Virus genome (UHGV): UHGV-0242872
Origin: a virus
Length of the DNA stretch: 45,782 nt
Direction: 5' to 3' (one strand)
Below are positions 1 through 45,782 of this stretch, one piece after another (positions within the stretch are counted from its first letter, which is position 1; each line of letters starts with the position of its first letter). The notes beneath the pieces are model-generated. The model searched no databases. It saw only the letters and a program-made list of their open reading frames with translations, and had not been told where the DNA came from. The position numbers and the translations under genes were made by a program.

Positions 1-151
1 GAATGTGTACGGCAACTGAGGCTGAAAGTGTTCATGTTGCAGGATTACGTGAGGAATATTCTGGAATAGTTGCCTTGCATGTTGGAATAATTTATTCTTG
101 ACATGTAAATCCGGGAGGCCCGGATTCCAACGTCCAGGGGACATACTGACT

Positions 152-853
152 ATGAATCGTTTTTTACGTTATCCGTTCCAGGAAGAAGCTGGGGCAGAAG
201 ATAAAGCTGGTGGCGGTGACGCGCCGAAAATGTTCACCGCTGAAGAAGTTCAGGCGCTGATTGAGAAAGAAGTTGCCGGGCTTAAGGCTAATCAGGAAGC
301 ATTGCTGGCGGAGAAGAAAGAAGCCGCCCGTAAAGCAAAAGAGGCCGAAGAAGAACGGCAGCGCGCGCACCAGGAGGCGTTAAAAGCCGCTGGTAAGATG
401 GATGAGTTCGAAAAAACGATTCGTAGCCAGTATGACCCGGTGCTAGCCGAGAAAGATGGTCGCATCTCCAGAATGGCAGAGCGCATCATCGGCAGCGAAC
501 GTAGAGCGGTGTTAGGCTCTTTCGCAGGTGACTTTATCACCCCGGAAGCAGTGGACATTCTTGCTCCGTTCGTTAAGACTGAGTTTGAAGGCGATGACGT
601 GGTTACTAAGTTTGTTGGCGCAGACGGCAACGTAATCACGACTGACCCGGAACAGTTCCGCAAATACTTGCGAGAACACAAAGCGTTTTCACATTTGATT
701 AAAGCAAATGCAGCTTCCGGCGGCGGGGCTTCCGGTAGCAAAGGCGGCGGGGCCGCACCAGCGTTTAAAGACATGAGTGAAGCAGAGCGTTTAGCCCTGT
801 ATAAATCGAACCCTGCCGAATTTGAACGGCAACTTAAAGCCCTGAGGAAATAA
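152..853 (+). CDS. putative scaffolding protein
   Basis: ATG at 152 inside track ORF 98-853 (which opens on TTG); Ala/Glu/Lys-rich helical protein directly upstream of the major capsid gene. Confidence 0.45.
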   Translation: MNRFLRYPFQEEAGAEDKAGGGDAPKMFTAEEVQALIEKEVAGLKANQEALLAEKKEAARKAKEAEEERQRAHQEALKAAGKMDEFEKTIRSQYDPVLAEKDGRISRMAERIIGSERRAVLGSFAGDFITPEAVDILAPFVKTEFEGDDVVTKFVGADGNVITTDPEQFRKYLREHKAFSHLIKANAASGGGASGSKGGGAAPAFKDMSEAERLALYKSNPAEFERQLKALRK

Positions 854-855
854 TA

Positions 856-1905
856 ATGGCAATTACCACTATCGGCGATATCGTAACTGGCAACATCCCG
901 GTCCTGGCGTCTTATATGACCGAGGACCCGGTAGAAAAAACCGCGTTCTTCCAGTCTGGTATTCTCACCCCGACCCCATACGCCGCCGAGATTGCCCGCG
1001 GCCCGTCCAACGTCGCTAATATTCCTTTCTGGAAAGCGATTGATACCTCTATCGAGCCGAACTACTCGAACGACGTATACCAGGACATCGCCACCCCGCG
1101 TAACGTGCAGACCGGCGAGATGATGGCGCGCGTTGCGTACCTGAACGAAGGTTTCGGTCAGGCGGATTTGACCGTTGAACTGACCAGCCAGAACCCGCGG
1201 CAATCCGTAGCGTCACGTCTGGATAACTTCTGGCAGCGTCAGGCACAACGCCGTCTGATTGCTACCGCGCTCGGGCTGTACAATGACAACGTAGCCGCTA
1301 CCGACGCATACCACGAGCAGAAGGACATGGTAATCGACGTGTCTGCTACTCTGGGCTTCGATGCGGGTGCGTTCATCGACGCTACCCAGACTATGGGCGA
1401 TGCTCTGATGGGCAACGGCGGTGAAGTGCTGGGGGCTATCGCGATGCATAGCTTCGTTTATGCGCAGGCACGTAAGCAGCAGCTTATCGACTTCATCCGT
1501 GACGCGGACAACAACACCATGTTCGCCACCTACCAGGGCTACCGCGTGATTGTTGACGACAGCATGACCGTAGTCGGCACTGGCCCGACCCGTAAGTTCA
1601 TCTCCATCATCTTCGGCAACGGCGCTATCGGTTACGGTGAAGGTTCTCCGTCCAACCCGCTGGAATACGAGCGCGAAGCGTCCCGCGGCAACGGCGGCGG
1701 CGTTGAAACCCTGTGGACCCGTAAGACCTGGTTGCTACATCCGTTTGGTTACAGCTTCACCAGTGCAGTAATCACTGGCAACGGCACCGAGACTACCCCG
1801 CGCTCTGCTTCCTGGCAGGACCTGGCGAACGCCTCCAACTGGAACCGTGTGGTTGACCGCAAGCACGTACCGATTGCCTTCCTGGTAACTGGTGTTGGTG
1901 CTTAA
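856..1905 (+). CDS. major capsid protein
   Basis: 349 aa ORF, GAGG SD 9 nt upstream, position after scaffold and before a strong terminator; sequence character of an HK97-fold capsid protein. Confidence 0.75.
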   Translation: MAITTIGDIVTGNIPVLASYMTEDPVEKTAFFQSGILTPTPYAAEIARGPSNVANIPFWKAIDTSIEPNYSNDVYQDIATPRNVQTGEMMARVAYLNEGFGQADLTVELTSQNPRQSVASRLDNFWQRQAQRRLIATALGLYNDNVAATDAYHEQKDMVIDVSATLGFDAGAFIDATQTMGDALMGNGGEVLGAIAMHSFVYAQARKQQLIDFIRDADNNTMFATYQGYRVIVDDSMTVVGTGPTRKFISIIFGNGAIGYGEGSPSNPLEYEREASRGNGGGVETLWTRKTWLLHPFGYSFTSAVITGNGTETTPRSASWQDLANASNWNRVVDRKHVPIAFLVTGVGA

Positions 1906-1921
1906 TTTGTAGGTATAATCT

Positions 1922-1950
1922 AAGGGGACTTCGGTCCCCTTTTCTTTTAC
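1922..1950 (+). terminator. intrinsic terminator after capsid gene
   Basis: AAGGGGAC-TTCG-GTCCCCTT hairpin followed by TTCTTTT. Confidence 0.75.
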
Positions 1951-1963
1951 AAAGAGGTAAATT

Positions 1964-2263
1964 ATGGCTAAGACCGGAAAAGGCTTGCCGCGCAGCCTTC
2001 AGAACGTTGACTTTAGCGACCTGGATATCCCCGTCACGCCTGCTACTACCAGCGTAGTTGGTGGGGTTAAAAAGTCAGCTGCTGTAGCTCACCCCCCGGC
2101 CGTCACTGCTGCTGCCGGAGTTCAGGCCGTCGCAGTCCCGACTAAGGCAGAGTTTGATGCGCTTGTAGCGGAGTACAATAAACTCCTAACCGATGTTACC
2201 GCGCTGCGCACTACCGTAGCAAATCTGTTAACCGTGCTTAAAAACGCAGGAACTGTAAGCTAA
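1964..2263 (+). CDS. hypothetical virion protein (possible head decoration)
   Basis: 99 aa ORF with AGAGGT SD; Ala/Val/Thr-rich. Confidence 0.5.
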   Translation: MAKTGKGLPRSLQNVDFSDLDIPVTPATTSVVGGVKKSAAVAHPPAVTAAAGVQAVAVPTKAEFDALVAEYNKLLTDVTALRTTVANLLTVLKNAGTVS

Positions 2264-2275
2264 AGGAGCTTAAAA

Positions 2276-2620
2276 ATGGTTGATGTAATTAAACGTCGCA
2301 TTACCGGTGTGTCCGCCGATACCGTAGGCGCTAAAATCGATATGGCAAATATCGCCCCTGCGTCTTTCTCTACCCCACTAAATGCTACCACCACTGTTAG
2401 TGCGCCCTCCGCATTGACGCTTACCGTTGAGGCTACTGGCGGTCTGGCTCCGTACACTTACCAGTGGTATAAGAATAACAACGCTATCCCAGGCGCTACC
2501 GCAGCCACCTACACCAAAGCCACCACTGTCGCTTCTGCCGACTCCGGCACGTATAAAGTGGTTGTTCACGATGTGTATGGTAATATTATCTCCAGCAGCA
2601 CTGTAGCAACTGTGTCTTAA
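2276..2620 (+). CDS. Ig-like domain protein (possible capsid or tail decoration)
   Basis: AAGGAG SD; bacterial Ig-like signature APYTYQWYKNN...ADSGTYKVVVHD. Confidence 0.55.
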   Translation: MVDVIKRRITGVSADTVGAKIDMANIAPASFSTPLNATTTVSAPSALTLTVEATGGLAPYTYQWYKNNNAIPGATAATYTKATTVASADSGTYKVVVHDVYGNIISSSTVATVS

Positions 2621-2625
2621 TACAA

Positions 2626-2641
2626 CGGCCCTTCGGGGCCG
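2626..2641 (+). terminator. GC hairpin, possible attenuator
   Basis: CGGCCC-TTCG-GGGCCG stem-loop without a U-tract. Confidence 0.3.
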
Positions 2642-2656
2642 TAATAAGGAAAGGTC

Positions 2657-2836
2657 ATGGCAGATAATTATGTAATCCGCGAAAAGTACACCCACGTTGA
2701 TGTTGTTGACGGTCAGGTGATGCCTGTTCGCGGTGTTGTAGACGCGGATGAACTGGTCACTACACAACCGGACAACGAAGAAGCGCACAACAACGGCGGT
2801 GGTGCCAAGCGTCGTCGCCGTAAATCAGAGGAATAA
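2657..2836 (+). CDS. small hypothetical protein (59 aa, basic C-terminus)
   Basis: ATG 2657 with AAGGAAAGG SD, stop TAA 2834-2836; below the ORF-track size cutoff. Confidence 0.4.
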   Translation: MADNYVIREKYTHVDVVDGQVMPVRGVVDADELVTTQPDNEEAHNNGGGAKRRRRKSEE

Positions 2837-2839
2837 TTC

Positions 2840-3352
2840 ATGCCGCTAATCGTGGAAACGGGAGAAATCGTCCCTAATGCTGACAGTTACATTAGCCTGG
2901 CCGACGCCCGCGCGTTAGCGGCTAATTATGGCCTTGAGCTACCGGAAGACGATACCGCTGCGGAAGTAGCTTTGCGCAACGGTGCTACTTATGTCGGGCT
3001 TGCAGAACCGCAGATGTGCGGTCGCCGGGTGTCCGCCGAACAGTCTCTTGCATATCCTCGCACTGGCGTAACGTTAAACGGATTCCCGGTAGCGGATAAT
3101 GTTATTCCTAAACAGGTAATTCTTGCGCAGGTAATCGCGTCCGCCACGTACGGGGCGGGCACAGAAGTGCGGGCTAACTCAGACGGGCGTTCCGTGCAGA
3201 CTGAGCGTGTCGAGGGCGCGGTGACAGTGACGTACTTCAACAACGGCAGCAGTGGAGCCACAACCGCGATTACCGCCGCTGACGACGCTTTACGTCCGTT
3301 ACTGTGTGGCGGTCTTAACAATGGCTTCTCATTTAACGTGTACCGGGGTTAA
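2840..3352 (+). CDS. putative head-tail connector/adaptor protein
   Basis: 170 aa ORF in the head-completion position; weak recollection of gp6-like connector proteins. Confidence 0.4.
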   Translation: MPLIVETGEIVPNADSYISLADARALAANYGLELPEDDTAAEVALRNGATYVGLAEPQMCGRRVSAEQSLAYPRTGVTLNGFPVADNVIPKQVILAQVIASATYGAGTEVRANSDGRSVQTERVEGAVTVTYFNNGSSGATTAITAADDALRPLLCGGLNNGFSFNVYRG

Positions 3353-3354
3353 AA

Positions 3355-3969
3355 ATGGCGAAGACTAAGTCAGAGATGTTTACTCTTATCGGCGCAAACC
3401 TCCCCGATAACACTACCGGGCTTATTACCCCAGCAGCGTTGCGCGAGGTAATGACACAGATGGCTGACTCACCTATTTACGCCACTCCAGGAGTTAAAGA
3501 GGTTGAAGTTCTCCGTGCCGCGTCTACGGTAACCCAAGCGCCTACCGCGGTAGATACGGCATTGCAGTTAACTTTCGGTGCAGCTCAGGGTAGTGCATCC
3601 GACCCGGTAATGATTAATGCTGCGGGGCTGGTTACATTCAACACCGCCGGTAACTACGCCGTTCGCATCAAGTTACAGGCAGGCCGCACAGGTGCCAGCG
3701 GAACGTCTATCCTGTTATCACGCATCCTTCTGAACGGTGCTCAGTACGGCTCACCTGCCGCCACGAAACTGGTAAGCGCGGACACCACAATCCCGATTGA
3801 ATCTCGCGTTGTTATTAACCCAACAGCAGGCCAGACGTTTGCCGTTCAGATTATGCGGGATAGCGTCGGAACTAACTTCGGTGGTGTATACCCGCAAGCG
3901 GCTACCGTAACCGCATGGGGTACAGCCCCGTCCGCGTTGCTGGTTATTTCGAGACTGGAGGCCGCCTGA
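3355..3969 (+). CDS. hypothetical structural protein
   Basis: 204 aa ORF, tightly packed in the structural operon. Confidence 0.5.
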   Translation: MAKTKSEMFTLIGANLPDNTTGLITPAALREVMTQMADSPIYATPGVKEVEVLRAASTVTQAPTAVDTALQLTFGAAQGSASDPVMINAAGLVTFNTAGNYAVRIKLQAGRTGASGTSILLSRILLNGAQYGSPAATKLVSADTTIPIESRVVINPTAGQTFAVQIMRDSVGTNFGGVYPQAATVTAWGTAPSALLVISRLEAA

Positions 3970-4328
3970 TGAGCACCGCTTTCAGTAAACGTATGCAAGG
4001 CGTGGGTACACGCCTGCTAACCAAATTCGGCAGCACGGTATCTCTGGTTCGTGCTGGCTCGAAAGTGTGGGATGAAGTTCTCGGTGAGTACGTCTGGTCT
4101 GCGGATGAAGTGTTGCCGTTGAAAGCGGTTCCGGTTCCGGTTAATGCTGGACTGGTAAACGGTTCGACGATTCAGGCGGCCGACATGATTGTTAAAGCCG
4201 ATTACAGCGTCGTTCCGAAGATGGAAGACAAGGTTCAGTTTAGCGGCGCGCAATGGTCTATCGTAGCTATCGAGACGAAGATGGTTAACGATGATGTCGT
4301 GGCATATTTTATTCAGGTGAGAAAATGA
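3969..4328 (+). CDS. hypothetical head-tail joining protein
   Basis: ATG 3969 overlaps upstream stop (TGATG), GGAGG SD; track ORF opens at 3915. Confidence 0.45.
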   Translation: MSTAFSKRMQGVGTRLLTKFGSTVSLVRAGSKVWDEVLGEYVWSADEVLPLKAVPVPVNAGLVNGSTIQAADMIVKADYSVVPKMEDKVQFSGAQWSIVAIETKMVNDDVVAYFIQVRK

Positions 4329-4720
4329 GTTTCGCGCTTGATGTCTCTAAGTTCGTGGAAAAGGCGAAGAAGAACCCTGAGAAGGTGATGCGTCAGGTGT
4401 CTATCAAGCTGTTTTCCGCTATTATAAAGGCGAGTCCGGTAGATACTGGTCGGTTTCGCATGAACTGGATGGCATCTGGTGGTACTCCTGCTTCCGGGAT
4501 TACGGATGCTACGGATAAATCAGGAAACACAGCAACCGGAAACGCTACAAGTTTCGTGCTGAAAGCCACCGACTGGCATGAGTTCACGCTGACAAATAAC
4601 CTGCCGTATGCACAACGGCTGGAGTATGGCTGGTCGCAACAGGCCCCGCAAGGATTCGTCAGGACTAACGTGTCCCGCTTCCAGCAACTCATTAACGAAG
4701 AAGCTAGCAAGGTGAGATGA
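4325..4720 (+). CDS. HK97 gp10-like tail component
   Basis: motifs DTGRFRMNW and NNLPYAQRLEYGWS; ATGA overlap with upstream gene. Confidence 0.5.
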   Translation: MSFALDVSKFVEKAKKNPEKVMRQVSIKLFSAIIKASPVDTGRFRMNWMASGGTPASGITDATDKSGNTATGNATSFVLKATDWHEFTLTNNLPYAQRLEYGWSQQAPQGFVRTNVSRFQQLINEEASKVR

Positions 4721-5133
4721 TGGGCTACTTTGAGGACTTAACAAAAGCGTTTGATGTGCCGCTGGTAGCCTTCGGAACCACCAACGGCATCAAGGTAGCG
4801 CTTGAAAACATCGACGCGCCGACGTCAACAGATACGCCGTATCTGGCAAGTTACATGTTGCTGGCGGATACCGAGCAGGCTGACTTATTCTTCACGGAAC
4901 AACGCGCCGGTGTCTATCAGATAGACATTAACTACGCATCGGTGAAAGGTAGCGCGCCAATCAATAAAATGGCAGACTTACTTAACACGGCGTTTAAATC
5001 AGGTAAGTCATTTTCACGTAACGACATCTGCGCCGAGGTTCAATCGGTTAGCCTGGGGCCGCTGATTGTAGAAAACGGATGGGCCAAACGACCATTGTCA
5101 ATTAACTTTATTGCATTCACCAAGAGGCTGTGA
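4717..5133 (+). CDS. hypothetical tail completion protein
   Basis: 138 aa ORF overlapping upstream stop. Confidence 0.45.
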   Translation: MMGYFEDLTKAFDVPLVAFGTTNGIKVALENIDAPTSTDTPYLASYMLLADTEQADLFFTEQRAGVYQIDINYASVKGSAPINKMADLLNTAFKSGKSFSRNDICAEVQSVSLGPLIVENGWAKRPLSINFIAFTKRL

Positions 5134-5135
5134 AT

Positions 5136-6302
5136 ATGGCTACAACTCCTTTTAAGGGCGCGAATACCGCGCAATTCTATGTGGCGGAAACTACCCCTGG
5201 CGTAACACCGACTAACCCGGTATGGTCGCCGTTGCGTAACACGGGCGGCGTTCCTGCCATTACCCGTGACACGCTGACCTCCAACGAACTGGACGGCAGC
5301 CGCGAAACTACATCCATCCGCACCGGTAACAAGCAGGTTAGCGGAGAATACGCTATTGAGCTTAGCTCTAAAAGTCAGGACGACTGGTTAGCCGGGGCTT
5401 TAGGCTCTACGTGGCAATCCGGCGTTTCCCTGTCAGGGCTATCGATTACCGTCGCACCGGCTGGCAAGACGTTCACACGTGCCACCGGCAGCTTTATCAC
5501 TGACGGAGTTGGGGTAGGCGACCTGATTGCGTTTACCGATTTAACTGGCGATAATGCAAAACCATTTATTGTTACTGCAGTAACGGCTACGGTTGTTACT
5601 GGTGCAGGCATCCAACACACCCTGACCACCGAGACAAAAACTAGTAAGGCTAAAACTGGCGACACGCTGGAAACCGGTAATACGTGTAAGACGTTCTCTA
5701 TCCTTACCTGGTACAAAGGCCAGTGCGGCGGTACTGACGCGTACACGTTAACCAAAGGCGTGGAAGTTTCTGGTTTTACCATCGAACAGGCTGTTAACGC
5801 GATGGTAACTGGCAGCTTCCCATTCATCGGTCGCAGTCAGGAGATTCTCACTACGCCGCCGACCGGTTCCAACTTCTCATCTGTTACTTTTGGTGATGAG
5901 CCGTTCTCTTCGGTTGACGTTTCCGTGTTCGACGGCTCTACGCCGTTGCGTTGCGACAGTCTGACTATCACCAACGATAACAGCGCGTCCGCGCAGTTCG
6001 AACTTGGTAACACTAACGTAGCGTTTGTTGAGCGTAGCCGCGCGGCTAACACTTTCTCCATCTCCGGCAAGCTGTACGACATGGCGATGATTCAGAAGTT
6101 TATCAACGAACAGCAGGTAGAGATTAACTCTATTCTGGCGGGGGTAAACGGGGCTATGTCTTTCAGTTTGAAACGCGCAGAGCTTACAGCAGTAACACCA
6201 GAGATTGGCGGACCCGAGTCAATCACTCAGTCCATTGAAGGCCAGGCTACTGGCAACCAGTACCAGTCGTCTATTGTTATCCAGCGTATCACCTACGCAT
6301 AA
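5136..6302 (+). CDS. putative major tail (tube) protein
   Basis: ATG 5136 with AGAGG SD (track ORF opens on GTG 5130); large Thr/Gly-rich protein followed by a strong terminator. Confidence 0.5.
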   Translation: MATTPFKGANTAQFYVAETTPGVTPTNPVWSPLRNTGGVPAITRDTLTSNELDGSRETTSIRTGNKQVSGEYAIELSSKSQDDWLAGALGSTWQSGVSLSGLSITVAPAGKTFTRATGSFITDGVGVGDLIAFTDLTGDNAKPFIVTAVTATVVTGAGIQHTLTTETKTSKAKTGDTLETGNTCKTFSILTWYKGQCGGTDAYTLTKGVEVSGFTIEQAVNAMVTGSFPFIGRSQEILTTPPTGSNFSSVTFGDEPFSSVDVSVFDGSTPLRCDSLTITNDNSASAQFELGNTNVAFVERSRAANTFSISGKLYDMAMIQKFINEQQVEINSILAGVNGAMSFSLKRAELTAVTPEIGGPESITQSIEGQATGNQYQSSIVIQRITYA

Positions 6303-6306
6303 AACT

Positions 6307-6333
6307 AAGGCCCCTTTCGGGGCCTTTTTCTTA
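6307..6333. terminator. bidirectional intrinsic terminator
   Basis: AAGGCCCC-TTTC-GGGGCCTT hairpin with U-tract; lies between convergent genes ending at 6302 (+) and 6331 (-). Confidence 0.8.
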
Positions 6334-6885
6334 CAAACCTAATTTTAAAGCAATGTCTATAACGTTCGATTTAACGTCACCCGGTATGATGTAGGTGTCG
6401 TAATCTTTTACACCACTAACATCGTACAGATAGCCACGGCTATCGCCGATGAACGTATAGCCGTCACGATGGAGGCGGACGATTCGCACGTCATGCCCCG
6501 CGGCGACGATAGGGGCAACTTCACTGGCGAATCCACCGTCGGACACTACAAAAACTTCGTCGCCGTCAGGCAAGTTTTCAGCAAGATACTTACCGAAATA
6601 ATCATCGCCGAATACCGGTTTAATGAATTGCTCAGAAACGGCAATCATTAACTGGCGGCGGGACAACCCATTAAGAAAACCCTCGGGTTTTTCTTTCCGC
6701 GCCCGGTCGTCGTAGCCGTCGAGAAATTCGTGGTAAGCATCCTGGCCTAACGCTGCCAAAGCAATATTGAACATTGGATTCTTGAAACTGGTAGTTCCTT
6801 TCGCAAAGCCCATTTCTACCAGCGCCATAGCAAGCGTGTCTTTCCCGCAACCCGCAGGGCCATTAAGAATAATTACCTTAGCCAT
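6331..6885 (-). CDS. P-loop kinase (polynucleotide 5'-kinase or dNMP kinase-like)
   Basis: Walker A GPAGCGKDT near N-terminus; 184 aa; last gene of minus-strand moron cassette. Confidence 0.6.
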   Translation of the reverse strand: MAKVIILNGPAGCGKDTLAMALVEMGFAKGTTSFKNPMFNIALAALGQDAYHEFLDGYDDRARKEKPEGFLNGLSRRQLMIAVSEQFIKPVFGDDYFGKYLAENLPDGDEVFVVSDGGFASEVAPIVAAGHDVRIVRLHRDGYTFIGDSRGYLYDVSGVKDYDTYIIPGDVKSNVIDIALKLGL

Positions 6886-7373
6886 TATTTATCGCTCCCG
6901 TGTGGTTTTAAGTGTGTAGAGTTCCCGTTACAGTCGTATTCGGTAACTGCGTGTGCGGTTATGCCGAGGTCACGGAAATGCTTTATTACCGCGGGAGAGT
7001 CGTCGAATGCGCACAAGATTCTTTCCAGTCCGAAAGCACGCAACACCTCTTCTTTAATTACGATGTCTTTTCTGTTGTCGTGTTTGCTGCGCATGATTAG
7101 CGTGTCAAACCTAACGTTATTCTCTCGTAACCATTCGCGAGTCTCCTCCTCAGCGTCATCACTTCGCCCGGTAAGGATAATTATAGTAAGTCCGGAATGC
7201 CACAGTACGCTACACAAATGGATATTGTCGTATATCGGAGCGTCATCTTTGCAGGCCATGTTAAATGGCTTCCACGCCCACGTTTCTCCGTAGTTATCTT
7301 TTGGTAACAGGTGTAAGCGATGGGTACCGTCGGCCAATGTCCCGTCTAAATCGAAAATTACAATATCTTTCAT
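6885..7373 (-). CDS. HAD-superfamily phosphatase (Pnk 3'-phosphatase-like)
   Basis: HAD motifs FDLDGTL, ILTGR, RKDIVIKEE, AFDDS. Confidence 0.65.
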   Translation of the reverse strand: MKDIVIFDLDGTLADGTHRLHLLPKDNYGETWAWKPFNMACKDDAPIYDNIHLCSVLWHSGLTIIILTGRSDDAEEETREWLRENNVRFDTLIMRSKHDNRKDIVIKEEVLRAFGLERILCAFDDSPAVIKHFRDLGITAHAVTEYDCNGNSTHLKPHGSDK

Positions 7374-8500
7374 CCCAGCATCTCCGGTGAAATAGTTAAA
7401 CGTGCGACCTCGCCATATTCGGCGCTATAAGTAATTACATTTGCACTGCGGCCCGACATCCATCCGCCGCGAGAGGCGTAGGCGTCTTTAGCCGCTAAGG
7501 TGCGGTGTTGCTCAACAATCATGTTACGGCTTTCTACAATCTTCTGGTGGTGCAGATGGCCTACGTGGGCGTAGCTGTAAACACTCTCGCCGAACGCTTT
7601 ACGGAACTTGGCAATCATAACCGGTTCGATAGCGTCGAATCGTGCTTTATGCCCGTGATGGAAGAACAGCGTCGTTTTGCCGTGTTGCACCATCTTATAA
7701 ACATCCGGCGACGTATCGACGAATACACGAGGCTCGTTGTCGTACAGTGTGCTGAACATCTCCGCCAGCCAAATCATCCCGGATTCGTCGTGGTTCCCCT
7801 GAACTATAAGCAAGCGAACAGTTTTATGCTTAACCAGAGCCATATCAACAACACGGCGGACCATGCGAATCATGTAGCGGACAAGTTTCTGGTAACGCGT
7901 GTCGGCGTCAAGGACATGACCACTCGCCGGTGTAACGGCGTCAAGACTATCGAAGTGAGCTAAGTCGCCAAGAAGATTAATAACCCCCGTACCTGCATCC
8001 GGTGCTTTCTGAAACGCAGCATCAAACCAACGAGAGAATAAGTCCTCCGCGATTTTCATATCCCAGTCGTCGCCGCTCTCGTCAGCCCAGGCTAACATAC
8101 CGAGATGGAAATCAGACACGGTGTACAGGTTAAGCAGCTTGTCGTCACGTTTAGCCCGGGCGGCCTTAACTGGCGGAACGGGAGTAATCTCCGACTTCAT
8201 GCCTTCGACTACGGCTTTCATCAACTCAACCTGACGTTCGGCATCGGTGTCTGTCTTAACCCACTGCAACTTAGTGTTACCGAACTCGTCCACCAGAGAC
8301 GACGTGCCTTTAATCTTGTAGCCGTCTGGTACAAGGTGGCTTACGTCCCGCCCGTGGCCTACGCCTTTCTTAGCCAGCTTCGCTTTACGGATTCGGATAA
8401 CGCGGTCTGAGATTCCGTATTTACGGGCGATATCGATATTCTTCATCCCGGCGTTCAATTCTTCCTGTAATTGCTCGTCGGTTATTTTCTTCTGGGCCAT
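7370..8500 (-). CDS. HTH-domain calcineurin-like metallophosphoesterase
   Basis: ATG 8500 with GAGGAAGT SD (track ORF extends to 8605); N-terminal HTH; motifs DFHLG, GDLAHFD, GNHDE, HHGH. Confidence 0.65.
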   Translation of the reverse strand: MAQKKITDEQLQEELNAGMKNIDIARKYGISDRVIRIRKAKLAKKGVGHGRDVSHLVPDGYKIKGTSSLVDEFGNTKLQWVKTDTDAERQVELMKAVVEGMKSEITPVPPVKAARAKRDDKLLNLYTVSDFHLGMLAWADESGDDWDMKIAEDLFSRWFDAAFQKAPDAGTGVINLLGDLAHFDSLDAVTPASGHVLDADTRYQKLVRYMIRMVRRVVDMALVKHKTVRLLIVQGNHDESGMIWLAEMFSTLYDNEPRVFVDTSPDVYKMVQHGKTTLFFHHGHKARFDAIEPVMIAKFRKAFGESVYSYAHVGHLHHQKIVESRNMIVEQHRTLAAKDAYASRGGWMSGRSANVITYSAEYGEVARLTISPEMLG

Positions 8501-8538
8501 GCTTACTTCCTCGTGTTTAGGATTTGTCTTATAGTAGC

Positions 8539-8730
8539 CTACTTCTCTTTCACGTTCGAGTTGCAAGCCCAGATTAAAATGAATACCCACGGCAACAGAA
8601 TCCACCCGAGAAATAAGTTAGCCATGAATATCGCCAGCTTTGCTTTATGGTTACGCATATGTGCCACCAAAAACGGGATAAAATAAACGGCTACAAAAAT
8701 AATTAAGAAGAACATAGTGATACCGGTCAT
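8539..8730 (-). CDS. small two-TM membrane protein, Imm-like (possible superinfection exclusion)
   Basis: ATG 8730 with AGGAG SD; two hydrophobic helices; C-terminal NLFLGWILLPWVFILIWA. Confidence 0.5.
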   Translation of the reverse strand: MTGITMFFLIIFVAVYFIPFLVAHMRNHKAKLAIFMANLFLGWILLPWVFILIWACNSNVKEK

Positions 8731-8772
8731 AACATAACTCCTGATTTGAGATAACATCGTTGGTGTAAGTGA

Positions 8773-8801
8773 ATAGTACGCTATTATATTGGGGTGTGCA
8801 A
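8773..8801 (-). promoter_or_regulatory. sigma70-like promoter TTGCAC-N17-TACTAT for moron cassette
   Basis: -35 at 8801-8796, -10 at 8778-8773 on minus strand; AATAG-N4-CTATT palindrome 8772-8785 overlaps the -10. Confidence 0.55.
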
Positions 8802-8908
8802 GTAGTGTGCTAGAATAATTTTGCGCCTAGTGTCGCACACGAAAAGCGGGTGGTTCCCGTCTGGCGCATTTCCTTTAACCAGTAACCTCTTAACCAAAGG
8901 ATTAAAGA

Positions 8909-9325
8909 ATGAAACTTTCTGATTTTTATTACGAAGCGGAAGCCGAAAAGGGCGCACGTATGCCGATACCGCTAAAAGACGGTACTGATTCCGGGGAATG
9001 GCTTAATGTTGTTTCTCCTGAGGCGGACGTTGCCGTTAAGGCTATGCGCGCGTTCACCCTTGCATACCGGGCAGTATTAGGGAAATTAAAACCGCTTCGT
9101 GATAAGTGCGAAGAGATGAAAGATTTCTCTGAATACAACCTGAAGATGGAAGACGCGGCGACGGACCTTAACCGTCAGTTAGCGATTGAATTGGTTAACG
9201 GGTGGAGCCTTGACGACGAATTCAATAAAGAGAATCTGAACACACTCCTGACGCAATATAAACGACTCGCGGAACTTGTTGTTGTGTTTCATAACGAACA
9301 ACTGCACCAGCTACAGGAAAAGTAG
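8909..9325 (+). CDS. putative tail assembly chaperone (G-like)
   Basis: 138 aa ORF immediately upstream of tape measure gene; ends EK* on the slippery sequence GGAAAAG-TAG. Confidence 0.45.
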   Translation: MKLSDFYYEAEAEKGARMPIPLKDGTDSGEWLNVVSPEADVAVKAMRAFTLAYRAVLGKLKPLRDKCEEMKDFSEYNLKMEDAATDLNRQLAIELVNGWSLDDEFNKENLNTLLTQYKRLAELVVVFHNEQLHQLQEK

Positions 9326-9690
9326 ACGCGTTGCTCCAGTTCGCCCGTTGGAACTTCATAACCCGCCACAAACGGCGGGAATTTGACAGTATCGCCGATG
9401 GGCATAAAGCCGCGCTAATTGCTATGGGGGTTATGCAAGACGCGCCGGATGCAACGCAGGCCGCTGGGCCGGAATGCCCCCCTGAGCTACTAACCACATT
9501 TGAGAAGTACAGGGAAATTAAATTCACCCGCCGAGTGGACGACGACGGCATCAAGATGTACCCGCGCGAGCAATTACGATGGTCAGATTTAGTGGCGTAC
9601 AGCACCGTTTCAGGCCAGAATATAGGGATGTTCGAATCCGACATCATCATGAGCTTAGACGCTATTTTCGAGGGTAGAAACGATGGCTGA
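9322..9690 (+). CDS. putative -1 frameshift extension of tail assembly chaperone (GT-like)
   Basis: -1 frame is open only from 9295 and runs to 9690, overlapping the tape measure start; candidate slip at A-AAG (9319-9322) before stop TAG. Confidence 0.35.
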   Translation, partial: VDALLQFARWNFITRHKRREFDSIADGHKAALIAMGVMQDAPDATQAAGPECPPELLTTFEKYREIKFTRRVDDDGIKMYPREQLRWSDLVAYSTVSGQNIGMFESDIIMSLDAIFEGRNDG

Positions 9691-12022
9691 TGTAGCTAGT
9701 TTAGTAGTAAAAGTAACAGAGCAAGGCGCGAAAGCCACATCAGACCGTCTTGACAACCTTTCAAAGTCCGCAAAAGTAGCGGGGGCCGCCGTAGCAGGCC
9801 TTGCTTCTATCGTAGCGGCTACCGCGTATAAAGCTGCCCAAGAACTGGTTGACTCACAGCGGCAACTGGACAAGATGTCCGCCAGTTTGAAGACCTTAAC
9901 AGGAAGTACCCAAGGTGCTAAACAGGCGCTAAGTATCCTGCAAGATTTTGCCCGCGATACCCCATACGGACTGGAGCAGGCGGTGGAAGGCTTCCGTAAG
10001 CTGGTGGCCCTTGGCCTTACCCCATCCGAGGAGGCGTTGCGGTCCTACGGCAATACCGCATCGGCTATGGGCAAGGACCTTAATCAGATGATTGAGGCGG
10101 TAGCCGACGCCAGTACGTTTGAGTTCGAACGCCTAAAAGAATTCGGCATCAAAGCCAAGCAGAACAAAAACGACGTAGAGTTTACATTCCAGGGGACAAC
10201 AACCGTAGTTAAGAAAAGCGCTGCCGATATTGAGCAGTATTTACTTAATATTGGTAACGTAAATTTTGCCGGTGCCATGGCGGACCAGGCCAACACCCTT
10301 AATGGCGCTATCGCGAGCGCCAGTGACTCATGGTCGCAGCTAAAAATGACGCTTGCCACCAGTCTTGATGTTGGCGCACTTGCGGAACCTATCAGGTATA
10401 TCGATGACTTGATCCAGGAATTAAATGCGTCTGTTGCTTCCGGTGAATTAGCCGCTGAAATGCAGATGTGGGGCGACATAGCGTCGGAAGTAGGAAGCGC
10501 TATCGAGATGTCATTCGACGCTGCGTTTGGCTTTGTTGGTGATGCCATCAACGGGCTTAATGAACTGTGGGATTTCAGCAGCAAGAGTATTACCGATAGC
10601 GGAGAACAAACGGCCACCACCATCGCTGAATCCGCCGCCGATGCTCTTGACTTCATCGCGGAAGAGTTCACCGCGATGGAGAGATTCTTTGAAGATATGG
10701 TTAAAGGTGCTCAGGACGCTGGCCGTCTTGTACGCGCCGCTTTTACCCCCGGGGAATCAGTAGACGTAGCTAAAAATATCAACTTCCAGCTTGGCATGGC
10801 TTTGGATACCCAGCGCGATGTCGCCGACGTTACGCGTAAAAGTTTCCGCGAACAGGTAGAAGCTCAACAGGATATTGTAGCGTTAAAACGCGCGGCGTAT
10901 GACATCGATAAGGAGTCCGCAAAAGCTGAGGGGTTAAACAAATTTAAGGTAACCGGAACCGGCGGCGGTTCTGACGATGACGGGTCAGCCGCAAAAGCCG
11001 CTAAGAAAGCAGCGGACGCGTTCGAGCGCCAGAAAAAGGCGGCGGAAGACTTCTACTATCAGTCAATCCATCTTAATGATGACGTATTTCAGAAAATAGA
11101 AGCTAACCAGGAAGAGCAACTGTCTAAGTTGCAGGATTTTTATAGCAATAAGCTTCTTAGCGACCAACAGTACGAAAACGCCAAGACGCAGATTATGCTC
11201 TCTGCCGAACAGGCCCGCCAGGAAGAACTGGACAAGAAAAGGAAAGAAGCCCAGGAGAAGCAGCAGAAAGGTGATGATTTCATGGCTCAGATTATGGGCC
11301 AGAACGCCGCTGAGCTTGAGCTTCTTAACATTCAGGAACAGCAGAAACTGTCGGTAGCAGATAAGTACCGCGAGCAGGGTTTGATTAGTGAGAAGCAGTA
11401 TCAGGCCGCGCTTAACGCCATCAACGAGCAGTACGCAACCAAGCGTGCCGACGCAACGGCAACAGCTTTCGGTAACATGGCCTCAAACATCGGGTCTGCG
11501 TTGGGCGAGGCTTCTGGCGCGTATAAGGCATTCGCTATCGTACAGGCTACTATAGCCACGTACACCGCAGCTATTGAGGCATACAAGTCAACGGCCGCTA
11601 TCCCTGTAGTTGGCCCGTTCCTGGCCCCTGTAGCCGCTGCCGCTGCCGTCGGGGCAGGTATGGCGCAGATTTCCGCTATCAGGTCAGCACGTGAACAGGG
11701 TGGACAGTTATCCGCCGGGCAGGCTTCCACCATCGCTGAACGCGGTAAACCCGAAGTTATCATGCCCGCTGGCGCATCGCGTGTGCGCACCGCGCAGCAG
11801 ATGAAAGAAATTATGGGGCAAAACGGGTCTTCTTCCGGCCCATCTAATGTTACCATTGTAAATAATACATCGAGTCAGATTGGCAACGTATCCACCGAGC
11901 AGGATGATGAAGGCCGTCTGCGTATCATCATAGAAGAGCAAGTTGCTGCATCTTTGCAGAACAGCAACAGTAAGATTAGCAAGGCCCGCAAGGCCACAAG
12001 AAACGCGCCGGGGTTTAAATAA
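9683..12022 (+). CDS. tail tape measure protein
   Basis: 779 aa, long helical low-complexity protein in canonical position. Confidence 0.85.
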   Translation: MADVASLVVKVTEQGAKATSDRLDNLSKSAKVAGAAVAGLASIVAATAYKAAQELVDSQRQLDKMSASLKTLTGSTQGAKQALSILQDFARDTPYGLEQAVEGFRKLVALGLTPSEEALRSYGNTASAMGKDLNQMIEAVADASTFEFERLKEFGIKAKQNKNDVEFTFQGTTTVVKKSAADIEQYLLNIGNVNFAGAMADQANTLNGAIASASDSWSQLKMTLATSLDVGALAEPIRYIDDLIQELNASVASGELAAEMQMWGDIASEVGSAIEMSFDAAFGFVGDAINGLNELWDFSSKSITDSGEQTATTIAESAADALDFIAEEFTAMERFFEDMVKGAQDAGRLVRAAFTPGESVDVAKNINFQLGMALDTQRDVADVTRKSFREQVEAQQDIVALKRAAYDIDKESAKAEGLNKFKVTGTGGGSDDDGSAAKAAKKAADAFERQKKAAEDFYYQSIHLNDDVFQKIEANQEEQLSKLQDFYSNKLLSDQQYENAKTQIMLSAEQARQEELDKKRKEAQEKQQKGDDFMAQIMGQNAAELELLNIQEQQKLSVADKYREQGLISEKQYQAALNAINEQYATKRADATATAFGNMASNIGSALGEASGAYKAFAIVQATIATYTAAIEAYKSTAAIPVVGPFLAPVAAAAAVGAGMAQISAIRSAREQGGQLSAGQASTIAERGKPEVIMPAGASRVRTAQQMKEIMGQNGSSSGPSNVTIVNNTSSQIGNVSTEQDDEGRLRIIIEEQVAASLQNSNSKISKARKATRNAPGFK

Positions 12023-13440
12023 TGAGCGACTTATACTTTCCACGTAGCCTTAAGCCGGTGGTATCAAAAGGCTACTCAATGACCAGACGTAACAACGTCT
12101 GGAGTGTAGATTTAGCGGGCGGCGGGGTGCGTCAGGGGCGCGACACGTATTACGACGTGTTCCCGATAAGCGTAACTCTGATTACATCGGCATTGGGGCG
12201 GCAGGCGTTTCTGTCGTTCCTAGAAAAAGTAGACGGCGGTGCGTCAAGTTTCTGGATGGCGCACGACTTCGGCATGGGTATTGAGGATTATCAAGTCACC
12301 ATTACATCCACCGTCGCCGAGTCCACCGAAGACGGGATTAACTGGACAATTACTTTCACGGCAACCGCTGAGAAATCACCGTTCCAGGACCTCGAGAACC
12401 AGTGTCTGATTAACAATCTGCCAGATTTGTATGGCTGTTATGGTGATTGCCTGGGCAGTTTCCTGAAAATATACGCGAACTATGAAACGACGTTCCCGCG
12501 TATCTGGAGTGACGAAGGCCCCGCCGGTTATCCGCCGATTAACCTTCTGGCGTCGACTCTTGATAGCCGCATTGTTTACGATGGGCCACAGGTTTACTAC
12601 ATCAACCGAAATGGCAATCTTGTGCGGTCAGCCGCCAATGAATGGCCTCTTACGTTTATCGATGGGGTTGCGGTTGGGCGTGTGCCGCCAGAAGGCGGTT
12701 CTATTAACTACCAGATAGGTGGATTAGGTATTGGGTGGGTAAGTAGTTTCAACCGTATACCCCTAACATCAACAGAGGACAGTGTATACCAAGGCAACCT
12801 GGCGGGCGCAGTCACCCCAACAACAGAAAATAACAGCCATTTCTTGTATGCCAAATCGCTAGGGGATTCAGTAATAGATGTTGGGGAAACATATACTGCT
12901 ACGGTAATTCTTAAGGCGAATGGTGTCCAGTTTATTCAGGTTTATTGGAACGCAGGTAGCACAGGGATTTCATCGCGCTACTCTAATTTCGACCTTATTA
13001 ATAAAGCTGTATCAGGCACGGCGACATCGGCTTTCATAACTGAAATATCCGATGGGTGGGTTCTATGCTCAACTACCACAATCGCGACGGGGGACGGTTC
13101 TTCGCTATCCTCCATGTCGGTGGCAAGCATACCGTCTATGGCGTCTACCAGACTCCCGTCTTACGCATCGGATGGAGAATCTTCTTTTTCAGTTGCGTCC
13201 GCTCAGGTTGAAAAAAACCCATTCGCCACGTCACCGATAGTAACTGACGCATCACCATCCGCACGCCAAACGGCGTCAGCAAAGGTAGTAATGAGCGGAG
13301 CCGCAAGTATTGACATCACCTATTCCGACGGCACTGTGGTAAACGTTCCGTCTGTAGATGATTACGCGACTATCCCTCAGGCCGATTCTGCGTGGGGTAG
13401 TAAATATATCACTCGTATTGATTTTAATGTGGACGGTTAA
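12022..13440 (+). CDS. minor tail protein (distal tail, M-like)
   Basis: 472 aa, ATG overlapping tape measure stop. Confidence 0.45.
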   Translation: MSDLYFPRSLKPVVSKGYSMTRRNNVWSVDLAGGGVRQGRDTYYDVFPISVTLITSALGRQAFLSFLEKVDGGASSFWMAHDFGMGIEDYQVTITSTVAESTEDGINWTITFTATAEKSPFQDLENQCLINNLPDLYGCYGDCLGSFLKIYANYETTFPRIWSDEGPAGYPPINLLASTLDSRIVYDGPQVYYINRNGNLVRSAANEWPLTFIDGVAVGRVPPEGGSINYQIGGLGIGWVSSFNRIPLTSTEDSVYQGNLAGAVTPTTENNSHFLYAKSLGDSVIDVGETYTATVILKANGVQFIQVYWNAGSTGISSRYSNFDLINKAVSGTATSAFITEISDGWVLCSTTTIATGDGSSLSSMSVASIPSMASTRLPSYASDGESSFSVASAQVEKNPFATSPIVTDASPSARQTASAKVVMSGAASIDITYSDGTVVNVPSVDDYATIPQADSAWGSKYITRIDFNVDG

Positions 13441-13443
13441 CTT

Positions 13444-13959
13444 ATGAGTCAGGAATCAGTAGAAGCCGCCTATCGCCGTAAACTGGCATCTAACCCAGAC
13501 GGCGAACTGGATTACATTACGTTGCAAATCAGCCACCCGTTGCTGTCAAAGACGTACTATCTTGTGCGCGGGCTACAGGAACTTACGGCAACGCTGGAGA
13601 CGGGAGAAACAATCACGTTCGAACCTACTCCTATGGAAGCGTCGGGTGCGGCTAACAACAGTGATATGGACCAGACGACGACATTTACTTTACCGGATAT
13701 TCTCAATCAACTTGACGATGAGATGGATAAAATCCCGATGAGCAATACCGAGTTGCCGAAGTTCGTCTTCCGCCGTTACGTCAGCACCGACCTGTCTTAC
13801 CCGGCGGATGGCCCTGTCGTGTACGAGTTACAGGCCATCAACCAGGAGAAGGGCGAGTTCTCTGCGGATGTCGGTACACCTATGCTGAACCAACGAAGCA
13901 CTGGTATACTGATGACACCTAAAGAGATACCGTTATTACGCGGCCTGTTGACTACATGA
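13444..13959 (+). CDS. minor tail protein (L-like)
   Basis: 171 aa in the tail tip cluster. Confidence 0.4.
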   Translation: MSQESVEAAYRRKLASNPDGELDYITLQISHPLLSKTYYLVRGLQELTATLETGETITFEPTPMEASGAANNSDMDQTTTFTLPDILNQLDDEMDKIPMSNTELPKFVFRRYVSTDLSYPADGPVVYELQAINQEKGEFSADVGTPMLNQRSTGILMTPKEIPLLRGLLTT

Positions 13960-14321
13960 ATATTAACGACTACACGGGAATACCTTACGACTTTCGCAAA
14001 CGTAATTGCTGGCATCACGTGCGCATTGTCCGCGCGGATGCCGGGTTAGAAACCCCAGCGTTCGACGTTGCAAGCCCAACGGCGATTAACGAAGCGTTCG
14101 ACGAAGGACATCGCAACACGAAGGGACTTACAAAAATTGATAAGCCTGAAAACTTCTGTGCGGTGCTTATGGGGTATCGCCGCGGCGGTCGTATCGTGTG
14201 GCACGCGGGAGTTTACTTCGACGGGATGGTGAGTCATTGCGAGCTTGCGTCCCGTCAGGTACGACTTGACCGGCTGGCGGACCTCAGAGACACGTACACG
14301 GAGATTGAATTTTGGCGATAA
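13956..14321 (+). CDS. tail assembly protein, NlpC/P60-like (K-like)
   Basis: candidate Cys/His catalytic residues in NCWHH and HAGVY; ATGA overlap. Confidence 0.45.
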   Translation: MNINDYTGIPYDFRKRNCWHHVRIVRADAGLETPAFDVASPTAINEAFDEGHRNTKGLTKIDKPENFCAVLMGYRRGGRIVWHAGVYFDGMVSHCELASRQVRLDRLADLRDTYTEIEFWR

Positions 14322-16879
14322 TCCTGCACTACACGCGAAATGCCGACGGGGCTTTCGACCGTACAAAACACGTCGGGATGCCGATAGATTTTGTCGTTAA
14401 CCATATTCCTGACGGGGTGCCTGCGCGCGTCTACCTCGGCGAGATTGGCGATGATACTGATGTTACAGACGACTTCGAAGCGCTTAAAGACGAAGACGCC
14501 GTGTATCATATTATAGAGGGTGCTGGCGGCGGCATCGGCGACGCTATCGGTAGTGTATTCAGTTTCATCCTTAAGCCAATTGCCAAATTGTTCGGGCTAA
14601 ACACAGCAGCTAACGCTAATTATTCCGCTACCAACAATCAGGCTACGTCGCCTAACAACAGTCTTACTGACCGCTCAAACAAGCCACGACCTTACGAGCG
14701 TTCTTATGATATCTGCGGGACAGTGCAGACCATCCCCAATGACCTGATGCAAACATATAAGGTGTTTAATGCCTCTGGGGTACTTATTGAATATGCGTAC
14801 TATGACGCCGGTCGAGGGTATCTGCATATTGAGGAAGACGGTGTAACTGAGGCAGATACCCGAATCAGCGAGATAACTGGCTCGTCAGTGGCGGTGTATT
14901 CCCCTTACACTTCGCCGAATAACACCAACGCCCCACAATTGCATATTGGCGACCCGATAGACCAGAAATTGTACGTTACATTTAAAAACGCCGATGTCGA
15001 TGGCGCTGTTCTTCCCGCCCCTAATGATATCGCTATAGACGTGCAGGACTACACTGTCCAGCGGCAGGGAACAACCGGCGTTGTAGTAGGCGATGACGCT
15101 GGTTTCGATGAGTTTTTGGCGGTCGGGGACCTGGCATACTTCGATAACGTATATGCGGATACAACCCCAGGGTCTTTGGGTAATGAGGTTAACCTGGACG
15201 GGAGGTACACGGTTCTTTCTGTTAGTGAAACGACCCTTATTGTGGACGTCAGTACAAATCAATCAATATGGAACCAGCTAGGGTCATCGGTGTGGTTTAT
15301 AGGTGAAGAGGGTAACCATCTTATAGGCCCGGCGGACACTTACGCGGCTTCTCTCTCTGAATGGGCGTACATCACCCGCGGTACTGTCGACCGTGTTGTA
15401 GCCAATGTCGCCGCCAGCAACGGCATGTATAAATACAACGGCGACTATAACCGCGCTTCAGTGACAGTGGAACTGCAATACCAGATGGTTGATGAGCTGA
15501 AACAGCCTGTAGGTGATATATTTACTGTACAAGGAACCGTAACAGGCCGGAACACGGATTACACAGGTATTACTCTTTACGGAAGTTTACCAACTGCTTC
15601 CAGATTCCGCGCCCGTATGCGTCGTGTTTCCGACACCGATAAAGATTTTGAAGGTACTGTTAGTGATGAGGTTACTTTCACTAATCTGTACGGGCAGTCA
15701 CTGGACACAACACCGCACTACGGCAACCGCACTACCGTACACTGCGCTCGTAAACAAACGCCACGTGCCGCGGAGGTGTCAGAACCGGAACTACGCATGA
15801 TAGCAACCGAGATGTGTTACAAATACTTAGGTAACGGCATATTCGATACGGTAATGTCCCCAAATACGCAGGCAGTGCAATCACTAATCAGACTTGCTCG
15901 CGACCCGGCGGTAGGTAATCTGGAACTGACAACGGCAAACATGGACAAGTTACTTGCCGTGCAGGAAGAAATTGAGTCGTATTTTGGCAGTGAATTAGCC
16001 GGGCAGTTCTGCTACACATTCGACGACTACGACACAACCATGCAAGACATCGTTCAGACCATCGCGGAAGCCGTGTTTTGTACGGCATACCGTAAAGGTG
16101 CTGATATTATGCTGCGATTCGACCGTCCTGTTGCGGGGCCTGAGATGGTTTTCACCCACCGCAGCAAAACGACCGGTACGGAGAAATGGACGCGCACGTT
16201 CAACGATTCGACAACCTATGATAGCCTGTCGTTCTCATACATCGACCCGGATACTAACGTACAGGAAACGATTTATATCCCGGAAGAACTCGGAGCAAAC
16301 ACCGAGGAATATGAATCGAAGGGCGTACGTAACTATCAGCAGGCATATTGGCTGGCGTGGCGTCGCTACCAGCGCAACGCGTTAAGTAAAGTTGTCGTAG
16401 AGTTCGAAGCTACCGAAGAGGGTGCACTCGCTACACCGGGTGGTGTAATCAGCGTGGTTAAAGGTTCACGTATCGCGCCTCAGGATGGTTATGTTGTTGC
16501 CGTTAATGGGCTTACGCTGACACTGTCTCAGCCAGTTACGTTTACCCCCGGAGACGACCACTCCATCATTCTTAAGAAGCGCGATGGCTCTGTGCAGAGT
16601 ATCTCTGTTATCAAAGGAAGCCATGACCGCGAAGTGATTATGCTCTCTGCGCCGGAGGAGGCAATCTACACGGGGAATAGCGCACTAAAAACTGAGTTTT
16701 CATTCGGCAACGAAGCAAGGCATAATGCCCAGAAGATAGTTGTTTCTTCAATCGACCCGGGCGACGACCGCACGGTCAAGATTACTGGTTACAACTATGA
16801 CGACGGATTCTATAAATACGACGGCGTCGCGCCATACGGCAGCGGTTTCTCCGACGGATTCAGCAATGGTTTTAATTAA
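14312..16879 (+). CDS. tail tip / host-specificity protein (J-like)
   Basis: 855 aa; TTG start with GGAG SD 8 nt upstream; largest tail tip component. Confidence 0.5.
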   Translation: MAIILHYTRNADGAFDRTKHVGMPIDFVVNHIPDGVPARVYLGEIGDDTDVTDDFEALKDEDAVYHIIEGAGGGIGDAIGSVFSFILKPIAKLFGLNTAANANYSATNNQATSPNNSLTDRSNKPRPYERSYDICGTVQTIPNDLMQTYKVFNASGVLIEYAYYDAGRGYLHIEEDGVTEADTRISEITGSSVAVYSPYTSPNNTNAPQLHIGDPIDQKLYVTFKNADVDGAVLPAPNDIAIDVQDYTVQRQGTTGVVVGDDAGFDEFLAVGDLAYFDNVYADTTPGSLGNEVNLDGRYTVLSVSETTLIVDVSTNQSIWNQLGSSVWFIGEEGNHLIGPADTYAASLSEWAYITRGTVDRVVANVAASNGMYKYNGDYNRASVTVELQYQMVDELKQPVGDIFTVQGTVTGRNTDYTGITLYGSLPTASRFRARMRRVSDTDKDFEGTVSDEVTFTNLYGQSLDTTPHYGNRTTVHCARKQTPRAAEVSEPELRMIATEMCYKYLGNGIFDTVMSPNTQAVQSLIRLARDPAVGNLELTTANMDKLLAVQEEIESYFGSELAGQFCYTFDDYDTTMQDIVQTIAEAVFCTAYRKGADIMLRFDRPVAGPEMVFTHRSKTTGTEKWTRTFNDSTTYDSLSFSYIDPDTNVQETIYIPEELGANTEEYESKGVRNYQQAYWLAWRRYQRNALSKVVVEFEATEEGALATPGGVISVVKGSRIAPQDGYVVAVNGLTLTLSQPVTFTPGDDHSIILKKRDGSVQSISVIKGSHDREVIMLSAPEEAIYTGNSALKTEFSFGNEARHNAQKIVVSSIDPGDDRTVKITGYNYDDGFYKYDGVAPYGSGFSDGFSNGFN

Positions 16880-16891
16880 AGAGGACTCTAT

Positions 16892-19027
16892 ATGTCAAGC
16901 GGATGCGGTGACGTTTTAAGCCTGGCGGATTTACAAACCGCCAAGAAACACCAGATTTTCGAAGCCGAGGTTATCACCGGTAAATCCGGCGGTGTTGCAG
17001 GGGGTGCGGATATTGATTACGCAACTAACCCGGTTACGGGACAGATGCAGAAGACCATGCCTGCGATATTGAGAGATATTGGATTTGAACCCGCTTCTTT
17101 CGACTTCACCACGGGCGGTACATTAACTACGGGTGACCGCAATAAGGCGGTCCTTTGGACTTTAGCCTCTGGGGGTGACGGGGACTGGTACTATTGGGAG
17201 GGCGCGCTGCCGAAGGTTATCCCGGCCGCATCAACTCCTTCGTCTACTGGTGGTGTCGCTGAGGGGGCCTGGCGTCCTGTCGGGGATATTCAACTACGCG
17301 CCCAGCTTGCGTCTAGCGATGACGTGTTTGGCGACATGTTGGTTGCGGTTAAACAGCCGTACGATGGTTCTGTACCCCAAACGCAACACAATAAAAACTC
17401 CCGAATCCTAGACCTTTACGATTTCAACGGCCTACCATCCAATGCCGATAACACATCTGCATTGAATTCGGCCTTATCTGCCATTAACTCTATGGACGGC
17501 GGCTTGCTGCGTATTAATATTCCTGGTGTTTATCTCATATCAGGGACGATAACTGTTTACGCAAACACACATATAGTCATGGATGATGGTGTTGTTATTC
17601 GCCGAAACTACACAACAGGCGATAGTATGGTGAACCTTGCCCACAATTCTGCTAGCAATGTCACTATCTCCGGCGGAGAGTTCGATGGCAACGCGCAAAA
17701 CATGGGCGATACCGCCTTCAATATTATCTCTAGCACACTGAATACCGACCTCAAGTTTATAGGGGTTAAGTTCAGTAATGTTTGTGACTACCACTGCATC
17801 GACATCGCCGGATGGAAGCGCGTTGTCATTCGGGACTGCGTCTTTTCGGGATTCAAGTTAGTAGACCCATCACGAAACTATTCGGAAGCCATCCAGCTAG
17901 ACCCAGGTGGTATAAGCATCGGCACACCGACACAATGTAACGATTTGACAGTAGACAACTGCATCGTCATGCCAAACGCAAACTCTTCGCTCGGCAGTTT
18001 TGGCGCTTTGGTTGGAAATCACGCCAACTCATACGGCATACAGGATAACAATATAAAAATAATCAATAACACCACAGAGGGGTGTCTTTTTGCCGGTGTT
18101 AGGGTTTTCAACTGGAGAAACTACCTTATTGCGGGTAATACATTCAGGGACTCTACCGGGCGCGGTGTGCATGTAACGCCGTATCCAAACTCAACTAAAC
18201 CGCAGGGTTCGCGCCACGGTCGCATCGTAAACAATAATTTTATAAATGTACGCAACCCCGTGCTATTGGCAGCAGCTACCTGGCCCTTCACGGATGCCTC
18301 CGATGTTTGGCATGATTACATAGAGATAGTCAACAACTCCATGGAACTAAGTGAGACGCTCGCCTATGGGATAGATGCAAGATGGTGCCGTAATATCGTC
18401 GTATCGGGTAATACCGGTTCGGGTGGGTTGGGGCTTATGTCTATGAGGTTCCCTAATAAGTTCTCCGTGAAAAACAATACCTGGTCTAACGCTGCGAATA
18501 ATGGTATTTGGATTGCCGAGACAGATGCGACAACATTCATAGGAACTGGGCTGACGGCATTAGGCACTATAGAGGGGAATGTTTTCGACAATATCGCCTA
18601 CAATGGCATACATATTAACTGCAAGGCTAACGGCGTTACTATTCGCGGCAACACCATGAACGGTGTCTCTACGGTGGCAACATCCCGCTCCGGCATAACT
18701 ATAGACTCTGCCGCGAGCAACGTCATAATATCAAACAATTGCATCATGGATAATGGTGCGTCGATAAAACCGAACGTTGGTATCGTTGCGACAGCTACAT
18801 GCACAAATGTGCATATGGTGGATAACATCTCCTACGGAGGTGTTTCCCCTATAAATAACCAAGCCACAGGGAATAGCGTGCTCGTGCATACCGGACCAAA
18901 TTCACCGATAACAGCAGGCATTGGTGCCCCGGTTGGGTCACAGTACCGTAGAGTAGATGGGTCCACCTCAACTAGTTTTTACGTCAAAGAGTCAGGAACA
19001 AACTCTATTGGTTGGGTTGCTAAATAA
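16892..19027 (+). CDS. tailspike protein with right-handed beta-helix (depolymerase-like)
   Basis: 711 aa; repeated beta-helix rungs (ISGGEFDGN, IAGNTFRDS, VVSGNTGSG, IEGNVFDN, IRGNTMNG, ISNNCIMDN). Confidence 0.8.
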   Translation: MSSGCGDVLSLADLQTAKKHQIFEAEVITGKSGGVAGGADIDYATNPVTGQMQKTMPAILRDIGFEPASFDFTTGGTLTTGDRNKAVLWTLASGGDGDWYYWEGALPKVIPAASTPSSTGGVAEGAWRPVGDIQLRAQLASSDDVFGDMLVAVKQPYDGSVPQTQHNKNSRILDLYDFNGLPSNADNTSALNSALSAINSMDGGLLRINIPGVYLISGTITVYANTHIVMDDGVVIRRNYTTGDSMVNLAHNSASNVTISGGEFDGNAQNMGDTAFNIISSTLNTDLKFIGVKFSNVCDYHCIDIAGWKRVVIRDCVFSGFKLVDPSRNYSEAIQLDPGGISIGTPTQCNDLTVDNCIVMPNANSSLGSFGALVGNHANSYGIQDNNIKIINNTTEGCLFAGVRVFNWRNYLIAGNTFRDSTGRGVHVTPYPNSTKPQGSRHGRIVNNNFINVRNPVLLAAATWPFTDASDVWHDYIEIVNNSMELSETLAYGIDARWCRNIVVSGNTGSGGLGLMSMRFPNKFSVKNNTWSNAANNGIWIAETDATTFIGTGLTALGTIEGNVFDNIAYNGIHINCKANGVTIRGNTMNGVSTVATSRSGITIDSAASNVIISNNCIMDNGASIKPNVGIVATATCTNVHMVDNISYGGVSPINNQATGNSVLVHTGPNSPITAGIGAPVGSQYRRVDGSTSTSFYVKESGTNSIGWVAK

Positions 19028-19031
19028 AACT

Positions 19032-19058
19032 AAGGCCCCAAACGGGGCCTTTTCTCTA
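19032..19058. terminator. bidirectional intrinsic terminator
   Basis: AAGGCCCC-AAAC-GGGGCCTT hairpin with T-run; closes structural operon and leftward early operon. Confidence 0.75.
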
Positions 19059-19193
19059 CTCTTCTGATAACTTCTCCAGTACAAACGCCAGTTGCGCATT
19101 AGCGGCGTCTCTTTGCTGGCGTAGTCGTAGAACCTCCTCTTCGAGTTCCTTGATACGTTTTTGCAATGCCGGAATCGGGGCTATGATGTTCAT
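19056..19193 (-). CDS. small coiled-coil protein (45 aa)
   Basis: ATG 19193 overlaps helicase stop (ATGA); translation MNIIAPIPALQKRIKELEEEVLRLRQQ... Confidence 0.35.
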   Translation of the reverse strand: MNIIAPIPALQKRIKELEEEVLRLRQQRDAANAQLAFVLEKLSEE

Positions 19194-20614
19194 TTCTTAC
19201 CTCGTCTCTTCATGTAGTTAAGCAACTCTTCCTGTACCGATTTCTTCTCGTCGGTACGCGCGGCAACAACCTCGTCCAGTGTGTCTTTAGCAACGATGTG
19301 ATACAGGAACACCGGGCGTTCGTGGCCTGCCTGCTTCTGGCGTACTGGGCCTATACGCTCGACAACCTGCAAATAGTGCTCAAGATTCCAGCCTTGTGAG
19401 ATGAATGCCAGATGATGCCCGCCGTCCTGTAAATTCAAACCATGCCCGGCTGACGCGGGATGCACGCACAAAATCTCGATTTCGCCACGGTTCCACGCTT
19501 CCATCTGCTTATTACCCTTAGCACCTTTCGCGAATGCCTGCGCCTGCGGGAAACGTTTCAGGATACGCTCCAGTTCGTGCTTGAACTGATAGGCGACTAG
19601 CAACGGCGCACCCTGTAACTCCTCCACAATCGACTCAAGCGCGTCCAGTTTCGTGTCGTGCACTTTCTCCCAGTCTTTGGTTGCTTCGCCGTCAGGCCCG
19701 GACACATATACGGCACCGGATGCAATCTGCAAACACTTCGACGTCTTCGCCGCCGCGTTAGCCGCTTCAACTTCTCCGCTTTCCAGTTCCGCGAATAACT
19801 TCTCTTCCATGTCGATGTAAGCCTGACGCGCTTTCTTCGGCAGGTCGATTTCAACCGGTACGATAATCGGCGCTTCACATCCAAACCACTCAGCGGCGTC
19901 AATCGTGAGACTAATGTCCTTCATCTTCTGGTGAATTTCATTATCTGCACCTGGTCGTGCGTGATACTCACGCGCCATCGCCGATTTTCCTTTCTGTACC
20001 GAATTAAACCAGCGGTCGGTGAATGCTGTATACGACGAACCTAGGCGCTCGCCAGCGTCGATAAACCAGTTCTGGCCCCACAAATCCTTGAGGCCGTTTG
20101 GTGACGGTGTACCAGTCAGGTTAATAAAACGCTTAACCCTTCCGAAAGCCACTTTACTAAGCGCCTTTGCACGCTTGCTACCACCTGAACGGCTGCGGAA
20201 TGATTTAAGCTTCGTGCTTTCATCTGCAACGATAACCGTAAAAGGCCAGTCGTCTTTGCCGTAGTAGTCAATCAGCCACTCGATAACCTCATAGTTCGTG
20301 CAAACCACGTTAGCATCTGACTCCAGCGCCGCGATGCGGCGCTTCTCTGAACCAGTCGCATCTACAACACGCAGACATGGGAATTGCCATTTCTCTTGCT
20401 CTGCAGGCCACGTACCAGACGCAACCCGCAGCGGGGCGAGGATTAACACGCGGTCGTCATCATTAAGTTGGCCGTTTCGGAACAGTCGGTTTAATGCCCA
20501 CAGTACGCTGCCAGTCTTCCCAGCGCCCATGCTTGCCCATATGTTGCAGCGATGGTGCCGCAGCATGAACGAAGTCATGAGCTTTTGGTACTCACGCCTT
20601 TGAAACTTACTCAT
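19190..20614 (-). CDS. SNF2/DEAD-like helicase
   Basis: Walker A GAGKTG, DESTK box, LTGTP motif. Confidence 0.8.
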   Translation of the reverse strand: MSKFQRREYQKLMTSFMLRHHRCNIWASMGAGKTGSVLWALNRLFRNGQLNDDDRVLILAPLRVASGTWPAEQEKWQFPCLRVVDATGSEKRRIAALESDANVVCTNYEVIEWLIDYYGKDDWPFTVIVADESTKLKSFRSRSGGSKRAKALSKVAFGRVKRFINLTGTPSPNGLKDLWGQNWFIDAGERLGSSYTAFTDRWFNSVQKGKSAMAREYHARPGADNEIHQKMKDISLTIDAAEWFGCEAPIIVPVEIDLPKKARQAYIDMEEKLFAELESGEVEAANAAAKTSKCLQIASGAVYVSGPDGEATKDWEKVHDTKLDALESIVEELQGAPLLVAYQFKHELERILKRFPQAQAFAKGAKGNKQMEAWNRGEIEILCVHPASAGHGLNLQDGGHHLAFISQGWNLEHYLQVVERIGPVRQKQAGHERPVFLYHIVAKDTLDEVVAARTDEKKSVQEELLNYMKRRGKK

Positions 20615-21536
20615 TTACCGCCCCCATGAATGCCTTTATAAATTCAGCAGCTACTTGCGGGACGATGGCATTGCCGTAACCGCGCAATCGTCCCACTCTG
20701 GCGGGTATCCCATCAGCCAGCGGGAATGTGCCGGGTTCAACTGGCCTGAATTTTCCATCCCTGCATCCGAGCCAGTCAGCACCTGACCAGAAGCCGTAAT
20801 GCGAATAGGTTGTGTTATTTTCAGCCCCTGCTCCGTCGAGTAGTCCAGCCTGTCGAAAGTCCGGTCCTTTCCGTCCTTGCGAATCACTGTCTCTCCGCTC
20901 CCTCTGTAATCGTTCGCGGTCGGCGTCGCCCATGCCGTCATCGCGGCGGCCCACCCCAGTTTGTTCGGTTTCGTCCTGCCGTCTGTGCTGCGCATGTTCA
21001 CGTCGTTTGTTATCAGTGATACCGCTGGCGTGGGCCAATCTATGCGCGCCGAAGAAAAGTCGGTCGCGTTTGTGCGGTGCGCCGACGCTACAAGCTGGGA
21101 GTACGGCAAACCCGACGGCGTAGTTTTCTCCTTCCAGGTGAGTTTGTAAATCGCACATCCACGATTTTGCAATTGCTGGCGCAACCTGCTCCCCAAAGAG
21201 GACTGGAGGGTGGCACTCGCTGATGAGGTCGAGGAACACAGGTGCGAGGTGTCTCGGGTCGAACTGTCCGAGTTGCTTTCCCGCTGCGCTAAACGGTTGG
21301 CAAGGCGGGCTTCCCGTCCAGAGAGGCGCATCTTCCGGAACTCCCGCAAGTCTGAGCGCGAGGGGCCAGCCGCCGATACCAGCGAAAAAATGACACTGGG
21401 TGAATCCGTCGAGGTCTTCTGGCTTAACTTCAGTAATGCTTCTTTCATCTACAACTCCAAAAGGTATGTGACCCTGTTTTATTAATTCACGCAGCCACGC
21501 GGCTGCGCCTTTATCCCATTCGTTGTAATAGTTCAT
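20607..21536 (-). CDS. DNA (cytosine-5)-methyltransferase, orphan
   Basis: motif I FAGIGG, motif IV SPPCQPFS, ENV-like GEQV, RDR, motif X GNAIV; no restriction partner seen. Confidence 0.8.
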   Translation of the reverse strand: MNYYNEWDKGAAAWLRELIKQGHIPFGVVDERSITEVKPEDLDGFTQCHFFAGIGGWPLALRLAGVPEDAPLWTGSPPCQPFSAAGKQLGQFDPRHLAPVFLDLISECHPPVLFGEQVAPAIAKSWMCDLQTHLEGENYAVGFAVLPACSVGAPHKRDRLFFGAHRLAHASGITDNKRREHAQHRRQDETEQTGVGRRDDGMGDADRERLQRERRDSDSQGRKGPDFRQAGLLDGAGAENNTTYSHYGFWSGADWLGCRDGKFRPVEPGTFPLADGIPARVGRLRGYGNAIVPQVAAEFIKAFMGAVNE

Positions 21537-21724
21537 TTTGCCACCAGTACCAGTTCCTTCCTCCCGAACGCCGTAACGTTTCCAGCTACGTCTTCGATAA
21601 CCAGTTTACCGTTAGACTCGACGAACACCGTATCAACGGCAACAGGACGACGTGTCTTAACGTTGAAAATCATGTCACCCGGTACAATGTCACGTGCAGG
21701 TTTGCGGTCGTATTCGTGTTTCAT
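21533..21724 (-). CDS. hypothetical protein (63 aa)
   Basis: first gene after internal promoter; ATGA coupling to methyltransferase. Confidence 0.45.
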   Translation of the reverse strand: MKHEYDRKPARDIVPGDMIFNVKTRRPVAVDTVFVESNGKLVIEDVAGNVTAFGRKELVLVAK

Positions 21725-21754
21725 TTCTCAATTCCTTATATTGTTGGTGTAGGA

Positions 21755-22042
21755 CTAACTATAATAGTTCGCTATTAGGTCGTCAACCTGTTTAAACGAA
21801 CCGACGACAAAAACATTTGCACCTCTTTTACGCATCCGCTCGTGCTCGCGTAACTGGTGGGGGTCGGGCTTCGTGTTTTCGTCTTTCTTAACCTCAACGA
21901 ACCAGACGATGCCGCCGGGGAGAATTACCAGCAGGTCAGGAGCGCCGGAACGTCCTTCGTAGGAAAGTTTACGAACGAGGCCACCAAGGGCCTCGAATCG
22001 CTCTTTTGCGTATTTCTGTATTTTGCCCTCAGGCGTACTCAT
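21755..22042 (-). CDS. VRR-NUC domain nuclease
   Basis: PD-(D/E)XK-type motif PDLLVILPGG...FVEVKK. Confidence 0.7.
   Translation of the reverse strand: MSTPEGKIQKYAKERFEALGGLVRKLSYEGRSGAPDLLVILPGGIVWFVEVKKDENTKPDPHQLREHERMRKRGANVFVVGSFKQVDDLIANYYS
21758..21786 (-). promoter_or_regulatory. sigma70-like promoter TTGACG-N17-TATAGT
   Basis: minus strand; AATAG-N4-CTATT palindrome 21763-21776 in spacer. Confidence 0.55.
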
Positions 22043-22127
22043 CTACACACCCCTCACGTTTCGTATGCTCAACCCCACAGCGCGGACAGATTCGACAGTC
22101 TTCTTCGTAGAACCAGTAAATTTTCAT
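22029..22127 (-). CDS. small zinc-ribbon protein (32 aa)
   Basis: CRICPRCG...EGC; ATGA coupled to upstream gene; below track cutoff. Confidence 0.3.
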   Translation of the reverse strand: MKIYWFYEEDCRICPRCGVEHTKREGCVDEYA

Positions 22128-22255
22128 TCCAGCACCCACAGATAAATTGCTACTAACATACCCAATACAGCGACCATCATGCCATATTGACCCTCGTGAC
22201 AGTAGACACCGGCGGCGAATCCCGCCAGTACCGCAATAATCAGTTTACTTGGCAT
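22124..22255 (-). CDS. small membrane protein (43 aa)
   Basis: ATG 22255 two nt after HNH stop with ACGGGGG SD; hydrophobic helix; trimmed from track ORF 22124-22507. Confidence 0.35.
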   Translation of the reverse strand: MPSKLIIAVLAGFAAGVYCHEGQYGMMVAVLGMLVAIYLWVLE

Positions 22256-22256
22256 T

Positions 22257-22754
22257 CTAGCCCCCGTGATTCTCATGAAAGCCGTAGCGAACAATTGCAG
22301 ATTTCCGCGCACAAGCCGCGTCAAATATATTGTCATGGTGGCCCAAGAATATAAGTCTACCGTCAACGAATATCCCTGCTTTCCATTTAGCCGCCCGTGC
22401 GTTCCAGTGCACACCTGTGAGCCCCGACTTGTTATCTTTTCTCCGAGATGCGTTTCGGTTGTTATCAGTACGCGATACTTTCCGAAGGTTGCATGCACGA
22501 TTATCATCCAGGATGTGATTTATATGGTCTACTTCATCATCAGGACCTAAACGGTCATTGTTATACATCTCCCACGCGATACGATTAGCCCTGTAACTAA
22601 CCCCTCTGACGACGATACAGATGTAGCCCCTCTTACTCGGGCTACCGGCTTCGTCTCCGGCGTTTATACTGTGTCTCGGGGAATACTTCCATCGTATCTT
22701 CCCCGTGTCAGATTCGTAGTAGAAATGGTCATGCCAATTAATTAAATCTCTCAT
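22257..22754 (-). CDS. HNH homing endonuclease with AP2-like DNA-binding domain
   Basis: HNH motif DHINHILDDNRACNLRKVSRTDNNRN, C-terminal AP2-like GVHWNARAAKWKAGIFVDGRLIFLG; GAGGGGG SD. Confidence 0.8.
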   Translation of the reverse strand: MRDLINWHDHFYYESDTGKIRWKYSPRHSINAGDEAGSPSKRGYICIVVRGVSYRANRIAWEMYNNDRLGPDDEVDHINHILDDNRACNLRKVSRTDNNRNASRRKDNKSGLTGVHWNARAAKWKAGIFVDGRLIFLGHHDNIFDAACARKSAIVRYGFHENHGG

Positions 22755-22768
22755 AAATCACCCCCTCA

Positions 22769-24970
22769 TCATTTAGCGTATCTGTACATTTCGCTACCTT
22801 CCGCTACAAGAGGGAACCCCTCGGCCCATTCCGGCAACGCACACATTAATTTTTCCAGTTCGGCCACCGTGTACTCGGGGGTATCTGGAGTTTCGCATAC
22901 TAGTTCATCGTGTACCGAAAGCACGATAGGATATCCGCCACGCTCAACATTAATCATCGCATATGCTAGTAAATCACGGCACAGCGCCTGAACAATGTTT
23001 TCGCAGGCTTTGCCGCCGTGTGTGTACAAGGTAGTCCATTGGCGGGTTAACTGGTTTTCGCCTTGATACTTGATTCGCACATTCGTGTTCACCCGTCCAT
23101 CTTCATCTGTTTCCTTTGTCACACTAACGCCGATTCCTGGATACGAGAGGATACGACCTGACGGCAACTCCATACACAACCACCAACCCGGAACCTTCCT
23201 ACCGGATGAATCAAATTCTACAGTACGCCATATGCGGATAGCCCTTTCCCCATTCCTGCGCAAGTGTGCCCCCGCCCAAAATTCACGACCAGGATTACGC
23301 ACAGCTGCTAAAATTCCGTCTTTAAGGTCGCGCCAGAACGCTACTGTTTCCGGGTGTGACTCGCGCCACATACGCTTGATAGCATCACATGTGCGCCACA
23401 CTTTCTTATCAAGAATATATGATGGCCTATCGTCCTTTTCACCTGTATGCGGGGGGCGCTTGGCTTCCTGGATGCGCGCCCATTCATATCCTCTCGCGGT
23501 GGCTGACCAGATGTGGTCGGGGAATGTACCGTCCATTGTTTTTGCCATCTCAATAAGGTCAAGACCTAAGTTTTTAGCAAACGTAACGAACGCTCCGACG
23601 CCGCCTTCATATCCGAGTCCCAGTTCGCATGCTTTGCCTATCTGTCTGATTTCCTTGAAGTTTTTCTTAATATCGTCTTGGTCCATACCGAACATCTTAC
23701 CTGCGGTTACGCAGTAAATATCCAGCCCGGCGCGGAACGTATCGAGCGCGGTTTCTTCACCCGCCAGCCACGCAAGCCCACGACCCTCAACGTTAGAATA
23801 ATCGGCGACGACAAACTTATGTCCTGCTTCCGGAATGATGCAGCTGCGAACCGTCGATGCCGTTAGCTTGGCTACATCGAAACGGCGGTGAGCACGACCC
23901 TTAAGTAACGCTGAAATGCCTTTATCCAGTTCATCATCGTGATAGTACCCGCGCGCCAGGTTCTGCGGCTGGAAGCCTTTACCCGCCCATCGCAGAGTAC
24001 GTTTTGCCCCGCCATACTGCAAACAACCACGGCGACGGTCGTCCGATGAGCGGCCTAACAGCAGCGGGTTATATTTCGTGGACGCTGTTGACGCGGCCCC
24101 GAGGCGCATTTCGATAATCATCCGGGCGTCGTCCGGTAAATCATCATCTGCCAACAGGTCGTTAAGCGTCGACTTCTGTGCGTTGTGTATGCGGTGTGCG
24201 GGGGCCAGTTCACGTAGAATAGGCAGAAAGTCCTTACCGGTAAGCGAGCCGCCGTATTTACGTTGAGCTTCTTCCTGTAACTGTGCCTTGTGCTTCTCTA
24301 CGGCTTCAATCGCGGCTTCCGCCAGTGCGACGTCAACCTTAAATCCGCGGTCGTTGATTAACTGGTCAAGTTCCAGTACACGGTCTTCGAACTCGGAGTT
24401 ACCCCAACGCGGCAGCTTATGGAAGACTTCACGCATCGCAGTGATGTCGCTCACGGCGTACCTGATGAACATCGCCCACTCGTCAGGGTGAGTTTCTGCG
24501 GTGTAGCGGCGGATTTTGTAGTTCTTCGGCGTCGGTTTAGAGAAACGCTTAATCAGAGCCTTGCCGCGTTTATCTTTCGCGTTGTCTGCAGACACGCCCA
24601 GCACTTCGCACAGCGCATCAAGAGAACCCGGCAGCGCGTGACGGAACGCCCAAATCATAGTATCAATGGTGTTACTTACCGGAATATCAAAGCCCCAGCA
24701 GTGTTTCATGATTAGGCGATCGAAAAGTCCACCGTTGTGCCACACAATCTTGATGCGGCTGTTGGGCTTAACAAGGCGGCGCAGTGCGCGGTGTAAATCC
24801 CCCGGCATGTCGCTGCCGTCGGTGCAATCCCATACCCGCACAGGTTCGTCGTCAAAAGCATATGTACAGATAAGCACTTCGGTTGACGGGTGTTCGGCGT
24901 AAGCGTAAGAACCGACTTTCTTCAAATCGGCTTCTGAGAATGTTTCAAAGTCTAAGAACAGGTAACTCAT
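22769..24970 (-). CDS. DNA polymerase I (family A) with 3'-5' exonuclease domain
   Basis: 733 aa; Exo I FLDFETFS, motif B RQIGKACELGLGYEGG, motif C LSVHDELV. Confidence 0.9.
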   Translation of the reverse strand: MSYLFLDFETFSEADLKKVGSYAYAEHPSTEVLICTYAFDDEPVRVWDCTDGSDMPGDLHRALRRLVKPNSRIKIVWHNGGLFDRLIMKHCWGFDIPVSNTIDTMIWAFRHALPGSLDALCEVLGVSADNAKDKRGKALIKRFSKPTPKNYKIRRYTAETHPDEWAMFIRYAVSDITAMREVFHKLPRWGNSEFEDRVLELDQLINDRGFKVDVALAEAAIEAVEKHKAQLQEEAQRKYGGSLTGKDFLPILRELAPAHRIHNAQKSTLNDLLADDDLPDDARMIIEMRLGAASTASTKYNPLLLGRSSDDRRRGCLQYGGAKRTLRWAGKGFQPQNLARGYYHDDELDKGISALLKGRAHRRFDVAKLTASTVRSCIIPEAGHKFVVADYSNVEGRGLAWLAGEETALDTFRAGLDIYCVTAGKMFGMDQDDIKKNFKEIRQIGKACELGLGYEGGVGAFVTFAKNLGLDLIEMAKTMDGTFPDHIWSATARGYEWARIQEAKRPPHTGEKDDRPSYILDKKVWRTCDAIKRMWRESHPETVAFWRDLKDGILAAVRNPGREFWAGAHLRRNGERAIRIWRTVEFDSSGRKVPGWWLCMELPSGRILSYPGIGVSVTKETDEDGRVNTNVRIKYQGENQLTRQWTTLYTHGGKACENIVQALCRDLLAYAMINVERGGYPIVLSVHDELVCETPDTPEYTVAELEKLMCALPEWAEGFPLVAEGSEMYRYAK

Positions 24971-24982
24971 TATTTTTGACCC

Positions 24983-25010
24983 CTAGTAAAAAGGCCCAAT
25001 GAAGGGCCTT
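24983..25010 (-). terminator. intrinsic terminator (minus strand)
   Basis: AAGGCCC-TTCATT-GGGCCTT followed by TTTAC on minus strand. Confidence 0.55.
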
Positions 25011-25029
25011 AGTTAAATTGATTCAGATA

Positions 25030-25656
25030 TTAGCGGCGGCGACGTTCGCGGCGCGGTGCTTCATCTTCTTCGTCGTCTTCCAGGTCATTGACGCTCGCAG
25101 CGACTTTAGAACCGCCGAACGCTTTGCCTTCGCCAACGTATTTAATCGCCAGCAGGTTAACGCCGAGGACTTTGTATTTCTGGCTGAACCAGATTTCAAC
25201 GCTTACGTTAGCTAAGCATCCGCTGTAAACCTGTTCACCTTCAATCTGTTCGCCGTCTACGTTGAAGTCCTGCTCTACCTGAGTCTCACCTTTTTTAGAG
25301 GTTACAATCAGCGGCTGTTTCTGTGCCTTCGCTTTGAAGTAGAAGCCTTCCGGGAAGTCTTCAAACGGATTGTCGCGCTCGGCAATGTCTTTAATCGCGC
25401 ATTTATCCATGTGCTTACCTTCACCGTAGTTGGACTTCATCCATTTCTCGGCAGCGGCTGCGCCTAACGCTTCTTCAACTACAGCGTAAACGGTGTCATA
25501 GAGCGCATCGATTTGCGCATGGTCAGACGGCAGGATAATCGTTGCGCTGTACTGACCTTTAGTGATTGATCCATCGTCGTTTTCACGGTCTTTTTCGCGT
25601 TCGAATACGTTAACCCAGGCAGTGTTTACTTTACGCAGATTTAATTTCAGTCCCAT
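25030..25656 (-). CDS. putative ssDNA-binding protein (T7 gp2.5-like / DUF2815-like)
   Basis: 208 aa with acidic tail DLEDDEEDE then basic RRERRRR; adjacent to exonuclease and polymerase. Confidence 0.5.
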   Translation of the reverse strand: MGLKLNLRKVNTAWVNVFEREKDRENDDGSITKGQYSATIILPSDHAQIDALYDTVYAVVEEALGAAAAEKWMKSNYGEGKHMDKCAIKDIAERDNPFEDFPEGFYFKAKAQKQPLIVTSKKGETQVEQDFNVDGEQIEGEQVYSGCLANVSVEIWFSQKYKVLGVNLLAIKYVGEGKAFGGSKVAASVNDLEDDEEDEAPRRERRRR

Positions 25657-25714
25657 TTGATTTCTCGCTTTTCAGTTTCAGTTTACTCCGGGATCTGCCC
25701 GGCCAGTGATTAGA

Positions 25715-25743
25715 ACTATAATAGCTAACTATTCATGTGTCAA
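25715..25743 (-). promoter_or_regulatory. sigma70-like promoter TTGACA-N17-TATAGT
   Basis: minus strand; palindrome 25720-25733 in spacer. Confidence 0.6.
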
Positions 25744-25932
25744 ATAAAATTTTGCAATAGGGATTATGTTCTCGAAATTAAGCATATTGGCCGGTTCGAA
25801 CTCATCCTCTACAGGGTAGTATCGCATCATGGTACCGTTCAAGAACGTGAACGATTCCGAGTGTAGATACCCATCCCAGTGCCATACCATCAAAAAATCT
25901 TTATCAGTCGGCATTTCATTTACTTGAATCAT
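25729..25932 (-). CDS. hypothetical protein (67 aa)
   Basis: ATG 25932 with AGGAGG SD overlapping exonuclease stop (ATGA). Confidence 0.4.
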   Translation of the reverse strand: MIQVNEMPTDKDFLMVWHWDGYLHSESFTFLNGTMMRYYPVEDEFEPANMLNFENIIPIAKFYLTHE

Positions 25933-27218
25933 TCTAAATCCTCCTCTGTAACTTGATTCCACTCAGGACGTTTGTCATCCGCCGTTGCGACGCATGGCGC
26001 ACCGGGCTTACGGGTAATGAAGTCTTTCAGTTCTTCTTCCGGTACAATTTTAACCGCTTCGGTCGGTGTCATAAGAACTACCTTTTGCAGCATAGTACCG
26101 TACTTCTCGAATACTGCATCGGTATCTTTCCACGCACGATTACCCGGGCGTCCTTCAACCAGTTTATACCCCGGCACTTTCTTACCGGAATGTAACGCAG
26201 CAGCCATAGCTTTCTCAACCTTGTCGATGTGCTGGCGCAACAACGGCAACTTCTCATACTCAGCTACGAGTTGCTCTGGCGTAAGCTCAAGTGCAAAGTC
26301 GTCCTCCAGTTCTTCCGCCAGCCCCGCGTTAACGGTTTTTGTACGCGCTGCGCATTGTTCAGAGAACCGACACCACTGACAACCATCTACCGACGGCTTG
26401 AAGTCCGACGCTTTCAGGTTCTTTTTACCCCGGAAATAGGCATCAAGAGCCAACAGCGCCCGTTTCTGTGCAAACTTAGCGAACAGTTCCAGACCTTCAA
26501 CCGAGATGTCCCACTCCGATGCACCGCCAGCGTACGGCTGGAAGATGACCAGTCGAACGGTTGTTATGCTATAACGTCTCTTGAGTCGGCGATAAACGCC
26601 GAGAGCATAAAGCATAAGCTGCTTGTTTTCTTTCGCTTCGACACGATGCCGCCCGGTTTTCAGGTCGCAGATGATAAGCATGTGTTCGTCGGTGTTAGCC
26701 AGTTCCTGTATGGCAACAAGGTCAGCAGTTCCGAACGTCTCCACAGTTTTAAAAACCCCGGCGTTGCCATCCCCCGGCTCCCCAGCAACACGAAACATAT
26801 AGCCAGGATGCAATACCTCAGTAAGATTGACCCGCATTTCCAGCTTAGCGTAAGCCGCTACGTCGATAATCGCTTTGCAGTAGTCGGTGTACTTGCGCAC
26901 CTGCTCAATCATGTCCGCCGTAATCAGTACAGCACCTTTCATCGGGCTGATTAGCGCCTTAATCTGGCCTTTACCCTCGTCCAGCACGTAAGCGCCAACT
27001 TCACGCTCTAACGGCAGTGCAGTTCCGCGGATATAGGCGTTGAGATGGACCTCCGCTATGGTGTGGCACGCTGTACCTGTAACGGCGGCTTTACCTGACG
27101 TGTTGGGAATATCTTTCTCACAGGCCAGCGATGCGGCGCAGCTTAGCCACTTTTTAGCCCCTGACGGCGACAGCAGGGCGTGCACATCGTTATTGCCGCC
27201 GCGTTCTTTTAAAATCAT
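25929..27218 (-). CDS. Cas4/RecB-like PD-(D/E)XK exonuclease (DUF2800-like)
   Basis: ATG 27218 with GGGAGG SD; LLSPSGAKKWLSC, DLK motif, C-terminal CQWCRFSEQC cysteine cluster. Confidence 0.7.
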   Translation of the reverse strand: MILKERGGNNDVHALLSPSGAKKWLSCAASLACEKDIPNTSGKAAVTGTACHTIAEVHLNAYIRGTALPLEREVGAYVLDEGKGQIKALISPMKGAVLITADMIEQVRKYTDYCKAIIDVAAYAKLEMRVNLTEVLHPGYMFRVAGEPGDGNAGVFKTVETFGTADLVAIQELANTDEHMLIICDLKTGRHRVEAKENKQLMLYALGVYRRLKRRYSITTVRLVIFQPYAGGASEWDISVEGLELFAKFAQKRALLALDAYFRGKKNLKASDFKPSVDGCQWCRFSEQCAARTKTVNAGLAEELEDDFALELTPEQLVAEYEKLPLLRQHIDKVEKAMAAALHSGKKVPGYKLVEGRPGNRAWKDTDAVFEKYGTMLQKVVLMTPTEAVKIVPEEELKDFITRKPGAPCVATADDKRPEWNQVTEEDLE

Positions 27219-27487
27219 ACCCTGACCTCCCACTGGTCAATTAAATGTCGTGTCTTGTGGTCACAATGCATCGCCCAGCTATACATCGACTCGAAGACAT
27301 AAAAGTCACTTTTAACGAATGTCGTGCGCTTAATCTGCGACAGGTGACGGCCTATATCTTTCGGCTTCGGTACTTTGCCGAGGTAGGCCATCTCTTCCAT
27401 CTGGTGCGCGCCGGACGGCGCACGCAACAGCCACAACGCCTCTGTGTTATCCCGTCGGTCAATACCTCGGTAGAGTTGGTAAATCAT
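27215..27487 (-). CDS. hypothetical protein (90 aa)
   Basis: ATGA coupling to exonuclease gene. Confidence 0.45.
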   Translation of the reverse strand: MIYQLYRGIDRRDNTEALWLLRAPSGAHQMEEMAYLGKVPKPKDIGRHLSQIKRTTFVKSDFYVFESMYSWAMHCDHKTRHLIDQWEVRV

Positions 27488-27530
27488 ATTACGACCCTCT
27501 GTTAAAGCGGCCCGGAGGCCGCCAGATAAA

Positions 27531-28034
27531 TTATTCTTCTTCGAAATACTTGTTCTTAATCGCCGTCAGGCGTTTCAGGTATTCAGCCAGGTCTTCGTCT
27601 TTAATCGCGGCAATCTTCATTTTCTTACCGGTGAACTCCTCCAGCAGTTCATCGGAATCGTCGCACGCAGCATCGCTAGGACCTTCGTTAATTGCATCGT
27701 CGATAGCCTGAATCTGGTCACGAAGAGACTGGTAATCGACCTCTTCTTTCTCTTCTTCTGGTTCTGGAGTCGGCTCCTCTACTTTAGCTTTACGCGGCTT
27801 GCGTTTCGGCTTCTCTTCTTCTTCTGCTGGTTTAGCGTCAACGATGTCTTCACCTTCAACAGGGATTTCTTTTGTTGCTTCTTTTTCGCACTCAGCTACC
27901 GCTTCTTTGGTATACACTACCGTCTCTACTTCTAACGGCGCTGCAACTTGTGCTGACTGTTTCGCACTGTTCGCAGCAATCAGTTCATGTGCAACTACGA
28001 AACGTTCCAGTAATTTTAAGAATTGTTCTAACAT
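27531..28034 (-). CDS. highly acidic disordered protein
   Basis: 167 aa, Glu/Asp-rich with a KPKRKPRKAK patch; AGGAG SD. Confidence 0.5.
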   Translation of the reverse strand: MLEQFLKLLERFVVAHELIAANSAKQSAQVAAPLEVETVVYTKEAVAECEKEATKEIPVEGEDIVDAKPAEEEEKPKRKPRKAKVEEPTPEPEEEKEEVDYQSLRDQIQAIDDAINEGPSDAACDDSDELLEEFTGKKMKIAAIKDEDLAEYLKRLTAIKNKYFEEE

Positions 28035-28056
28035 TTGTTTCTCCTGTTTATTTAGG

Positions 28057-28284
28057 TTACTCGCCGTCGCCTTCTGTAAGGCTATCGTCTATTAATTCAA
28101 ATTTACCGTTTGAGTGTTGGATAGCTTCTTGCCCGCAATGGTCGCAAACCACCAGTTTATCGAATCCGTCAAACTCGTCCCCGACTACGCAAGAAAGTAC
28201 AAATTTATGTTTTGTACATACTTCTTGCGGTGCGCCGAAAATTGCGTGAAAACATTTAGTTATAGCTCCAGTGATTATGTTCAT
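28057..28284 (-). CDS. Cys-rich small protein (possible zinc-binding), first leftward early gene
   Basis: 75 aa, five Cys including CDHC; directly downstream of consensus promoter. Confidence 0.5.
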   Translation of the reverse strand: MNIITGAITKCFHAIFGAPQEVCTKHKFVLSCVVGDEFDGFDKLVVCDHCGQEAIQHSNGKFELIDDSLTEGDGE

Positions 28285-28312
28285 ATCTTCACCTCTCGTT
28301 TGGTATGGGTTA

Positions 28313-28341
28313 ACTATAATAGCGAACTATTCACATGTCAA
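28313..28341 (-). promoter_or_regulatory. consensus sigma70 promoter TTGACA-N17-TATAGT (leftward early)
   Basis: -35 at 28341-28336, -10 at 28318-28313; palindrome AATAG-cgaa-CTATT 28318-28331 in spacer. Confidence 0.7.
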
Positions 28342-28361
28342 TGGGCTTTTCTAAAATAATT

Positions 28362-28375
28362 AATATGGTACTATT
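28362..28375 (+). promoter_or_regulatory. imperfect operator-like palindrome overlapping a TACTAT -10 upstream of the Cro-like gene
   Basis: AATAT-ggta-CTATT with TACTAT at 28369-28374; candidate -35 is weak. Confidence 0.35.
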
Positions 28376-28405
28376 CACATATCAACTAACTAAGGAGTAG
28401 CTGAC

Positions 28406-28621
28406 ATGCAACCATCTGAACTAGGCATTCGTGTAGAACAACGCCGTAAAGAACTCGGCATCTCCCAGCGCCGTCTGGCTGTCCTGGCCGGTGTCTCCCA
28501 GGGCGCGATTAACCAGCTTGCACTTGGGGTAACTCAGGATGTCCGCCCGGCGACGCTGTTTAAACTGGCGGAAGTGCTTGAAGTAGACGCCAAGTGGTTG
28601 GCGTTAGGTGAAGGGGCTTAA
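28406..28621 (+). CDS. Cro/XRE-family HTH transcriptional regulator
   Basis: 71 aa with HTH ISQRRLAVLAGVSQGAINQL; AAGGAG SD; sits in a divergent promoter region. Confidence 0.8.
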   Translation: MQPSELGIRVEQRRKELGISQRRLAVLAGVSQGAINQLALGVTQDVRPATLFKLAEVLEVDAKWLALGEGA

Positions 28622-28639
28622 GCCCCTTTTCTTTTTATT
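28611..28639 (+). terminator. intrinsic terminator after Cro-like gene
   Basis: AAGGGGC-TTAA-GCCCCTT hairpin followed by TTCTTTTTATT. Confidence 0.75.
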
Positions 28640-28832
28640 GCACCTTTATCGGGTATCTTTTGCGAAACTTACCTAACCCGCAGTACACGCTGTAAGCCTC
28701 TGTGTAACTGAACACAACATGATACCCGCGCCCATAAGGAACTACGTTAAGAACTTCTACTACTTCGCCTCTGTGGTTGGTGTATTTATTACCTTTCAGT
28801 TCGTCGCTTACTTCTTTAAATTTACCGCTCAT
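28635..28832 (-). CDS. hypothetical protein (65 aa)
   Basis: ATGA coupling to primase-helicase. Confidence 0.45.
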   Translation of the reverse strand: MSGKFKEVSDELKGNKYTNHRGEVVEVLNVVPYGRGYHVVFSYTEAYSVYCGLGKFRKRYPIKVQ

Positions 28833-31081
28833 TCCAAATCCTCCTCTGTCACTGTCAACATTTCATTCGGTTCGTATATTGTCTTTGGAATCTTGTTATC
28901 AGTTATTCTGGTGTTCAGCCTGTAACGACCTGGGATTATCTGATTGTTTTCGTCAGTACCCGGAACAAGATACCCAGCCTCAACCATTTTCTTAATCTTC
29001 CCGCGTTCTATGGCTTCTTTGGAGTTAAACGCCTTTGCGTTGGGGTCTGACTGTGCGAGCTTATTCGCCGCGGCGACTGTGATGCCCTCGTTGCCGTTGT
29101 AGGTCCCCTCCGCCAGTTCAAACGCCGCGAGTATCGTGGCCTCGGAACTGTTGACGGCGTTCTCTATGGTTTTACGTACATTTTGTTTACCTTCGTTAGT
29201 TAACCCTTCTTCCCTCTCTTTCTCCTCGTCGGTCTTGAATGGCTCGAAGCCCCACGGCATCAATACAAGCGCCTTGTGCGGCTCAGGCAGGTCGAGGTTT
29301 ACTATTGTGCCGTATTCCTCTGTGCTACCGAGGAACTCAACCGCGCGGTACTCTTTCGGCGGCGGTGCTTCACGGAACTGTACAGACTCCAGTACCATGC
29401 CAACCGTCTTCTGTTGCGGACCGTGCTTAAATTTAGAGTGGTATACGTTTATCTGACGGTCGGTAGCGCGTTCGATTGTCAGTTCCACGTCGACACCCGC
29501 ATACAATGCTCCACTGCCGCGGGCTTTCTTTCCGCCCTTCGGAGTATGGTGAACGACACCGACAGCGGCTTTAGTTGCATCGCGCACTTCTTTCAGGATG
29601 GCGATAACTTTACCCATACCGATTGCCGTTGATGAACTGTTCTCGTCGAACTTATCAATCGTCAGGGCCAGCGTCTGGTTAAGGGTGTCGAAGGCAACCA
29701 TGCCAATAGGTTCATCCCCTGCGGTTTCGCGCATCCTGCGGATTAGAGCTGGAATTTTTTTATCACCATGCGTAGCGAGTATTTCGCCCATATCGATGAC
29801 ATGTACATAATCTTTACCTTCCTCGCCATATTTAGCCGCGAGTGCATCAATACGTGTTCGTGTAGCTGCACCACCCTCGCCGTCAATATAGAAATGGTGG
29901 CAACGTTGGGTGTCAGCCCCCGCAAACCGGTACACGGCGGCGCTCAGGTACATCATCCCCAGCGTATAGAATGATTTGTACGTGCCGGATTCCCCGACAA
30001 TATCCCAGATACAATCCGACGGCATGTACCCCTCAACGACGAAATCAGCCTTTACCGGTTCTGGTAACTCGTCCTCTTCTTCAAGGTCTTCCAGCGTGCA
30101 AGTTACAGGCTCCTCGTTCTCTGTGCGGTGCAGTTCTTCAATCTCTTCATCCGGTAAATCAGGCAGAGCCGCACGAATGCTGTTAATACTGATAGGTTGC
30201 TTGTCTACGTTAAGCTCGTCCGGAAGGCCGCACATACGCAGGGCCAAATGCTGTCGGCGGTTAAGCTCGGTGCAAGCGCCGTTGTTTGTATGCTGGCACA
30301 CAAAGCGCACTTCTTTACCATCAAGCATGATGCTTGTGGAGCCTTTGCCTGTATGCAGATGTTCGTTAGGGCATGGGACTTCGTACCCGCGCCCGGAAGA
30401 TAAAGCGTCAAGGCCAAGCTCGGCTTCGCAGAAATGCGCTATATCAGCGTTAAGCCCATACTCATCGGCGGCAAGTGTCTTAACTTCACGTTTACTCAAC
30501 TCCATCTCTTCGGCTTTCTTGATGTACCGCTCGGCACGGATAACACGCCCTTCTGTAACCGTTATCTTTGACTCTCTATGTGGCAGATAGATAAGGCGGT
30601 TGCCGTCTTCCGTGCAGTGGTCACGCAAGGCTTCATCTATTTCTAACTCTGCGCAAATAGCCCGTTGGACCATCCACGCGTCGTTAGAGTTAAACGGCGT
30701 GCGAGCCGGAACCAGAACGCGGAAGGCGTAATCACCGTTTTTACACACATGCTGATGCGATGCCGTTGTATGCAGAATATTGAAGAACGGTGCGTTCTTG
30801 AATTTGCGGGTAAGGTCGCGGTACTGAGTACGGTTGAGATGGTCAAAATCGAACTTAACCACACTGTCTTCCAGGATAGCGTTTTTACGGCGACCCCCAA
30901 CAGGCGCAATAGCTTTCTGCTTAATCTTGGCAGCGTCGTACTCTTCCTTAGACCACGACGGATCCACGGATAAACGCTTCGATGTATCGCAGACATATTC
31001 TACGAACTGCTCGAGCGGCATCTCACGCGCTACAGGGTTTTTATCGAATGTGTTGCGCAGCGTTGCAAAAACAATATTCAT
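28829..31081 (-). CDS. primase-helicase (zinc-ribbon plus RecA/DnaB-like ATPase)
   Basis: 750 aa; Cys/His cluster CPNEHLHTG...CQHTNNGAC; Walker A GESGTYKS; Walker B-like VAFDT. Confidence 0.8.
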   Translation of the reverse strand: MNIVFATLRNTFDKNPVAREMPLEQFVEYVCDTSKRLSVDPSWSKEEYDAAKIKQKAIAPVGGRRKNAILEDSVVKFDFDHLNRTQYRDLTRKFKNAPFFNILHTTASHQHVCKNGDYAFRVLVPARTPFNSNDAWMVQRAICAELEIDEALRDHCTEDGNRLIYLPHRESKITVTEGRVIRAERYIKKAEEMELSKREVKTLAADEYGLNADIAHFCEAELGLDALSSGRGYEVPCPNEHLHTGKGSTSIMLDGKEVRFVCQHTNNGACTELNRRQHLALRMCGLPDELNVDKQPISINSIRAALPDLPDEEIEELHRTENEEPVTCTLEDLEEEDELPEPVKADFVVEGYMPSDCIWDIVGESGTYKSFYTLGMMYLSAAVYRFAGADTQRCHHFYIDGEGGAATRTRIDALAAKYGEEGKDYVHVIDMGEILATHGDKKIPALIRRMRETAGDEPIGMVAFDTLNQTLALTIDKFDENSSSTAIGMGKVIAILKEVRDATKAAVGVVHHTPKGGKKARGSGALYAGVDVELTIERATDRQINVYHSKFKHGPQQKTVGMVLESVQFREAPPPKEYRAVEFLGSTEEYGTIVNLDLPEPHKALVLMPWGFEPFKTDEEKEREEGLTNEGKQNVRKTIENAVNSSEATILAAFELAEGTYNGNEGITVAAANKLAQSDPNAKAFNSKEAIERGKIKKMVEAGYLVPGTDENNQIIPGRYRLNTRITDNKIPKTIYEPNEMLTVTEEDLE

Positions 31082-31206
31082 TTCTTTTTCTCCGCACGTT
31101 CTAAGGCTTCCTGCATACGGCGCATTGCGCGGTTCATCTTTACCGGTGCGAAGAAGTCAGCGCCGTGTTTCTGGCGGCGTAGCTGTGGAACTATTAACTT
31201 TGTCAT
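31078..31206 (-). CDS. small basic protein (42 aa)
   Basis: ATG 31206 with AAGGA SD; stop overlaps helicase ATG (ATGA). Confidence 0.3.
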   Translation of the reverse strand: MTKLIVPQLRRQKHGADFFAPVKMNRAMRRMQEALERAEKKK

Positions 31207-31274
31207 TGTATAATCCTTATGCTTACTTTGATGATTTGTACTTTAGCCCCGACGTTCTGGCGTTGGGGTTTCTT

Positions 31275-31487
31275 TTACTTAACGCCCGCAATCCACGCAC
31301 GCTCCGAAGCGTAGAAACGACACTTACTTAAAGCCTCGATTGGCATCTTAATAATGCGTGTCGGTTCCAACAAATGATTAGGCTTACATATTTCCGCATA
31401 GAATCCGCTGTCAGTAATTTCCGACGCAAACTTAAACCAGTATTTAACTTTACAGTTTTCAAAGTAACAACCCATACGCCCAATCAT
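31275..31487 (-). CDS. hypothetical protein (70 aa)
   Basis: ATGA coupling to upstream HTH gene. Confidence 0.45.
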   Translation of the reverse strand: MIGRMGCYFENCKVKYWFKFASEITDSGFYAEICKPNHLLEPTRIIKMPIEALSKCRFYASERAWIAGVK

Positions 31488-31666
31488 TTCACGTTCTCCT
31501 TAATCCATGCTTCAACTTTATTACGGTCAAATGTTCCTGGTAAACGGCGACCCATAACCTTAATACAGCAATCAGGGAATTTACCGCTGCGCAACCAGTT
31601 ATTAATTGTTTGACGTGTCACCCCGATACGTTCAGCCACTTCATTCTGTGTCATGTAATGCTGCAT
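31484..31666 (-). CDS. AlpA/excisionase-like HTH DNA-binding protein
   Basis: ATG 31666 with AGGAG SD (track ORF extends to 31738); HTH TQNEVAERIGVTRQTINNWL. Confidence 0.6.
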   Translation of the reverse strand: MQHYMTQNEVAERIGVTRQTINNWLRSGKFPDCCIKVMGRRLPGTFDRNKVEAWIKENVK

Positions 31667-31697
31667 TTTTATATCTCCTGTTTGTTTGGTGAAAACG

Positions 31698-31726
31698 AGT
31701 ATAGGATAGCGTGAATGTAAAAGCAA
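31698..31726 (-). promoter_or_regulatory. sigma70-like promoter TTGCTT-N17-TATACT for primase-helicase operon
   Basis: minus-strand hexamers with 17-nt spacing upstream of the HTH gene. Confidence 0.5.
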
Positions 31727-31773
31727 CCAAAACACCACACAAAGTTACTAATATACAAAAGATGCTAATGGTA

Positions 31774-31802
31774 TTGACTTTTACTAAGAAATGTGCTAAG
31801 CT
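31774..31802 (+). promoter_or_regulatory. strong extended -10 promoter TTGACT-N17-TGcTAAGCT driving structured RNA copy 1
   Basis: -35 at 31774-31779, TG at 31794-31795, -10 at 31797-31802. Confidence 0.6.
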
Positions 31803-31808
31803 CCACCT

Positions 31809-31915
31809 GAGCTTGTGAAGTATGAACAAGCGACCGCGGTGCGGCAGGAAACGGAGCGGTGCGTCAGCACTGAGTGTAGTGTCGCTGCCTGCATTCGGAA
31901 GGGCCATAATCTATT
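31809..31915 (+). ncRNA. structured RNA element, copy 1 (function unknown; candidate antitermination or regulatory RNA)
   Basis: about 107 nt starting at predicted TSS; paralogous to 45138-45245; hairpin GCUUGU-N9-ACAAGC; compensatory base-pair changes between copies; no ORF. Confidence 0.45.
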
Positions 31916-32003
31916 GTAAATCCCGTCTAAATAACCCAAGTCACTAATAATTAAAAGTTTCTATAGTTGCCGTAAGCAAGGTAGAGAGTACTTCACTCCG
32001 CTG

Positions 32004-32023
32004 GGGTGGGCTAAAGCCCACCC
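32004..32023 (+). terminator. stable hairpin downstream of RNA copy 1 (possible attenuator)
   Basis: GGGTGGGC-TAAA-GCCCACCC, no canonical U-tract. Confidence 0.3.
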
Positions 32024-32082
32024 GCTGCGTTGCGTACTCTTTAAAGAAACAAAAGAATCACAACGGCAACGTAACTATTCTC

Positions 32083-32111
32083 TTGCACACCCCAACATAA
32101 TAGGATACTAT
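32083..32111 (+). promoter_or_regulatory. sigma70-like promoter TTGCAC-N17-TACTAT (rightward early)
   Basis: palindrome AATAG-gata-CTATT 32099-32112 overlaps the -10. Confidence 0.6.
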
Positions 32112-32145
32112 TCACTTATCGAAACGAGACAGAGGAGTGAGGGTT

Positions 32146-32331
32146 ATGTTTAAGAAGGGTCAGTTGGTTAAAACTAAACGCGGCGGACAGTACGTAATAG
32201 TTACCCAGAATGAGGATGAATATAGTACCGCTGTAGACGTATGGGGTCTTGTACGAAAGAAACATGGTTACGCTTTCAGAGATAATTTAACACTCATCGG
32301 CAACAATTTTAAATTCAAAGGGGTGAAGTGA
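32146..32331 (+). CDS. hypothetical early protein (61 aa)
   Basis: ATG 32146 with AGAGGAG SD (track ORF opens on GTG 32137). Confidence 0.45.
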   Translation: MFKKGQLVKTKRGGQYVIVTQNEDEYSTAVDVWGLVRKKHGYAFRDNLTLIGNNFKFKGVK

Positions 32332-32564
32332 TGCAAATCATAATTACAGATAACACCGTTATCTACGAAGAAGATGGTGATACTCTCGAGAAAATAGGCG
32401 TAAATGTGGGTGATGTTTTCAATGTACTGGATTCCTGTGAGGATGGCTGGTGGATTAAGACAGGAAGATACACAATCCCGGTAACTAAGGCAGAAGCGAA
32501 GGTATACACAACGGCATCTAATCATGATGCTCGTGCCGACGACTCTGAGGGAGGTTGCCGTTAA
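32331..32564 (+). CDS. hypothetical early protein (77 aa)
   Basis: ATG 32331 overlaps upstream stop; N-terminus MQIIITD, motif GVNVGDVF. Confidence 0.45.
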   Translation: MQIIITDNTVIYEEDGDTLEKIGVNVGDVFNVLDSCEDGWWIKTGRYTIPVTKAEAKVYTTASNHDARADDSEGGCR

Positions 32565-32719
32565 TGAAAATTCTAATAACTGACCGCAGGCTTATAGATT
32601 TCGGTATCTCGGTAGGTGATGTTTTTCTGGCGTTCAGCAGCAACCATTATGGTTTTATGATTGAGTACAAAGGGTCATTATTGTTCGTGTATCGGGATGA
32701 ATGCGAGGTTCTGGTATGA
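32564..32719 (+). CDS. hypothetical early protein (51 aa), paralog of 32331-32564
   Basis: GAGGGAGG SD; MKILITD...GISVGDVF shares N-terminal pattern with upstream gene. Confidence 0.35.
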   Translation: MKILITDRRLIDFGISVGDVFLAFSSNHYGFMIEYKGSLLFVYRDECEVLV

Positions 32720-32877
32720 GAGAAGCATTCGAACGGTGGGCCATCGTCGAGGGTCTGCCGGTTAATAAGGGTTCGAAGAAAGAGTACCTGAACGTTAAGA
32801 CGCGTCTCGCGTGGCGGGCGTGGAAAGCTGGTGCGAATGTAATGGCTGGCGCATTTGAGAAGAGAGGCGATTTATGA
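32716..32877 (+). CDS. hypothetical early protein (53 aa)
   Basis: ATGA overlaps on both ends; below track cutoff. Confidence 0.35.
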   Translation: MREAFERWAIVEGLPVNKGSKKEYLNVKTRLAWRAWKAGANVMAGAFEKRGDL

Positions 32878-33059
32878 GCAAGTGGATTAAGTGTAGTGAG
32901 CGGATGCCGGAGCCTTATGAATACGTTCTTGTAACTGATTGTTTTGTTGGCTGTGAGGTTATGCGTGTTAATTCAGATGGCTACTGGGGGCCTGCAAAGA
33001 GTTTATATCACGGTGATATAACGCACTGGATGCCGTTACCTGAGCCGCCGGAGGTGTGA
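32874..33059 (+). CDS. hypothetical protein (DUF551-like)
   Basis: 61 aa; WIKCSERMPEPYEYVLV pattern. Confidence 0.45.
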   Translation: MSKWIKCSERMPEPYEYVLVTDCFVGCEVMRVNSDGYWGPAKSLYHGDITHWMPLPEPPEV

Positions 33060-33206
33060 TGTTCAATAGTTTGGGATTTTACTGAGTGACTTACGCTGCT
33101 ACACAGCAGCGTATCATTTTTCTCATTTTTGTTCTATTTCACCAAACGCAACAATCGAAGCGACTATTGCAGGAGATGCAACAATACAGGCACCAATAAA
33201 ATTTAC

Positions 33207-33235
33207 TTGCACGCTAAGATAGAATAGGCTACTAT
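33207..33235 (+). promoter_or_regulatory. sigma70-like promoter TTGCAC-N17-TACTAT
   Basis: palindrome AATAG-gcta-CTATT 33223-33236 overlaps the -10. Confidence 0.6.
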
Positions 33236-33245
33236 TCATTTACAC

Positions 33246-33269
33246 AAACGAGAGGAGAGACAGAGATGG
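33246..33269 (+). repeat. 24-nt exact repeat AAACGAGAGGAGAGACAGAGATGG (shared translation-initiation region), copy 1
   Basis: identical to 33676-33699; each copy contains the SD and ATG of an early gene. Confidence 0.8.
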
Positions 33270-33415
33270 TTACTTTGATGATTATGGAATTCGAAAATAG
33301 CGCAGCAACTTATCGTGAGATGTCTATGGTGCAGGCGTACCACCTGGCATCAAACGGCAACTTCTACAAGGCTCAAATTATCAATGAGTTCGGGGTAATT
33401 GACTATGAATTTTAG
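33266..33415 (+). CDS. hypothetical early protein (49 aa)
   Basis: GAGGAGAGA SD; below track cutoff. Confidence 0.35.
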   Translation: MVTLMIMEFENSAATYREMSMVQAYHLASNGNFYKAQIINEFGVIDYEF

Positions 33416-33677
33416 CAGCTACACCGTGACCGTTGATTTTGAGGGGCTGGAGTTGGCCCTCCCTAACAACTACCGGTATATAACTCGCGACCGTTTCGGG
33501 TTTATTCAGGGGTGGAGGAACAAACCGACAGACACTGAGTTCGGGATGTCAGGCGGAGAAGAGTTACCGATCACGTTCGGGCATCAGAGCAGTAATGCAG
33601 AACTTAAAACTGTGATTCGTAAGTATCGCCGCCGTGGTAATACGGGACTTATAGCTGTAACAGGCGCTGTTGAATAA
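33405..33677 (+). CDS. hypothetical early protein (90 aa)
   Basis: ATG 33405 inside track ORF that opens on TTG 33399. Confidence 0.45.
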   Translation: MNFSSYTVTVDFEGLELALPNNYRYITRDRFGFIQGWRNKPTDTEFGMSGGEELPITFGHQSSNAELKTVIRKYRRRGNTGLIAVTGAVE

Positions 33678-33699
33678 ACGAGAGGAGAGACAGAGATGG
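33676..33699 (+). repeat. 24-nt exact repeat, copy 2
   Basis: identical to 33246-33269. Confidence 0.8.
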
Positions 33700-34286
33700 G
33701 TAACAAAAACGAAGTATTCGAGTACCTGATTGACCAACTACGGCAGCAGCTACCAGTCGCGGATGTAATGGGTGAAATCAAACGGTGGAGTATTGACCGT
33801 AGTATCGCGGGTCGCGGTAACTATACCGATGAAGAAAACGCCGTAATCGATGCTTACATTGGACTGGAGCACAACCCGTACACGCAGCAGTGCGAAGACC
33901 TGGCGCACGAGGTGCAGTCACTTAAGAATCAGTTACGTGACGCGTCGGAGCTGGTGGCTGAGTTACAGAGCGAGTTACAACATCAGATTGACCTGGCGGC
34001 AGGCGTGTATAGATGGTCTACCGCGCATTTCGACGAGAAAGGTAAAGTCTTCAAGGTCGAGAGTGGGGTTAAGACAGAGCAATCCGGTTGCCGGAAGGAA
34101 GATACCCAGGGATGCGAGCATGATTGGGTGCTAGATGAAAAAGGGGACTACTTCATTTGCGCTAAATGCGGTAAGCAAGAATCGGAATTGAGCGATTGCC
34201 AACACGCTAATACCGTCGGTTTGCGCAAAGGCTTTGCGCCGGGTTTTACTAAAAAGTGTCTTGATTGCGGGGCTAAACTGAAATGA
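33696..34286 (+). CDS. hypothetical protein with C-terminal Cys-rich zinc-finger-like region
   Basis: 196 aa; CAKCGK...CLDCGAK; same 24-nt translation-initiation region as 33266. Confidence 0.5.
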   Translation: MGNKNEVFEYLIDQLRQQLPVADVMGEIKRWSIDRSIAGRGNYTDEENAVIDAYIGLEHNPYTQQCEDLAHEVQSLKNQLRDASELVAELQSELQHQIDLAAGVYRWSTAHFDEKGKVFKVESGVKTEQSGCRKEDTQGCEHDWVLDEKGDYFICAKCGKQESELSDCQHANTVGLRKGFAPGFTKKCLDCGAKLK

Positions 34287-34486
34287 CCAGCATCTTATTT
34301 ATCTGGGTACTGTCCGCAGGCCAGATGCAACTAGCGGCATCAGAAACGTTTTACTCGATGGAGGCGTGCCAGTCAGCGGCACGCGCCGCTGAGAACGCGC
34401 ACTTTCTGTTTCAGGGTGACAAGCCCAACGATTCAGAGGTACGCGCTATCTGCTCACCTAAGCGACTTGGAAAACAGGAGAAATAA
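34283..34486 (+). CDS. small secreted/membrane protein
   Basis: 67 aa with hydrophobic N-terminus; ATGA coupling. Confidence 0.4.
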   Translation: MTSILFIWVLSAGQMQLAASETFYSMEACQSAARAAENAHFLFQGDKPNDSEVRAICSPKRLGKQEK

Positions 34487-34487
34487 C

Positions 34488-34691
34488 ATGGTACAGAGAT
34501 ATTCTAAGTATGGGTCCGACAACCATTTCATTGACCGCCACGGGAAGTGGGTTAAGTTTGAGGACTACCAGAATCTTGACCTAAAGCTGTTGGAAGTTGA
34601 AGCTGAGTTACAGAAATACAAAGACCAGTACCCTGATTACGTCGAGTGCGCGAACTGTGGGTCGGTTACACATGTGGAGGGGGTGGAGTGA
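34488..34691 (+). CDS. hypothetical protein (67 aa)
   Basis: ATG 34488 with AGGAG SD; N-terminus MVQRY. Confidence 0.45.
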   Translation: MVQRYSKYGSDNHFIDRHGKWVKFEDYQNLDLKLLEVEAELQKYKDQYPDYVECANCGSVTHVEGVE

Positions 34692-34870
34692 TGGTGCAGA
34701 GATATGAAAACGACCATGGCGATATGTTTCAGGTCGCCGGGGGTAATTGGGTTCGCTACGAAGACTACGCGGAGCTGGCGCGTAAACTGCGCGAGCTTGC
34801 TAAGCAGGTAGTAAACAGTCCGTGCGACTGGAAGACGGATGAATTAGCGCGCGAGATTCTGGACCTATGA
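34691..34870 (+). CDS. hypothetical protein (59 aa), paralog of 34488-34691
   Basis: ATG 34691 overlaps upstream stop; shares MVQRY and WV(K/R)(F/Y)EDY motifs with upstream gene. Confidence 0.45.
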   Translation: MVQRYENDHGDMFQVAGGNWVRYEDYAELARKLRELAKQVVNSPCDWKTDELAREILDL

Positions 34871-35160
34871 GCCTTGCAACTGACATCCTGAAACGGAGCG
34901 GCCTTGCGCCGCTGTCGCCGAGAGCGAACACACGAATATACAAGCGCCGCCGTAATGCGCTGTACCCTGAGATTCAGGCCAGACGCAAAGCAGTCCGCGC
35001 CTGCGGATTCCAGAACGGGAAGGCTGTGAATCTCGGTGAGTTTAAAACAAAGGAACGTGCGGCTATCACTAATCGGTTATTTAATTACTGGAAATCGCTG
35101 GGTTATGAAGATATTCCGACGAAACCACAGAGACGACAATACATCTGGCGTCATAAATAA
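34867..35160 (+). CDS. hypothetical basic protein
   Basis: 97 aa Arg/Lys-rich; ATGA coupling. Confidence 0.45.
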   Translation: MSLATDILKRSGLAPLSPRANTRIYKRRRNALYPEIQARRKAVRACGFQNGKAVNLGEFKTKERAAITNRLFNYWKSLGYEDIPTKPQRRQYIWRHK

Positions 35161-35235
35161 ACCGTTATTAAGATAATTCCTAACCGTGCTATCCTCCAGT
35201 TACTGCATACTTAATACGCACCTGGAGGATTCATC

Positions 35236-35544
35236 TTGGATAAATTTACTGAAACAGTGACAGGCTGGCTTCTCGCTGCCGCGCTAGCCGGAGGGGTAAT
35301 CGGACTACGACAACATAAGTCCGCTATTTCCGGCCCTATCGACGGATTCTGCTTTATTGCAACTGGCTTCACTTGCGCCGTATTTGGCGCGCCTCTCGCC
35401 GCTCAATGGTTCGGTATTACCGGAGAGCGCGAGATAGCTGGCCTCGGATTCATCATCGCAATTCTCTGGATGCCCATCTATTCCCGTCTCTCCGGTATCG
35501 TCGCCGGAGAATACATCGCACGTCGAGGAGGCACAGATGAATGA
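35236..35544 (+). CDS. putative holin
   Basis: TTG start with GGAGG SD; three predicted TM helices; directly upstream of endolysin. Confidence 0.5.
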   Translation: MDKFTETVTGWLLAAALAGGVIGLRQHKSAISGPIDGFCFIATGFTCAVFGAPLAAQWFGITGEREIAGLGFIIAILWMPIYSRLSGIVAGEYIARRGGTDE

Positions 35545-35809
35545 ATTATTCTGGTTCGGCGGTATGCTGGCAATCGGAGGCACATCGCTGTTTAATGTAT
35601 ATCACCCCAGCGTTGACGACGGACTATTCGGCCGGGTGCTCTATATCCTGACTGCTATTGTCTGCGCCGCCGGATGTATCCACCTGTTACAGGGCAGCAT
35701 GTCACCAACGCTGCCCGAGACATTAATCACATTAGTTGCGCTGCGTCAGATTCGTCAGGCGTGGCTGTCGTACGGAGGACATAAGCGTGTCTCGAAACAT
35801 TTCAGATAA
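35537..35809 (+). CDS. membrane protein (second holin or antiholin candidate)
   Basis: 90 aa with two hydrophobic helices; overlaps holin end and endolysin start. Confidence 0.4.
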   Translation: MNELFWFGGMLAIGGTSLFNVYHPSVDDGLFGRVLYILTAIVCAAGCIHLLQGSMSPTLPETLITLVALRQIRQAWLSYGGHKRVSKHFR

Positions 35810-36272
35810 TGGATTGCATTTTACCGCCGCGTTCGAGGGATTCCGAGGAACTGCGTATCGCGCTACACCGAATGAGAAGTACCTGACTATTGGGTATGGA
35901 AGCTATGGCCCGCATGTTAAGGCGGGGCAGACCATCACTCCAGGACAAGGCCTCCTGTTACTTAATCGCGATATGGCTAAAGCCGTAGCTGCGGTTGATG
36001 CGGCAGCGCACCATTCACTGACACAGGCACAGTTCGATGCCGTGTGTGACCTGGTCTATAACGCGGGTGCTGGTGTGATTGCAGCTACTACCGGCACGGG
36101 TAAGGCCCTGCGCTCCGGTGACATCGCGACGCTGCGGGCTAAGCTGGCGCTGTTCATCAACCAGAACGGCAAACCGTTACTGGGCCTGCGCCGCCGTACC
36201 GCGGGTCGCCTGGCGCTGTTCGACGGTAAACCGTGGCAGGAGGCGGAGGCTATCGGGAGGGCTGTTAAATGA
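35787..36272 (+). CDS. endolysin (GH24 lysozyme-like)
   Basis: GTG 35787 with GGAGG SD; motifs FEGFRGTAY and TIGYG. Confidence 0.75.
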   Translation: MSRNISDNGLHFTAAFEGFRGTAYRATPNEKYLTIGYGSYGPHVKAGQTITPGQGLLLLNRDMAKAVAAVDAAAHHSLTQAQFDAVCDLVYNAGAGVIAATTGTGKALRSGDIATLRAKLALFINQNGKPLLGLRRRTAGRLALFDGKPWQEAEAIGRAVK

Positions 36273-36335
36273 TGGAAGAAAACTGGGACGTATATAAACT
36301 TACTCCCACGCTGCTTGTGCTTGCACCACCCGAAA

Positions 36336-36363
36336 CCCGGACCGCGAATCCGGGTTTTATTTT
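36336..36363 (+). terminator. intrinsic terminator
   Basis: CCCGGA-CCGCGAA-TCCGGG hairpin followed by TTTTATTTT. Confidence 0.7.
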
Positions 36364-36437
36364 ACCAATTGACACCTAAGACTAATCCGACGATACTTAA
36401 ATCACCTCCTGTTCCATCCCTCTGCTCTCCAGTTTTA

Positions 36438-36469
36438 TCCCGGCCCTGACCCAGCCGGGATTTTTTTTT
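36438..36469 (+). terminator. intrinsic terminator
   Basis: TCCCGGC-N9-GCCGGGA hairpin followed by a T9 run. Confidence 0.75.
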
Positions 36470-36491
36470 ATCTATTTTCGGTAATGACTAG

Positions 36492-36520
36492 TTGACTATT
36501 ACCCTCGACCCTATTATATT
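36492..36520 (+). promoter_or_regulatory. sigma70 promoter TTGACT-N17-TATATT
   Basis: consensus-like hexamers upstream of gene at 36554. Confidence 0.6.
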
Positions 36521-36553
36521 TACTCCATCGACAACGAGAACGGAGTAGAGAAG

Positions 36554-36751
36554 ATGAGTAACGTACCGACAATCGCAATAACCGAGGAACTTGAAGCCAA
36601 ATGTATCGCATCAGTTATAGGGAATGGTTCGGTGGAAAAACTACAGATGAGGGCCGCTGCGGGCTACATACGCAGGGCTAATAGTGCGATGAATGATTCC
36701 TTACGTAAACGTTACCTCATGAAAGCGTTAGAAATTCTGGAGAATAAGTAA
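36554..36751 (+). CDS. hypothetical protein (65 aa)
   Basis: GGAG SD; first gene after promoter. Confidence 0.45.
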   Translation: MSNVPTIAITEELEAKCIASVIGNGSVEKLQMRAAAGYIRRANSAMNDSLRKRYLMKALEILENK

Positions 36752-36900
36752 TGAAAATCACAGATATTGAGGCATTCAAAGACGCACAACTGATGGCACG
36801 TATCGCCGTTAGTAACCTTAGCAACAGCATTCCAGCGGACGCGTTCTGGTTCGCTGCGATGCAGACACTTAAAGCAGCATATGCAGGAGAGAAGAAATGA
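36751..36900 (+). CDS. hypothetical protein (49 aa)
   Basis: TAATG overlap upstream, ATGA overlap downstream; below track cutoff. Confidence 0.35.
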   Translation: MKITDIEAFKDAQLMARIAVSNLSNSIPADAFWFAAMQTLKAAYAGEKK

Positions 36901-37094
36901 AAGTTAAAGCAGCTAAAATTCTCTGGTTACCCGCCCTTGACTATGTGACAGAGGGTAAAGTGTATGACGTATACAACCCGAAAACTACTGGTTTTGGTTA
37001 TATAGTTGCCGATGACGGCTGTGATATTTACATAGACTTTGGTAGCGATGAAGGTGATGGTTTCCACGGCGTTAAATGGGAGATTGTCGAATGA
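36897..37094 (+). CDS. hypothetical protein (65 aa)
   Basis: ATGA coupled. Confidence 0.45.
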   Translation: MKVKAAKILWLPALDYVTEGKVYDVYNPKTTGFGYIVADDGCDIYIDFGSDEGDGFHGVKWEIVE

Positions 37095-37249
37095 GCGAAC
37101 AAACACCAATCAGCCAACCGTTACGAGTAGGCCGTAAAGTCAGTCACACCCCGTTCCCGACACGTGAAGAACTGATGAAACGTAACAGTTTCCCGGGGCC
37201 GGACAAGAACAAGTATCTCAATCGCATGTGGGGAGAGCGTAAAGAATGA
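37091..37249 (+). CDS. hypothetical protein (52 aa)
   Basis: ATGA overlaps on both ends; below track cutoff. Confidence 0.35.
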   Translation: MSEQTPISQPLRVGRKVSHTPFPTREELMKRNSFPGPDKNKYLNRMWGERKE

Positions 37250-37431
37250 CTGACCGCGAATATGAAAAGATGATGGTTGAGGCCGTTAACAGCGGCGTAG
37301 ACATCGGACACGTGATGCGCGTCCTGAATACTAAAATCGCGGTAGCCGAGCAAATGGTCGAGTCGCTTTACGAGACGCGCCGTGAACTGATTAACCGCTT
37401 CAACCTGAACAAAGGTGACACCAATGCCTAA
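37246..37431 (+). CDS. hypothetical protein (61 aa)
   Basis: ATGA coupled. Confidence 0.45.
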   Translation: MTDREYEKMMVEAVNSGVDIGHVMRVLNTKIAVAEQMVESLYETRRELINRFNLNKGDTNA

Positions 37432-37711
37432 AATCACAATCGCATCTCTCGAGCGCCGTATTCTGGTGCTTGAGTCGGAGAAACAGACGTTAGGCGGGCA
37501 ACTGTCGATTAACGGTGAGTTTCAGCTGGAGGCGTTCCGTATACTCCTCGGCGTTATGAAGCAGGAACCCAGCGCATACGCAGGAGTGTTCCTTGACGAG
37601 GAAGGTTCGCAGACACTAAGTTACTACGCTACCGAAGAAGAATTAGCGTTCGACGGCCCCGCGGTATCTATCCCGCTGTTCGATAACTGGATGGTGTACG
37701 ACTATGACTAA
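37424..37711 (+). CDS. hypothetical protein (95 aa)
   Basis: ATG 37424 with AGGTGA SD (track ORF opens on GTG 37415). Confidence 0.45.
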   Translation: MPKITIASLERRILVLESEKQTLGGQLSINGEFQLEAFRILLGVMKQEPSAYAGVFLDEEGSQTLSYYATEEELAFDGPAVSIPLFDNWMVYDYD

Positions 37712-37889
37712 AGCGCCTGAACCAGTAGTTATCGATGGCGTCCTGTGGAAGCCATACTCGGTTTACCACATCGACGCCGACGGGAAGAAGTTTAGCTTCT
37801 ACATTTTTGCAATTAGCCGTGAGCACGCCGCTTGTGTGGTTGACGATATTCGAGAAACGGCGTGGCTTGGTGATGAGATAGCGGGGTGA
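37704..37889 (+). CDS. hypothetical protein (61 aa)
   Basis: overlaps upstream stop. Confidence 0.45.
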   Translation: MTKAPEPVVIDGVLWKPYSVYHIDADGKKFSFYIFAISREHAACVVDDIRETAWLGDEIAG

Positions 37890-37893
37890 GAGT

Positions 37894-37977
37894 ATGAGTC
37901 TCGAGGTGGTTATCGGTCTGGTGGGTCTTAGTTACTTCATTGGGCTGTTGGTTGGGCTGTTGGTTGGGTTTCTGTGA
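37894..37977 (+). CDS. possible hydrophobic micro-peptide (27 aa)
   Basis: GGGGTGAG SD; contains tandem 12-nt repeat GGGCTGTTGGTT x2 encoding GLLVGLLVG. Confidence 0.25.
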   Translation: MSLEVVIGLVGLSYFIGLLVGLLVGFL

Positions 37978-37988
37978 GGTAAATACTA

Positions 37989-38159
37989 ATGTTCAGTGAC
38001 ATTAACGCGGCAATCGAAGAAGCAATCTGGCGTCGCTACAACGGCGAGCAACAACGGCATTTCTGCCTGGTGCAACGCGGTAACATGATTGCCGTAGTGC
38101 AGGACCGCGATAACAAATATCCGAATGCGATGTGGACAACGAGGAATTTTTTAGGATGA
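37989..38159 (+). CDS. hypothetical protein (56 aa)
   Basis: ATGA coupling to downstream gene; below track cutoff. Confidence 0.3.
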   Translation: MFSDINAAIEEAIWRRYNGEQQRHFCLVQRGNMIAVVQDRDNKYPNAMWTTRNFLG

Positions 38160-38392
38160 TTACCAGCATTCCGAACCTGATTAAAGAATTCGGCACGATG
38201 GCCGAGACATGCCGGCAAACCGGCATCAACGAAATGACGATTGCGAAGTACAGCAAAGACGTTGATTGCGAGCGCCACGTAATTTATAACAATCGTCTGA
38301 TGACACATGTTAAGACAAGCCCGGTGTTATTCACGCGCCGAGGTATCACTAAAACTGAGCAACGCATTGCTAAAGGGGAGAGTGGGGAATGA
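38156..38392 (+). CDS. hypothetical protein (78 aa)
   Basis: ATG 38156 inside track ORF 38132-38392. Confidence 0.4.
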   Translation: MITSIPNLIKEFGTMAETCRQTGINEMTIAKYSKDVDCERHVIYNNRLMTHVKTSPVLFTRRGITKTEQRIAKGESGE

Positions 38393-38571
38393 TTGAGATT
38401 TTGAGGGCTACGAATGTTGCTGGTGACCTGGTGTTTTGGCTGGCCTTTCTCGGTGTGCTGATAAAACAACCGACTCTGTTTAACAGTCTCCCTCGTTACC
38501 TGTGGTGGCCTATGTTTTTAGGCATGGGTGTATCAGGCGTGGCAGGCATCCTTTTGTGGTTTTTCAAATGA
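38389..38571 (+). CDS. small membrane protein
   Basis: 60 aa with two hydrophobic helices. Confidence 0.4.
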   Translation: MIEILRATNVAGDLVFWLAFLGVLIKQPTLFNSLPRYLWWPMFLGMGVSGVAGILLWFFK

Positions 38572-38672
38572 GACTACTAATCATCCCTAACGCCTGGGCC
38601 ATTCCCGTAGCCAACGACCATTACGGCGGCGACGGTAAAAGAGCGCAACGACACGGCCTATACAACTGATAC

Positions 38673-38697
38673 AAGCCCTCTACGGAGGGCTTTTCTG
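38673..38697 (+). terminator. intrinsic terminator
   Basis: AAGCCCTC-TACG-GAGGGCTT hairpin followed by TTCTGT. Confidence 0.65.
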
Positions 38698-38731
38698 TAC
38701 ATCCCGCCCAATCCCCTTATATAATCTATTT

Positions 38732-38750
38732 AGACGCGTAGGGCGCGTCT
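38732..38750. promoter_or_regulatory. perfect inverted repeat upstream of terS (candidate late-regulator site)
   Basis: AGACGCG-taggg-CGCGTCT, with TATAAT at 38720-38725 just upstream and no good -35. Confidence 0.3.
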
Positions 38751-38790
38751 GGTGCGCTCTGATGGTCAGACGCATATGCAAGGGGATTCT

Positions 38791-39300
38791 ATGAAGCTGA
38801 AACTTAAGCAGCCATCGCCAGAGGTGGTGCAAGCTGCACATGAAGAAGCTGTTAGCGCAAACCGTCGCCGTAAACAACCGCGCGGTAAACAGAGCCTTTA
38901 TCAATCATCCCGTAATTCCGCTGCGCTGTGGGACCCGGACTATTGCGACGAATTGATTCGTTTCTTTGACCGCGCGTCGTGGGAGCTTGTGCCAACGTCT
39001 AAGGGTGATGAACGCCCACTGATTCAGGATAAGCCGCCGTCACTGGCCCGCTTCGCCTTACACATCGGCGTAACTATCCCGATAATTAAGCTGTGGCTGC
39101 GCGAGATTCCCGCATTTGCAGAAGCCTGGGAGACAGCACAGGCGCTGGAAGAGGCATACTTCACTGAAACGGGGGCCGCGGGCATCTCCGCTACGTTCGC
39201 TGCCGCTAAGCTGGGCCTGAATAAAACAGTTGTCGCCGAAGAAGTACGCGACGAGCCAATCAGCGAAGTAACAATTAAGGTGGTGTCCGGTGAACGTTAA
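38791..39300 (+). CDS. terminase small subunit
   Basis: ATG 38791 with AAGGGGA SD; basic N-terminus; immediately precedes and overlaps terL. Confidence 0.55.
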   Translation: MKLKLKQPSPEVVQAAHEEAVSANRRRKQPRGKQSLYQSSRNSAALWDPDYCDELIRFFDRASWELVPTSKGDERPLIQDKPPSLARFALHIGVTIPIIKLWLREIPAFAEAWETAQALEEAYFTETGAAGISATFAAAKLGLNKTVVAEEVRDEPISEVTIKVVSGER

Positions 39301-40561
39301 TATCACGGCAACGGAGCCGCAAGGCGCGTTTCTCGGTATGCATTGCAAGTTTCCGGCATTCGTAGCTGGCTTCGGTACGGGTAAATCCGAAGTTATGTGC
39401 AACTCTGCACTACTCGACAGCATGGAAGGTGGTAGCGATTCTATCATCGCCATGTATGAGCCGACCTATGACCTGGTGCGCCTCATCCTTGCACCGCGTA
39501 TGGAAGAAAAGCTCACCGACTGGGGTATCCGGTACAAATACAACAAGTCTGACAACATAATCTATACGTCTTCCGGACAATTTGGGGATTTTGTTCTGCG
39601 TACACTTGATAATCCAGCAAGAATCGTTGGCTACGAATCGTTTCGTGCGAAAATCGACGAGTTGGACACCCTTAACATGGAGCACGCCGAGCACGCGTGG
39701 AACAAAGTCATCGCCCGTAACCGCCAGTTGCCGCGGACATATAAACCTATTACACCGAAACCTGCTAATACCGTTTCCGTGTTCACTACCCCGGAAGGAT
39801 TCCGTTTCGTACATGACCGCTGGGTAGTCAAAAAGAATCCAGGCTACGAGATGATTCAGGCGTCCACCCTGTCTAACCCGTTCCTGCCAGAAGATTATGT
39901 GCAGTCGTTACGCGACACATACCCAGGTCAGTTGATTGACGCCTACATCGACGGCAAGTTCGTAAACCTCACGTCCGGAACGGTATACTATGCTTACGAC
40001 CGCAGGAAAAACAGCAGTCGCGAAACAATCAATCCCGGCGAGACTCTGTATATTGGGCAGGACTTTAACGTAGGTCACATGGCGAGCACGGTTTACGTGC
40101 AACGCGGTAAGGTCTGGCACGCTGTTGCCGAGTTGGTTGATATGTTCGATACGCCTGACGTAGTGCGGGCCATAACTGAGCGATGGAAAAGTAAGGGCCA
40201 CTATATCGTTATGTACCCGGACGCCAGCGGCAAAAACCGTAAAAGCAACAACGCCAGTACCTCAGACATCGCTCAGTTACAGCAGGCCGGTTTCGAAGTA
40301 CGCGCCAAATCAACAAACCCGCCGGTTAAAGACCGCGTATCAGCAATGAACAAGGCGCTTGAATCTGGTATGGTCATGATTAATGAGCAGGCATGCCCGG
40401 TTACGGCGCGATGCCTTGAGCAACAGGCTTACGACAAGAACGGCGAACCGGATAAATCGGGTGGTGTGGACCACCAGAACGACGGGACCACATATCCTAT
40501 CGCGTATGAAATGCCGATTCGCAAACCAGTTATTAATGTCCCGGTGACTTTCGCACTTTAA
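39290..40561 (+). CDS. terminase large subunit
   Basis: 423 aa; Walker A GFGTGKS near N-terminus; GTG start overlapping terS end. Confidence 0.85.
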   Translation: MNVNITATEPQGAFLGMHCKFPAFVAGFGTGKSEVMCNSALLDSMEGGSDSIIAMYEPTYDLVRLILAPRMEEKLTDWGIRYKYNKSDNIIYTSSGQFGDFVLRTLDNPARIVGYESFRAKIDELDTLNMEHAEHAWNKVIARNRQLPRTYKPITPKPANTVSVFTTPEGFRFVHDRWVVKKNPGYEMIQASTLSNPFLPEDYVQSLRDTYPGQLIDAYIDGKFVNLTSGTVYYAYDRRKNSSRETINPGETLYIGQDFNVGHMASTVYVQRGKVWHAVAELVDMFDTPDVVRAITERWKSKGHYIVMYPDASGKNRKSNNASTSDIAQLQQAGFEVRAKSTNPPVKDRVSAMNKALESGMVMINEQACPVTARCLEQQAYDKNGEPDKSGGVDHQNDGTTYPIAYEMPIRKPVINVPVTFAL

Positions 40562-40573
40562 GAGGATTATTCA

Positions 40574-42046
40574 ATGTTAACTATGAACGGTCAGAATCAG
40601 GGTGTTAAGACAAAACACCGGGAATGGCTGCACCACTTCGATAAATGGCAGAAGGTGCGCCACGCGCTGGAAGGCGACCTTATCCGCTATCTGCGCAACG
40701 TTGGGAAGAATGAGCCGGACCCGACCTACGCGGCACAGCGCCAGGAAGAATACGAGAACGGCGCTATCTGTTACAACTTCACCAAGAGAACGCTGGCGGG
40801 GATGGTCGGCAGTGTCATGCGCAAAGACCCCGAGCAGATTATACCGCCTGAACTGGAGTACCTGTTACGTAACGCGGACGGTTCTGGTGTCGGGCTGTGG
40901 CAGCACGCACAGGATACGCTAATGGAGATTGATTCGGTGGGTCGTGGCGGGTTGCTGGTGGACGCCCCGGAGACTGCTGCCGCAACGGCAGCTGAACAGA
41001 ACGCAGGGTTATTAAACCCGGTCATCGCATTCTACACCGCAGAGAACATCATCAACTGGCGACTGACCCGCGTCGGTTCTGTTAACCGTGTGACAATGGT
41101 CGTGTTGCGTGAAGTGTGGGAATACTCAGAACCTGGAGCAGAGTTCGAAACTAAGTTCGGTGAACAGTACCGCGTCCTTGACCTGATTGATGGTCGCTAC
41201 CGCCAGCGCATTTACCGTTTCGACGCCGAGGGCGGCGCTCAGGGCGAAGTAATCGAAATCTTCCCGGAACTCGGCGAACAGTTACGCGGCAAAATCCCGT
41301 TCACGTTCATTGGTGCAAGCAACAACGATGCAACCATTGACGATGCACCTTTGCTGCCGTTGGCTGAGCTTAATATTGGGCATTTCCGCAACAGTGCAGA
41401 CAATGAGGAGTCCAGCTTCGTCGTAGGCCAGCCTACTCTGTTCATCGCCCCCGGTGAGAACATGAGCATGGAACAATGGAAAGAAGCCAACCCGCACGGA
41501 GTGCGTATGGGGTCACGTTCTGGCCATAACATCGGTTACGGCGGCAATGCGTTTCTGGTCCAGGCCGGTGAGAACAACCTAGCCAAGCAGAACATGCTGG
41601 ATAAAGAGAATCAGGCCATCCAGATTGGTGCGCAGCTTATCACCCCTACCCAGCAAATCACCGCTGAATCAGCCCGCCTGCAACGTGGTGCCGACACGTC
41701 CGTTATGGCGACAATTGCACGTAACGTAAGCATGGCGTATACCGATGCGCTAAAGTGGGTTGCGGGTATGCTTGGGCTTAGTGACGGCACTGAAATTGAG
41801 TTCAAACTGAACATGGAGTTCTTCCTGCAACCAATGACCGCCCAGGACCGCACTCAGTGGATGGCGGATATTAACGCGGGCCTGTTACCGGCTACCGCTT
41901 ACTATGCCGCGTTGCGTAAGGCGGGGGTAACTGACTGGACAGACGAGGACATTCAGAACGCTATCGAGGATGCGCCGCTGCCGGTGGGTGCGGTCACTCC
42001 GGTAGCAGGCGAAATCCCGCAGTCGGTGCAGCAACAGCAGGAGTAA
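40574..42046 (+). CDS. portal protein
   Basis: 490 aa immediately after terL, AGAGGA SD. Confidence 0.8.
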   Translation: MLTMNGQNQGVKTKHREWLHHFDKWQKVRHALEGDLIRYLRNVGKNEPDPTYAAQRQEEYENGAICYNFTKRTLAGMVGSVMRKDPEQIIPPELEYLLRNADGSGVGLWQHAQDTLMEIDSVGRGGLLVDAPETAAATAAEQNAGLLNPVIAFYTAENIINWRLTRVGSVNRVTMVVLREVWEYSEPGAEFETKFGEQYRVLDLIDGRYRQRIYRFDAEGGAQGEVIEIFPELGEQLRGKIPFTFIGASNNDATIDDAPLLPLAELNIGHFRNSADNEESSFVVGQPTLFIAPGENMSMEQWKEANPHGVRMGSRSGHNIGYGGNAFLVQAGENNLAKQNMLDKENQAIQIGAQLITPTQQITAESARLQRGADTSVMATIARNVSMAYTDALKWVAGMLGLSDGTEIEFKLNMEFFLQPMTAQDRTQWMADINAGLLPATAYYAALRKAGVTDWTDEDIQNAIEDAPLPVGAVTPVAGEIPQSVQQQQE

Positions 42047-42072
42047 AGAAAAAGGCCCCGTTATGGGGCCTT
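42047..42072. terminator. hairpin terminator (stronger on minus strand)
   Basis: AGGCCCC-GTTAT-GGGGCCT; U-tract lies on the minus-strand side. Confidence 0.55.
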
Positions 42073-42075
42073 AGC

Positions 42076-42249
42076 TTATGCGTCTCTACTCGCCAGATAA
42101 TCACAGCGGGCTATGGCTAAGTCTAAGCTACTGTATGCGCTATCTGTTTTAGCGTGGGTGAACCCCGAAATCATTACGTGGTACACGCCTTTATCGTTTA
42201 GAACCCAGTATTTACCATTTTCGTGCATTATGTCTTTTTCTTTGAACAT
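42076..42249 (-). CDS. hypothetical protein (57 aa)
   Basis: ATG 42249 with AGGAG SD; driven by minus-strand TTGCAG-N17-TACTAT promoter. Confidence 0.4.
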   Translation of the reverse strand: MFKEKDIMHENGKYWVLNDKGVYHVMISGFTHAKTDSAYSSLDLAIARCDYLASRDA

Positions 42250-42296
42250 TTTTCATCTCCTGTTTAAGTTAACTGAATAGTACCCTATTATATTGG
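42246..42296 (+). repeat. 51-nt direct repeat, copy 1 (promoter, operator and SD of a minus-strand small gene)
   Basis: 50/51 identical to 44977-45027. Confidence 0.8.
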
Positions 42297-42305
42297 TGTC
42301 TGCAA
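42277..42305 (-). promoter_or_regulatory. sigma70-like promoter TTGCAG-N17-TACTAT
   Basis: minus strand; palindrome AATAG-tacc-CTATT 42276-42289 overlaps the -10; part of 51-nt repeat. Confidence 0.5.
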
Positions 42306-42349
42306 ATATTATTTTTATGCGTTACACTGGCGATACTACAGGAGGGCAC

Positions 42350-44287
42350 ATGAGCTTACTTACATCCCTAATTAGCCACCAGATATGGCTGCAACGCACC
42401 GCATCCGGTGAAGTGAAAGACCTCACACCATTCATTCAGGAGATGCGGGATGAAATCAAACGGCAAGTGCTGTTATTCGGTGACGACGGTCGTAGCACCG
42501 CGCGACTGAATAAACTGTTACGCGACCTTGAAGAAGCACTGACCGGGCTTACAGGTGACTGGCAAACAAAGCTGACAGAAGACCTTAAGGAACTGGCGGC
42601 ATATGAGGCTGAGTGGAACGTAAAGACACTGACCGCCAACGTAGCTGCGGAATTTGTTACACCTACCGCTGAACAGGTGTGGGCTGCTGCCGAGTTTCAA
42701 CCGTTATCGTTGAGCGACAAGCCTGTTGACTTCACTAAGCTGATGTCAGGTTGGGGTGAAACCGAAGTCGCGCGCCTGGTAACGGGTGTTAAGATGGGCT
42801 TTGTTCAGGGTAAGACAACACGGCAGATTGTTACAGAAGTAGTCGGTAAAGGCGGGCTGGCTGACGTATCAGAGAAATACGCCGCTACCGTAATCCGCAC
42901 TGCGCTGTCTCACGTGTCCAACGAAGCCCGCAATGAAACATACCGCCAGAACGACGATATCATCGAGAAGTACGAATGGGTGTCAACGCTGGACAGCCGT
43001 ACCAGTACAACGTGTTTCACGGCTGAAACAGAATTAGCGCCCATCGCGGGGATGGACGCGGTAATGCGCGGACTCTATTCAGGAAAAATCTTTACCATCG
43101 AACTTTCCAACGGCGAGAAGTTCAGTGGCACCCCGAAACACCCTGTACTCACGCAATACGGATGGACTCCGCTTGATGAACTCGATCCAACTAAGCATGT
43201 CTTGTATACCACTGTTGACAAAGTGACTGTGCTCGAAACAGTGAAGAACATAAACATGCCAGCCAGAGCGGATTATATTTTTAATACGCTCGCTGATTTC
43301 CCCATCAGGAAAATGGTAAGCACGAGTCCCGCGGCAACAGATTTCTATGGCGATGGAGTGGGACTCAATGGCAAAATCGACATTGTACGGACCGATTGCA
43401 AACTGCGGAACTACGTCCACGCCAGCGGAATTAAACAATTCAAAAGCGAGGGTTTCAGTCTTATTCATAGCGCCGCTTTGCTGTCGGACGATAGCTCTGG
43501 CGATTTTCTCCTCCGGGGTGAATGTCCTGTGAGTGTGCCCGCGCTTAGCGAGGCCAAGTGTTTTGACCATAGAATAGAAAACTGTTTTGCTTACTTGGGT
43601 CCTTCTTATGCACTCAATAGGCGGAACGCCGGACTCGAACAATTCTATAGCCCTTTTTTGATTCAAAATGGTGTCGTTAGAAACCCAACCACGGGGTCGA
43701 TCATGCATGAGTCCGAGCTTCTTGAGAAATGTTGTTACCGTGGTGGTAGTGACGCCGTAATTCTTGGCTATGATGCTGGCGGGAGTGCCATCTCGGTACA
43801 AAGAACAAATATCATCCGCATAAGCGTCGAGTTTAGAACGTGCCATGTTTATACCCTCTCTAGTAGTCAAGGATATTATACAGCAGGTAGTGCGATAGTC
43901 AAGAATTGCAGGGCCAGAGACGGGATGACGTGGGAAATTGGTAAGGGGCCGATGCCCCCAGCCCATCCGAACTGCCGGTCGTGCACGGCTCCGGTAATCA
44001 GTTCCGAGTTCGACTTCCTCGATAAAGGCGCAAAACGCGCGGCTAAAGGCGCGGAAGGTGGCACTCAGGTAAGCGCAGACACCACTTACTACGAGTTCCT
44101 TAAACAACAACCGGCGTGGTTTCAGGACCAGGCGCTCGGCCCGGTGCGAGGTAAGATTTTCCGTAACAGCGGTATATCGCCGGAAGAGTTTCGCGTAATA
44201 TCTGTAGATGGTTTCGGGAATCCGCTCACGCTTAAGCAGATGGCGGAACTCGATAAACGTGTTGCTGATTATCTGAAAGGGGAATAA
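42350..44287 (+). CDS. head morphogenesis protein (Mu F / SPP1 gp7-like) interrupted by an in-frame intein
   Basis: ATG 42350 with AGGAGGG SD; exteins join to give DSRTSTT|CRARDGMTWEIGKGPMPPAHPNCRSC; precursor 645 aa, predicted mature 347 aa. Confidence 0.75.
   Translation: MSLLTSLISHQIWLQRTASGEVKDLTPFIQEMRDEIKRQVLLFGDDGRSTARLNKLLRDLEEALTGLTGDWQTKLTEDLKELAAYEAEWNVKTLTANVAAEFVTPTAEQVWAAAEFQPLSLSDKPVDFTKLMSGWGETEVARLVTGVKMGFVQGKTTRQIVTEVVGKGGLADVSEKYAATVIRTALSHVSNEARNETYRQNDDIIEKYEWVSTLDSRTSTTCFTAETELAPIAGMDAVMRGLYSGKIFTIELSNGEKFSGTPKHPVLTQYGWTPLDELDPTKHVLYTTVDKVTVLETVKNINMPARADYIFNTLADFPIRKMVSTSPAATDFYGDGVGLNGKIDIVRTDCKLRNYVHASGIKQFKSEGFSLIHSAALLSDDSSGDFLLRGECPVSVPALSEAKCFDHRIENCFAYLGPSYALNRRNAGLEQFYSPFLIQNGVVRNPTTGSIMHESELLEKCCYRGGSDAVILGYDAGGSAISVQRTNIIRISVEFRTCHVYTLSSSQGYYTAGSAIVKNCRARDGMTWEIGKGPMPPAHPNCRSCTAPVISSEFDFLDKGAKRAAKGAEGGTQVSADTTYYEFLKQQPAWFQDQALGPVRGKIFRNSGISPEEFRVISVDGFGNPLTLKQMAELDKRVADYLKGE
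43079..43846 (-). CDS. HTH plus DUF559/Vsr-like PD-(D/E)XK endonuclease encoded antisense inside the intein
   Basis: ATG 43846 with GAGAGGG SD; two HTH-like segments; endonuclease core YNVDFAIESHSIAIEICCRG...GWHVYVLH; track ORF extends to 44110. Confidence 0.6.
   Translation of the reverse strand: MARSKLDAYADDICSLYRDGTPASIIAKNYGVTTTTVTTFLKKLGLMHDRPRGWVSNDTILNQKRAIELFESGVPPIECIRRTQVSKTVFYSMVKTLGLAKRGHTHRTFTPEEKIARAIVRQQSGAMNKTETLAFELFNSAGVDVVPQFAIGPYNVDFAIESHSIAIEICCRGTRAYHFPDGEISERIKNIIRSGWHVYVLHCFEHSHFVNSGIQDMLSWIEFIKRSPSVLREYRVFRGATELLAVGKFDGKDFS
43875..43902 (-). promoter_or_regulatory. consensus sigma70 promoter TTGACT-N16-TATAAT inside the intein 3' end
   Basis: -35 at 43902-43897, -10 at 43880-43875 on minus strand, about 30 nt upstream of the antisense ATG. 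Confidence 0.6.
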
Positions 44288-44748
44288 TGATGGGCTTTTT
44301 CAAAGTAACTGACGTACCGTCTCGTCGCGTAGTCCAGTACGCCCGCGTGTCTGGCTCTGGCGAGAACGTGGTATTTATTGAGGACGAAAGTGTACTCGGT
44401 ACACCGGTAGATGATATGCCGTTTGCAGATAAAACCGGTATTGCGTTGCCCGCCGCCGGTATGCTTTATGAAATTCCGTATCTGGCGGACGCTGGCGACG
44501 TGTATTTCTCTGCGCAACCGCAGGACGCTGAACTGGCGGGCGGCAGCGCAACCATCACTGTCGAGGTTAAGGCAGGCAAAGCGCCGTATTCTCTGACCTG
44601 GTACAAAGACGGTAAGGAAGTGGTGAATGCGCCTGAGGAGGCTCTGTCTCTGACGGTTAATGCGGTCGGCGAATACTTCGTTAAAGTTACTGATGCCGAT
44701 GGAGTAGAGGCGGTAAGCAAAGCGGCGAAGGTTACTAAGCCAGAATGA
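44287..44748 (+). CDS. Ig-like domain protein (virion decoration candidate)
   Basis: 153 aa; APYSLTWYKDGKEV...EYFVKVTDADG Ig-like signature; TAATG overlap with upstream gene. Confidence 0.55.
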   Translation: MMGFFKVTDVPSRRVVQYARVSGSGENVVFIEDESVLGTPVDDMPFADKTGIALPAAGMLYEIPYLADAGDVYFSAQPQDAELAGGSATITVEVKAGKAPYSLTWYKDGKEVVNAPEEALSLTVNAVGEYFVKVTDADGVEAVSKAAKVTKPE

Positions 44749-44752
44749 TAAA

Positions 44753-44778
44753 AGGCCCCGTAAGGGGCCTTAGTTTTC
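44753..44778 (+). terminator. intrinsic terminator
   Basis: AGGCCCC-GTAA-GGGGCCT hairpin followed by TAGTTTTC. Confidence 0.7.
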
Positions 44779-44980
44779 AACGGAATCTTGTGTTTAAATC
44801 CTGCTCATGGACAACCCTCAGAACAGTGTCATAATCCCCGTATCTTCCAGGTTCAAATATATCTAATGCCTTGTAAGCAGACATTGCGTCAGGGAAAACC
44901 TGCAGAACCTTTTTAACCCGGCACAAGTCACCGTCGAACTCTTCATCGAACTCTTGAACTACTTCGCAAATTGCATACAT
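44777..44980 (-). CDS. hypothetical acidic protein (67 aa)
   Basis: ATG 44980 with AGGAGG SD; driven by minus-strand TTGCAC-N17-TACTAT promoter. Confidence 0.45.
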   Translation of the reverse strand: MYAICEVVQEFDEEFDGDLCRVKKVLQVFPDAMSAYKALDIFEPGRYGDYDTVLRVVHEQDLNTRFR

Positions 44981-45027
44981 TTTTCACCTCCTGTTTAAGT
45001 TAACTGAATAGTACCCTATTATATTGG
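44977..45027 (+). repeat. 51-nt direct repeat, copy 2
   Basis: 50/51 identical to 42246-42296; the pair brackets the head-morphogenesis/intein/Ig-like segment. Confidence 0.8.
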
Positions 45028-45036
45028 GGTGTGCAA
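45008..45036 (-). promoter_or_regulatory. sigma70-like promoter TTGCAC-N17-TACTAT
   Basis: minus strand; palindrome AATAG-tacc-CTATT 45007-45020 overlaps the -10; part of 51-nt repeat. Confidence 0.55.
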
Positions 45037-45089
45037 ACTATTTATTTACGTATTCCAGTTATTCCACCGAATTGTAAATGTTGGAATAA

Positions 45090-45103
45090 ACTATTCGAAT
45101 AGT
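45090..45103. promoter_or_regulatory. perfect 14-bp palindrome ACTATTCGAATAGT abutting the -35 of the RNA copy 2 promoter
   Basis: same half-sites as the AATAG-N4-CTATT operator but everted. Confidence 0.35.
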
Positions 45104-45131
45104 TGACTTTTCACTAAAAATATGATAAGCT
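45103..45131 (+). promoter_or_regulatory. strong extended -10 promoter TTGACT-N17-TGaTAAGCT driving structured RNA copy 2
   Basis: -35 at 45103-45108, TG at 45123-45124, -10 at 45126-45131. Confidence 0.6.
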
Positions 45132-45137
45132 CCACCT

Positions 45138-45245
45138 GAGCTTGTGAAGTATGAACAAGCGACCGCGGCGCGGGCAGGTAACGGAGCGGGACGTAAGTCC
45201 TGAGTGTAGTTACGCTGACGCGTTCGGAAGGGCCATACTCTATTG
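45138..45245 (+). ncRNA. structured RNA element, copy 2
   Basis: first 43 nt identical to copy 1 from the -10 onward; inner stem GGAC-GUAA-GUCC replaces GUGC-GUCA-GCAC of copy 1. Confidence 0.45.
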
Positions 45246-45311
45246 CTTGTGTAAAAAGTAACTGGTTTACTGAGATTACGCCGTTTCTATGTTTAAATGA
45301 TAAGGACTAGC

Positions 45312-45339
45312 GCCCCGCTTTAAGGCGGGGCTTTACTTA
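45312..45339 (+). terminator. intrinsic terminator downstream of RNA copy 2
   Basis: GCCCCGC-TTTAAG-GCGGGGC hairpin followed by TTTACTTA. Confidence 0.65.
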
Positions 45340-45355
45340 TCGAGAAAGGAGAAAC

Positions 45356-45742
45356 ATGAATCTTAAAGCAACCGTCGTAGCAGGAGCATGTTTCATCATC
45401 CTGGCTTACACACACGGCATTTATCAGTACCGCAGCGGCTGGCACGAAGGCCGCGCTAATCTCGTTTCGCAGCAACAGCAGAAAGCGCAGGCTGAGTTAG
45501 CGAAGAAAACACAACGGCAGCAGCAGGACGAATCGAAGGCAGCCGCCGCTGACAACGAAGGCAAGACGAAATCAGAGGTGATTACCCGTGAAGTCGTTAA
45601 GTACATTAGAACGCCTGGTCGCAGCGTGTGCACTTTTGACCCTGAGCGCGTGCAGCTCAAGTCCCGCGCCGTCGCAAACGCCAATTCCATCCCCGGATAT
45701 GACAATGATGCAGCCGCCGTGCAAGCTGGCGCTGCCAAGTAG
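45356..45742 (+). CDS. i-spanin (Rz-like)
   Basis: AAAGGAG SD; N-terminal TM helix then Gln/Ala-rich periplasmic region; embedded +1 lipoprotein ORF. Confidence 0.6.
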   Translation: MNLKATVVAGACFIILAYTHGIYQYRSGWHEGRANLVSQQQQKAQAELAKKTQRQQQDESKAAAADNEGKTKSEVITREVVKYIRTPGRSVCTFDPERVQLKSRAVANANSIPGYDNDAAAVQAGAAK

Positions 45743-45782
45743 CGACGCCGATGAGGATTTGGCTATCGACGTTCAGAACGCC
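45588..45782 (+). CDS. o-spanin (Rz1-like lipoprotein), +1 frame inside Rz, partial at window end
   Basis: GTG 45588 with GAGG SD; lipobox LSAC; Pro-rich; no stop before window end. Confidence 0.5.
   Translation, partial: MKSLSTLERLVAACALLTLSACSSSPAPSQTPIPSPDMTMMQPPCKLALPSSDADEDLAIDVQNA

What the first reader, a model, noticed from the sequence alone, without database searches (positions are those of the whole stretch)
6331..8801. Moron cassette between major tail and tail-chaperone genes: Imm-like membrane protein plus three phosphoryl-transfer enzymes
Seen in sequence: a four-gene minus-strand unit with its own TTGCAC-N17-TACTAT promoter (8801-8773) and a bidirectional terminator (6307-6333) interrupts the plus-strand structural operon. 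It encodes a two-TM Imm-like protein (NLFLGWILLPWVFILIWA), an HTH-fused calcineurin-like metallophosphoesterase (GDLAHFD, GNHDE, HHGH), a HAD phosphatase (FDLDGTL, ILTGR, RKDIVIKEE, AFDDS) and a P-loop kinase (GPAGCGKDT). Established knowledge: T4 Pnk joins a 5'-kinase and a HAD 3'-phosphatase to heal tRNA ends cut by anticodon nucleases, and bacterial Pnkp uses a metallophosphoesterase for the same chemistry. Inference: a split end-healing module with no ligase in the window, possibly a counter-defence against RNA- or DNA-cleaving abortive-infection systems; a nucleotide-salvage role (dNMP kinase plus nucleotidase) is the main alternative.
Basis: partly seen in the sequence, partly recalled or inferred. 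Interest (0 to 1): 0.7.

Follow-up and report, generated by a model that had tools for sequence, protein, structure and literature searches.

The report
Phage nuclease, phosphatase and nucleotide-kinase cassette
A four-gene unit on the opposite strand inside the tail genes of a known E. coli phage (Kagunavirus) really exists, but it looks like a DNA and nucleotide recycling block plus a superinfection-blocking membrane protein, not an RNA-repair counter-defence; the genes are already annotated in public genomes, so it is fairly ordinary.

Summary
On the minus strand, between the tail tube gene and the tail chaperone genes, lie Imm (8539-8730), an HTH-metallophosphoesterase or MPE (7370-8500), a HAD phosphatase (6885-7373) and a P-loop kinase (6331-6885). 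The last three have overlapping stop and start codons. The unit is flanked by a conserved sigma-70-like promoter and a conserved bidirectional terminator.

The window is a near-complete Kagunavirus genome, 98-99% identical to annotated phages.

- **HAD:** a genuine T4-Pnk-type 3'-phosphatase, with all catalytic residues conserved.
- **MPE:** most similar to the nucleases PolD-DP1, Mre11 and SbcD.
- **Ligase:** none in the genome.

The MPE is fixed at this position across Guernseyvirinae, whereas HAD plus kinase are present in fewer than half. An MPE followed by an optional HAD or DUF4406 gene and then this kinase recurs in unrelated phages, next to dCMP deaminase, FEN, endonuclease VII and DNA ligase genes.

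Best reading: an early DNA and nucleotide metabolism block (nuclease to dNMP to dNDP, with 3'-phosphate removal). RNA end-healing is unlikely.

Side finding: a conserved int-alpA RNA motif (Rfam RF02996) leads the chaperone and tape-measure genes.

The parts
6307..6326 (.). Bidirectional intrinsic terminator hairpin (AAGGCCCC-TTTC-GGGGCCTT). It ends both the tail tube transcript (+) and the cassette transcript (-).
   Evidence: Called on both strands. The stem is conserved with variable loops in 29 of 30 Guernseyvirinae loci, whatever the cassette contains.
6331..6885 (-). P-loop kinase of the T4 gp1 dNMP-kinase family (184 aa).
6885..7373 (-). Stand-alone HAD phosphatase of the T4 Pnk 3'-phosphatase family (162 aa).
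   Evidence: PF25109 HAD_PNKP at E 3.3e-20. phrog_415 at E 3e-64. Best PDB matches are Pnkp1 (4xrp) and T4 Pnk (5uj0, 1ltq). D8, D10, T68, R70, K107 and D125 align with T4 D165, D167, S211, R213, K258 and D278 (residue roles from PMC3592404).
7370..8500 (-). HTH-fused metallophosphoesterase (376 aa): N-terminal helix-turn-helix, a small beta/alpha linker domain and a complete MPE catalytic domain. This is the core gene of the cassette.
8539..8730 (-). Imm-like superinfection-immunity membrane protein (63 aa, two TM segments).
   Evidence: PF14373 at E 1.8e-13. phrog_1039 at E 1.8e-23. In part of the subfamily it is replaced by an unrelated 108-aa protein with a signal peptide.
8773..8801 (-). 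Sigma-70-like promoter of the cassette, TTGCAC-N17-TACTAT.
   Evidence: Not called by the consensus scan. Both hexamers and the spacing are conserved across the Kagunavirus and Jerseyvirus groups while the spacer differs.
8808..8816 (+). Putative divergent extended -10 element (TGcTAGAAT) for the chaperone and tape-measure transcript.
   Evidence: A TGnTAnnnT pattern is conserved in the alignment. Its role is an inference only.
8820..8884 (+). int-alpA RNA motif (Rfam RF02996) in the leader of the tail chaperone gene. It lies next to the cassette but is not part of it.
   Evidence: 36.6 bits against a gathering score of 35.8. RNAalifold independently predicts the same three helices, with 3 covarying pairs.

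Best explanation
The unit is an early or middle, host-RNAP-transcribed accessory operon of Guernseyvirinae, set on the opposite strand inside the late tail operon.

- **Imm (first gene):** inserts in the inner membrane and blocks DNA entry by superinfecting phages.
- **HTH-MPE (core enzyme):** a Mn/Mg-dependent DNA nuclease of the DP1, Mre11 and SbcD type. It degrades or trims DNA, probably host DNA, to 5'-dNMPs.
- **gp1-like kinase:** where present, converts dNMPs to dNDPs, which host Ndk turns into dNTPs for phage replication.
- **Pnk-type HAD:** removes 3'-phosphates from DNA ends, pNp or 3'-dNMPs that would otherwise block exonuclease and polymerase.

This parallels the T4 pathway (gp46/47 nuclease, then gp1 kinase, with the PseT 3'-phosphatase), split into separate small genes.

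Shown here: family and fold assignments, operon structure, conservation and gene neighbourhoods. Inferred: the substrates, host-DNA degradation and expression timing.
For: - The kinase family is encoded next to dCMP deaminase (L085, L088), near ThyX (L088) and next to a DUF4406 deoxyribosyltransferase-like gene (L085).
- In 7 of the 8 kinase-family contexts examined (the window plus 7 related loci, representing about 5 distinct phage groups), an MPE gene lies immediately upstream of the kinase or one gene away. In two T7-like phages that MPE belongs to a different family, phrog_221.
- In other phages the position after the HAD is filled by a dATP/dGTP diphosphohydrolase (PF18909) instead of the kinase.
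- The MPE keeps all metal-ligand motifs and is most similar to nuclease MPEs.
- The HAD has a complete Pnk-type 3'-phosphatase active site.
- Start and stop codons overlap between MPE, HAD and kinase.
- The cassette is on the same strand as the replication genes.
- From my own knowledge of T4: gp46/47 (an Mre11-like MPE) degrades host DNA and gp1 re-phosphorylates the dNMPs. The T4 3'-phosphatase also acts on DNA 3'-phosphates and on 3'-dNMPs.
Against: - No biochemical data exist for any of the three enzymes.
- Sequence profiles alone detect only the P-loop in both T4 gp1 and T4 Pnk, so the kinase assignment rests on the PHROG profile, the predicted fold and gene context.
- Nothing shows that Guernseyvirinae degrade host DNA.
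- Most Jerseyviruses do without HAD and kinase, so the salvage branch is dispensable.
- The MPE lacks a Rad50/SbcC partner, carries an unexplained HTH domain, and in Dhillonvirus sits next to the terminase genes. It may therefore do something else, such as end processing or regulation.
- A 3'-phosphatase has no obligatory step in 5'-dNMP salvage.
Confidence: 0.5

Rival explanations
1. One reading: HAD, kinase and MPE form a split RNA end-healing module that repairs tRNA or RNA cut by abortive-infection nucleases such as PrrC or RloC.
For: The HAD is a true T4-Pnk-family 3'-phosphatase. A P-loop kinase is translationally coupled to it. MPE phosphatases do serve in bacterial Pnkp (established knowledge).
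Confidence: 0.06
2. A DNA-end cleaning and nick-healing pathway. The MPE trims damaged ends, the HAD removes 3'-phosphates, and the kinase phosphorylates 5'-OH DNA ends. Host LigA, or the phage ligase in other lineages, then seals breaks in phage DNA, for example breaks made by host nucleases.
For: A Pnk-type 3'-phosphatase is present. In T7-like phages and in L085 an ATP-dependent DNA ligase follows the kinase, directly or one gene further on. FEN and endonuclease VII lie upstream. Host LigA could replace the missing ligase (established knowledge).
Against: The kinase fold and PHROG are those of a mononucleotide kinase. To my knowledge, in T7 itself the nucleotide kinase gene 1.7 lies near the ligase gene 1.3 without any healing role, so adjacency to a ligase is typical of the DNA-metabolism gene block. 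In other phages dCMP deaminase, DUF4406 or dNTP-pyrophosphohydrolase genes lie next to the MPE, HAD or kinase genes, which points to nucleotides.
Confidence: 0.15
3. Nucleotide-pool counter-defence. The enzymes rebuild or reshape dNTP pools against nucleotide-depleting defences (dCTP deaminase, dGTPase), or the MPE destroys cyclic-nucleotide immune signals.
Against: No direct evidence. Nuclease MPEs score higher than phosphodiesterases. The HTH domain argues for DNA binding. BASEL phenotyping reports nothing unusual for Kagunavirus apart from sensitivity to RM systems and Old.
Confidence: 0.1
4. The HTH-MPE is mainly a DNA-binding regulator or a replication or packaging accessory factor, and the HAD and kinase genes simply landed in a permissive hotspot.
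For: It has an N-terminal HTH with weak GerE/LuxR and 'late transcriptional activator' matches. In Dhillonvirus it lies directly upstream of the small terminase gene. The site downstream of the MPE also accepts HNH homing endonuclease, Rha/ANT and small ORFs.
Against: The MPE catalytic residues are invariant across a very large family. The MPE-kinase pairing recurs in unrelated phages, even with a different MPE family, and the genes are translationally coupled here.
Confidence: 0.1

Closest known systems
T4 gp1 deoxynucleoside monophosphate kinase (PDB 1DEK; phrog_139)
   Different: Only about 21% identity. It lacks the roughly 34-residue insertion of gp1. No Pfam model matches. Substrate range is unknown.
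T4 polynucleotide kinase-phosphatase (PseT; PDB 1LTQ) and Pnkp1 (4XRP)
   Same: The HAD domain belongs to PF25109, with the Asp nucleophile, acid/base Asp, Ser/Thr, Lys and Mg-binding Asp all conserved.
   Different: The phosphatase is a stand-alone protein. The adjacent kinase is not Pnk-type. The genome has no RNA ligase partner. The GenBank label 'polynucleotide kinase' for this protein is a misnomer.
Mre11, SbcD (T4 gp47) and PolD DP1 nuclease-type metallophosphoesterases
   Different: No sequence-level relative in the PDB. It has an N-terminal HTH and a small linker domain. No Rad50/SbcC partner is annotated. No capping domain was identified.
T4 Imm superinfection immunity protein (PF14373, phrog_1039)
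   Same: Pfam and PHROG membership; a small protein with two TM segments.
   Different: Shorter (63 aa). Function in siphoviruses has not been tested.
Morons in the sense of Hendrix (autonomous transcription units inserted in late operons)
   Same: Own promoter and terminator, inserted between two tail genes.
   Different: The core MPE gene is fixed at this site across a whole subfamily and encodes a DNA-metabolism enzyme rather than a lysogenic-conversion function. Only HAD plus kinase, and Imm, behave as variable cargo.

Membership tests
T4 Pnk-type end-healing enzyme (5'-kinase/3'-phosphatase) | DxDxT HAD 3'-phosphatase with Asp165, Asp167, Ser211, Lys258 and Asp278 equivalents | tested here: met
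   PF25109 at E 3.3e-20. D8, D10, T68, K107 and D125 align with the T4 residues. Residue roles are from PMC3592404.
T4 Pnk-type end-healing enzyme (5'-kinase/3'-phosphatase) | Pnk-type polynucleotide 5'-OH kinase domain | tested here: not met
T4 Pnk-type end-healing enzyme (5'-kinase/3'-phosphatase) | Cognate RNA ligase (Rnl1 or Rnl2) encoded by the same genome | tested here: not met
   No ligase is annotated in the 98.5%-identical genome. phmmer with T4 RnlA and three phage DNA ligases against the six-frame translation of the window gives nothing better than E 0.1.
Bacterial Pnkp/Hen1 RNA repair | Kinase, MPE phosphatase and adenylyltransferase in one protein, with a Hen1 partner | tested here: not met
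   The genes are separate. No ligase-like or methyltransferase partner is adjacent. The nearest structural neighbours of the MPE are nucleases.
T4 gp1 dNMP kinase family | Profile membership together with the reference enzyme | tested here: met
   phrog_139: window kinase E 1.3e-44, T4 gp1 E 1.8e-65.
T4 gp1 dNMP kinase family | Fold closest to 1DEK | tested here: met
T4 gp1 dNMP kinase family | Phosphorylation of dNMPs | not testable with these tools
   Needs an enzyme assay. Supported only by gene context.
Mre11/SbcD/DP1-type nuclease MPE | All MPE metal-binding motifs (DxH, GD, GNH[DE], H, GHxH) | tested here: met
   D130, H132, D179, N236, H237, H282, H315 and H317 are invariant or nearly invariant in 38 diverse homologues.
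Mre11/SbcD/DP1-type nuclease MPE | Structural similarity highest to the nuclease members | tested here: met
   5ihe 15.8, 3qg5 15.2 and 7dog 15.1, ahead of LpxH 13.9 and the phosphodiesterases. The margins are modest.
Mre11/SbcD/DP1-type nuclease MPE | Rad50/SbcC ATPase partner | tested here: not met
   None is annotated in the genome, and none is adjacent in any locus examined.
Imm superinfection immunity (PF14373) | Pfam match above the gathering score; small two-TM protein | tested here: met
   50.6 bits against a cut-off of 27.9. Two hydrophobic segments are visible in the sequence.
Moron | Own promoter and terminator inside a late operon | tested here: met
Moron | Sporadic presence among otherwise collinear relatives | tested here: inconclusive
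   HAD plus kinase is present in 13 of 30 loci, and in 53 GenBank records against 288 for the MPE. The MPE is present in all.

The most novel reading that the evidence does not exclude
The MPE, Pnk-type 3'-phosphatase and gp1-fold kinase triad recurs in Kagunavirus, T1-holin siphoviruses and T7-like podoviruses. It could be a dedicated DNA-break healing system, in which a dNMP-kinase-fold enzyme has been recruited to phosphorylate 5'-OH polynucleotide ends. This would let phages repair 3'-P/5'-OH breaks made by host defence nucleases and reseal them with host LigA or a phage ligase.
Probability: 0.1. Interest if true: 0.7.

Novelty: new member of a known kind. Interest (0 to 1): 0.3.

Why it matters
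The practical value is corrected annotation.

- The widespread phage 'polynucleotide kinase' (phrog_415) is only a Pnk-type 3'-phosphatase.
- Its neighbour, labelled 'ATPase', 'replication factor C' or 'ATP-binding protein', is a gp1-type dNMP kinase.
- The 'DNA repair exonuclease' is an uncharacterised HTH-MPE family with thousands of members.

The recurrent pairing of an MPE with this kinase across unrelated phages gives a testable hypothesis: small virulent siphoviruses may recycle host DNA into dNTPs by a miniature version of the T4 pathway. It also argues against reading every phage HAD-plus-kinase pair as RNA repair or counter-defence.

Tried and rejected
- phmmer and profile searches of the kinase against PDB sequences found only P-loop matches.
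- hhalign of the kinase profile against single T4 gp1 and T4 Pnk sequences aligned only the P-loop with both, so it could not discriminate.
- Sequence searches of the MPE against the PDB found nothing useful.
- NCBIfam gave no informative hits. PADLOC gave none.
- The word-index homologue search for the MPE returned only near-identical proteins. The representative search gave the diversity needed.
- The search for related loci with the 38-sequence alignment failed for lack of a conserved stretch. An 8-sequence alignment worked.
BFVD matches carried no functional names.
- Literature searches found no experimental work on these genes in Guernseyvirinae.
- The 411-aa GTG start for the MPE and the 72-aa start for Imm were rejected in favour of ATG starts preceded by ribosome-binding sites. 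GenBank uses the same starts.
Full report
**What the window is**

The 4.6-kb region around the finding is 98-99% identical to annotated Kagunavirus genomes (Guernseyvirinae), such as vB_EcoS_SCS44, fEg-Eco06 and Golestan. It matches 433 phage records in all, mostly Salmonella Jerseyvirus and E. coli Kagunavirus.

The window is essentially a complete, permuted genome of this type. In fEg-Eco06 the four genes are already annotated as 'deoxynucleoside monophosphate kinase (similar to 1DEK_A)', 'polynucleotide kinase', 'DNA repair exonuclease' and 'superinfection immunity protein'. That record has no ligase. Its replication genes lie on the same strand as the cassette.

**Observation check**

The four minus-strand ORFs and all quoted motifs are present. 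The best gene models are:
- kinase, 6331-6885;
- HAD, 6885-7373;
- HTH-MPE, 7370-8500 (ATG behind GAGGAAG, 376 aa);
- Imm, 8539-8730 (ATG behind AGGAG, 63 aa).

The MPE and HAD genes overlap as ATGA, and the HAD and kinase genes overlap as TAATG. The three enzymes are therefore translationally coupled.

The flanks are the tail tube gene (PF18906), two tail assembly chaperone ORFs related by a -1 frame shift (PF08748, PF23812) and the tape measure gene.

The hairpin at 6307-6326 is scored as a terminator on both strands. It is conserved after the tube gene in 29 of 30 related loci, with variable loop sequences.

The proposed promoter TTGCAC-N17-TACTAT (8801-8773) is weak by consensus (7 of 12) and was not called. 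In an alignment of 30 distinct loci, both hexamers and the 17-nt spacing persist between the Kagunavirus and Jerseyvirus groups (TTGCAT-N17-TATTAT) while the spacer differs. I accept it as a promoter. GC content is unremarkable, apart from 0.42-0.45 over Imm and the intergenic region.

**The kinase**

Pfam sees only a sub-threshold P-loop match. PHROGs places the protein in phrog_139, 'deoxynucleoside monophosphate kinase', at E 1.3e-44. T4 gp1 falls in the same PHROG at E 1.8e-65. T4 Pnk falls in phrog_505, phrog_415 and phrog_2071, and the window kinase does not hit any of these.

A MAFFT alignment with T4 gp1 is collinear from the GKDT P-loop to the C-terminus, apart from an insertion of about 34 residues in gp1. 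Sequence-only profile tests against the PDB, or against single T4 sequences, recover only the P-loop and do not discriminate.

**The HAD**

It matches PF25109 (HAD_PNKP) at E 3.3e-20 and phrog_415 at E 3e-64. It also matches the phosphatase half of phrog_505, the T4 Pnk family. The best PDB sequences are Pnkp1 (4xrp) and the T4 Pnk phosphatase domain (5uj0, 1ltq).

Aligned with T4 Pnk, D8, D10, R19, T68, R70, D103, K107 and D124/D125 correspond to D165, D167, R176, S211, R213, D254, K258 and D277/D278. The roles of D165, D167, S211, K258 and D278 are described in PMC3592404.

The protein is therefore a genuine Pnk-family 3'-phosphatase. It has no kinase domain, so the common label 'polynucleotide kinase' is wrong.

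**The MPE**

Pfam matches to Metallophos fall below threshold. The match to phrog_704 ('DNA repair exonuclease') is E 1.5e-167. The family is very large: 4637 representatives of 50%-identity clusters at E<=1e-3. All metal-ligand motifs are invariant.

The PDB holds no sequence-level relative. Viral structural neighbours are unnamed. No Rad50/SbcC partner is annotated.

**Distribution**

I mapped the genes in 80 IMG/VR loci recovered with the MPE, plus two GenBank loci.

- *MPE:* every Guernseyvirinae locus has it between the tube and chaperone genes.
- *HAD plus kinase:* they occur together in only 13 of 30 loci.
- *The slot where HAD and kinase are absent:* it is empty or holds small ORFs, an HNH_3 homing endonuclease or a Rha/ANT protein.
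- *Imm:* it is also replaceable, by a 108-aa protein with a signal peptide.
- *GenBank:* the MPE is found at >=80% coverage in 288 records, HAD plus kinase in 53.

So the MPE is core, and HAD plus kinase and Imm are accessory cargo at a hotspot.

**Context elsewhere**

The MPE-HAD-kinase order recurs in several unrelated settings:
- Two siphoviruses with T1-type holins have helicase, VRR-NUC, then MPE-HAD-kinase, then holin (L092, L093).
- T7-like podoviruses have FEN, endonuclease VII, MPE, HAD, kinase and ATP-dependent DNA ligase in that order (L086/L087 and L046/L047).
- A 74-kb contig has dCMP deaminase, MPE, a DUF4406 deoxyribosyltransferase-like gene, the kinase, one unknown gene and a DNA ligase.
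- Two other T7-like contigs have FEN, endonuclease VII, an MPE of a different family (phrog_221), the kinase and a ligase.
- One contig has dCMP deaminase overlapping the kinase, with ThyX nearby.
- In a further group a dATP/dGTP diphosphohydrolase (PF18909) follows the HAD instead of the kinase.

In 7 of the 8 kinase contexts examined, an MPE lies immediately upstream of the kinase or one gene away. The surrounding genes are those of DNA replication and nucleotide metabolism.

In Dhillonvirus the MPE, which shares about 75% nucleotide identity with the window over 767 bp, stands alone between the endolysin and small terminase genes.

**Interpretation**

The simplest reading is a small DNA and nucleotide metabolism operon. 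An MPE nuclease releases or trims DNA to 5'-dNMPs. A gp1-type kinase converts these to dNDPs. A Pnk-type 3'-phosphatase clears 3'-phosphates that block nucleases and polymerases. This mirrors the T4 combination of gp46/47, gp1 and the PseT 3'-phosphatase (my own knowledge of T4 biology).

Imm, as the promoter-proximal gene, fits early expression for superinfection exclusion.

The steps shown here are family and fold membership, operon structure, conservation and gene context. Substrates, host-DNA degradation and timing are inferred. I put this reading at about 0.5.

The RNA end-healing counter-defence model is weak, at about 0.06. The kinase family is wrong for it, there is no ligase, the MPE is nuclease-like, and PADLOC gives no hits. 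A DNA-nick healing variant that uses host LigA cannot be excluded, at about 0.15.

**Novelty**

The genes and their arrangement are already in hundreds of annotated genomes. No experimental study was found. Three points go beyond the existing annotation:
- the kinase is assigned by fold, PHROG and gene context;
- the 'polynucleotide kinase' label is shown to be a misnomer;
- MPE-kinase linkage is found across unrelated phages.

I rate the finding as a new member of known kinds, with interest about 0.3.

**Side finding**

The intergenic region between the cassette and the chaperone gene is more conserved than the flanking genes. It contains the only Rfam hit in the window that reaches a gathering score: int-alpA (RF02996) at 8820-8884 on the plus strand, 36.6 bits against 35.8.

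RNAalifold on 11 distinct variants independently predicts the same outer stem and two hairpins, with three covarying pairs.

The motif lies just downstream of a conserved extended -10 (TGcTAGAAT, 8808-8816). It is therefore probably the 5' leader of the chaperone and tape-measure transcript, which must restart after the terminator that follows the tube gene.

Noticed in passing
window 8820-8884 (+): Rfam int-alpA RNA motif (RF02996; 36.6 bits against a gathering score of 35.8) sits directly upstream of the tail assembly chaperone gene. It is nearly invariant across Guernseyvirinae. RNAalifold reproduces the three-helix structure with 3 covarying pairs. It is probably the structured 5' leader of the chaperone and tape-measure late transcript, which restarts after the terminator behind the tube gene. 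Its function is unknown.
   Followed up: partly
window 8808-8816 (+) and 8773-8801 (-): Back-to-back divergent promoters: the cassette promoter on the minus strand and a conserved extended -10 (TGcTAGAAT; TGtTATTCT in Jerseyviruses) on the plus strand. The late tail operon therefore appears to be split into two transcription units around the cassette.
   Followed up: partly
L005-L045, equivalent to window ~6331-7370: The slot between the MPE and the tube terminator is a hotspot. Depending on the phage it holds HAD plus kinase, an HNH_3 homing endonuclease, a Rha/ANT antirepressor-like protein, a 76-aa ORF, a 77-aa membrane ORF, or nothing.
   Followed up: partly
L006, L008, L009, L016, L017, L021, L023, L027, equivalent to window 8539-8730: In part of the subfamily Imm is replaced by an unrelated 108-aa protein with an N-terminal signal peptide and no Pfam match. 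This may be an alternative superinfection-exclusion factor in the same promoter-proximal slot.
   Followed up: no
L002 (Escherichia phage vB_EcoS_XY1) 3954-5687: XY1 carries a full-length divergent MPE plus a 187-aa fragment of the Kagunavirus-type MPE, and an extra 58-aa ORF after the kinase. This looks like the scar of a gene replacement by recombination.
   Followed up: no
window 7370-8136 versus Dhillonvirus, Sodalis phage SO-1 and Acinetobacter phage NJ01 records: The C-terminal two-thirds of the MPE gene shares 75-77% nucleotide identity with phages of other genera, where the gene lies between the endolysin and small terminase genes. This indicates mosaic horizontal exchange of this gene.
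   Followed up: partly
window 8909-9690 (+): The two tail assembly chaperone ORFs are in a -1 frame relationship, separated by 5 nt. Both match a single 259-position PHROG profile (phrog_15027), as expected for the canonical G/GT-type programmed frameshift. No slippery site was mapped.
   Followed up: no
L001 (fEg-Eco06) annotation, whole genome: The near-identical genome is annotated with a T7 Gp2-like RNA polymerase inhibitor and an intein inside a minor head protein. Neither was checked in the window.
   Followed up: no

Follow-up and report, generated by a model that had tools for sequence, protein, structure and literature searches.

A T4 Imm-like superinfection-exclusion candidate encoded within the tail gene block of a Kagunavirus

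Does a short, hydrophobic reading frame lying within the tail gene block of a virulent siphovirus encode a superinfection-immunity protein of the T4 Imm type, and at which step of infection would such a protein act? The window, i.e., the whole stretch of 45,782 nucleotides analysed here (UHGV virus genome UHGV-0242872), is a Kagunavirus (Guernseyvirinae) genome; over 7000-10000, its identity is 100% with Escherichia phage vB_EcoS_SCS44 and 99.9% with Escherichia phage VB_EcoS-Golestan. In the latter, the RefSeq CDS at the same place (FDJ09_gp22, YP_009620102.1) is named 'immunity to superinfection', and both the Schulenberg orthologue QEG06814 (PMC6763661) and Gp_027 of Salmonella phage SeF1 (PMC9409062) have been described as T4 Imm-like. 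The Golestan, Schulenberg, and SeF1 orthologues are the same gene at the same locus, nothing of substance differs from the window, and those calls are predictions too. The imm gene call is, therefore, already known from the RefSeq annotation of a near-identical phage and from papers on relatives.

Reading frame and family membership

The gene extends over 8539..8730 on the minus strand and codes for 63 aa (MTGITMFFLIIFVAVYFIPFLVAHMRNHKAKLAIFMANLFLGWILLPWVFILIWACNSNVKEK) followed by the stop codon TAG at 8541..8539. The ATG at 8730 is preceded by the Shine-Dalgarno sequence AGGAG (8738..8742, minus strand; read from the sequence), with a 7-nt spacer, and it is the start adopted by RefSeq for Golestan; the limits 8539-8730 that a first-pass annotation of the window had assigned to this gene are, accordingly, exact. 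Moreover, a purine-rich block (GGAG, GGGG, or GAGG) is kept at the Shine-Dalgarno position across all aligned relatives. Mechanical ORF calling yields a longer frame of 72 aa that begins at an upstream ATG (8757), which is devoid of a Shine-Dalgarno sequence and missing from six close relatives (L005-L008, L010, L011). At the other end, the first-pass annotation had closed the protein at an IWA motif, and this has to be corrected, as 8 more residues (CNSNVKEK) come after it.

The frame 8539..8730 is a real gene, as attested by its Pfam E-value (given below), its occurrence in related genomes, and its mode of evolution. Specifically, a scan of IMG/VR delivers 36 related loci of the genera Kagunavirus and Jerseyvirus, and imm is found at the same position in every one of them (36/36), with a dN/dS of ~0.05 within allele classes at dS 0.3-0.7, indicative of strong purifying selection. 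When the 650 open frames in all six frames of the window are compared with the family profile, imm alone matches (E = 4e-30), the next best frame reaching 0.099. An orthologous imm-like ORF with 68% identity over the full length is also present, unannotated in RefSeq, at 15768-15956 of Raoultella phage RP180 (NC_048181.1).

The attribution to the superinfection-immunity family of T4 Imm, which the first-pass annotation had made and for which it had proposed a Pfam Imm_superinfect profile search, is borne out by that search and by three others. The protein scores 51.0 bits against Pfam PF14373 Imm_superinfect (gathering cut-off 27.9, E = 1.3e-13), with a match that covers profile positions 1-42 of 42 and corresponds to protein residues 15-56; in the same run, T4 Imm (from NC_000866) scores 58.2 bits. 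The protein also matches PHROG 1039 'immunity to superinfection' (E = 3e-24), and BLASTP aligns it to T4 Imm without gaps, with 15/54 identical positions (28%, 38.9 bits, pairwise E = 6e-11). Lastly, a tblastn search of 50,697 phage records with the window protein matches 1192 of them, including the annotated imm genes of T-even phages, for which E ranges from 1e-5 to 7e-3 over the whole phage collection. In an alignment of 81 sequences, the invariant columns (P19, W48, W54) and those conserved at 90% or more (Y16, F17, A23, R26, H28, I34, N38, G42, W43) are all retained in the window protein, and the family signature, consisting of Y-F-x-P, R-x-H, N-L-x-L-G-W, and two further Trp residues, is complete. 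The lone departure is P47, a position held by Gly in most members, T4 included.

The comparison with T4 Imm (NP_049660, 83 aa), the founding member of PF14373, reveals the same Pfam domain at full length, the same order of parts (an N-terminal helix and then the conserved core), and the retention of R33 and W50, which align to R26 and W43 of the window protein in the BLASTP alignment and are both conserved family-wide; furthermore, both proteins are encoded by virulent phages. Conversely, the window protein is 20 residues shorter and devoid of the C-terminal hydrophilic tail of T4 Imm, has Pro instead of Gly just before the second conserved Trp, and belongs to a siphovirus whose tape measure protein (TMP) is unrelated in sequence to T4 gp29. 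The genomic settings also diverge, as the window gene is located inside the tail gene block and adjoins the tail assembly chaperone (TAC) and TMP genes, whereas T4 imm adjoins DNA-metabolism genes; unlike T4 Imm, the window protein is known from sequence and predicted structure alone.

The family is large: an exhaustive search at E <= 0.001 collects 6604 cluster representatives (50% identity clusters), and the family size is taken from this search, as a word-indexed protein search returns only 10 close relatives. Cluster look-ups of ten family representatives provide almost no names, and a genome scan with a 13-sequence alignment retrieves relatives in genomes of many bacterial phyla. In a 13-kb scaffold of a Bacteroidota assembly (L040, Taishania pollutisoli scaffold23), a Jerseyvirus-type Imm with 78% identity over residues 15-63 is found, which is probably phage contamination of the assembly and not a resident gene. 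NCBIfam and PADLOC scans of the Imm protein and of its operon partners give no meaningful match, with no match at all for the partners in PADLOC.

Transcription unit and genomic setting

On the minus strand, imm (8730-8539) is followed by the genes for a metallophosphoesterase (8500-7370), a phosphatase (7373-6885), and a kinase (6885-6331). The four make up one unit, with imm as its first gene, which adjoins the gene of a putative tail protein (Golestan gp18) on one side and the TAC/TMP genes on the other. The second gene (7370..8500, minus strand), located 36 nt downstream of imm, codes for a metallophosphoesterase annotated as 'DNA repair exonuclease' (PHROG 704, E = 1.5e-167), with Pfam Metallophos_2, Metallophos, and GerE all under their cut-offs, and it is present in 36/36 related loci. 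The third gene (6885..7373, minus strand) codes for the phosphatase domain of a HAD-type polynucleotide kinase-phosphatase (PF25109 HAD_PNKP, 73 bits), and the last gene of the unit (6331..6885, minus strand) for a P-loop, dNMP-kinase-like kinase (PHROG 139, E = 1.3e-44); these two are variable accessory genes that occur in 13/36 related loci, always together. Taken together, the three genes after imm resemble the end-healing functions of polynucleotide kinase-phosphatases, here distributed among individual genes, with no ligase. At the N-terminus of the metallophosphoesterase (8407-8500, minus strand; residues ~5-45), weak helix-turn-helix matches are also detected, all below cut-offs (GerE/LuxR, E = 0.008; PHROG 836 'late transcriptional activator', E = 0.001; FixJ, E = 0.003), which might mean that the nuclease/phosphatase carries a DNA-binding head. 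Downstream of the kinase gene, a bidirectional terminator-like hairpin (6307..6326; AAGGCCCC-TTTC-GGGGCCTT, 8 pairs), found on both strands, closes both the imm unit and the upstream plus-strand tail genes.

According to the first-pass annotation, imm is the first gene after the promoter of a cassette. It is indeed the first minus-strand gene past the divergent region 8731-8908, while the promoter is predicted only. Specifically, a candidate sigma-70 promoter of the imm unit lies at 8773..8801 on the minus strand, with a -35 element TTGCAC (8801..8796), a 17-nt spacer, and a -10 element TACTAT (8778..8773), and it is overlapped by a perfect TATAAT (8788..8783) that represents an alternative -10. 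The minus-strand transcript would start near 8766. In an alignment of the 36 intergenic regions, the Jerseyvirus loci carry TTGCAT-N17-TATTAT in the same columns. A consensus promoter scan finds none in the imm/TAC intergenic region and misses this candidate because its -35 element matches at only 3/6 positions; the imm promoter is thus a predicted one, a weak -35/-10 pair read from conservation alone.

The same divergent region harbours an RNA-like element. Rfam RF02996 'int-alpA RNA' matches the plus strand at 8820-8884 over the full model with 36.6 bits (cut-off 35.8), in the middle of the imm/TAC intergenic region and just upstream of the TAC start (8909). Across Kagunavirus and Jerseyvirus, this int-alpA-like element is the best-conserved intergenic part; across 12 distinct sequences, 94% of the cells are paired and compensatory changes occur at 3 pairs, while several G-U pairs work on the plus strand only. 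An extended -10 element (TGcTAGAAT) is located at 8809-8817, from which the tail-operon transcript would begin near 8824, at the 5' edge of the element. The RF02996 cut-off is passed only by the window and by L016, and 11 other related loci remain below it.

The designation of the cassette as a 'moron' does not hold for imm. All 36 loci, which belong to a virulent lineage, have both imm and the metallophosphoesterase gene at this site. The genome is without an integrase or repressor set, and the genus Kagunavirus is described as lytic in the literature; hence, imm is a core gene of a virulent lineage. The part of the moron definition that concerns a separate promoter and terminator is plausible, and the term fits only the kinase and phosphatase genes, since these are confined to 13/36 loci whereas imm and its immediate neighbour are invariably present.

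Membrane architecture, allele classes, and the tape measure protein

The protein contains two hydrophobic stretches (residues 1-27 and 31-58, with Kyte-Doolittle 19-residue peaks of 2.75 and 2.18) and had previously been described as a two-TM protein. Only the count of stretches stands: the AlphaFold2 model computed with the 81-sequence alignment (pLDDT 96.7) places helices at residues 3-16, 18-25 (with a kink at P19), 31-41, and 45-55, and the second stretch has no single long TM helix, being a pair of short helices (31-41 and 45-55) linked by the G42-W43-I44 loop. 'Two-TM' is therefore a simplification. T4 Imm is described as having one N-terminal helix and three helices that form a conserved hydrophobic core (10.64898/2026.03.06.709160), and the modelled architecture of the window protein agrees with this description. 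Membrane-protein architecture is, thus, predicted with high confidence. PDB copies searched by sequence profile and by fold contain no solved structure of a family member.

The N-terminal helix falls within a deeply diverged allele island (about 8640..8760, minus strand) that comprises the 5' UTR/RBS and codons 1-25. The Kagunavirus Imm proteins form two classes, whose differences are confined to residues 1-25, the other 38 being almost identical: class A, to which the window belongs, reads MTGITMFFLIIFVAVYFIPFLVAHM, and class B reads MSSLPVSLILFALLAYFAPFLVAYF (beginning MSSLPVSL...). The Jerseyvirus Imm, of 59 aa, has a shorter N-terminus. The DNA identity of the island amounts to 43-63% against L018 and to 50-77% against L016, and in L016 both flanks are 87-100% identical. 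In the N-terminal island, dN is 0.60, versus 0.027 downstream, and third-codon-position identity is 33% in codons 2-25 (~28% expected) versus 71% in codons 26-63. Each allele class is under purifying selection (dN/dS ~0.05). Positive selection was considered for the N-terminal 24 codons, at which dN/dS between the classes reaches 2.4, and dismissed, since the synonymous sites are saturated, as the third-position identity close to expectation indicates. The island is an old mosaic segment with no demonstrable positive selection.

The TMP gene (9683..12022, plus strand; an ORF annotated as TMP in Golestan) codes for the presumed target of Imm, a member of the protein class that T4 Imm binds. Its product scores 36.3 bits against PF20155 TMP_3, below the cut-off of 41, and contains a hydrophobic segment at aa 636-666 (hydropathy). 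No similarity to T4 gp29 is detectable (best pairwise E = 0.23; different Pfam families), and, therefore, the contact between Imm and the TMP is not transferable by homology. In 29/31 loci, the class of Imm tracks that of TAC/TMP, the two exceptions being the recombinants L011 and L016, while the class of the adjacent metallophosphoesterase assorts independently of the Imm class. The association could reflect a matching of specificities or linkage only, with common ancestry and physical linkage as confounders. TAC and TMP (window 9683-12022; L011, L013-L027) exist in sharply different classes with 52-60% protein identity, while the metallophosphoesterase is 94-100% identical; from the sequences, this pattern indicates that the tail module has probably been exchanged, the breakpoint lying within imm or beside it.

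Proposed action at genome entry and alternative readings

The reading favoured here, by analogy with T4 and with moderate confidence, is that the protein resides in the inner membrane and stops the genome translocation of later related phages, probably by binding their TMP. Specifically, Imm would be a 63-residue inner-membrane protein composed of an N-terminal membrane helix and of the core Y-F-x-P...R-x-H...N-L-x-L-G-W...W...W-A, produced during infection from a minus-strand transcription unit of its own within the tail gene block. The infected cell would refuse the DNA of later phages of the same or a related kind while their adsorption proceeds, the block being the translocation of the genome across the inner membrane; as the most likely route, the Imm core would bind the incoming TMP and prevent the membrane conduit, as reported for T4 Imm and gp29. 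It is the exclusion phenotype, the blocked step, and the target that we infer. For T4, a 2026 preprint (10.64898/2026.03.06.709160) reports that Imm and a fragment of the tape measure protein gp29 co-purify, and that exclusion is weakened by two substitutions, R33A, located in the core, and W50A, located in a loop that faces the TMP. In the AlphaFold2 model of the window protein, W43, the equivalent of T4 W50, sits in the predicted inter-helix loop 42-44.

For exclusion experiments on Guernseyvirinae Imm homologues, the literature searched offers annotations only, and the CRISPRi-ART and BASEL papers contain nothing on the imm gene. To our knowledge, T4 Imm is the sole characterised member of the very large PF14373 family, and the transfer of function, therefore, rests on one data point. 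As to timing, T4 imm is an early gene. In RNA-seq of Kagunavirus K1B4, the imm homologue falls into the class that peaks last, as do the genes for DNA polymerase and methylase; the classes come from an unsynchronised 120-min course and are too coarse for the timing of imm (PMC12645636).

Outside the family, the nearest functional parallels are HK97 gp15 and P22 SieA, small inner-membrane proteins that halt genome entry after adsorption, as Imm would do. HK97 gp15 is proposed, in work cited by the T4 preprint (10.64898/2026.03.06.709160), to act through the TMP, and P22 SieA blocks DNA entry (PMC10461980). Unlike the window gene, which belongs to a virulent phage, these two are expressed from prophages of temperate siphoviruses or podoviruses, and neither is among the Pfam and PHROG matches of the window protein.

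Exclusion at DNA entry might also proceed through a host inner-membrane component or the membrane itself and not through TMP binding, a route that is unlikely, although several observations speak for it. No similarity links the TMP of the window to T4 gp29, and the conserved core of Imm is near-identical from Kagunavirus to Jerseyvirus despite a TMP identity down to 52-60%. Moreover, the recombinants L011 and L016, which combine an Imm of one class with a TMP of the other (A with B, or B with A), are easier to accept if Imm need not match the TMP, and the Imm family is widespread in bacterial genomes. However, we know of no host partner for any Imm-family member, and the T4 interface residues are conserved in the window protein. 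Furthermore, the T4 Imm-TMP complex has been purified, and its interface mutants lose activity (10.64898/2026.03.06.709160).

It is likewise improbable that this Imm-family protein mainly protects or conditions the membrane of the infected cell, e.g., against secondary-adsorption damage or in the timing of lysis, as a holin/antiholin-like accessory and not primarily in exclusion. The protein is small and very hydrophobic, T4 Imm has been likened to a holin, with imm mutants shortening lysis-inhibited latent periods (PMC6832632), and the K1B4 study assigns the homologue to the late-peaking genes and labels it lysis-related (PMC12645636). That label, however, is an annotation and not an experiment, and imm is co-oriented with nucleic-acid enzymes, not with lysis genes, which lie far away in the genome as a holin pair and an endolysin, with the spanin genes separate too; neither are holin families found among the Pfam and PHROG matches. 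A role as the lysis holin proper is unlikely, as the two holins and the endolysin are located elsewhere, ~27 kb away on the Golestan map.

Lastly, there is next to no chance that the frame is a non-functional ORF whose Pfam match reflects hydrophobic composition, a reading suggested by its shortness and hydrophobicity, by the lack of NCBIfam and PADLOC matches, and by its missing annotation in at least one relative (phage RP180), but in practice already ruled out by the conservation data (the ORF in 36/36 loci, a dN/dS of ~0.05 at dS 0.3-0.7, and a conserved start codon and RBS), besides a full-length profile match that is 23 bits over the cut-off, with the signature residues all correctly placed, and unique to 1/650 six-frame open frames.

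The two classes of N-terminal helix, deeply diverged from each other yet each conserved in itself, are, together with the RBS, tentatively proposed as specificity alleles, each excluding phages of a particular tape-measure/tail class, an idea that is rather doubtful. If true, such alleles would divide the virulent Kagunaviruses that circulate together into 'exclusion groups' and would explain why imm adjoins the TAC/TMP genes and mostly travels with them. In practical terms, the gene bears on phage cocktails: Kagunaviruses serve as agents against E. coli of the uropathogenic and K1 types, and an Imm-like protein, if active, would lead to interference between related phages in mixed infections. 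With the imm gene of the window, a siphovirus also becomes available as a small and tractable system for testing whether the mechanism recently proposed for T4 Imm, action on the tape measure protein, extends across PF14373.

Follow-up and report, generated by a model that had tools for sequence, protein, structure and literature searches.

The window analysed here is a 45,782-nucleotide stretch of viral DNA (UHGV virus genome UHGV-0242872), which is approximately 100% identical to phages SCS44 and Golestan and is a Kagunavirus (Guernseyvirinae). The region of interest is 100% identical to that of Escherichia phage vB_EcoS_SCS44 and 99.9% identical to that of VB_EcoS-Golestan, and the same locus is found in about 300-500 Escherichia and Salmonella phage records. 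Directly upstream of the tape measure protein (TMP) gene lie two open reading frames, 8909-9325 and 9295-9690, of which the latter is in the -1 frame and overlaps the former at its 3' end. The features discussed below, with the evidence for each, are as follows:

5130-6302, + strand: tail tube / major tail protein gene (PHROG 290, E 2.8e-81; orthologue annotation)
8909-9325, + strand: G, putative short tail assembly chaperone of 138 aa ending LQEK-TAG (ORF list, Pfam, PHROG)
9316-9325, + strand: candidate shift cassette G_GAA_AAG_UAG, with the core tetramer A_AAG at 9319-9322 and the zero-frame stop at 9323-9325 (sequence, conservation)
9319-9690, + strand: -1 frame segment T, KVDALLQFARW...GRNDG, stop TGA at 9688-9690 (translation, Pfam, PHROG, tblastn, codon periodicity)
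9328-9333, + strand: GCG UUG (Ala-Leu in the -1 frame), a 3' context with no assigned role (third-position entropy)
9331-9333, + strand: TTG, from which the nearest GenBank relatives begin an independent ORF of 119 aa (record annotation)
9683-12022, + strand: tape measure protein gene (ORF list, Pfam TMP_3, annotation in relatives)

The pair sits between the major tail protein gene, whose orthologues are annotated as ‘putative major tail protein’ and ‘tail tube protein’, and the TMP gene, with four opposite-strand genes intervening. These form a minus-strand cassette (6331-8757) that splits the tail module and encodes a dNMP kinase, a polynucleotide kinase/phosphatase, an SbcD-like exonuclease and a superinfection immunity protein. 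The tape measure ORF matches Pfam TMP_3 with an E-value of 6.3e-9, which is under the gathering score, and is called tape measure in the records of relatives; its ATG (9683) overlaps the end of the T frame, in the sequence ATGGCTGA.

Positions 9311-9333 read ...CTA CAG GAA AAG TAG ACG CGT TG..., with the TAG at 9323-9325. AAG is codon 138 of G, and the heptamer G_GAA_AAG occupies 9316-9322. Translated from 9220, the -1 frame contains stops at 9226, 9259 and 9292, and beyond these it stays open between 9295 and the TGA at 9688-9690, with the sequence ...RTTAPATGKVDALLQFAR... or, read further, ...GKVDALLQFARW...GRNDG. The only Z_ZZN motif seen in the open overlap of the window (9295-9322) is A_AAG. 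The original prediction was accurate on these points: it had G ending in GAA AAG TAG, as found at 9311-9325 at the end of the 138-aa ORF (8909-9325), the -1 frame closed by stops at 9259 and 9292 and open from 9295 to 9690, and a junction reading ...QEK-VDALLQFAR..., all of which we recovered on translation.

Both parts belong to known chaperone families. G matches Pfam Phage_TAC_4 (E 1.1e-7) and the -1 ORF matches Phage_TAC_18 (E 1.8e-18), each above the gathering score. The 259-position profile of PHROG 15027, annotated ‘tail assembly chaperone’, is matched by G over positions 1-138 (E 2.4e-50) and by the -1 frame from the AAA at 9319 over positions 138-259 (E 4.1e-51), with the junction at K138. 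Since G and the -1 frame meet at position 138 of a single profile, the family was built from fused proteins. Our best explanation of the locus is that G and T are the tail assembly chaperone pair of a Kagunavirus. By analogy with lambda, we would expect the tape measure protein to be coated by the G parts, with the T part recruiting the tail tube protein and the major tail protein being the presumed partner of the T domain; these predicted roles are drawn from where the genes lie and from the families to which they belong.

Gene callers and several GenBank records treat the second ORF as a gene of its own, translated without any frameshift from the TTG at 9331 (119 aa) or, in a shorter form, from the ATG at 9424. 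The window itself offers some encouragement for this, as an AGGA at 9315-9318 lies 12 nt upstream of the TTG and could permit some independent initiation in the clade to which the window belongs; other records place the start of the ORF some 100 nt downstream, and the genome announcement of phage Shashou noted no canonical slippery sequence here. However, the TTG is not conserved as a start, being replaced by CTG in most clades. The first ATG, GTG or TTG in the -1 frame is typically found at +101, within a conserved I-A-M-G motif, and in Cornellvirus-like lineages it comes as late as +170, +281 or +323, leaving some clades with no start for 170-323 nt. The T protein is nevertheless conserved from K-V-x-A-L-Y on, even in clades without an early start codon. 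The tblastn alignments of the T part cover residues 1-123 with identity down to 42%, and those that extend to residue 1 of the query do so at 42-57% identity. Codon periodicity is also normal from K-V-x-A-L onwards: entropies at the three positions of -1 frame codons 3-33 after the site are 0.66/0.60/1.31, compared to 0.84/0.57/1.40 for the rest of T. Judged by this pattern, the stretch that lacks a conserved start codon evolves as -1 frame coding sequence. A separate gene would also leave the fused PHROG profile, with its junction at K138, unaccounted for, and would yield a free T without the G part, which in lambda is what binds the tape measure protein (PMC5009743). We therefore consider an independently initiated T gene to be very unlikely.

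A related route, in which ribosomes terminate at the UAG and re-initiate on a nearby non-canonical codon of the -1 frame to give a separate T, is harder still to credit. The overlap is short, and translational coupling is common in phage structural operons, including at the ATGA of this window at 4325-4328; yet the -1 frame codons near the stop are AAA GUA NNN GCG YUG, among which there is no conserved initiation codon. The K-V residues are invariant at and upstream of any possible restart, and re-initiation would have no need for conservation of the slip tetramer at the nucleotide level.

The junction at 4322-4328 has an architecture like that of the chaperone site. Here the sequence is AGA AAA TGA, the ATGA overlap placing the following ORF in the -1 frame, and the two ORFs (3969-4328 and 4325-4720) match positions 1-119 and 120-250, respectively, of the fused PHROG 17193 (head closure plus tail completion). 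Phage fPoEco01 carries the annotation ‘Putative frameshift product’ at this place, while Shelanagig is annotated with two genes, each with a ribosome binding site. As ORF 4325-4720 possesses an ATG, with GGTGAG upstream, we take ordinary translational coupling to be the simpler explanation at 4325-4328.

Two further routes to a downstream product at the chaperone locus can be dealt with briefly. Readthrough of the stop codon is excluded because the zero frame closes 11 codons past it. Slippage of RNA polymerase on the A run, giving a minority of mRNAs with one A fewer or more that would encode the fusion, could draw on the four A residues at 9318-9321. For transcriptional slippage to be productive, however, a run must be about 7-9 nt long or longer, whereas the run here is just 4 nt and shrinks to 3 nt in lineages with GCA or TCA before the AAG, so we regard this route as vanishingly improbable. 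No promoter-like or + strand terminator-like site was found between the ORFs.

To follow the site across relatives, we assembled 16 GenBank loci and 79 IMG/VR loci, the latter retrieved with patterns far from the slip site, which together gave 81 distinct sequences with T-part identity down to 43%. The pattern NNA_AAG_UAR was found at the identical place in all 16 of the intact GenBank loci that were examined and, among the IMG/VR loci, in 38 of 39 distinct contexts. The unannotated GenBank record of the UNVERIFIED Salmonella phage GE_vB_M4 (MG969409.1) has a G ORF broken after 31 codons, probably by a sequencing indel. Across the 81 distinct sequences the A_AAG is invariant, and all but one have NNA_AAG_UAR, the stop falling one codon later in a single variant. 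In this lone exception (IMGVR_UViG_2162886012_000023, near locus position 1201) the sequence is GCA_AAG_TTA_TAG, with a Leu UUA before the stop, and the -1 frame still reads K-V-I-A-L. The codon preceding AAG is mostly GAA and is elsewhere GCA, TCA (Serratia phage Eta), AAA or GGA. A canonical X_XXY_YYZ heptamer, near locus position 1201, is seen only in the IMG/VR loci L070 (A_AAA_AAG, present as gcA_AAA_AAG in both L070 and L074, of the dnaX type) and L091 (G_GGA_AAG, present as caG_GGA_AAG, of the lambda type), in each case with TAG next. That canonical heptamers occur at exactly the same spot is strong evidence for a frameshift site. In many lineages the -1 frame opens merely 16 nt upstream of the stop, which leaves no room there for an alternative slip site. 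The 7-mer AAAGTAR is not enriched in the window (17 found compared to 12.5 expected), so the evidence lies in position and conservation, and motif counts carry no weight.

Comparison of the slip site in related phages was among the checks that the original prediction had proposed, and its outcome favours that prediction. The proposed -1 frameshift joining the two chaperone ORFs is supported by conservation of the site, the unconserved TTG and coding constraint that begins at the site; the proposed slip of tRNA-Lys from AAG to AAA on the terminal codon gains support from the 38 of 39 contexts and 16 of 16 GenBank loci that share A_AAG_UAR. We also concur that the heptamer G_GAA_AAG is non-canonical. 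The window falls outside the X_XXY_YYZ class, as re-pairing of GAA to GGA needs a G:U pair at the middle position, and it belongs instead, by its sequence, to the Z_ZZN class in the A_AAG register, with cognate re-pairing of AAG to AAA at 9319-9322. Since the upstream tRNA cannot re-pair on GCA or TCA, a slip of a single tRNA on A_AAG must suffice in the relatives that carry these codons. The placement is that of a ‘shifty stop’, with UAG directly following at 9323-9325 and always UAG or UAA in the 38 of 39 contexts.

The same product could be reached by a classical two-tRNA slip on G_GAA_AAG during translocation, in which P-site tRNA-Glu would shift from GAA to GGA and A-site tRNA-Lys from AAG to AAA, and with the stop kinetically idle. 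Several observations are in keeping with such a mechanism. GAA is invariably preceded by a G, although the codon that ends in this G is of six kinds (CAG, TCG, CTG, AAG, GCG and ATG), and the third-position entropy of the codon preceding GAA (0.75) is below that of positions 1 and 2. Where AAA or GGA replaces GAA, the base before it completes a canonical heptamer. Re-pairing of GAA to GGA through a G:U pair has been discussed for GGGGGAA sites (PMC10885494), and bacterial models of tetramer and heptamer slippage put the ZZN codon in the A site (PMC4066793). On the other hand, lineages with GCA_AAG and TCA_AAG keep the site though their upstream tRNA cannot re-pair, and an idle stop would leave unexplained why a stop, always UAR, directly follows AAG in 38 of the 39 contexts. 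On balance we see this two-tRNA route as possible, if rather unlikely.

Sites of the tetramer class are associated with a hairpin or pseudoknot 5-9 nt downstream and a Shine-Dalgarno (SD)-like element 10-14 nt upstream, and neither was found here. Downstream of the site, RNAalifold gave consensus energies of only -2.4 kcal/mol for eight representatives and -0.8 kcal/mol for 65 distinct segments spanning -45 to +30, with no covariation, and the fold of the window itself was unremarkable (z = -1.8). There was no conserved SD at 10-14 nt upstream, where codons -5 to -3 are variable, and no Rfam match even at E <= 10. Two candidate structures were considered and rejected. Positions 9362-9379 form a perfect 6-bp GC hairpin (CCCGCC-ACAAAC-GGCGGG) within the T frame, which is weaker in Jerseyvirus and absent elsewhere; it is specific to the clade of the window, fades in the others and lies at a distance of 39 nt from the slip. 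By eye, a hairpin around the site was seen, pairing a CAGC(N)GC element some 20-25 nt upstream with GCGYUG and including a change between CAAC/GUUG and CAGC/GCUG. It was dropped because the arms would be unable to pair with a ribosome on the site; it was also inconsistent across clades, and RNAalifold did not recover it.

Without a conserved structure, SD or Rfam match, the element likely to cause pausing is the adjacent stop. Of the 81 distinct sequences, 61 have TAG after A_AAG, 20 have TAA and none has TGA, although TGA would be synonymous in the -1 frame (GUG, also Val). For comparison, the 47 long ORFs of the window end in TAA (24), TGA (18) and TAG (5). TAG and TAA each follow the same preceding codons in four contexts. 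Slow termination was rejected as the whole reason for the choice of stop, as the use of UAA and the absence of UGA do not fit a simple ranking by termination speed. A second constraint lies 3' of the stop, at GCG YUG (9328-9333), where third-position entropy is 0.00 at both codons among the 81 distinct relatives; conserved Ala, Leu, Gly, Pro and Arg columns elsewhere, away from the overlap with the TMP start, have values of 0.98-1.89. Zero is otherwise seen only at residues with a single codon, in one column consisting mostly of gaps and where T overlaps the TMP start. We found neither a structure nor any other explanation for the invariant GCG YUG. It is conceivable, though we think it doubtful, that a bare A_AAG acting with a linear signal, A_AAG_UAR_NN_GCG_YUG, gives useful shifting with no RNA structure or SD. 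The signal would then consist of a stop that RF1 can read, never UGA, together with six 3' nucleotides that are invariant at synonymous sites. If true, the ratio of G to G-T would be set by a 3' stimulator or termination-context element of a new kind.

Taken together, these observations make it highly probable that a -1 frameshift at this A_AAG produces a G-T fusion. The predicted product is join(8909..9322,9322..9690), a protein of 260 aa with the junction ...LQEK-VDALLQFAR, for which the expected Glu-C junction peptide, following Glu137, is KVDALLQFARWNFITRHKRRE. In the scheme that we propose, most ribosomes would stop at the UAG (9323-9325) and release free G of 138 aa, while a minority would back up by one base on A_AAG (9319-9322) as tRNA-Lys moves from AAG to AAA; these would then read GUA (Val) and continue to 9690 to give G-T. 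The slip would most likely occur after translocation, when the stop has entered the A site and the P site is occupied by tRNA-Lys bound to AAG, and competition between release-factor action and slippage would set the ratio of G to G-T. Our confidence in this P-site timing, with a stop in the A site, is evenly divided. In the G_GAA_AAG form of the site, re-pairing of tRNA-Glu from GAA to GGA via a G:U pair would probably help, as has been proposed for GGGGGAA chaperone sites (PMC10885494). The frames, the protein families, the conserved site, the lack of a conserved start and the coding constraint from the site on are observations, whereas we infer the synthesis and level of the fusion, the state of the ribosome when it slips and the roles as chaperones; no experimental demonstration for this phage group was found in the searchable literature.

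Published work on bacterial slip sites bears on this scheme in both directions. No tetramer is more prone to shifting in E. coli than A_AAG, which needed a strong pseudoknot to reach 5.6%, and reporter tetramers without a stimulator hardly exceeded the background (0.147% against 0.112%; PMC4066793). AAA and AAG share a single lysine tRNA in E. coli, and A_AAG occurs naturally in the B. subtilis cdd gene and is used by IS1222 (PMC5009743). With regard to the stop, the E. coli experiments of Horsfield 1995, as described in PMC4373837, place a stop directly 3' of a -1 site in the A site before the shift, in a model of slippage at the E and P sites after translocation. By the same account a stop after the site reduced frameshifting rather than raising it, so any ‘stimulation by the stop’ at the present locus is something that we infer.

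The annotation of the locus varies among related records. Golestan, SCS44, fEg-Eco06, f18SE, VIPECOTH07 and Bas73 have two separate genes, the second starting from the TTG equivalent to 9331. In SHAK7693, fEg-Eco19, phage G AB-2017 and FSL SP-031 the start of the second ORF is 100-170 nt further downstream, and two records leave it unannotated. A joined CDS is annotated in K1ind3 (ORF22A/22B, GU196281), fPoEco01, fTaEco03 and Shelanagig, with a ‘frameshift product’ label in three of the four; the earliest relative with a joined CDS carries a 2010-series accession. The feature is thus already known, being annotated in related records and embodied in PHROG 15027. One of the records, vB_EcoM_SHAK7693 (GenBank OR594180.1), is listed under Autographiviridae; Kayfunavirus and has a name containing the ‘M’ of a myovirus, while its region is 92.8% identical to the Kagunavirus window with the same gene order; its taxonomy is probably mislabelled.

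In most records of the group, those of the closest relatives of the window included, the second chaperone ORF stands as a gene by itself whose start is arbitrary, and the value of the present comparison for annotation is that it fixes the correct product, predicted as the 260-aa join given above. As these phages include therapy candidates against E. coli and Salmonella, correct models of their tail genes are useful. The site offers a clean natural case of slippage on a tetramer or near-heptamer at the final sense codon, where no RNA stimulator can be seen, which makes it a convenient system for relating termination kinetics and 3' context to the frameshift ratio. The general picture of G/G-T frameshifting is unchanged.

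It is usual for tailed phages to make a short and a long tail assembly chaperone from one message by a -1 slip, and the organization of the locus is like that of lambda gpG/gpGT. In both, the tape measure gene is closely preceded by two overlapping ORFs, of which the second occupies the -1 frame and lacks a conserved start; the slip is near the end of the first ORF and the shifting codon is Lys AAG. The shift in lambda and other tailed phages is described as yielding an abundant short protein and a long one that is rare (Levin 1993; Xu, Hendrix and Duda 2004, both as cited in PMC5009743), with a G:GT ratio in lambda of about 30:1 (PMC5009743). There, the tape measure protein is bound by G and by the G portion of G-T, T recruits the tail tube protein and neither chaperone is present in virions (PMC5009743). 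The window differs from lambda in several respects. Its site is G_GAA_AAG rather than G_GGA_AAG, with only A_AAG as the conserved core; its slip codon is the very last sense codon, with UAG next; and between its tail tube gene and G lies an opposite-strand cassette of 2.6 kb. Its families are Phage_TAC_4 and Phage_TAC_18. Within the Guernseyvirinae, K1ind3, fPoEco01, fTaEco03 and Shelanagig, along with PHROG 15027, have the same locus with the same GGAAAAGTAG site and a joined product of 260 aa, whereas the nearest relatives of the window (SCS44, Golestan and fEg-Eco06) have two genes with a TTG start; all of these annotations are computational.

Outside the tail chaperones, the closest parallels are IS1222 (G_CGA_AAG), B. 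subtilis cdd (A_CGA_AAG) and synthetic Z_ZZN sites, in which tRNA-Lys moves from AAG to AAA, as is proposed here (PMC5009743, PMC4066793). These systems and the window have in common a host with one lysine tRNA and a 5' codon that modulates the slip and need not re-pair. For useful levels they rely on a downstream structure or an upstream SD, whereas next to the tetramer the window conserves only the stop and GCG YUG. A zero-frame stop directly after the shift codon is also found in Rous sarcoma virus as well as in barley yellow dwarf virus (PMC4373837), an arrangement that implies competition between release factor and slippage; these are heptamers with strong 3' RNA structures in eukaryotic viruses, whereas the site in the window is a bacterial tetramer or near-heptamer and has no detectable structure. 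Finally, the GGGGGAA sites of mycobacteriophages (PRFect, PMC10885494) also serve tail chaperones and are proposed to re-pair GAA to GGA through a G:U pair, as may happen here, although GAA is the last shifting codon in those sites, whereas in the window it lies upstream and AAG would be the main shifting codon.

Follow-up and report, generated by a model that had tools for sequence, protein, structure and literature searches.

The C5 DNA methyltransferase gene in the window, the 45,782-nucleotide stretch of virus genome UHGV-0242872 that was analysed, holds a second, 265-codon coding frame nested out of register inside it; the two overlapping frames are each under selection in defined segments, and this arrangement is conserved family-wide. 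The Arg/Asp-rich "variable region" of the methylase is an out-of-frame shadow of the nested ORF. We consider it likely that the phage carries here an orphan C5 methylase built from an alpha and a beta chain, like M.EcoHK31I; the nested ORF probably encodes the missing DNA-recognition subunit. A preliminary description had proposed an orphan C5 methylase at this position; the C5 gene and the lack of an endonuclease partner stand, but the nested +1 ORF had been missed.

An orphan methylase gene among replication genes

The window belongs to Kagunavirus (K1G-like), which is lytic, and Golestan, K1ind and K1G carry direct orthologues of the locus at 92-97% nucleotide identity. ORF A (20607-21536, minus strand, stop included) encodes a 309-aa C5 DNA methyltransferase catalytic chain, here called alpha, that corresponds to phrog_363 over its full length. 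Its earlier assignment to the C5 methyltransferases is borne out by a match to Pfam PF00145 (DNA_methylase) that scores 60.9 bits (E=1.8e-16; cut-off 22 bits) and is confined to aa 70-183, and by the ORF A family profile, which aligns motif I and motifs IV-VIII with those of M.HhaI (E=7e-17).

ORF A is tightly packed with its neighbours. A 63-aa ORF (21533-21724, minus strand) has a stop that overlaps the ORF A start by ATGA, while the downstream gene of the operon, encoding an SNF2-family helicase (19190-20614, minus strand), begins within the end of ORF A: the 8-nt overlap at 20607-20614 (minus strand), ATGAGTAA, spans the ORF A stop and the helicase ATG as had been described, and suggests that the two genes may be translationally coupled. 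The neighbours are the 63-aa ORF, a VRR-NUC protein, an HNH_3 homing-type endonuclease, a DNA polymerase and the SNF2 helicase. They are replication genes, the sole nucleases among them are the VRR-NUC and HNH_3 homing-type ORFs, and no restriction endonuclease is present, in agreement with the preliminary description; the cognate endonuclease that a type II restriction-modification system would encode nearby is absent from this set.

Frame A encodes a catalytic core that lacks motif IX

The C5 catalytic motifs are found in frame A, all on the minus strand: motif I, FAGIGG, for AdoMet binding (aa 51-56, 21369-21386); motif IV, PPCQPFS, with the catalytic Cys79 (aa 77-83, PCQ at 78-80, 21288-21308); motif VI, FGEQV, the ENV equivalent (aa 114-118, GEQ at 115-117, 21183-21197); and motif VIII, HKRDR, with R157 and R159 (aa 155-159, 21060-21074). 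All four are invariant or nearly so in distant homologues, and motifs I, IV and VIII are present here, as previously stated. The GNAIV pattern that had been read as motif X also occurs (aa 288-292, 20661-20675, minus strand), but this assignment is by pattern and received no statistical support in Pfam or PDB searches. Intact motifs, the lack of a cognate endonuclease and the operon overlaps together make it reasonable to guess that this is an orphan methylase with which the phage protects its own DNA.

The canonical order I-II-III-IV is not kept. YYNEWD (aa 3-8, 21513-21530, minus strand), which is probably motif II, and a VDERSI segment come ahead of motif I, and there is no counterpart of M.HhaI residues 34-70 (motifs II-III) between motifs I and IV. 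M.HhaI is monomeric, with everything on a single chain, whereas alpha has no in-frame TRD or motif IX and carries YYNEWD at its N-terminus instead; motif IX and a conserved TRD are absent from frame A altogether, and motifs IX and X therefore do not share a chain.

Beyond motif VIII lies an Arg/Gly/Asp-rich linker (aa 166-244, 20805-21041, minus strand), with 14 Arg, 10 Gly and 10 Asp among the 75 residues of aa 166-240. The Arg/Asp-rich composition noted previously is real, but it does not mark a conserved protein segment: in frame A the linker is nearly unconstrained and does not align between distant homologues, and the WxTP modules of ORF B described below are read from this same stretch.

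Each frame is selected in defined segments

ORF B (20651-21448, minus strand, stop included) encodes 265 aa in the +1 frame of ORF A. We examined 161 homologous loci picked by similarity in the methylase frame alone. In every one of them at least 223 codons of the +1 frame run without a stop (median 299, as against 63 for the +2 frame), and ORF B lies fully inside ORF A in the other frame, the nesting that characterises M.EcoHK31I. Between FGEQ and GNA we found 0.00-0.03 +1 stops per gene per region, where synonymous-codon shuffles predict 0.6-1.05; upstream, from VDxR to FGEQ, the corresponding values are 0.34 and 1.70.

To map which frame is selected, we used isolated substitutions between close relatives, scoring the percentage that is synonymous in A and in B. 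Substitutions are mostly synonymous in A across A codons 30-105 (80% in A, 14% in B), 151-165 (85% and 7%) and 286-295 (99% and 0%), and mostly synonymous in B across codons 166-240 (14% and 76%). Codons 106-150, which hold motif VI, form the first doubly constrained stretch (34% and 46%), and codons 241-285 give 53% and 46%. Codon-position diversity agrees with this map. Among 3843 distant pairs, the middle region has significant similarity in frame B in 49%, in frame A in 10% and in frame +2 in 3%. Purifying selection acts on each frame in defined segments, which marks both as encoding functional protein.

Most database records annotate ORF A alone, as "DNA cytosine methyltransferase", which would fit a single-polypeptide orphan methylase whose Arg/Asp-rich segment is the target-recognition region and whose nested ORF is a chance open frame. 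We regard this as very improbable: about four stops would be expected in a +1 frame that is open in 161/161 loci, substitutions in the supposed variable region spare the B protein and not the A protein, and similarity among distant homologues there lies only in frame B.

Putative start, parts and homologues of the nested protein

The ORF B ATG (21446-21448) is directly preceded by a frame-B TAG stop and has a GGAG Shine-Dalgarno-like element 6 nt upstream (21455-21458, minus strand; TTTTGGAGTTGTAGATG). Of 195 homologues, 194 have an ATG in frame B ahead of its conserved part, typically by ~76 codons, and 164 have a Shine-Dalgarno-like motif. A fixed start was considered and rejected; among the 133 genes with the VDER motif, just 76 form an ATG at those codons, and start positions vary.

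The N-terminal ~75 codons of B are open, Ser-rich and not conserved. They are followed by a conserved helix and beta-hairpin (SxALQSSL..GSxxYKLTWKxxxTPxG; aa 76-122, 21083-21223, minus strand) that overlaps A motifs VI-VIII, and by two WxTP..D modules (WPTPAVS and WATPTAND; aa 138-180, 20909-21037, minus strand), the number of which varies among homologues; among relatives one module apart, K1G has lost 35 codons and P0001 has gained a module. The most conserved part of B is a motif-IX-like element, QLNPAHSRWLMGYPPEW (aa 236-252, 20693-20743, minus strand), which overlaps the conserved A segment RPVEPGTFPLADG.

Homologues of ORF B number 2653 proteins, and 15,925 clusters at 50% identity in a separate search; they have a family of their own, phrog_1008, and no significant match was found in Pfam, NCBIfam or PDB sequences. 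Only decayed copies were seen to have B without an A gene. We also sought single-chain relatives in which B-like sequence is in frame with the catalytic domain. The long matches were explained otherwise: they read through into the next gene (DUF2800, Dam) or owe their length to an HNH-like insert or to WxTP arrays of great length. Of the other candidates, the RcKeef locus carries both coding frames too, PACT201 has decayed and ZS04 retains a B remnant only. A search of plasmids for M.EcoHK31I returned phage-like orphan copies only.

A motif-IX-like element in the nested frame

Using hhalign, we found that B aa 233-255 align with M.HhaI 269-291, that is, motif IX, a weak match to a short pattern (E=0.1). 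A chimera of B followed by A spans M.HhaI motifs IX-X, also weakly (E=0.0016, 16% probability), and the A C-terminus alone aligns nowhere sensible on M.HhaI. Profiles of B, of the A C-terminus and of the B-then-A chimera retrieved nothing relevant from PDB sequences or Pfam. A motif-IX-like element in the right order and at near-right spacing to A motif X is present in B only. AF2 models of the separate chains are poor, with a mean pLDDT of 45 for A and 44 for B, because the alignment rows were limited to close relatives; B aa 76-122 is the only part of B modelled with moderate confidence, and B alone is predicted to be mostly disordered.

This predicted disorder, the lack of detectable homology between B and known methylase domains, and the presence of motifs I, IV, VI, VIII and X in the one A chain would all suit a B that is a real protein with a role outside methylation, such as DNA binding, anti-defence or help in replication, its frame overprinted on a linker that a self-sufficient, single-chain methylase can spare. 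We think this unlikely, given that A is without motif IX and without a conserved segment at the TRD position, that B has the motif-IX-like element suitably placed relative to A motif X, and that B is found away from an A gene only as decayed copies. The only characterised gene of such architecture, as described in PMC2836561, also needs both chains.

The colinearity of A (I-VIII), B (modules and IX) and A again (X) with canonical C5-MTase order raises the question of whether ribosomes pass from A to B by programmed +1 frameshifting, perhaps returning by a -1 shift before motif X, to give a canonical single chain (I-VIII, TRD, IX, X) or an A-B fusion. Rare in-frame A-B fusions do occur in databases (P0014, P0043, P0060, P0084), but they join at varied points, lose motif VIII or the conserved B start, and may be assembly errors. 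Conserved slippery heptamers were not found at either junction (6/201 and 11/201 genes), and the T6 run of the window is not conserved. Frame B is open, with an ATG and Shine-Dalgarno motif, for ~76 codons ahead of its conserved part, which frameshifting would not need; frame A is open and selected at its C-terminus; and M.EcoHK31I is described as two separately initiated chains (PMC2836561). Frameshifting is accordingly an improbable account of the locus, more so than an unrelated B. The want of in-frame TRD selection in A, combined with a conserved +1 protein that has the sole motif-IX-like element, makes a two-chain enzyme the most likely reading.

Relation to known split and phage-borne methylases

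M.EcoHK31I, a heterodimeric C5-MTase from E. coli HK31 (YGGCCR), has the same nested-frame layout as the locus, a likeness of architecture. Its alpha chain of 309 aa and beta chain of 176 aa are close in length to alpha (309 aa) and the conserved part of beta (~190 aa) here. In the account that PMC2836561 and PMC3404938 give of this enzyme (Lee, Kam & Shaw 1995), the beta chain lies wholly within the alpha gene in another frame, and the enzyme works only with both chains; removal of the beta start codons by alpha-silent mutations abolishes activity, several internal start codons are usable, and in vitro beta can do without its N-terminal 42 aa. The two systems differ in context and in the proposed site of recognition. 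M.EcoHK31I is a member of a restriction-modification pair whereas the present gene is an orphan in a lytic phage, and the literature places the M.EcoHK31I TRD in alpha, not beta, whereas here the inter-motif region of alpha is unconstrained and the variable WxTP modules are in beta.

In M.AquI of Agmenellum quadruplicatum two polypeptides must also associate into a C5-MTase (PMC3404938). The break in that enzyme falls in the variable region and gives two successive chains: alpha holds motifs I-VIII, and beta holds the remainder of the TRD along with motifs IX-X. In the present locus, by contrast, alpha keeps motif X, and beta lies inside the alpha gene in another frame.

Both nested ORFs have been annotated before: the K1G record (GU196277) lists ORF31, "C-specific methylase", and ORF30, "Mte8-like protein", and PHROG families 363 and 1008 are the orthologue families of ORF A and ORF B. 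K1G-type records only name the two ORFs and do not relate their functions, and the nested one is missing from most newer records; our literature search found no relevant family-wide description of the nested ORF and no relevant Kagunavirus methylation data. The C5-MTases of Bacillus phages SPR and phi3T are phage-borne orphans too, and are multispecific; in their variable region, recognition modules stand in tandem and can be exchanged. Those modules are in frame in a single chain, and equating the WxTP modules with TRDs is speculation.

Discussion

In the two-chain enzyme that we favour, alpha, starting at 21536, would supply the AdoMet-binding and catalytic core (FAGIGG, the PCQ Cys, GEQ and RxR), together with an unconstrained hydrophilic linker (aa 166-240) and a conserved C-terminal segment ending in the putative motif X, GNAIV. 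We infer that ribosomes start beta separately, in the +1 frame, at the internal ATG at 21448 with GGAG 6 nt ahead of it, giving a ~75-aa Ser-rich N-terminal part, the helix-hairpin, two WxTP modules and the motif-IX-like C-terminus. Alpha and beta would assemble into the active enzyme as in M.EcoHK31I, and the functions of the small domain, motif IX and probably recognition of the target, would fall to beta. The enzyme would methylate phage DNA, plausibly shielding it from restriction.

More tentatively, with rather less assurance than we attach to the alpha/beta reading of this one locus, the gene-within-gene may be the standard build of a large phage and prophage C5 family, with the beta WxTP array serving in target recognition and the alpha motif order permuted. 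Such a family would count over 15,000 protein clusters, with members ranging from Enterobacterales through Alpha- and Betaproteobacteria to metagenome bins that belong to other phyla. Beta, not alpha, would recognise the target through WxTP modules that stand in tandem, can be exchanged and number from 0 to more than 10, and specificity, possibly multispecificity, would evolve by in-frame gain and loss of modules that alpha reads as junk linker; the catalytic chain would carry motifs II-III ahead of motif I.

The layout, previously represented by one E. coli enzyme, is shared by phages and prophages in their thousands. Annotation pipelines pick up just one of the two ORFs, give the nested one an unfounded label ("hypothetical" or "DNA methyltransferase") and take the frame-A linker for a variable domain; adopting the alpha/beta layout would mend thousands of phage and prophage records. 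Experimenters should clone both frames, as alpha alone may be inactive. With A-only, B-only and both-selected segments, the locus is also an unusually clean natural case of long same-strand dual coding, useful as a test case for methods that detect overlapping genes. If beta does carry specificity through swappable modules, the family would offer a natural platform for split or retargeted methyltransferases of the sort explored with M.EcoHK31I.

Genomic setting of the methyltransferase gene

The window spans essentially the whole genome of a Kagunavirus, a K1G-like E. coli siphovirus of the Guernseyvirinae; over positions 20400-21800 its identity is 97% to phage Golestan and 91-93% to K1ind and K1G, and ENA contigs of ~45.9 kb encode a protein identical to ORF A (P0121). 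ORF A, the C5 DNA methyltransferase frame, is a real 309-aa gene at 20607-21536 on the minus strand; it shares 4 nt (ATGA) with an upstream 63-aa ORF, and its 8-nt overlap with the start of the SNF2 helicase (ATGAGTAA) was correctly described, as were the positions of its named motifs. The surrounding genes have replication functions and the only nearby nucleases are a VRR-NUC and an HNH_3 ORF; the preliminary description's term "orphan" therefore holds. The HNH_3 endonuclease ORF (165 aa, 22257-22754, minus strand), flanked by the VRR-NUC and DNA polymerase genes, is absent from the corresponding site in Golestan and K1G; it probably represents the insertion of a homing endonuclease. Immediately downstream of the helicase, a 45-aa coiled-coil ORF (19056-19193, minus strand) has weak DUF1192/ZapB-like matches, under Pfam cut-offs.

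ORF A as a probable catalytic chain

ORF A is matched by phrog_363 over its full length; its Pfam DNA_methylase match (60.9 bits) is confined to aa 70-183. A profile built from the N-terminal halves of 41 diverse family members aligned to M.HhaI with E=7e-17, covering motif I and motifs IV-VIII. M.HhaI residues 34-70 (motifs II-III) had no counterpart between motifs I and IV; ahead of motif I, ORF A carries YYNEWDK, a match to motif II of M.HhaI (YSNEWDK), together with a VDERSI segment, and the motif order of the chain seems permuted (aa 3-34; 21435-21530, minus strand). The C-terminal ~60 residues, GNAIV included, are conserved in frame A, so frame A must still be read through the middle of the gene. 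One homologue of 479 aa (P0226) has a ~165-aa insert between GKFRPVE and FPLGKEIPARVGRL, within the doubly coded C-terminal stretch.

A second, nested frame

ORF B (265 codons, 20651-21448), which the preliminary description missed, is a same-strand +1 frame contained entirely in ORF A. K1G's GenBank entry of 2010 annotates the pair, naming them "C-specific methylase" and "Mte8-like protein"; newer records mostly retain ORF A alone. ORF B belongs to a separate PHROG, phrog_1008, has 2653 homologues in a 90%-clustered protein set and, in a search of 1.84 billion representatives, hits in 15,925 clusters (E<=0.001), with no match in Pfam, NCBIfam or PDB sequences.

Its first ~75 residues (21223-21448, minus strand) are Ser-rich and show no protein conservation, with 14% of substitutions synonymous in B; these ~75 codons are stop-free in nearly all homologues, yet their amino acids are unconstrained. 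An in-frame ATG occurs in this stretch in 194/195 homologues, typically ~76 codons before the conserved part, and 164 have a Shine-Dalgarno-like motif; in the window the ATG has GGAG upstream at 6-nt spacing, and a frame-B stop also lies upstream. A conserved helix and hairpin follow (aa 76-122), then WxTP..D modules ~35 aa apart, and the protein ends in a near-invariant GQLNPAHSRWLMGxPPEW. The modules number two in the window and from zero to more than ten among homologues, and none occurs in frame A. Two homologues of 572 and 577 aa (P0315, P0342) have more than ten each, and the alpha genes there must therefore carry several hundred unconstrained linker codons. Another (P0286, 547 aa) has a ~200-aa Cys-rich, HNH or zinc-finger-like insert, without a Pfam match, in the usually non-conserved N-terminal part.

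Selection alternates between the frames

Among loci picked by frame-A similarity alone, from viral contigs and bacterial genomes of many phyla, the +1 frame was stop-free for at least 223 codons in 161/161 first analysed (median 299, ~90% of ORF A), against medians of 63 for +2 and 86-122 for the antisense frames. Between motifs VI and X, +1 stops were all but absent: 0.00, 0.01 and 0.03 per gene were observed, where synonymous-codon shuffles of the same gene predict 0.73, 1.05 and 0.62. They were also depleted upstream of motif VI (0.34 versus 1.70); ahead of the B start and past the B stop their number reached or exceeded expectation, while no depletion of +2 stops was seen.

We mapped selection from isolated substitutions of one nucleotide between relatives sharing 80% identity or more. 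Substitutions were synonymous in A and B, respectively, at 80% and 14% over A codons 30-105, 34% and 46% over 106-150, 85% and 7% over 151-165, 14% and 76% over 166-240, 53% and 46% over 241-285, and 99% and 0% over 286-295; codon-position diversity agrees with these assignments. In comparisons of 3843 distant pairs, significant similarity in the middle region was seen in frame B for 49%, in frame A for 10% and in +2 for 3%, and the frame-A middle regions of distant homologues did not align. Together, these results indicate that what had been described as a long Arg/Asp-rich variable region is an unconstrained frame-A reading of DNA selected for ORF B. A chance open frame is ruled out by the open loci, stop depletion, distant-pair similarity and substitution map.

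Motifs IX and X and their possible distribution between frames

Aligned by hhalign to the M.HhaI C-terminus, the C-terminal motif of ORF B fell weakly on residues 269-291 (motif IX; E=0.1), and a chimera of the B end and A tail spanned motifs IX and X (E=0.0016, 16% probability); ORF A's own C-terminus found no sensible placement. These alignments, weak but directional, suggest that motif IX lies in B and motif X in A, colinear in the DNA and in canonical order. Structure predictions (AF2) of each ORF separately were poor, from shallow alignments, with moderate confidence in ORF B limited to the helix and hairpin. That ORF B is an unrelated overprinted protein is unlikely, because ORF A lacks both motif IX and a target-recognition domain (TRD) and ORF B provides a motif-IX-like element in register.

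Frameshifting that joins the two frames we regard as very improbable: conserved slippery sites are absent, and the stretch of B that is kept open upstream, with its ATG, would be superfluous. Rare database entries (P0014, P0043, P0060, P0084) carry frames A and B fused in a single ORF, with differing junctions; natural indels or faulty assembly could each account for them. Decayed loci also occur: in Pseudomonas phage PACT201 (806-2003) alpha and beta are split across several frames, and in Erythrobacter phage ZS04 (1291-1674) all that is left is a beta-like C-terminal ORF of 128 aa, which carries the annotation "DNA methyltransferase".

A putative two-chain methyltransferase

In reviews, M.AquI and M.EcoHK31I are the only C5 methyltransferases listed as having two polypeptides (PMC3404938). 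M.EcoHK31I, described as having "an unusual architecture" in which a different frame within the alpha gene encodes beta, requires both chains; activity was lost when alpha-silent changes eliminated the start codons of beta, and the first 42 beta residues are dispensable in vitro (PMC2836561). Because our locus has the same layout, we read ORF A as a putative alpha and ORF B as a putative beta chain, which the data support as a working analogy with M.EcoHK31I. The earlier observation is confirmed in part, and its interpretation likewise finds partial support: the gene is an orphan phage C5 methylase, probably built as a nested alpha/beta pair. ORF B would be expressed as a separate beta chain and assemble with alpha, and the phage enzyme would act on a target sequence and may serve an anti-restriction role.

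Nested alpha/beta methylases are already known but seldom recognised; two aspects merit follow-up, namely how widely this architecture extends across the family and whether, as seems likely, the recognition modules sit in the out-of-frame chain.

Follow-up and report, generated by a model that had tools for sequence, protein, structure and literature searches.

What is the small gene that lies immediately downstream of the DNA polymerase gene in the virus genome UHGV-0242872, and how did it come to be there? The window that we analysed is the whole 45,782-nucleotide stretch of this genome, in which the gene in question is read from the minus strand, from an ATG at 22754 to a TAG stop codon at 22259–22257 (22257–22754; 165 aa). 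The original prediction took it for an HNH endonuclease with an AP2-like DNA-binding domain that had been inserted between the polymerase gene (polA) and a VRR-NUC gene. The window phage is Kagunavirus-like (Guernseyvirinae). Its polA region matches 443 GenBank phage records, and the best of these matches are Escherichia and Raoultella Kagunavirus phages at 90–95% identity. No GenBank record is identical to the window; over 24 kb the top match has 93.6% identity and 86% coverage.

The genes of the local module are all on the minus strand. In transcription order, it begins with the gene for a single-stranded-DNA-binding protein (SSB, 25030–25656), followed by polA (22769–24970), which encodes a 733-aa family A DNA polymerase (Pfam DNA_pol_A, E=2.2e-18; phrog_17, E=3.7e-139). 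The HNH-AP2 gene comes third, and the 3′ end of polA is the insertion site of the cassette that carries it. A 43-aa membrane-protein gene (22124–22255; phrog_10404, E=8.2e-32), a 32-aa CxxC mini-ORF (22029–22127; phrog_38225, E=1e-25) and the VRR-NUC gene (21755–22042) come next, and then a 63-aa ORF (21533–21724), a C5-methyltransferase gene (20607–21536) and, last of those listed, an SNF2 helicase gene (19190–20614). The HNH-AP2 gene thus lies directly 3′ of polA, as predicted, but two small genes separate it from its supposed other neighbour, the VRR-NUC gene.

The C5-methyltransferase gene of this module deserves mention in its own right. Its frame A (309 aa), whose product includes an M.HhaI-like catalytic half, matches phrog_363 (E=6e-87), and a second ORF of 265 aa in the +1 frame (frame B, 20651–21448) lies wholly inside it and matches a different family, phrog_1008, ‘DNA methyltransferase’ (E=2.8e-60). 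Both frames are open in the window and in all 13 relatives tested, whose frame-A products are 55–96% identical to that of the window, and a +1 ORF of this length arises from synonymous shuffles of frame A with P≤0.001 for every genome. The last 165 aa of the frame-B product, used as a query, returned 2393 database clusters. One member, 36% identical, sits in a metagenome contig of ~880 kb in the same nested two-frame arrangement, next to a gene of the Ead/Ea22 family, a kind found in lambdoid prophages. The methyltransferase of phage RP180 is unrelated to that of the window. We also considered whether the record of phage vB_EcoS_XY2 (XY2) annotates the alternative frame, and rejected this, as XY2 uses frame A. 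This dual-frame gene is probably more interesting than the HNH-AP2 gene itself.

The catalytic part of the predicted protein is clear. Residues 55–100 match Pfam HNH_3 above its cut-off (E=1.4e-6; 28.3 bits against 24.8), and the protein matches phrog_99, ‘HNH endonuclease’, with E=7.8e-57. We aligned it with 43 database homologues, 38–98% identical by BLASTP and 35–98% within the alignment, and in the resulting 44 sequences D76, H77, N79, N85, N89 and N101 are invariant. The motif is of the DH…N…N (‘HNN’) His-Me finger form, lacking Cys dyads, which has been described for the HNN-AP2 phage endonucleases (PMC2248197). The core that bears it, with DH at 76–77 followed by N89 and N101, corresponds to positions 22455–22592 on the minus strand. 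Ahead of it, residues 1–54 (22593–22754, minus strand) form a region that aligns with the N-terminal DNA-binding region of I-HmuI, and in an AlphaFold2 model of the protein (mean pLDDT 89.8) this region contains β-strands at residues 11–14, 19–22, 45–49 and 52–55. I-HmuI (PDB 1u3e) is also the best PDB match of the model in Foldseek (E=4.8e-4), and the profile of the 44 sequences matches it over residues 9–108 with E=2.5e-7.

The AP2-like domain, residues ~110–158 (22281–22427, minus strand), is less obvious from one sequence: Pfam AP2 matches the single protein with E=0.023 and 15.4 bits, below the 33.3-bit cut-off, so that the question is settled by the family profile and the structure model. 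The 44-sequence profile matches plant AP2 domains in the PDB (Arabidopsis WRI1, 7wq5, E=2.5e-6; TEM1, 7et4, E=1.3e-3), and the three-stranded sheet and helix at the C-terminal end of the model superpose on the AP2 domains of TEM1, WRI1 and AtERF1 at 1.4 Å over 46–50 residues (Foldseek probability 1.00). Three of the homologues, moreover, have a precomputed PF00847 (AP2) match. Both halves of the predicted architecture are thus borne out, and the protein belongs to the HNH(HNN)-AP2 class in His-Me finger group 2, the group of I-HmuI and HNH_3. A tblastn search of the window found no paralogue of the gene there, and homologues of the protein occur in 2883 phage records (tblastn).

Given that AP2 is a DNA-binding module that was co-opted in plant transcription factors (PMC10448857), the protein might instead be a regulator of transcription or replication that uses AP2 to find its sites and in which the HNH motif is catalytically irrelevant. 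We regard this as very improbable: the catalytic His-Me residues are invariant across the 44-sequence alignment, the gene is dispensable in most relatives, and neither regulator-like conservation nor target repeats were seen. A terminase-associated packaging protein of the HK97 gp74 type was likewise considered and rejected, as the gene lies ~17 kb from the large terminase gene (39290–40561) and is absent from most relatives.

The gene appears to be equipped for translation from a message shared with the polymerase. The polA stop codon is at 22769–22771 on the minus strand and the ATG of the HNH-AP2 gene begins 14 nt after it. Directly after that stop codon, and 6 nt upstream of the ATG, reads the Shine-Dalgarno sequence GAGGGGG (22761–22767, minus strand), just as had been noted. 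In a consensus scan, no promoter-like or terminator-like site was found between polA and the HNH-AP2 gene, and the nearest strong promoter-like site to the gene was TTGACA-17-TATAGT at 25715–25743 on the minus strand, upstream of the SSB gene, which is a candidate promoter of an SSB–polA–HNH operon. As no such site separates the two genes, the simplest inference is that the HNH-AP2 gene would be co-transcribed with polA and expressed from the replication operon through its own Shine-Dalgarno sequence.

Whether the gene is an insertion was addressed by comparison with relatives. An unbiased sample of IMG/VR anchored on the polA C-terminus yielded 73 loci, 43 of them containing the 43-aa gene. 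In 41 of these 43 the 43-aa gene starts 7 nt before the end of polA, which defines the empty site; one of the remaining two (L013) has the HNH-AP2 gene and the other (L037) a different nuclease insert. In GenBank, DNA of the HNH-AP2 gene is present in 3 of the 443 relatives that match the polA region, namely vB_EcoS_XY2 (96.4% DNA identity), vB_VIPECOMC04 (94.8%) and vB_VIPECOTPH05A (93.6%), and RP180 is insert-free at the polA end. Overall, ~95% of related phages are without an insert there. The gene is accordingly not a universal, syntenic component of these genomes, and exact empty-site alleles prevail, which bears out the idea of an insertion.

Comparison with the empty alleles also gives the limits of the insertion to the nucleotide. 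In empty alleles the end of polA reads …GAAGGT (G/C)(C/A)GGAG(ATGAAG/TTAAAA)CGN TATGCYAAGTAA, and the 43-aa gene has its ATG within the final codons of polA, overlapping the polA stop (…TATGCYAAGTAA). The window reads …GAAGGT, then AGCGAAATGTACAGATACGCTAAATGA TGAGGGGGTGATTT ATG…(HNH)…TAGA, and then ATGCCAAGTAA. The whole cassette measures 540 nt (22256–22795) and replaces 16 nt of the empty site, for example CAGGAGTTAAAACGTT in RP180. These junctions are identical in all nine copies that bear the HNH-AP2 gene, and the cassette represents an insertion/deletion polymorphism confined to a single precise position. The original prediction had pictured an intergenic insertion, which does not hold at this resolution: empty alleles have no gap, since polA overlaps the next gene, and the left edge of the insert is inside polA, 8 codons before its stop. 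On the other side, a single nucleotide separates the HNH stop from the ATG of the 43-aa gene (TAGAATG), so that the cassette re-creates a stop/start coupling for its downstream neighbour. Within the region, conservation peaks over the 60 nt of the empty junction (mean column identity 0.88–0.95, in alleles selected with a pattern that itself required parts of that sequence), which hints at an enzyme that targets a conserved site.

The cassette supplies its own recoded version of the final 8 codons of polA, and the polymerase therefore remains intact and at full length. This recoded tail, AGCGAAATGTACAGATACGCTAAATGA (27 nt, 22769–22795, minus strand), encodes SEMYRYAK* in place of the native (A/Q)E(M/L)KRYAK*. 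The changes are mostly synonymous and they are numerous: the window tail differs from each of 49 empty-type tails at 11–15 of the 27 nt (median 13), as against a median of 5 nt among distinct empty-type tails. In exact-pattern scans of IMG/VR and metagenome contigs, the recoded tail in its polA context was found only where an insert follows.

The scans, together with GenBank and one Logan contig, gave nine distinct genomes with the HNH-AP2 gene: the window, XY2, VIPECOMC04, VIPECOTPH05A and the loci L013, L079, L090, L095 and L098. Three further genomes (L037, L092 and L094) combine the recoded tail with another gene, encoding a 235-aa Cys-rich nuclease of the His-Me type that matches phrog_1035, ‘endonuclease VII’ (E=4.5e-30), and that had no significant match in Pfam. 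Two unrelated nuclease genes thus have one site and one recoded tail in common. It is conceivable, and we put this forward tentatively, that the tail is a portable ‘landing pad’ or immunity module shared by HNH-AP2 and Endonuclease VII-like genes that replace each other. If so, the locus would offer direct genomic evidence that homing genes succeed one another, or compete, at a single target within an essential polymerase gene.

A sister clade of the HNH-AP2 protein, represented by Salmonella phage vB_STM-ZS and three metagenomic proteins (P0004, P0006 and P0012; 57–65% identity), is always found at the polA end as well, which indicates that the endonuclease lineage is faithful to the polA 3′ end across genera. 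Members of this clade begin the HNH gene at the very ATG overlapping the stop codon of polA and have an unrecoded polA tail, which shows that a nuclease gene of this type can reside at the site without recoding.

Taken together, these findings make it probable that this Kagunavirus-type phage carries, at the 3′ end of its polA, a free-standing homing endonuclease gene. Among the seven intact copies, dN/dS is 0.04–0.15 in all pairs except one (0.31), with dS up to 0.30. These values argue for strong purifying selection on the intact copies, and for a protein that has been kept functional for a substantial time; the depth of dS further suggests a long-resident, low-frequency element, as opposed to a recent sweep. 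Two of the nine carry a frameshift. In VIPECOTPH05A (PQ429079) a run of Ts after codon 11 is one T longer, and the record lacks a CDS annotation at that place; in CYGL01001533 (L095) the HNH reading frame is broken after codon 78. Both frameshifts may be decay, of the kind expected in the life cycle of a homing gene, or sequencing error.

The strength of this selection could mean that the nuclease is kept because it benefits the phage, by excluding or degrading co-infecting relatives (marker exclusion for the linked polA region) or by processing DNA in replication, with homing secondary or absent. That a 63%-identical sister clade holds the same position, and that the gene sits in the replication operon with translational coupling preserved, would fit such a role. 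Yet ~95% of close relatives replicate without the gene, frameshifted copies occur, and an unrelated nuclease gene can fill the same slot; a competitive advantage and homing are, besides, not mutually exclusive. We think it unlikely that phage benefit is the main reason for the presence of the gene, and continue to favour a homing endonuclease gene.

The sequence around the cassette bears on its mobility. The 500 nt downstream of it are 98–100% identical to insert-free RP180 and 87–93% identical to insert-bearing phages, and RP180 is likewise the nearest match for the 100 nt upstream (94%). From these mosaic identities, we conclude that the backgrounds of the cassette are diverse and that breakpoints coincide with its edges. 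Such diversity would fit a mobile cassette, and is compatible both with homing and with ordinary homologous recombination. A comparison of 9 filled with 42 empty alleles gave a single flanking SNP, at position −43, that was weakly associated with the insert, and no co-conversion tract was detected in the cassette flanks. Base composition was examined too: the GC content (47.6%, against 50.6% for the window) falls at the 19th percentile of same-size windows and is unremarkable, giving no compositional sign of a foreign origin.

The lack of a co-conversion signature in the flanks, the low frequency of the gene and the two frameshifts among nine copies would all be expected if it were a homing gene that is no longer active, a passive cargo spread by general recombination and heading to decay. 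We hold this to be distinctly unlikely, because the window copy is intact with its catalytic residues all conserved, and because dN/dS far below 1 in the seven intact copies is not expected of a dead gene. None of the rivals, whether competitive benefit, dead relic or regulator, is better supported than a homing gene.

From these observations we infer cleavage, target site, immunity and transfer as follows. In a mixed infection, the enzyme would bind DNA through its N-terminal region and its AP2 domain, and would nick or cut the insert-free allele in or near the conserved, doubly constrained overlap of the polA end and the 43-aa gene (…GAAGGT GCGGAGATGAAGCGT TATGCYAAGTAA…). Free-standing endonucleases of the HNH type are able to cleave at a distance, tens to hundreds of bp away from where their genes are inserted. 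Repair by recombination, with the insert-bearing genome as template, would then copy the cassette into the cut genome, and the carrier's own DNA would be shielded by the recoded tail and by the physical splitting of the site.

The window contains another insertion that had been read as selfish. The gene for a MuF-like minor head protein (42293–44287; 664 aa) has an internal insert of ~330 aa (about 900–1000 nt), approximately at TSTTC/FTAE…AIVKN/CRARDG. Among 253 related records, 4 cover at least 80% of the gene and have the insert, and most other listed relatives cover 52–55%. Two records annotate a ‘minor head protein with inserted intein’, and the Pfam Intein_splicing match is sub-threshold (E=3e-4). 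No LAGLIDADG, HNH or GIY-YIG domain was found in the insert with Pfam, and PHROGs gave head-protein families alone. The insertion is real, but the endonuclease that the original prediction had nested within an intein there is not recognisable as a domain by either resource.

What does the HNH-AP2 cassette add? The HNH-AP2 homing gene type is already known, and the window gene is an ordinary selfish nuclease of a known family: that family is long recognised, and the orthologues in XY2 and VIPECOMC04 already appear in GenBank as ‘HNH endonuclease’. In the literature examined, we did not find described either the lodging of an insert within the final codons of polA together with a recoded replacement tail or a tail common to two unrelated nucleases. 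For most purposes the result matters little beyond good annotation. It does provide a clean natural case, with exact empty and filled alleles, of a nuclease gene lodging in the overlap of polA and its neighbour with neither damaged, and homing could be measured with this system in a group of coliphages other than T4. Nucleases may also be what drives the mosaic boundaries of therapeutic Kagunavirus phages.

Several known systems invite comparison. The terminase-associated HNH proteins of cos phages, of the HK97 gp74 type, resemble the window protein in being small phage HNH proteins; they adjoin terminase genes and are needed for packaging, whereas the window gene has an AP2 domain and is missing from most relatives. 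Another comparison is with the ‘intronless homing’ of the T4 Seg and Mob endonucleases, in which a nuclease gene at or between conserved essential genes cuts the allele without it in mixed infection. The nuclease gene is thereby copied in with adjacent sequence, and sequence differences in the carrier allele confer immunity. These free-standing enzymes supply a working model for how the window gene would home into nuclease-free alleles. In family they differ, as Seg proteins are GIY-YIG enzymes and Mob proteins fall in a different HNH subgroup, His-Me group 1 (PMC5714182), while the window protein belongs to group 2.

I-HmuI, encoded in an intron of Bacillus phage SPO1, is the best structural and profile match, over residues 9–108, which comprise the N-terminal strands and the HNH core, with 18% identity to the window protein in the structural alignment. 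The target of I-HmuI is a phage DNA polymerase gene, and the enzyme nicks in a strand-specific manner, which makes nicking a live option for the window enzyme as well. The two differ in that I-HmuI is the product of a group I intron and has a helix-turn-helix at its end, whereas the window protein is free-standing and has AP2 there. AP2 itself reportedly originated from HNH endonucleases (Magnani et al. 2004, as cited in PMC10448857 and PMC2248197).

The nearest kin of the window gene are the free-standing HNH(HNN)-AP2 endonuclease genes, a long-recognised phage family (PMC2248197) that shares His-Me finger group 2 with I-HmuI and HNH_3 (PMC5714182). They include the HNN-AP2 genes of the Xanthomonas phages Xp10, OP1 and Xop411, the ‘IPA-HNH’ genes of ICP1-like phages and related genes in T1, T5 and RB43, and share with the window gene an N-terminal DH…N…N HNH that lacks zinc-binding Cys dyads, followed by a C-terminal AP2. 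The likeness extends to their natural history: they are free-standing, their presence varies between close relatives, degenerate copies occur and they are often found beside DNA polymerase genes. In a survey of ICP1-like HNH-AP2 genes, 29% adjoin DNA polymerase genes, and nuclease content is unstable at fixed positions around essential genes in these phages (PMC10448857). The window protein differs in being at most ~50% identical to its nearest homologues outside Guernseyvirinae-type phages, and in the manner of its lodging, within the last 8 codons of polA and accompanied by a recoded replacement for them.

The polA-end site occupied in the window by the HNH-AP2 gene (22257..22754, minus strand) receives more than one kind of nuclease. 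Three other Kagunavirus contigs (L037, at 3277..3984, on the same contig as L086, together with L092 and L094) carry a gene for a Cys-rich nuclease of 235 aa at exactly this position. The protein is unrelated to the HNH-AP2 product and matches phrog_1035, 'endonuclease VII' (E=4.5e-30), with no significant match in Pfam. Its alleles share with the HNH-AP2 alleles the recoded polA tail, the altered last codons of the polymerase gene (AGCGAAATGTACAGATACGC…), and its own stop codon falls at the place of the polA stop in the empty-site alleles, within …GATGCCAAGTAA. The HNH-AP2 gene itself is frameshifted in two of nine copies: in phage vB_VIPECOTPH05A (PQ429079, L005 about 2970..3469) a T run after codon 11 is one T longer, and in CYGL01001533.1 (L095 1034..1529) the frame shifts by 1 nt past codon 78. 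Either these copies are decaying or the shifts are assembly errors.

Additional HNH genes surround the polA module in relatives, and the window lacks both kinds. The first, matching phrog_99, lies directly upstream of polA in vB_VIPECOMC04 (L003 5109..5582) and vB_VIPECOTPH05A (L005 290..763), so that in these phages a nuclease gene flanks polA on either side. The second, 33% identical, sits between the 43-aa membrane-protein gene and the VRR-NUC gene (about 3463..3888 in both L018 and L053). The spacing between these two genes ranges from 85 to ~430 nt among relatives; in the window it holds a 32-aa ORF (MKIYWFYEEDCRICPRCGVEHTKREGCVDEYA; 22029..22127, minus strand; phrog_38225, E=1.2e-25) with a CxxC…CxxC-like pattern. 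The start codon of this ORF and the stop codon of the 43-aa gene overlap as ATGA, and its 3' end overlaps the VRR-NUC start.

Further downstream, the window encodes a C5-cytosine methyltransferase of 309 aa (20607..21536, minus strand; phrog_363, E=6e-87) with M.HhaI-like motifs I–VIII and a C-terminal GNAIVP. Wholly inside it, in the +1 frame of the same strand, lies a second ORF of 265 aa (20651..21448), which matches a separate 'DNA methyltransferase' PHROG (phrog_1008, E=2.8e-60) and contains the motifs WPTPxxxD and LNPxxxxWLMGxPxEW; when its C-terminal 165 aa were used as the search query, 2393 database clusters were matched. Both frames are open in the window and in all 13 relatives tested (55–96% identity), and synonymous-codon shuffles gave P≤0.001 for the +1 ORF in each of these sequences. 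The nested two-frame arrangement also occurs in a 36%-identical copy on a large metagenome contig (L099 1760..2872 and 1944..2837), where it adjoins an Ead/Ea22-family gene. The locus may represent either two genuine overlapping genes or a frameshifted methyltransferase; we found no literature on such an arrangement. The slot also varies between relatives (window 20607..21536 versus 821..1504 in the insert-free phage RP180, L002). RP180 encodes there an unrelated methyltransferase of 227 aa, with no similarity to that of the window by BLASTP, and the XY2 methyltransferase, of 265 aa, is of the same type as the window's.

In some relatives polA encodes 1025–1049 aa, versus 733 aa in the window, and in some an SNF2 helicase has a Hom_end_hint (intein) match (jointly, L079 927..4004, L082 and L083 1..3011, and L080 4615..6504). 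Intein-like or other insertions seem common in the replication genes of this phage group. The window's MuF-like minor head protein gene (42293..44287, plus strand; 664 aa) has an internal insert of ~330 aa, bordered at about …TSTTC/FTAE… and …IVKN/CRARDG…. Pfam recognised no endonuclease domain in this insert, its sole match being a sub-threshold one to Intein_splicing (E=3e-4). Among the 253 related records in GenBank, just 4 contain the insert, and two of these annotate the product as 'minor head protein with inserted intein'.

Follow-up and report, generated by a model that had tools for sequence, protein, structure and literature searches.

The Cro protein of phage 434 binds as a dimer to 14-bp dyad operators, in which the outer 4-5 bp of each half are contacted and the centre is not. 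Repressor sites can also be dispersed over a phage genome, as in the regulons of the C1 operators of P1, the gp71 'stoperators' of mycobacteriophage L5 and the conserved inverted repeats of the Streptomyces phage phiC31. Meanwhile, C.AhdI, C.BclI and SinR are small dimeric HTH proteins of the XRE type with dyad 'C-boxes' over their own promoters. The palindrome AATAG-N4-CTATT of a Kagunavirus genome, together with the small Cro-like gene that lies next to two of its copies, shares features with each of these systems.

Like 434 Cro, the Kagunavirus protein has 71 aa and an all-helical, five-helix HTH fold, and 434 Cro is its best PDB match by both sequence and fold. The Kagunavirus site is likewise a 14-bp dyad over promoter cores with conserved outer bases and a variable centre, the gene stands beside divergent promoters carrying two sites, and the glutamine of the recognition helix is conserved. 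However, the two proteins are only ~40% identical, and the AATAG arms are longer and enclose 4 central bases, whereas the 434 arms are ACAA with 6 central bases. Kagunavirus is moreover lytic, with no partner CI repressor, integrase or lysogeny module, and its sites are spread over about ten promoters instead of being gathered in two tripartite operators. As in P1, L5 and phiC31, one phage protein is proposed to act on many scattered short sites by or in promoters; those systems, in contrast, maintain lysogeny, and the P1 and L5 sites are asymmetric, whereas Kagunavirus is described as strictly lytic and its site is a dyad that always lies on a promoter core. The C proteins and SinR differ in biological setting and in having single-operon regulons, and their sequence identity is only 23-31%.

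The DNA analysed here (the window, 45,782 bp) is a complete, circularly permuted Kagunavirus genome (Guernseyvirinae). Kagunaviruses are K1G-like siphophages of E. coli from a family described as strictly lytic (PMC7203180, PMC9825357). The early region is ~95% identical to that of Escherichia phage vB_EcoM_SHAK7858 and 90-95% identical to those of many other Kagunaviruses, and several hundred Salmonella Jerseyviruses match the window at 80-90%. Gene roles were assigned by comparing gene order with two relatives that have 83 and 85 annotated genes, and for every large ORF of the window an annotated, syntenic counterpart exists. Two small-gene blocks are on the plus strand, as are the lysis, terminase and structural genes, while the minus strand has the genes for replication (helicase, methyltransferase, DNA polymerase, ssDNA-binding protein, exonuclease and helicase-primase). 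Three small minus-strand inserts interrupt the structural block. No RNA polymerase gene is found among the 83 and 85 annotated genes of these closest relatives.

The recurrence of the repeat has already been published. PHIRE lists for the Kagunaviruses VB_EcoS-Golestan (Table S4) and fBC-Eco01 (Table S2) contain the same 20-mers at the same genomic places, including TAATAGCGAACTATTCACAT and TAATATGGTACTATTCACAT, with the consensus tgAATAGTa-ccTATTat-T. The 20-mer was treated there as a promoter, and the fBC-Eco01 table is headed 'Phage RNAP promoter' (PMC9825357); neither the dyad symmetry, nor the two registers relative to the sigma70 hexamers, nor a link to the Cro-like gene is mentioned in these reports. 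In the searchable literature, we found no experimental transcription, operator or binding study of Kagunavirus, Jerseyvirus or Jersey-like phages. The operator reading presented below is new as far as we found, and it describes a familiar kind of system.

Exact copies of AATAG-N4-CTATT occur eight times in the window (starting at 8772, 21763, 25720, 28318, 32099, 33223, 42276 and 45007), compared with a mean of 0.02 in 100 dinucleotide-preserving shuffles and a maximum of 1 per shuffle. The original prediction had listed the palindromes and proposed a comparison with shuffled sequence; all of its coordinates were right, the everted ACTATTCGAATAGT is also present at 45090-45103, and the comparison, now run, yields the eight against 0.02 just given. 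When one mismatch was allowed, the window gave 12 matches against 1.39 expected, among them those at 28362-28375 (AATATGGTACTATT), 36487-36500 and 45098-45111, as well as an intragenic match at 43573 that is probably due to chance. The first of these had been called an imperfect copy, and it is one, with a single mismatch that is conserved: every Kagunavirus locus has the same G-to-T change. Taken singly, the pentamers show no enrichment (AATAG 31 times and CTATT 46 times, ~45 being expected for each), so the enrichment is limited to the paired form. The same palindrome is the most frequent of all 5-N(0-8)-5 palindromes in the window, and it also tops this ranking in every Kagunavirus and Jerseyvirus genome examined. 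Its 4-bp centre differs in 7 of the 8 exact copies.

Table 1. Copies of the dyad and the predicted promoter elements around them, with the genes of the two main candidate binders
Feature	Position	Strand	Promoter elements	Genes driven and context
Candidate operator copy AATAGTACGCTATT, P8772	8772..8785	-	-10 TACTAT 8773-8778, -35 TTGCAC 8796-8801	Minus-strand insert: superinfection-immunity-like gene (8539-8757), exonuclease, kinases
Candidate operator copy in spacer, P21763	21763..21776	-	-35 TTGACG 21781-21786, -10 TATAGT 21758-21763	21533-21724, methyltransferase, helicase
Candidate operator copy in spacer, P25720	25720..25733	-	TTGACA 25738-25743, TATAGT 25715-25720	ssDNA-binding protein and DNA polymerase genes
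O1 in spacer, P28318	28318..28331	-	TTGACA 28336-28341, TATAGT 28313-28318	Leftward promoter, divergent from cro
O2, imperfect, AATATGGTACTATT	28362..28375	+	Over cro promoter -10 TACTAT 28369-28374	cro; the promoter has a TACTAT -10 but a poor -35 (CTTTTC)
71-aa 434-Cro-like HTH_3 gene	28406..28621	+		Followed by intrinsic terminator 28610-28629
60-aa HTH_17 ('AlpA-like'/excisionase-like) gene	31484..31666	-	Promoter-like -10 31698-31703, -35 31721-31726	No palindrome
Candidate operator copy, P32099	32099..32112	+	TTGCAC 32083-32088, TACTAT 32106-32111	First rightward small-gene block
Candidate operator copy, P33223	33223..33236	+	TTGCAC 33207-33212, TACTAT 33230-33235	Second rightward block, through holin and endolysin genes
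ACTAGTTGACTATT, 9/10 arm bases, P36487	36487..36500	+	-35 TTGACT 36492-36497, TATATT 36515-36520	Probably a weak operator; just past a strong terminator, heading genes that lead into terminase and structural genes; Jerseyviruses have AATAGTTGACTAGT at the equivalent place
Candidate operator copy, P42276	42276..42289	-	TTGCAG 42300-42305, TACTAT 42277-42282	Small minus-strand gene 42076-42249, between portal and head-morphogenesis genes
Candidate operator copy, P45007	45007..45020	-	TTGCAC 45031-45036, TACTAT 45008-45013	Small minus-strand gene 44777-44980
Everted ACTATTCGAATAGT overlapping one-mismatch AATAGTTGACTTTT	45090..45111	+	-35 TTGACT 45103-45108	AATAGTTGACTTTT (45098-45111) sits on the -35 of the promoter-like site of a structured-RNA-like element; uncertain as an operator

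As listed in Table 1, the exact copies all lie on sigma70-type promoters with a 17-bp spacer, which agrees with the promoter context first proposed for them. Nine promoters, predicted from the sequence, were verified hexamer by hexamer, with the -35 and -10 elements 17 bp apart and a gene with a Shine-Dalgarno sequence downstream. Class A comprises the TTGCA(C/G)-N17-TACTAT promoters, three of them on the minus strand (8772, 42276 and 45007) and two on the plus strand (32099 and 33223). Here the -10 contains the right arm CTATT, the spacer contains the left arm, and the dyad is centred at about -12.5 (the -10 hexamer being taken as -12 to -7). Class B promoters, TTGAC(A/G)-N17-TATAGT, are those at 21763, 25720 and 28318, all on the minus strand, where the entire dyad is in the spacer and its centre is at about -18.5. 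A consensus scan found all class B promoters with scores of 10-11/12 and missed class A, whose hexamers match 7 of the 12 consensus positions. Between the two classes, the extended element TGAATAG-N4-CTATTAT has opposite orientations and a register shift of ~6 bp. A third register is seen in the copies at 36487 and 45098, where a TTGACT -35 runs across the centre and right arm and the dyad is centred at about -33.5. Because the dyad occurs in opposite orientations, in shifted registers and, in the third register, over the -35, it is independent of the polymerase hexamers. The upstream regions of several dyad promoters are A/T-rich.

Conservation was then evaluated in a sample of ~50 genomes or 20-kb regions (3 full genomes, 38 Kagunavirus regions and 12 Jerseyvirus regions). 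Orthologous sites were located by 120-bp flank homology alone, because selection by the motif would bias the arms towards conservation, and the mean minor-allele fraction was taken over distinct sequences, with about 30-48 loci per site. This fraction was 0.028 in the arms against 0.338 in the centre at P21763, 0.011 against 0.203 at P25720, 0.003 against 0.074 at P32099 and 0.007 against 0.069 at P33223, while the neighbouring 10-bp flanks gave 0.06-0.19. At P28318, a 1-nt spacer indel shifts the register among orthologues; the Kagunavirus 14-mers there are all AATAG-N4-CTATT, with six different centres. Conserved arms around a varying centre had been noted in the window itself, and the relatives confirm the pattern: the arms are almost invariant, under a constraint equal to that on the hexamers, and no part of the promoter varies more than the centre. 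Since the arms are constrained, the centre is free and the class B arms lie outside the hexamers, the -10 consensus alone is insufficient to explain the motif, an explanation that had been named beforehand as one that would overturn the operator reading. Conserved arms, a free centre and several registers are, as far as sequence can tell, the signature of an operator bound by a dimer.

It might be argued that the repeat has no dedicated binder, being simply a duplicated promoter cassette kept for promoter strength, or else a 'phage-specific promoter'. Class A promoters do share more than the dyad, namely TTGCACACCCCAA, a TCAC start region and the AACGAGAGGAG leader, which points to a common origin of the promoter cassettes; their right arm overlaps the -10, and PHIRE detects the sequence as a repeated 20-mer. 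We nevertheless consider this explanation very unlikely, as the class B arms are in the spacer and are conserved like hexamers while the bases between the arms vary by 20-34%, and the element is inverted and shifted between classes. Dyad symmetry plays no part in sigma70 recognition, and the label of a phage RNAP promoter comes without an enzyme, given the annotations of the closest relatives. Two related ideas were discarded. Bidirectional -10 symmetry is not the main cause of the palindrome, since the opposite-strand hexamers lack either a -35 or the essential A-11. A role at the RNA level was rejected as well, because transcription is inferred to start downstream of the repeat and its 5-bp stems are too weak.

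The weakness of the class A hexamers, and the different kinds of genes that class A and class B drive, might suggest another function, in which the binder activates or re-times the TTGCAC-N17-TACTAT promoters and represses only at the consensus TTGACA promoters. Known activators, however, bind around -41.5 or still further upstream, or else within spacers lengthened to 19-20 bp (MerR type). Sigma region 2 must bind at the -10, which a site near -12.5 overlaps, and the spacers have the optimal 17 bp, with A-11, T-7 and the TTG of the -35 all present. We regard activation as highly improbable.

The motif was also followed across clades. Kagunaviruses contain 7-8 exact and 4-5 one-mismatch copies. 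Jerseyvirus Ent2 contains 4 of each at the same promoters, with the dyad lengthened to TAATAG-N4-CTATTA. Serratia phage Tsm2 has 2 exact and 2 one-mismatch copies against 0.03 and 0.13 expected, three of them at corresponding promoters. Enterobacter phage phiEap-2 has 1 exact and 9 one-mismatch copies against 0.1 and 0.9 expected; its motif is degenerate, the core AATA-N6-TATT occurring 8 times against 0.4 expected. In the 16-kb early region of Cornellvirus VSiP, neither exact nor one-mismatch copies were found.

A Pfam scan of 26 small ORFs yielded three with a DNA-binding domain, i.e. HTH_3 at 28406-28621, HTH_17 at 31484-31666 and a sub-threshold NinH-like match at 38132-38392. The 71-aa protein matches HTH_3 (PF01381) at 47.2 bits against a cut-off of 23 (E=2.3e-12), and its closest solved relative by sequence is phage 434 Cro (E=2e-6 over the full length, both proteins having 71 aa). 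The single-sequence AF2 model (pLDDT 81.7) contains helices 5-17, 21-28, 32-39, 48-57 and 62-66. In Foldseek, the top match of this model is 2cro (434 Cro; TM 0.74/0.81, 42% identity), ahead of controller proteins from restriction-modification systems, SinR and HipB. All clades retain the glutamine at the start of the recognition helix (Q28 in 434 Cro). The cro gene is alone on the plus strand between minus-strand operons, and both the perfect O1 and the imperfect O2 lie within 90 bp upstream of it, O2 being 31 bp before the start codon. The gene had been put forward as Cro/XRE-type, and its HTH_3 domain, its 434-Cro-type fold and the two repeat copies directly upstream bear this out. Judged by its layout, this upstream region is the classic arrangement expected of an autoregulated gene. 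O1 and O2 are separated by 43-45 bp in Kagunavirus and by 55 bp in Jerseyvirus; a difference of 11 bp hints at helical phasing, but it was rejected as an argument because of the spread within the genus and the imperfect phase.

A Cro-like gene is present in every relative examined, including Tsm2, phiEap-2 and VSiP, while in SHAK7858 it merely lacks annotation. No relative without it was seen, tblastn placing the gene in 486 records compared with 480 with DNA homology. The protein is ~50% identical between Kagunavirus and Jerseyvirus. Helix 3 differs across four clades with the same core arms (SQGAINQL, SQSLITHL, SQGMLNHL and SQGRVSHI); between Kagunavirus (SQGAINQL) and Jerseyvirus (SQSLITHL) the exposed residues of this helix differ, and so does the base flanking the arms. 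The site upstream of the cro-like gene has decayed in Tsm2, and only a half-site remains at the Jerseyvirus cro promoter. Outside these phages, a protein search by words returned only Kagunavirus-like proteins and gave no link to a distant homologue. In bacterial genomes, a scan found generic XRE proteins, ~40% identical, whose helices and palindromes were different, and no link to AATAG-N4-CTATT; a 5-N4-5 dyad lies upstream of 2 of 7 such homologues, which is about chance level.

Taken as a whole, the dyad may be an operator bound by the 434-Cro-like 71-aa protein acting as a repressor, a reading that we hold with little better than even confidence. Counting against the Cro-like protein as binder are its change of helix 3 beside unchanged core arms, VSiP with the gene but no copy in 16 kb, the decayed Tsm2 site, the Jerseyvirus half-site and the negative outcome with bacterial homologues. 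The 71-aa protein is nevertheless the best candidate. The enrichment, the positions, the conservation pattern and the fold are shown by the data, from which we infer that binding occurs, which protein binds, and in what direction and when it regulates.

The original prediction had also offered the AlpA-like gene as a source of the binder. Under that alternative, the dyad is still an operator, but the 60-aa HTH_17 protein, made early because its promoter has no copy of the repeat, would act on all the other promoters. Its sole domain is an HTH that binds DNA (HTH_17, E=1.6e-8), and between Kagunavirus and Jerseyvirus it keeps 82% identity and an HTH that hardly changes, which suits an unchanged core motif better than the 50% of the Cro-like protein. 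Its own promoter-like site has no palindrome, and the clades with the sharpest motif, Kagunavirus and Jerseyvirus, possess the protein. However, Tsm2 and phiEap-2 lack the AlpA-like gene, as judged from the syntenic position and from a tblastn search of all phage records, and in these two phages the motif is still enriched at promoters, which makes an AlpA-like binder less likely. Cro-like genes accompany the motif in every clade that has it, whereas AlpA-like genes do not. Besides, for small winged helices of the MerR-like or excisionase type, the usual targets are direct or asymmetric sites, bound by a monomer, rather than 14-bp dyads. The AlpA characterised in P. aeruginosa is an antiterminator of the Q-like kind and far larger, with a ring-forming segment at the N terminus and an HTH at the C terminus; its monomer recognises an asymmetric element of 6 bp in the promoter spacer (PMC9371919). 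The name 'AlpA-like' therefore carries no mechanistic weight. An identity as an AlpA/Q-type antiterminator was itself rejected, the window protein having 60 aa and HTH_17 only and the element here being a 14-bp dyad. On this evidence, we judge the HTH_17 protein to be a quite unlikely binder.

Alternatively, the operator could serve another protein, either a small phage protein or a host regulator common to Escherichia, Salmonella and Serratia. Most of the ~40 small genes have no recognisable domain, the core motif stays constant across hosts while the Cro-like recognition helix drifts, and VSiP possesses a Cro-like gene (helix TQSAISHL) but lacks the motif in its 16 kb. On the other hand, the sub-threshold NinH-like match is the sole further DNA-binding domain in the 26 small ORFs scanned, and two copies directly upstream of cro are explained most simply by autoregulation. 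To our knowledge, no host regulator consensus matches AATAG-N4-CTATT, those of OxyR, MntR, NrdR, FNR and ArgR (in spacing or sequence), of Fis and of others being different. Another binder thus appears rather unlikely.

If the Cro-like protein is indeed the repressor, the course of infection can be pictured as follows. On entry, host RNA polymerase would start at all the strong dyad promoters, and the Cro-like protein would be expressed from a weak promoter of its own with a weak operator on it. Its dimer would bind through the 5-bp arms, one in each of two successive major grooves, without touching the 4 bp at the centre. As more protein is made, dimers would fill the dyads and obstruct the -10, the spacer or the -35; since every copy overlaps the core of a sigma70 promoter, a bound dimer would exclude host RNA polymerase. 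Transcription of the replication operons, of the blocks with small genes and lysis genes and of the inserts on the minus strand would fall together, and the last sites to be filled would be the imperfect copies, one at the promoter of the repressor itself and one at the promoter ahead of the late genes. Such a role may be likened to that of Cro in moderating early transcription during the lytic growth of lambdoid phages.

The further claim that all early promoters could be shut off at once stands only in part. Many promoters carry a copy, driving the replication operons, the two rightward small-gene/lysis blocks, cro and three minus-strand inserts of the late region. Not all of these are early, however, and the promoter-like site upstream of the AlpA-like/helicase-primase operon (TTGCTT-N17-TATACT, 31698-31726, minus strand) carries no dyad. 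A bolder version, which we think unlikely, is that one Cro-like repressor times nearly the whole transcription programme of lytic phages that have no RNA polymerase or sigma factor of their own. In that case graded operators (perfect, with 9/10 arm bases, or half-site) in three registers on host-type promoters would set a fixed order of turn-down, from replication through host takeover and accessory inserts to, finally, the late operon.

Few phages are isolated as often for therapy and biocontrol of E. coli and Salmonella as the Guernseyvirinae (Kagunavirus, Jerseyvirus). If the Cro-like repressor reading is true, one small protein and one 14-bp site would control about ten promoters, and the published label of a phage RNA polymerase promoter would be corrected. 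It would also provide a compact orthogonal set of repressor, operator and promoters for engineering, in which the genes switched together are predictable. As Cro-type repressors with dyad operators are familiar, the conceptual gain would be modest. Should a single repressor time nearly the whole programme, a transient repressed carrier state would be possible in phages that are used therapeutically as obligately lytic.

Apart from the dyad, the structured-RNA-like element listed in Table 1 is conserved, is ~100-120 nt long and has its own promoter-like site. No Rfam family was matched by it. Two copies of the element are found in the window, and it is present in 181 phage records.

The window contains a pair of paralogous elements, each about 100-120 nt long and preceded by the same promoter-like site, that look like a structured phage RNA. 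When 10 distinct copies were folded together with RNAalifold, 31 pairs were predicted, and compensatory changes were found in 7 of them. Moreover, 96.5% of the paired cells in the alignment could pair, compared with 33-42% in the control in which the partners were slid. The folding energy of the single sequence lay within the ordinary range (z = -0.45), and no Rfam family was matched even at E<=10. A blastn search matched the element to 181 records of phages of Escherichia, Salmonella, Raoultella and Shigella, and in most of them it is not annotated.

Features located in the window
Feature	Position	Strand	Remark
int-alpA RNA (Rfam RF02996) match	8820-8884	+	36.6 bits vs threshold 35.8
88-aa ORF	31641-31907	-	antisense to RNA-like element copy 1
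RNA-like element copy 1	31803-31915	+	promoter-like site TTGACT-N17-TAAGCT at 31774-31802
RNA-like element copy 2	45132-45250	+	promoter-like site TTGACT-N17-TAAGCT at 45103-45131
Cassette 1 (promoter, putative operator, leader, small gene)	42076-42305	-	
Cassette 2 (promoter, putative operator, leader, small gene)	44777-45036	-	

The 88-aa ORF opposite copy 1 is doubtful as a gene. It has no Pfam match, and the annotation of Escherichia phage vB_EcoM_SHAK7858 (OR594183.1), a close Kagunavirus relative, places two tiny plus-strand 'hypothetical proteins' in the same stretch instead. A second RNA candidate, the int-alpA RNA match, is barely above its threshold; it has the palindrome at 8772 on one side and the tail-assembly-chaperone gene at 8909 on the other. 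It may serve as a leader for the tail genes; no plus-strand promoter was found near it by consensus scan.

The two minus-strand cassettes share a nearly identical promoter, putative operator and leader and drive different small genes, and their position inside the head-gene block is moron-like. SHAK7858 has no repeat copy at the position matching 42276. The ORF after the 42276 position in the window (42293-44287) encodes 664 aa, while the SHAK7858 head-morphogenesis gene is far shorter (358 aa).

Exact repeat copies of the form AATAG-nTTA-CTATT were found in SHAK7858 at 37801-37814 and at the corresponding position in several other Kagunavirus loci; the window has none there. They adjoin GTAACAGG repeats, immediately before the terminator preceding P33223, the promoter of the second rightward small-gene block, and no promoter hexamers were found around them. 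The Cro-like gene is intact in SHAK7858 (32743-32955), although it lacks annotation. For this siphophage-like Kagunavirus relative, the taxonomy line of the record reads Autographiviridae/Kayfunavirus.

In three Guernseyvirinae, phiEap-2, Tsm2 and VSiP, the helicase-primase gene is inverted, which places it behind the Cro-like gene in the same orientation, and the AlpA-like gene is absent from all three. A further Cro-like protein, encoded on scaffold22 (NZ_JACVEL010000022.1, 18,987 bp) of the Bacteroidota genome assembly of Taishania pollutisoli, has exactly the same sequence as its counterpart in Salmonella phage vB_SenS-Ent2. The scaffold also carries the same putative operator copies as this phage, and it is probably a Jerseyvirus contamination of the assembly.
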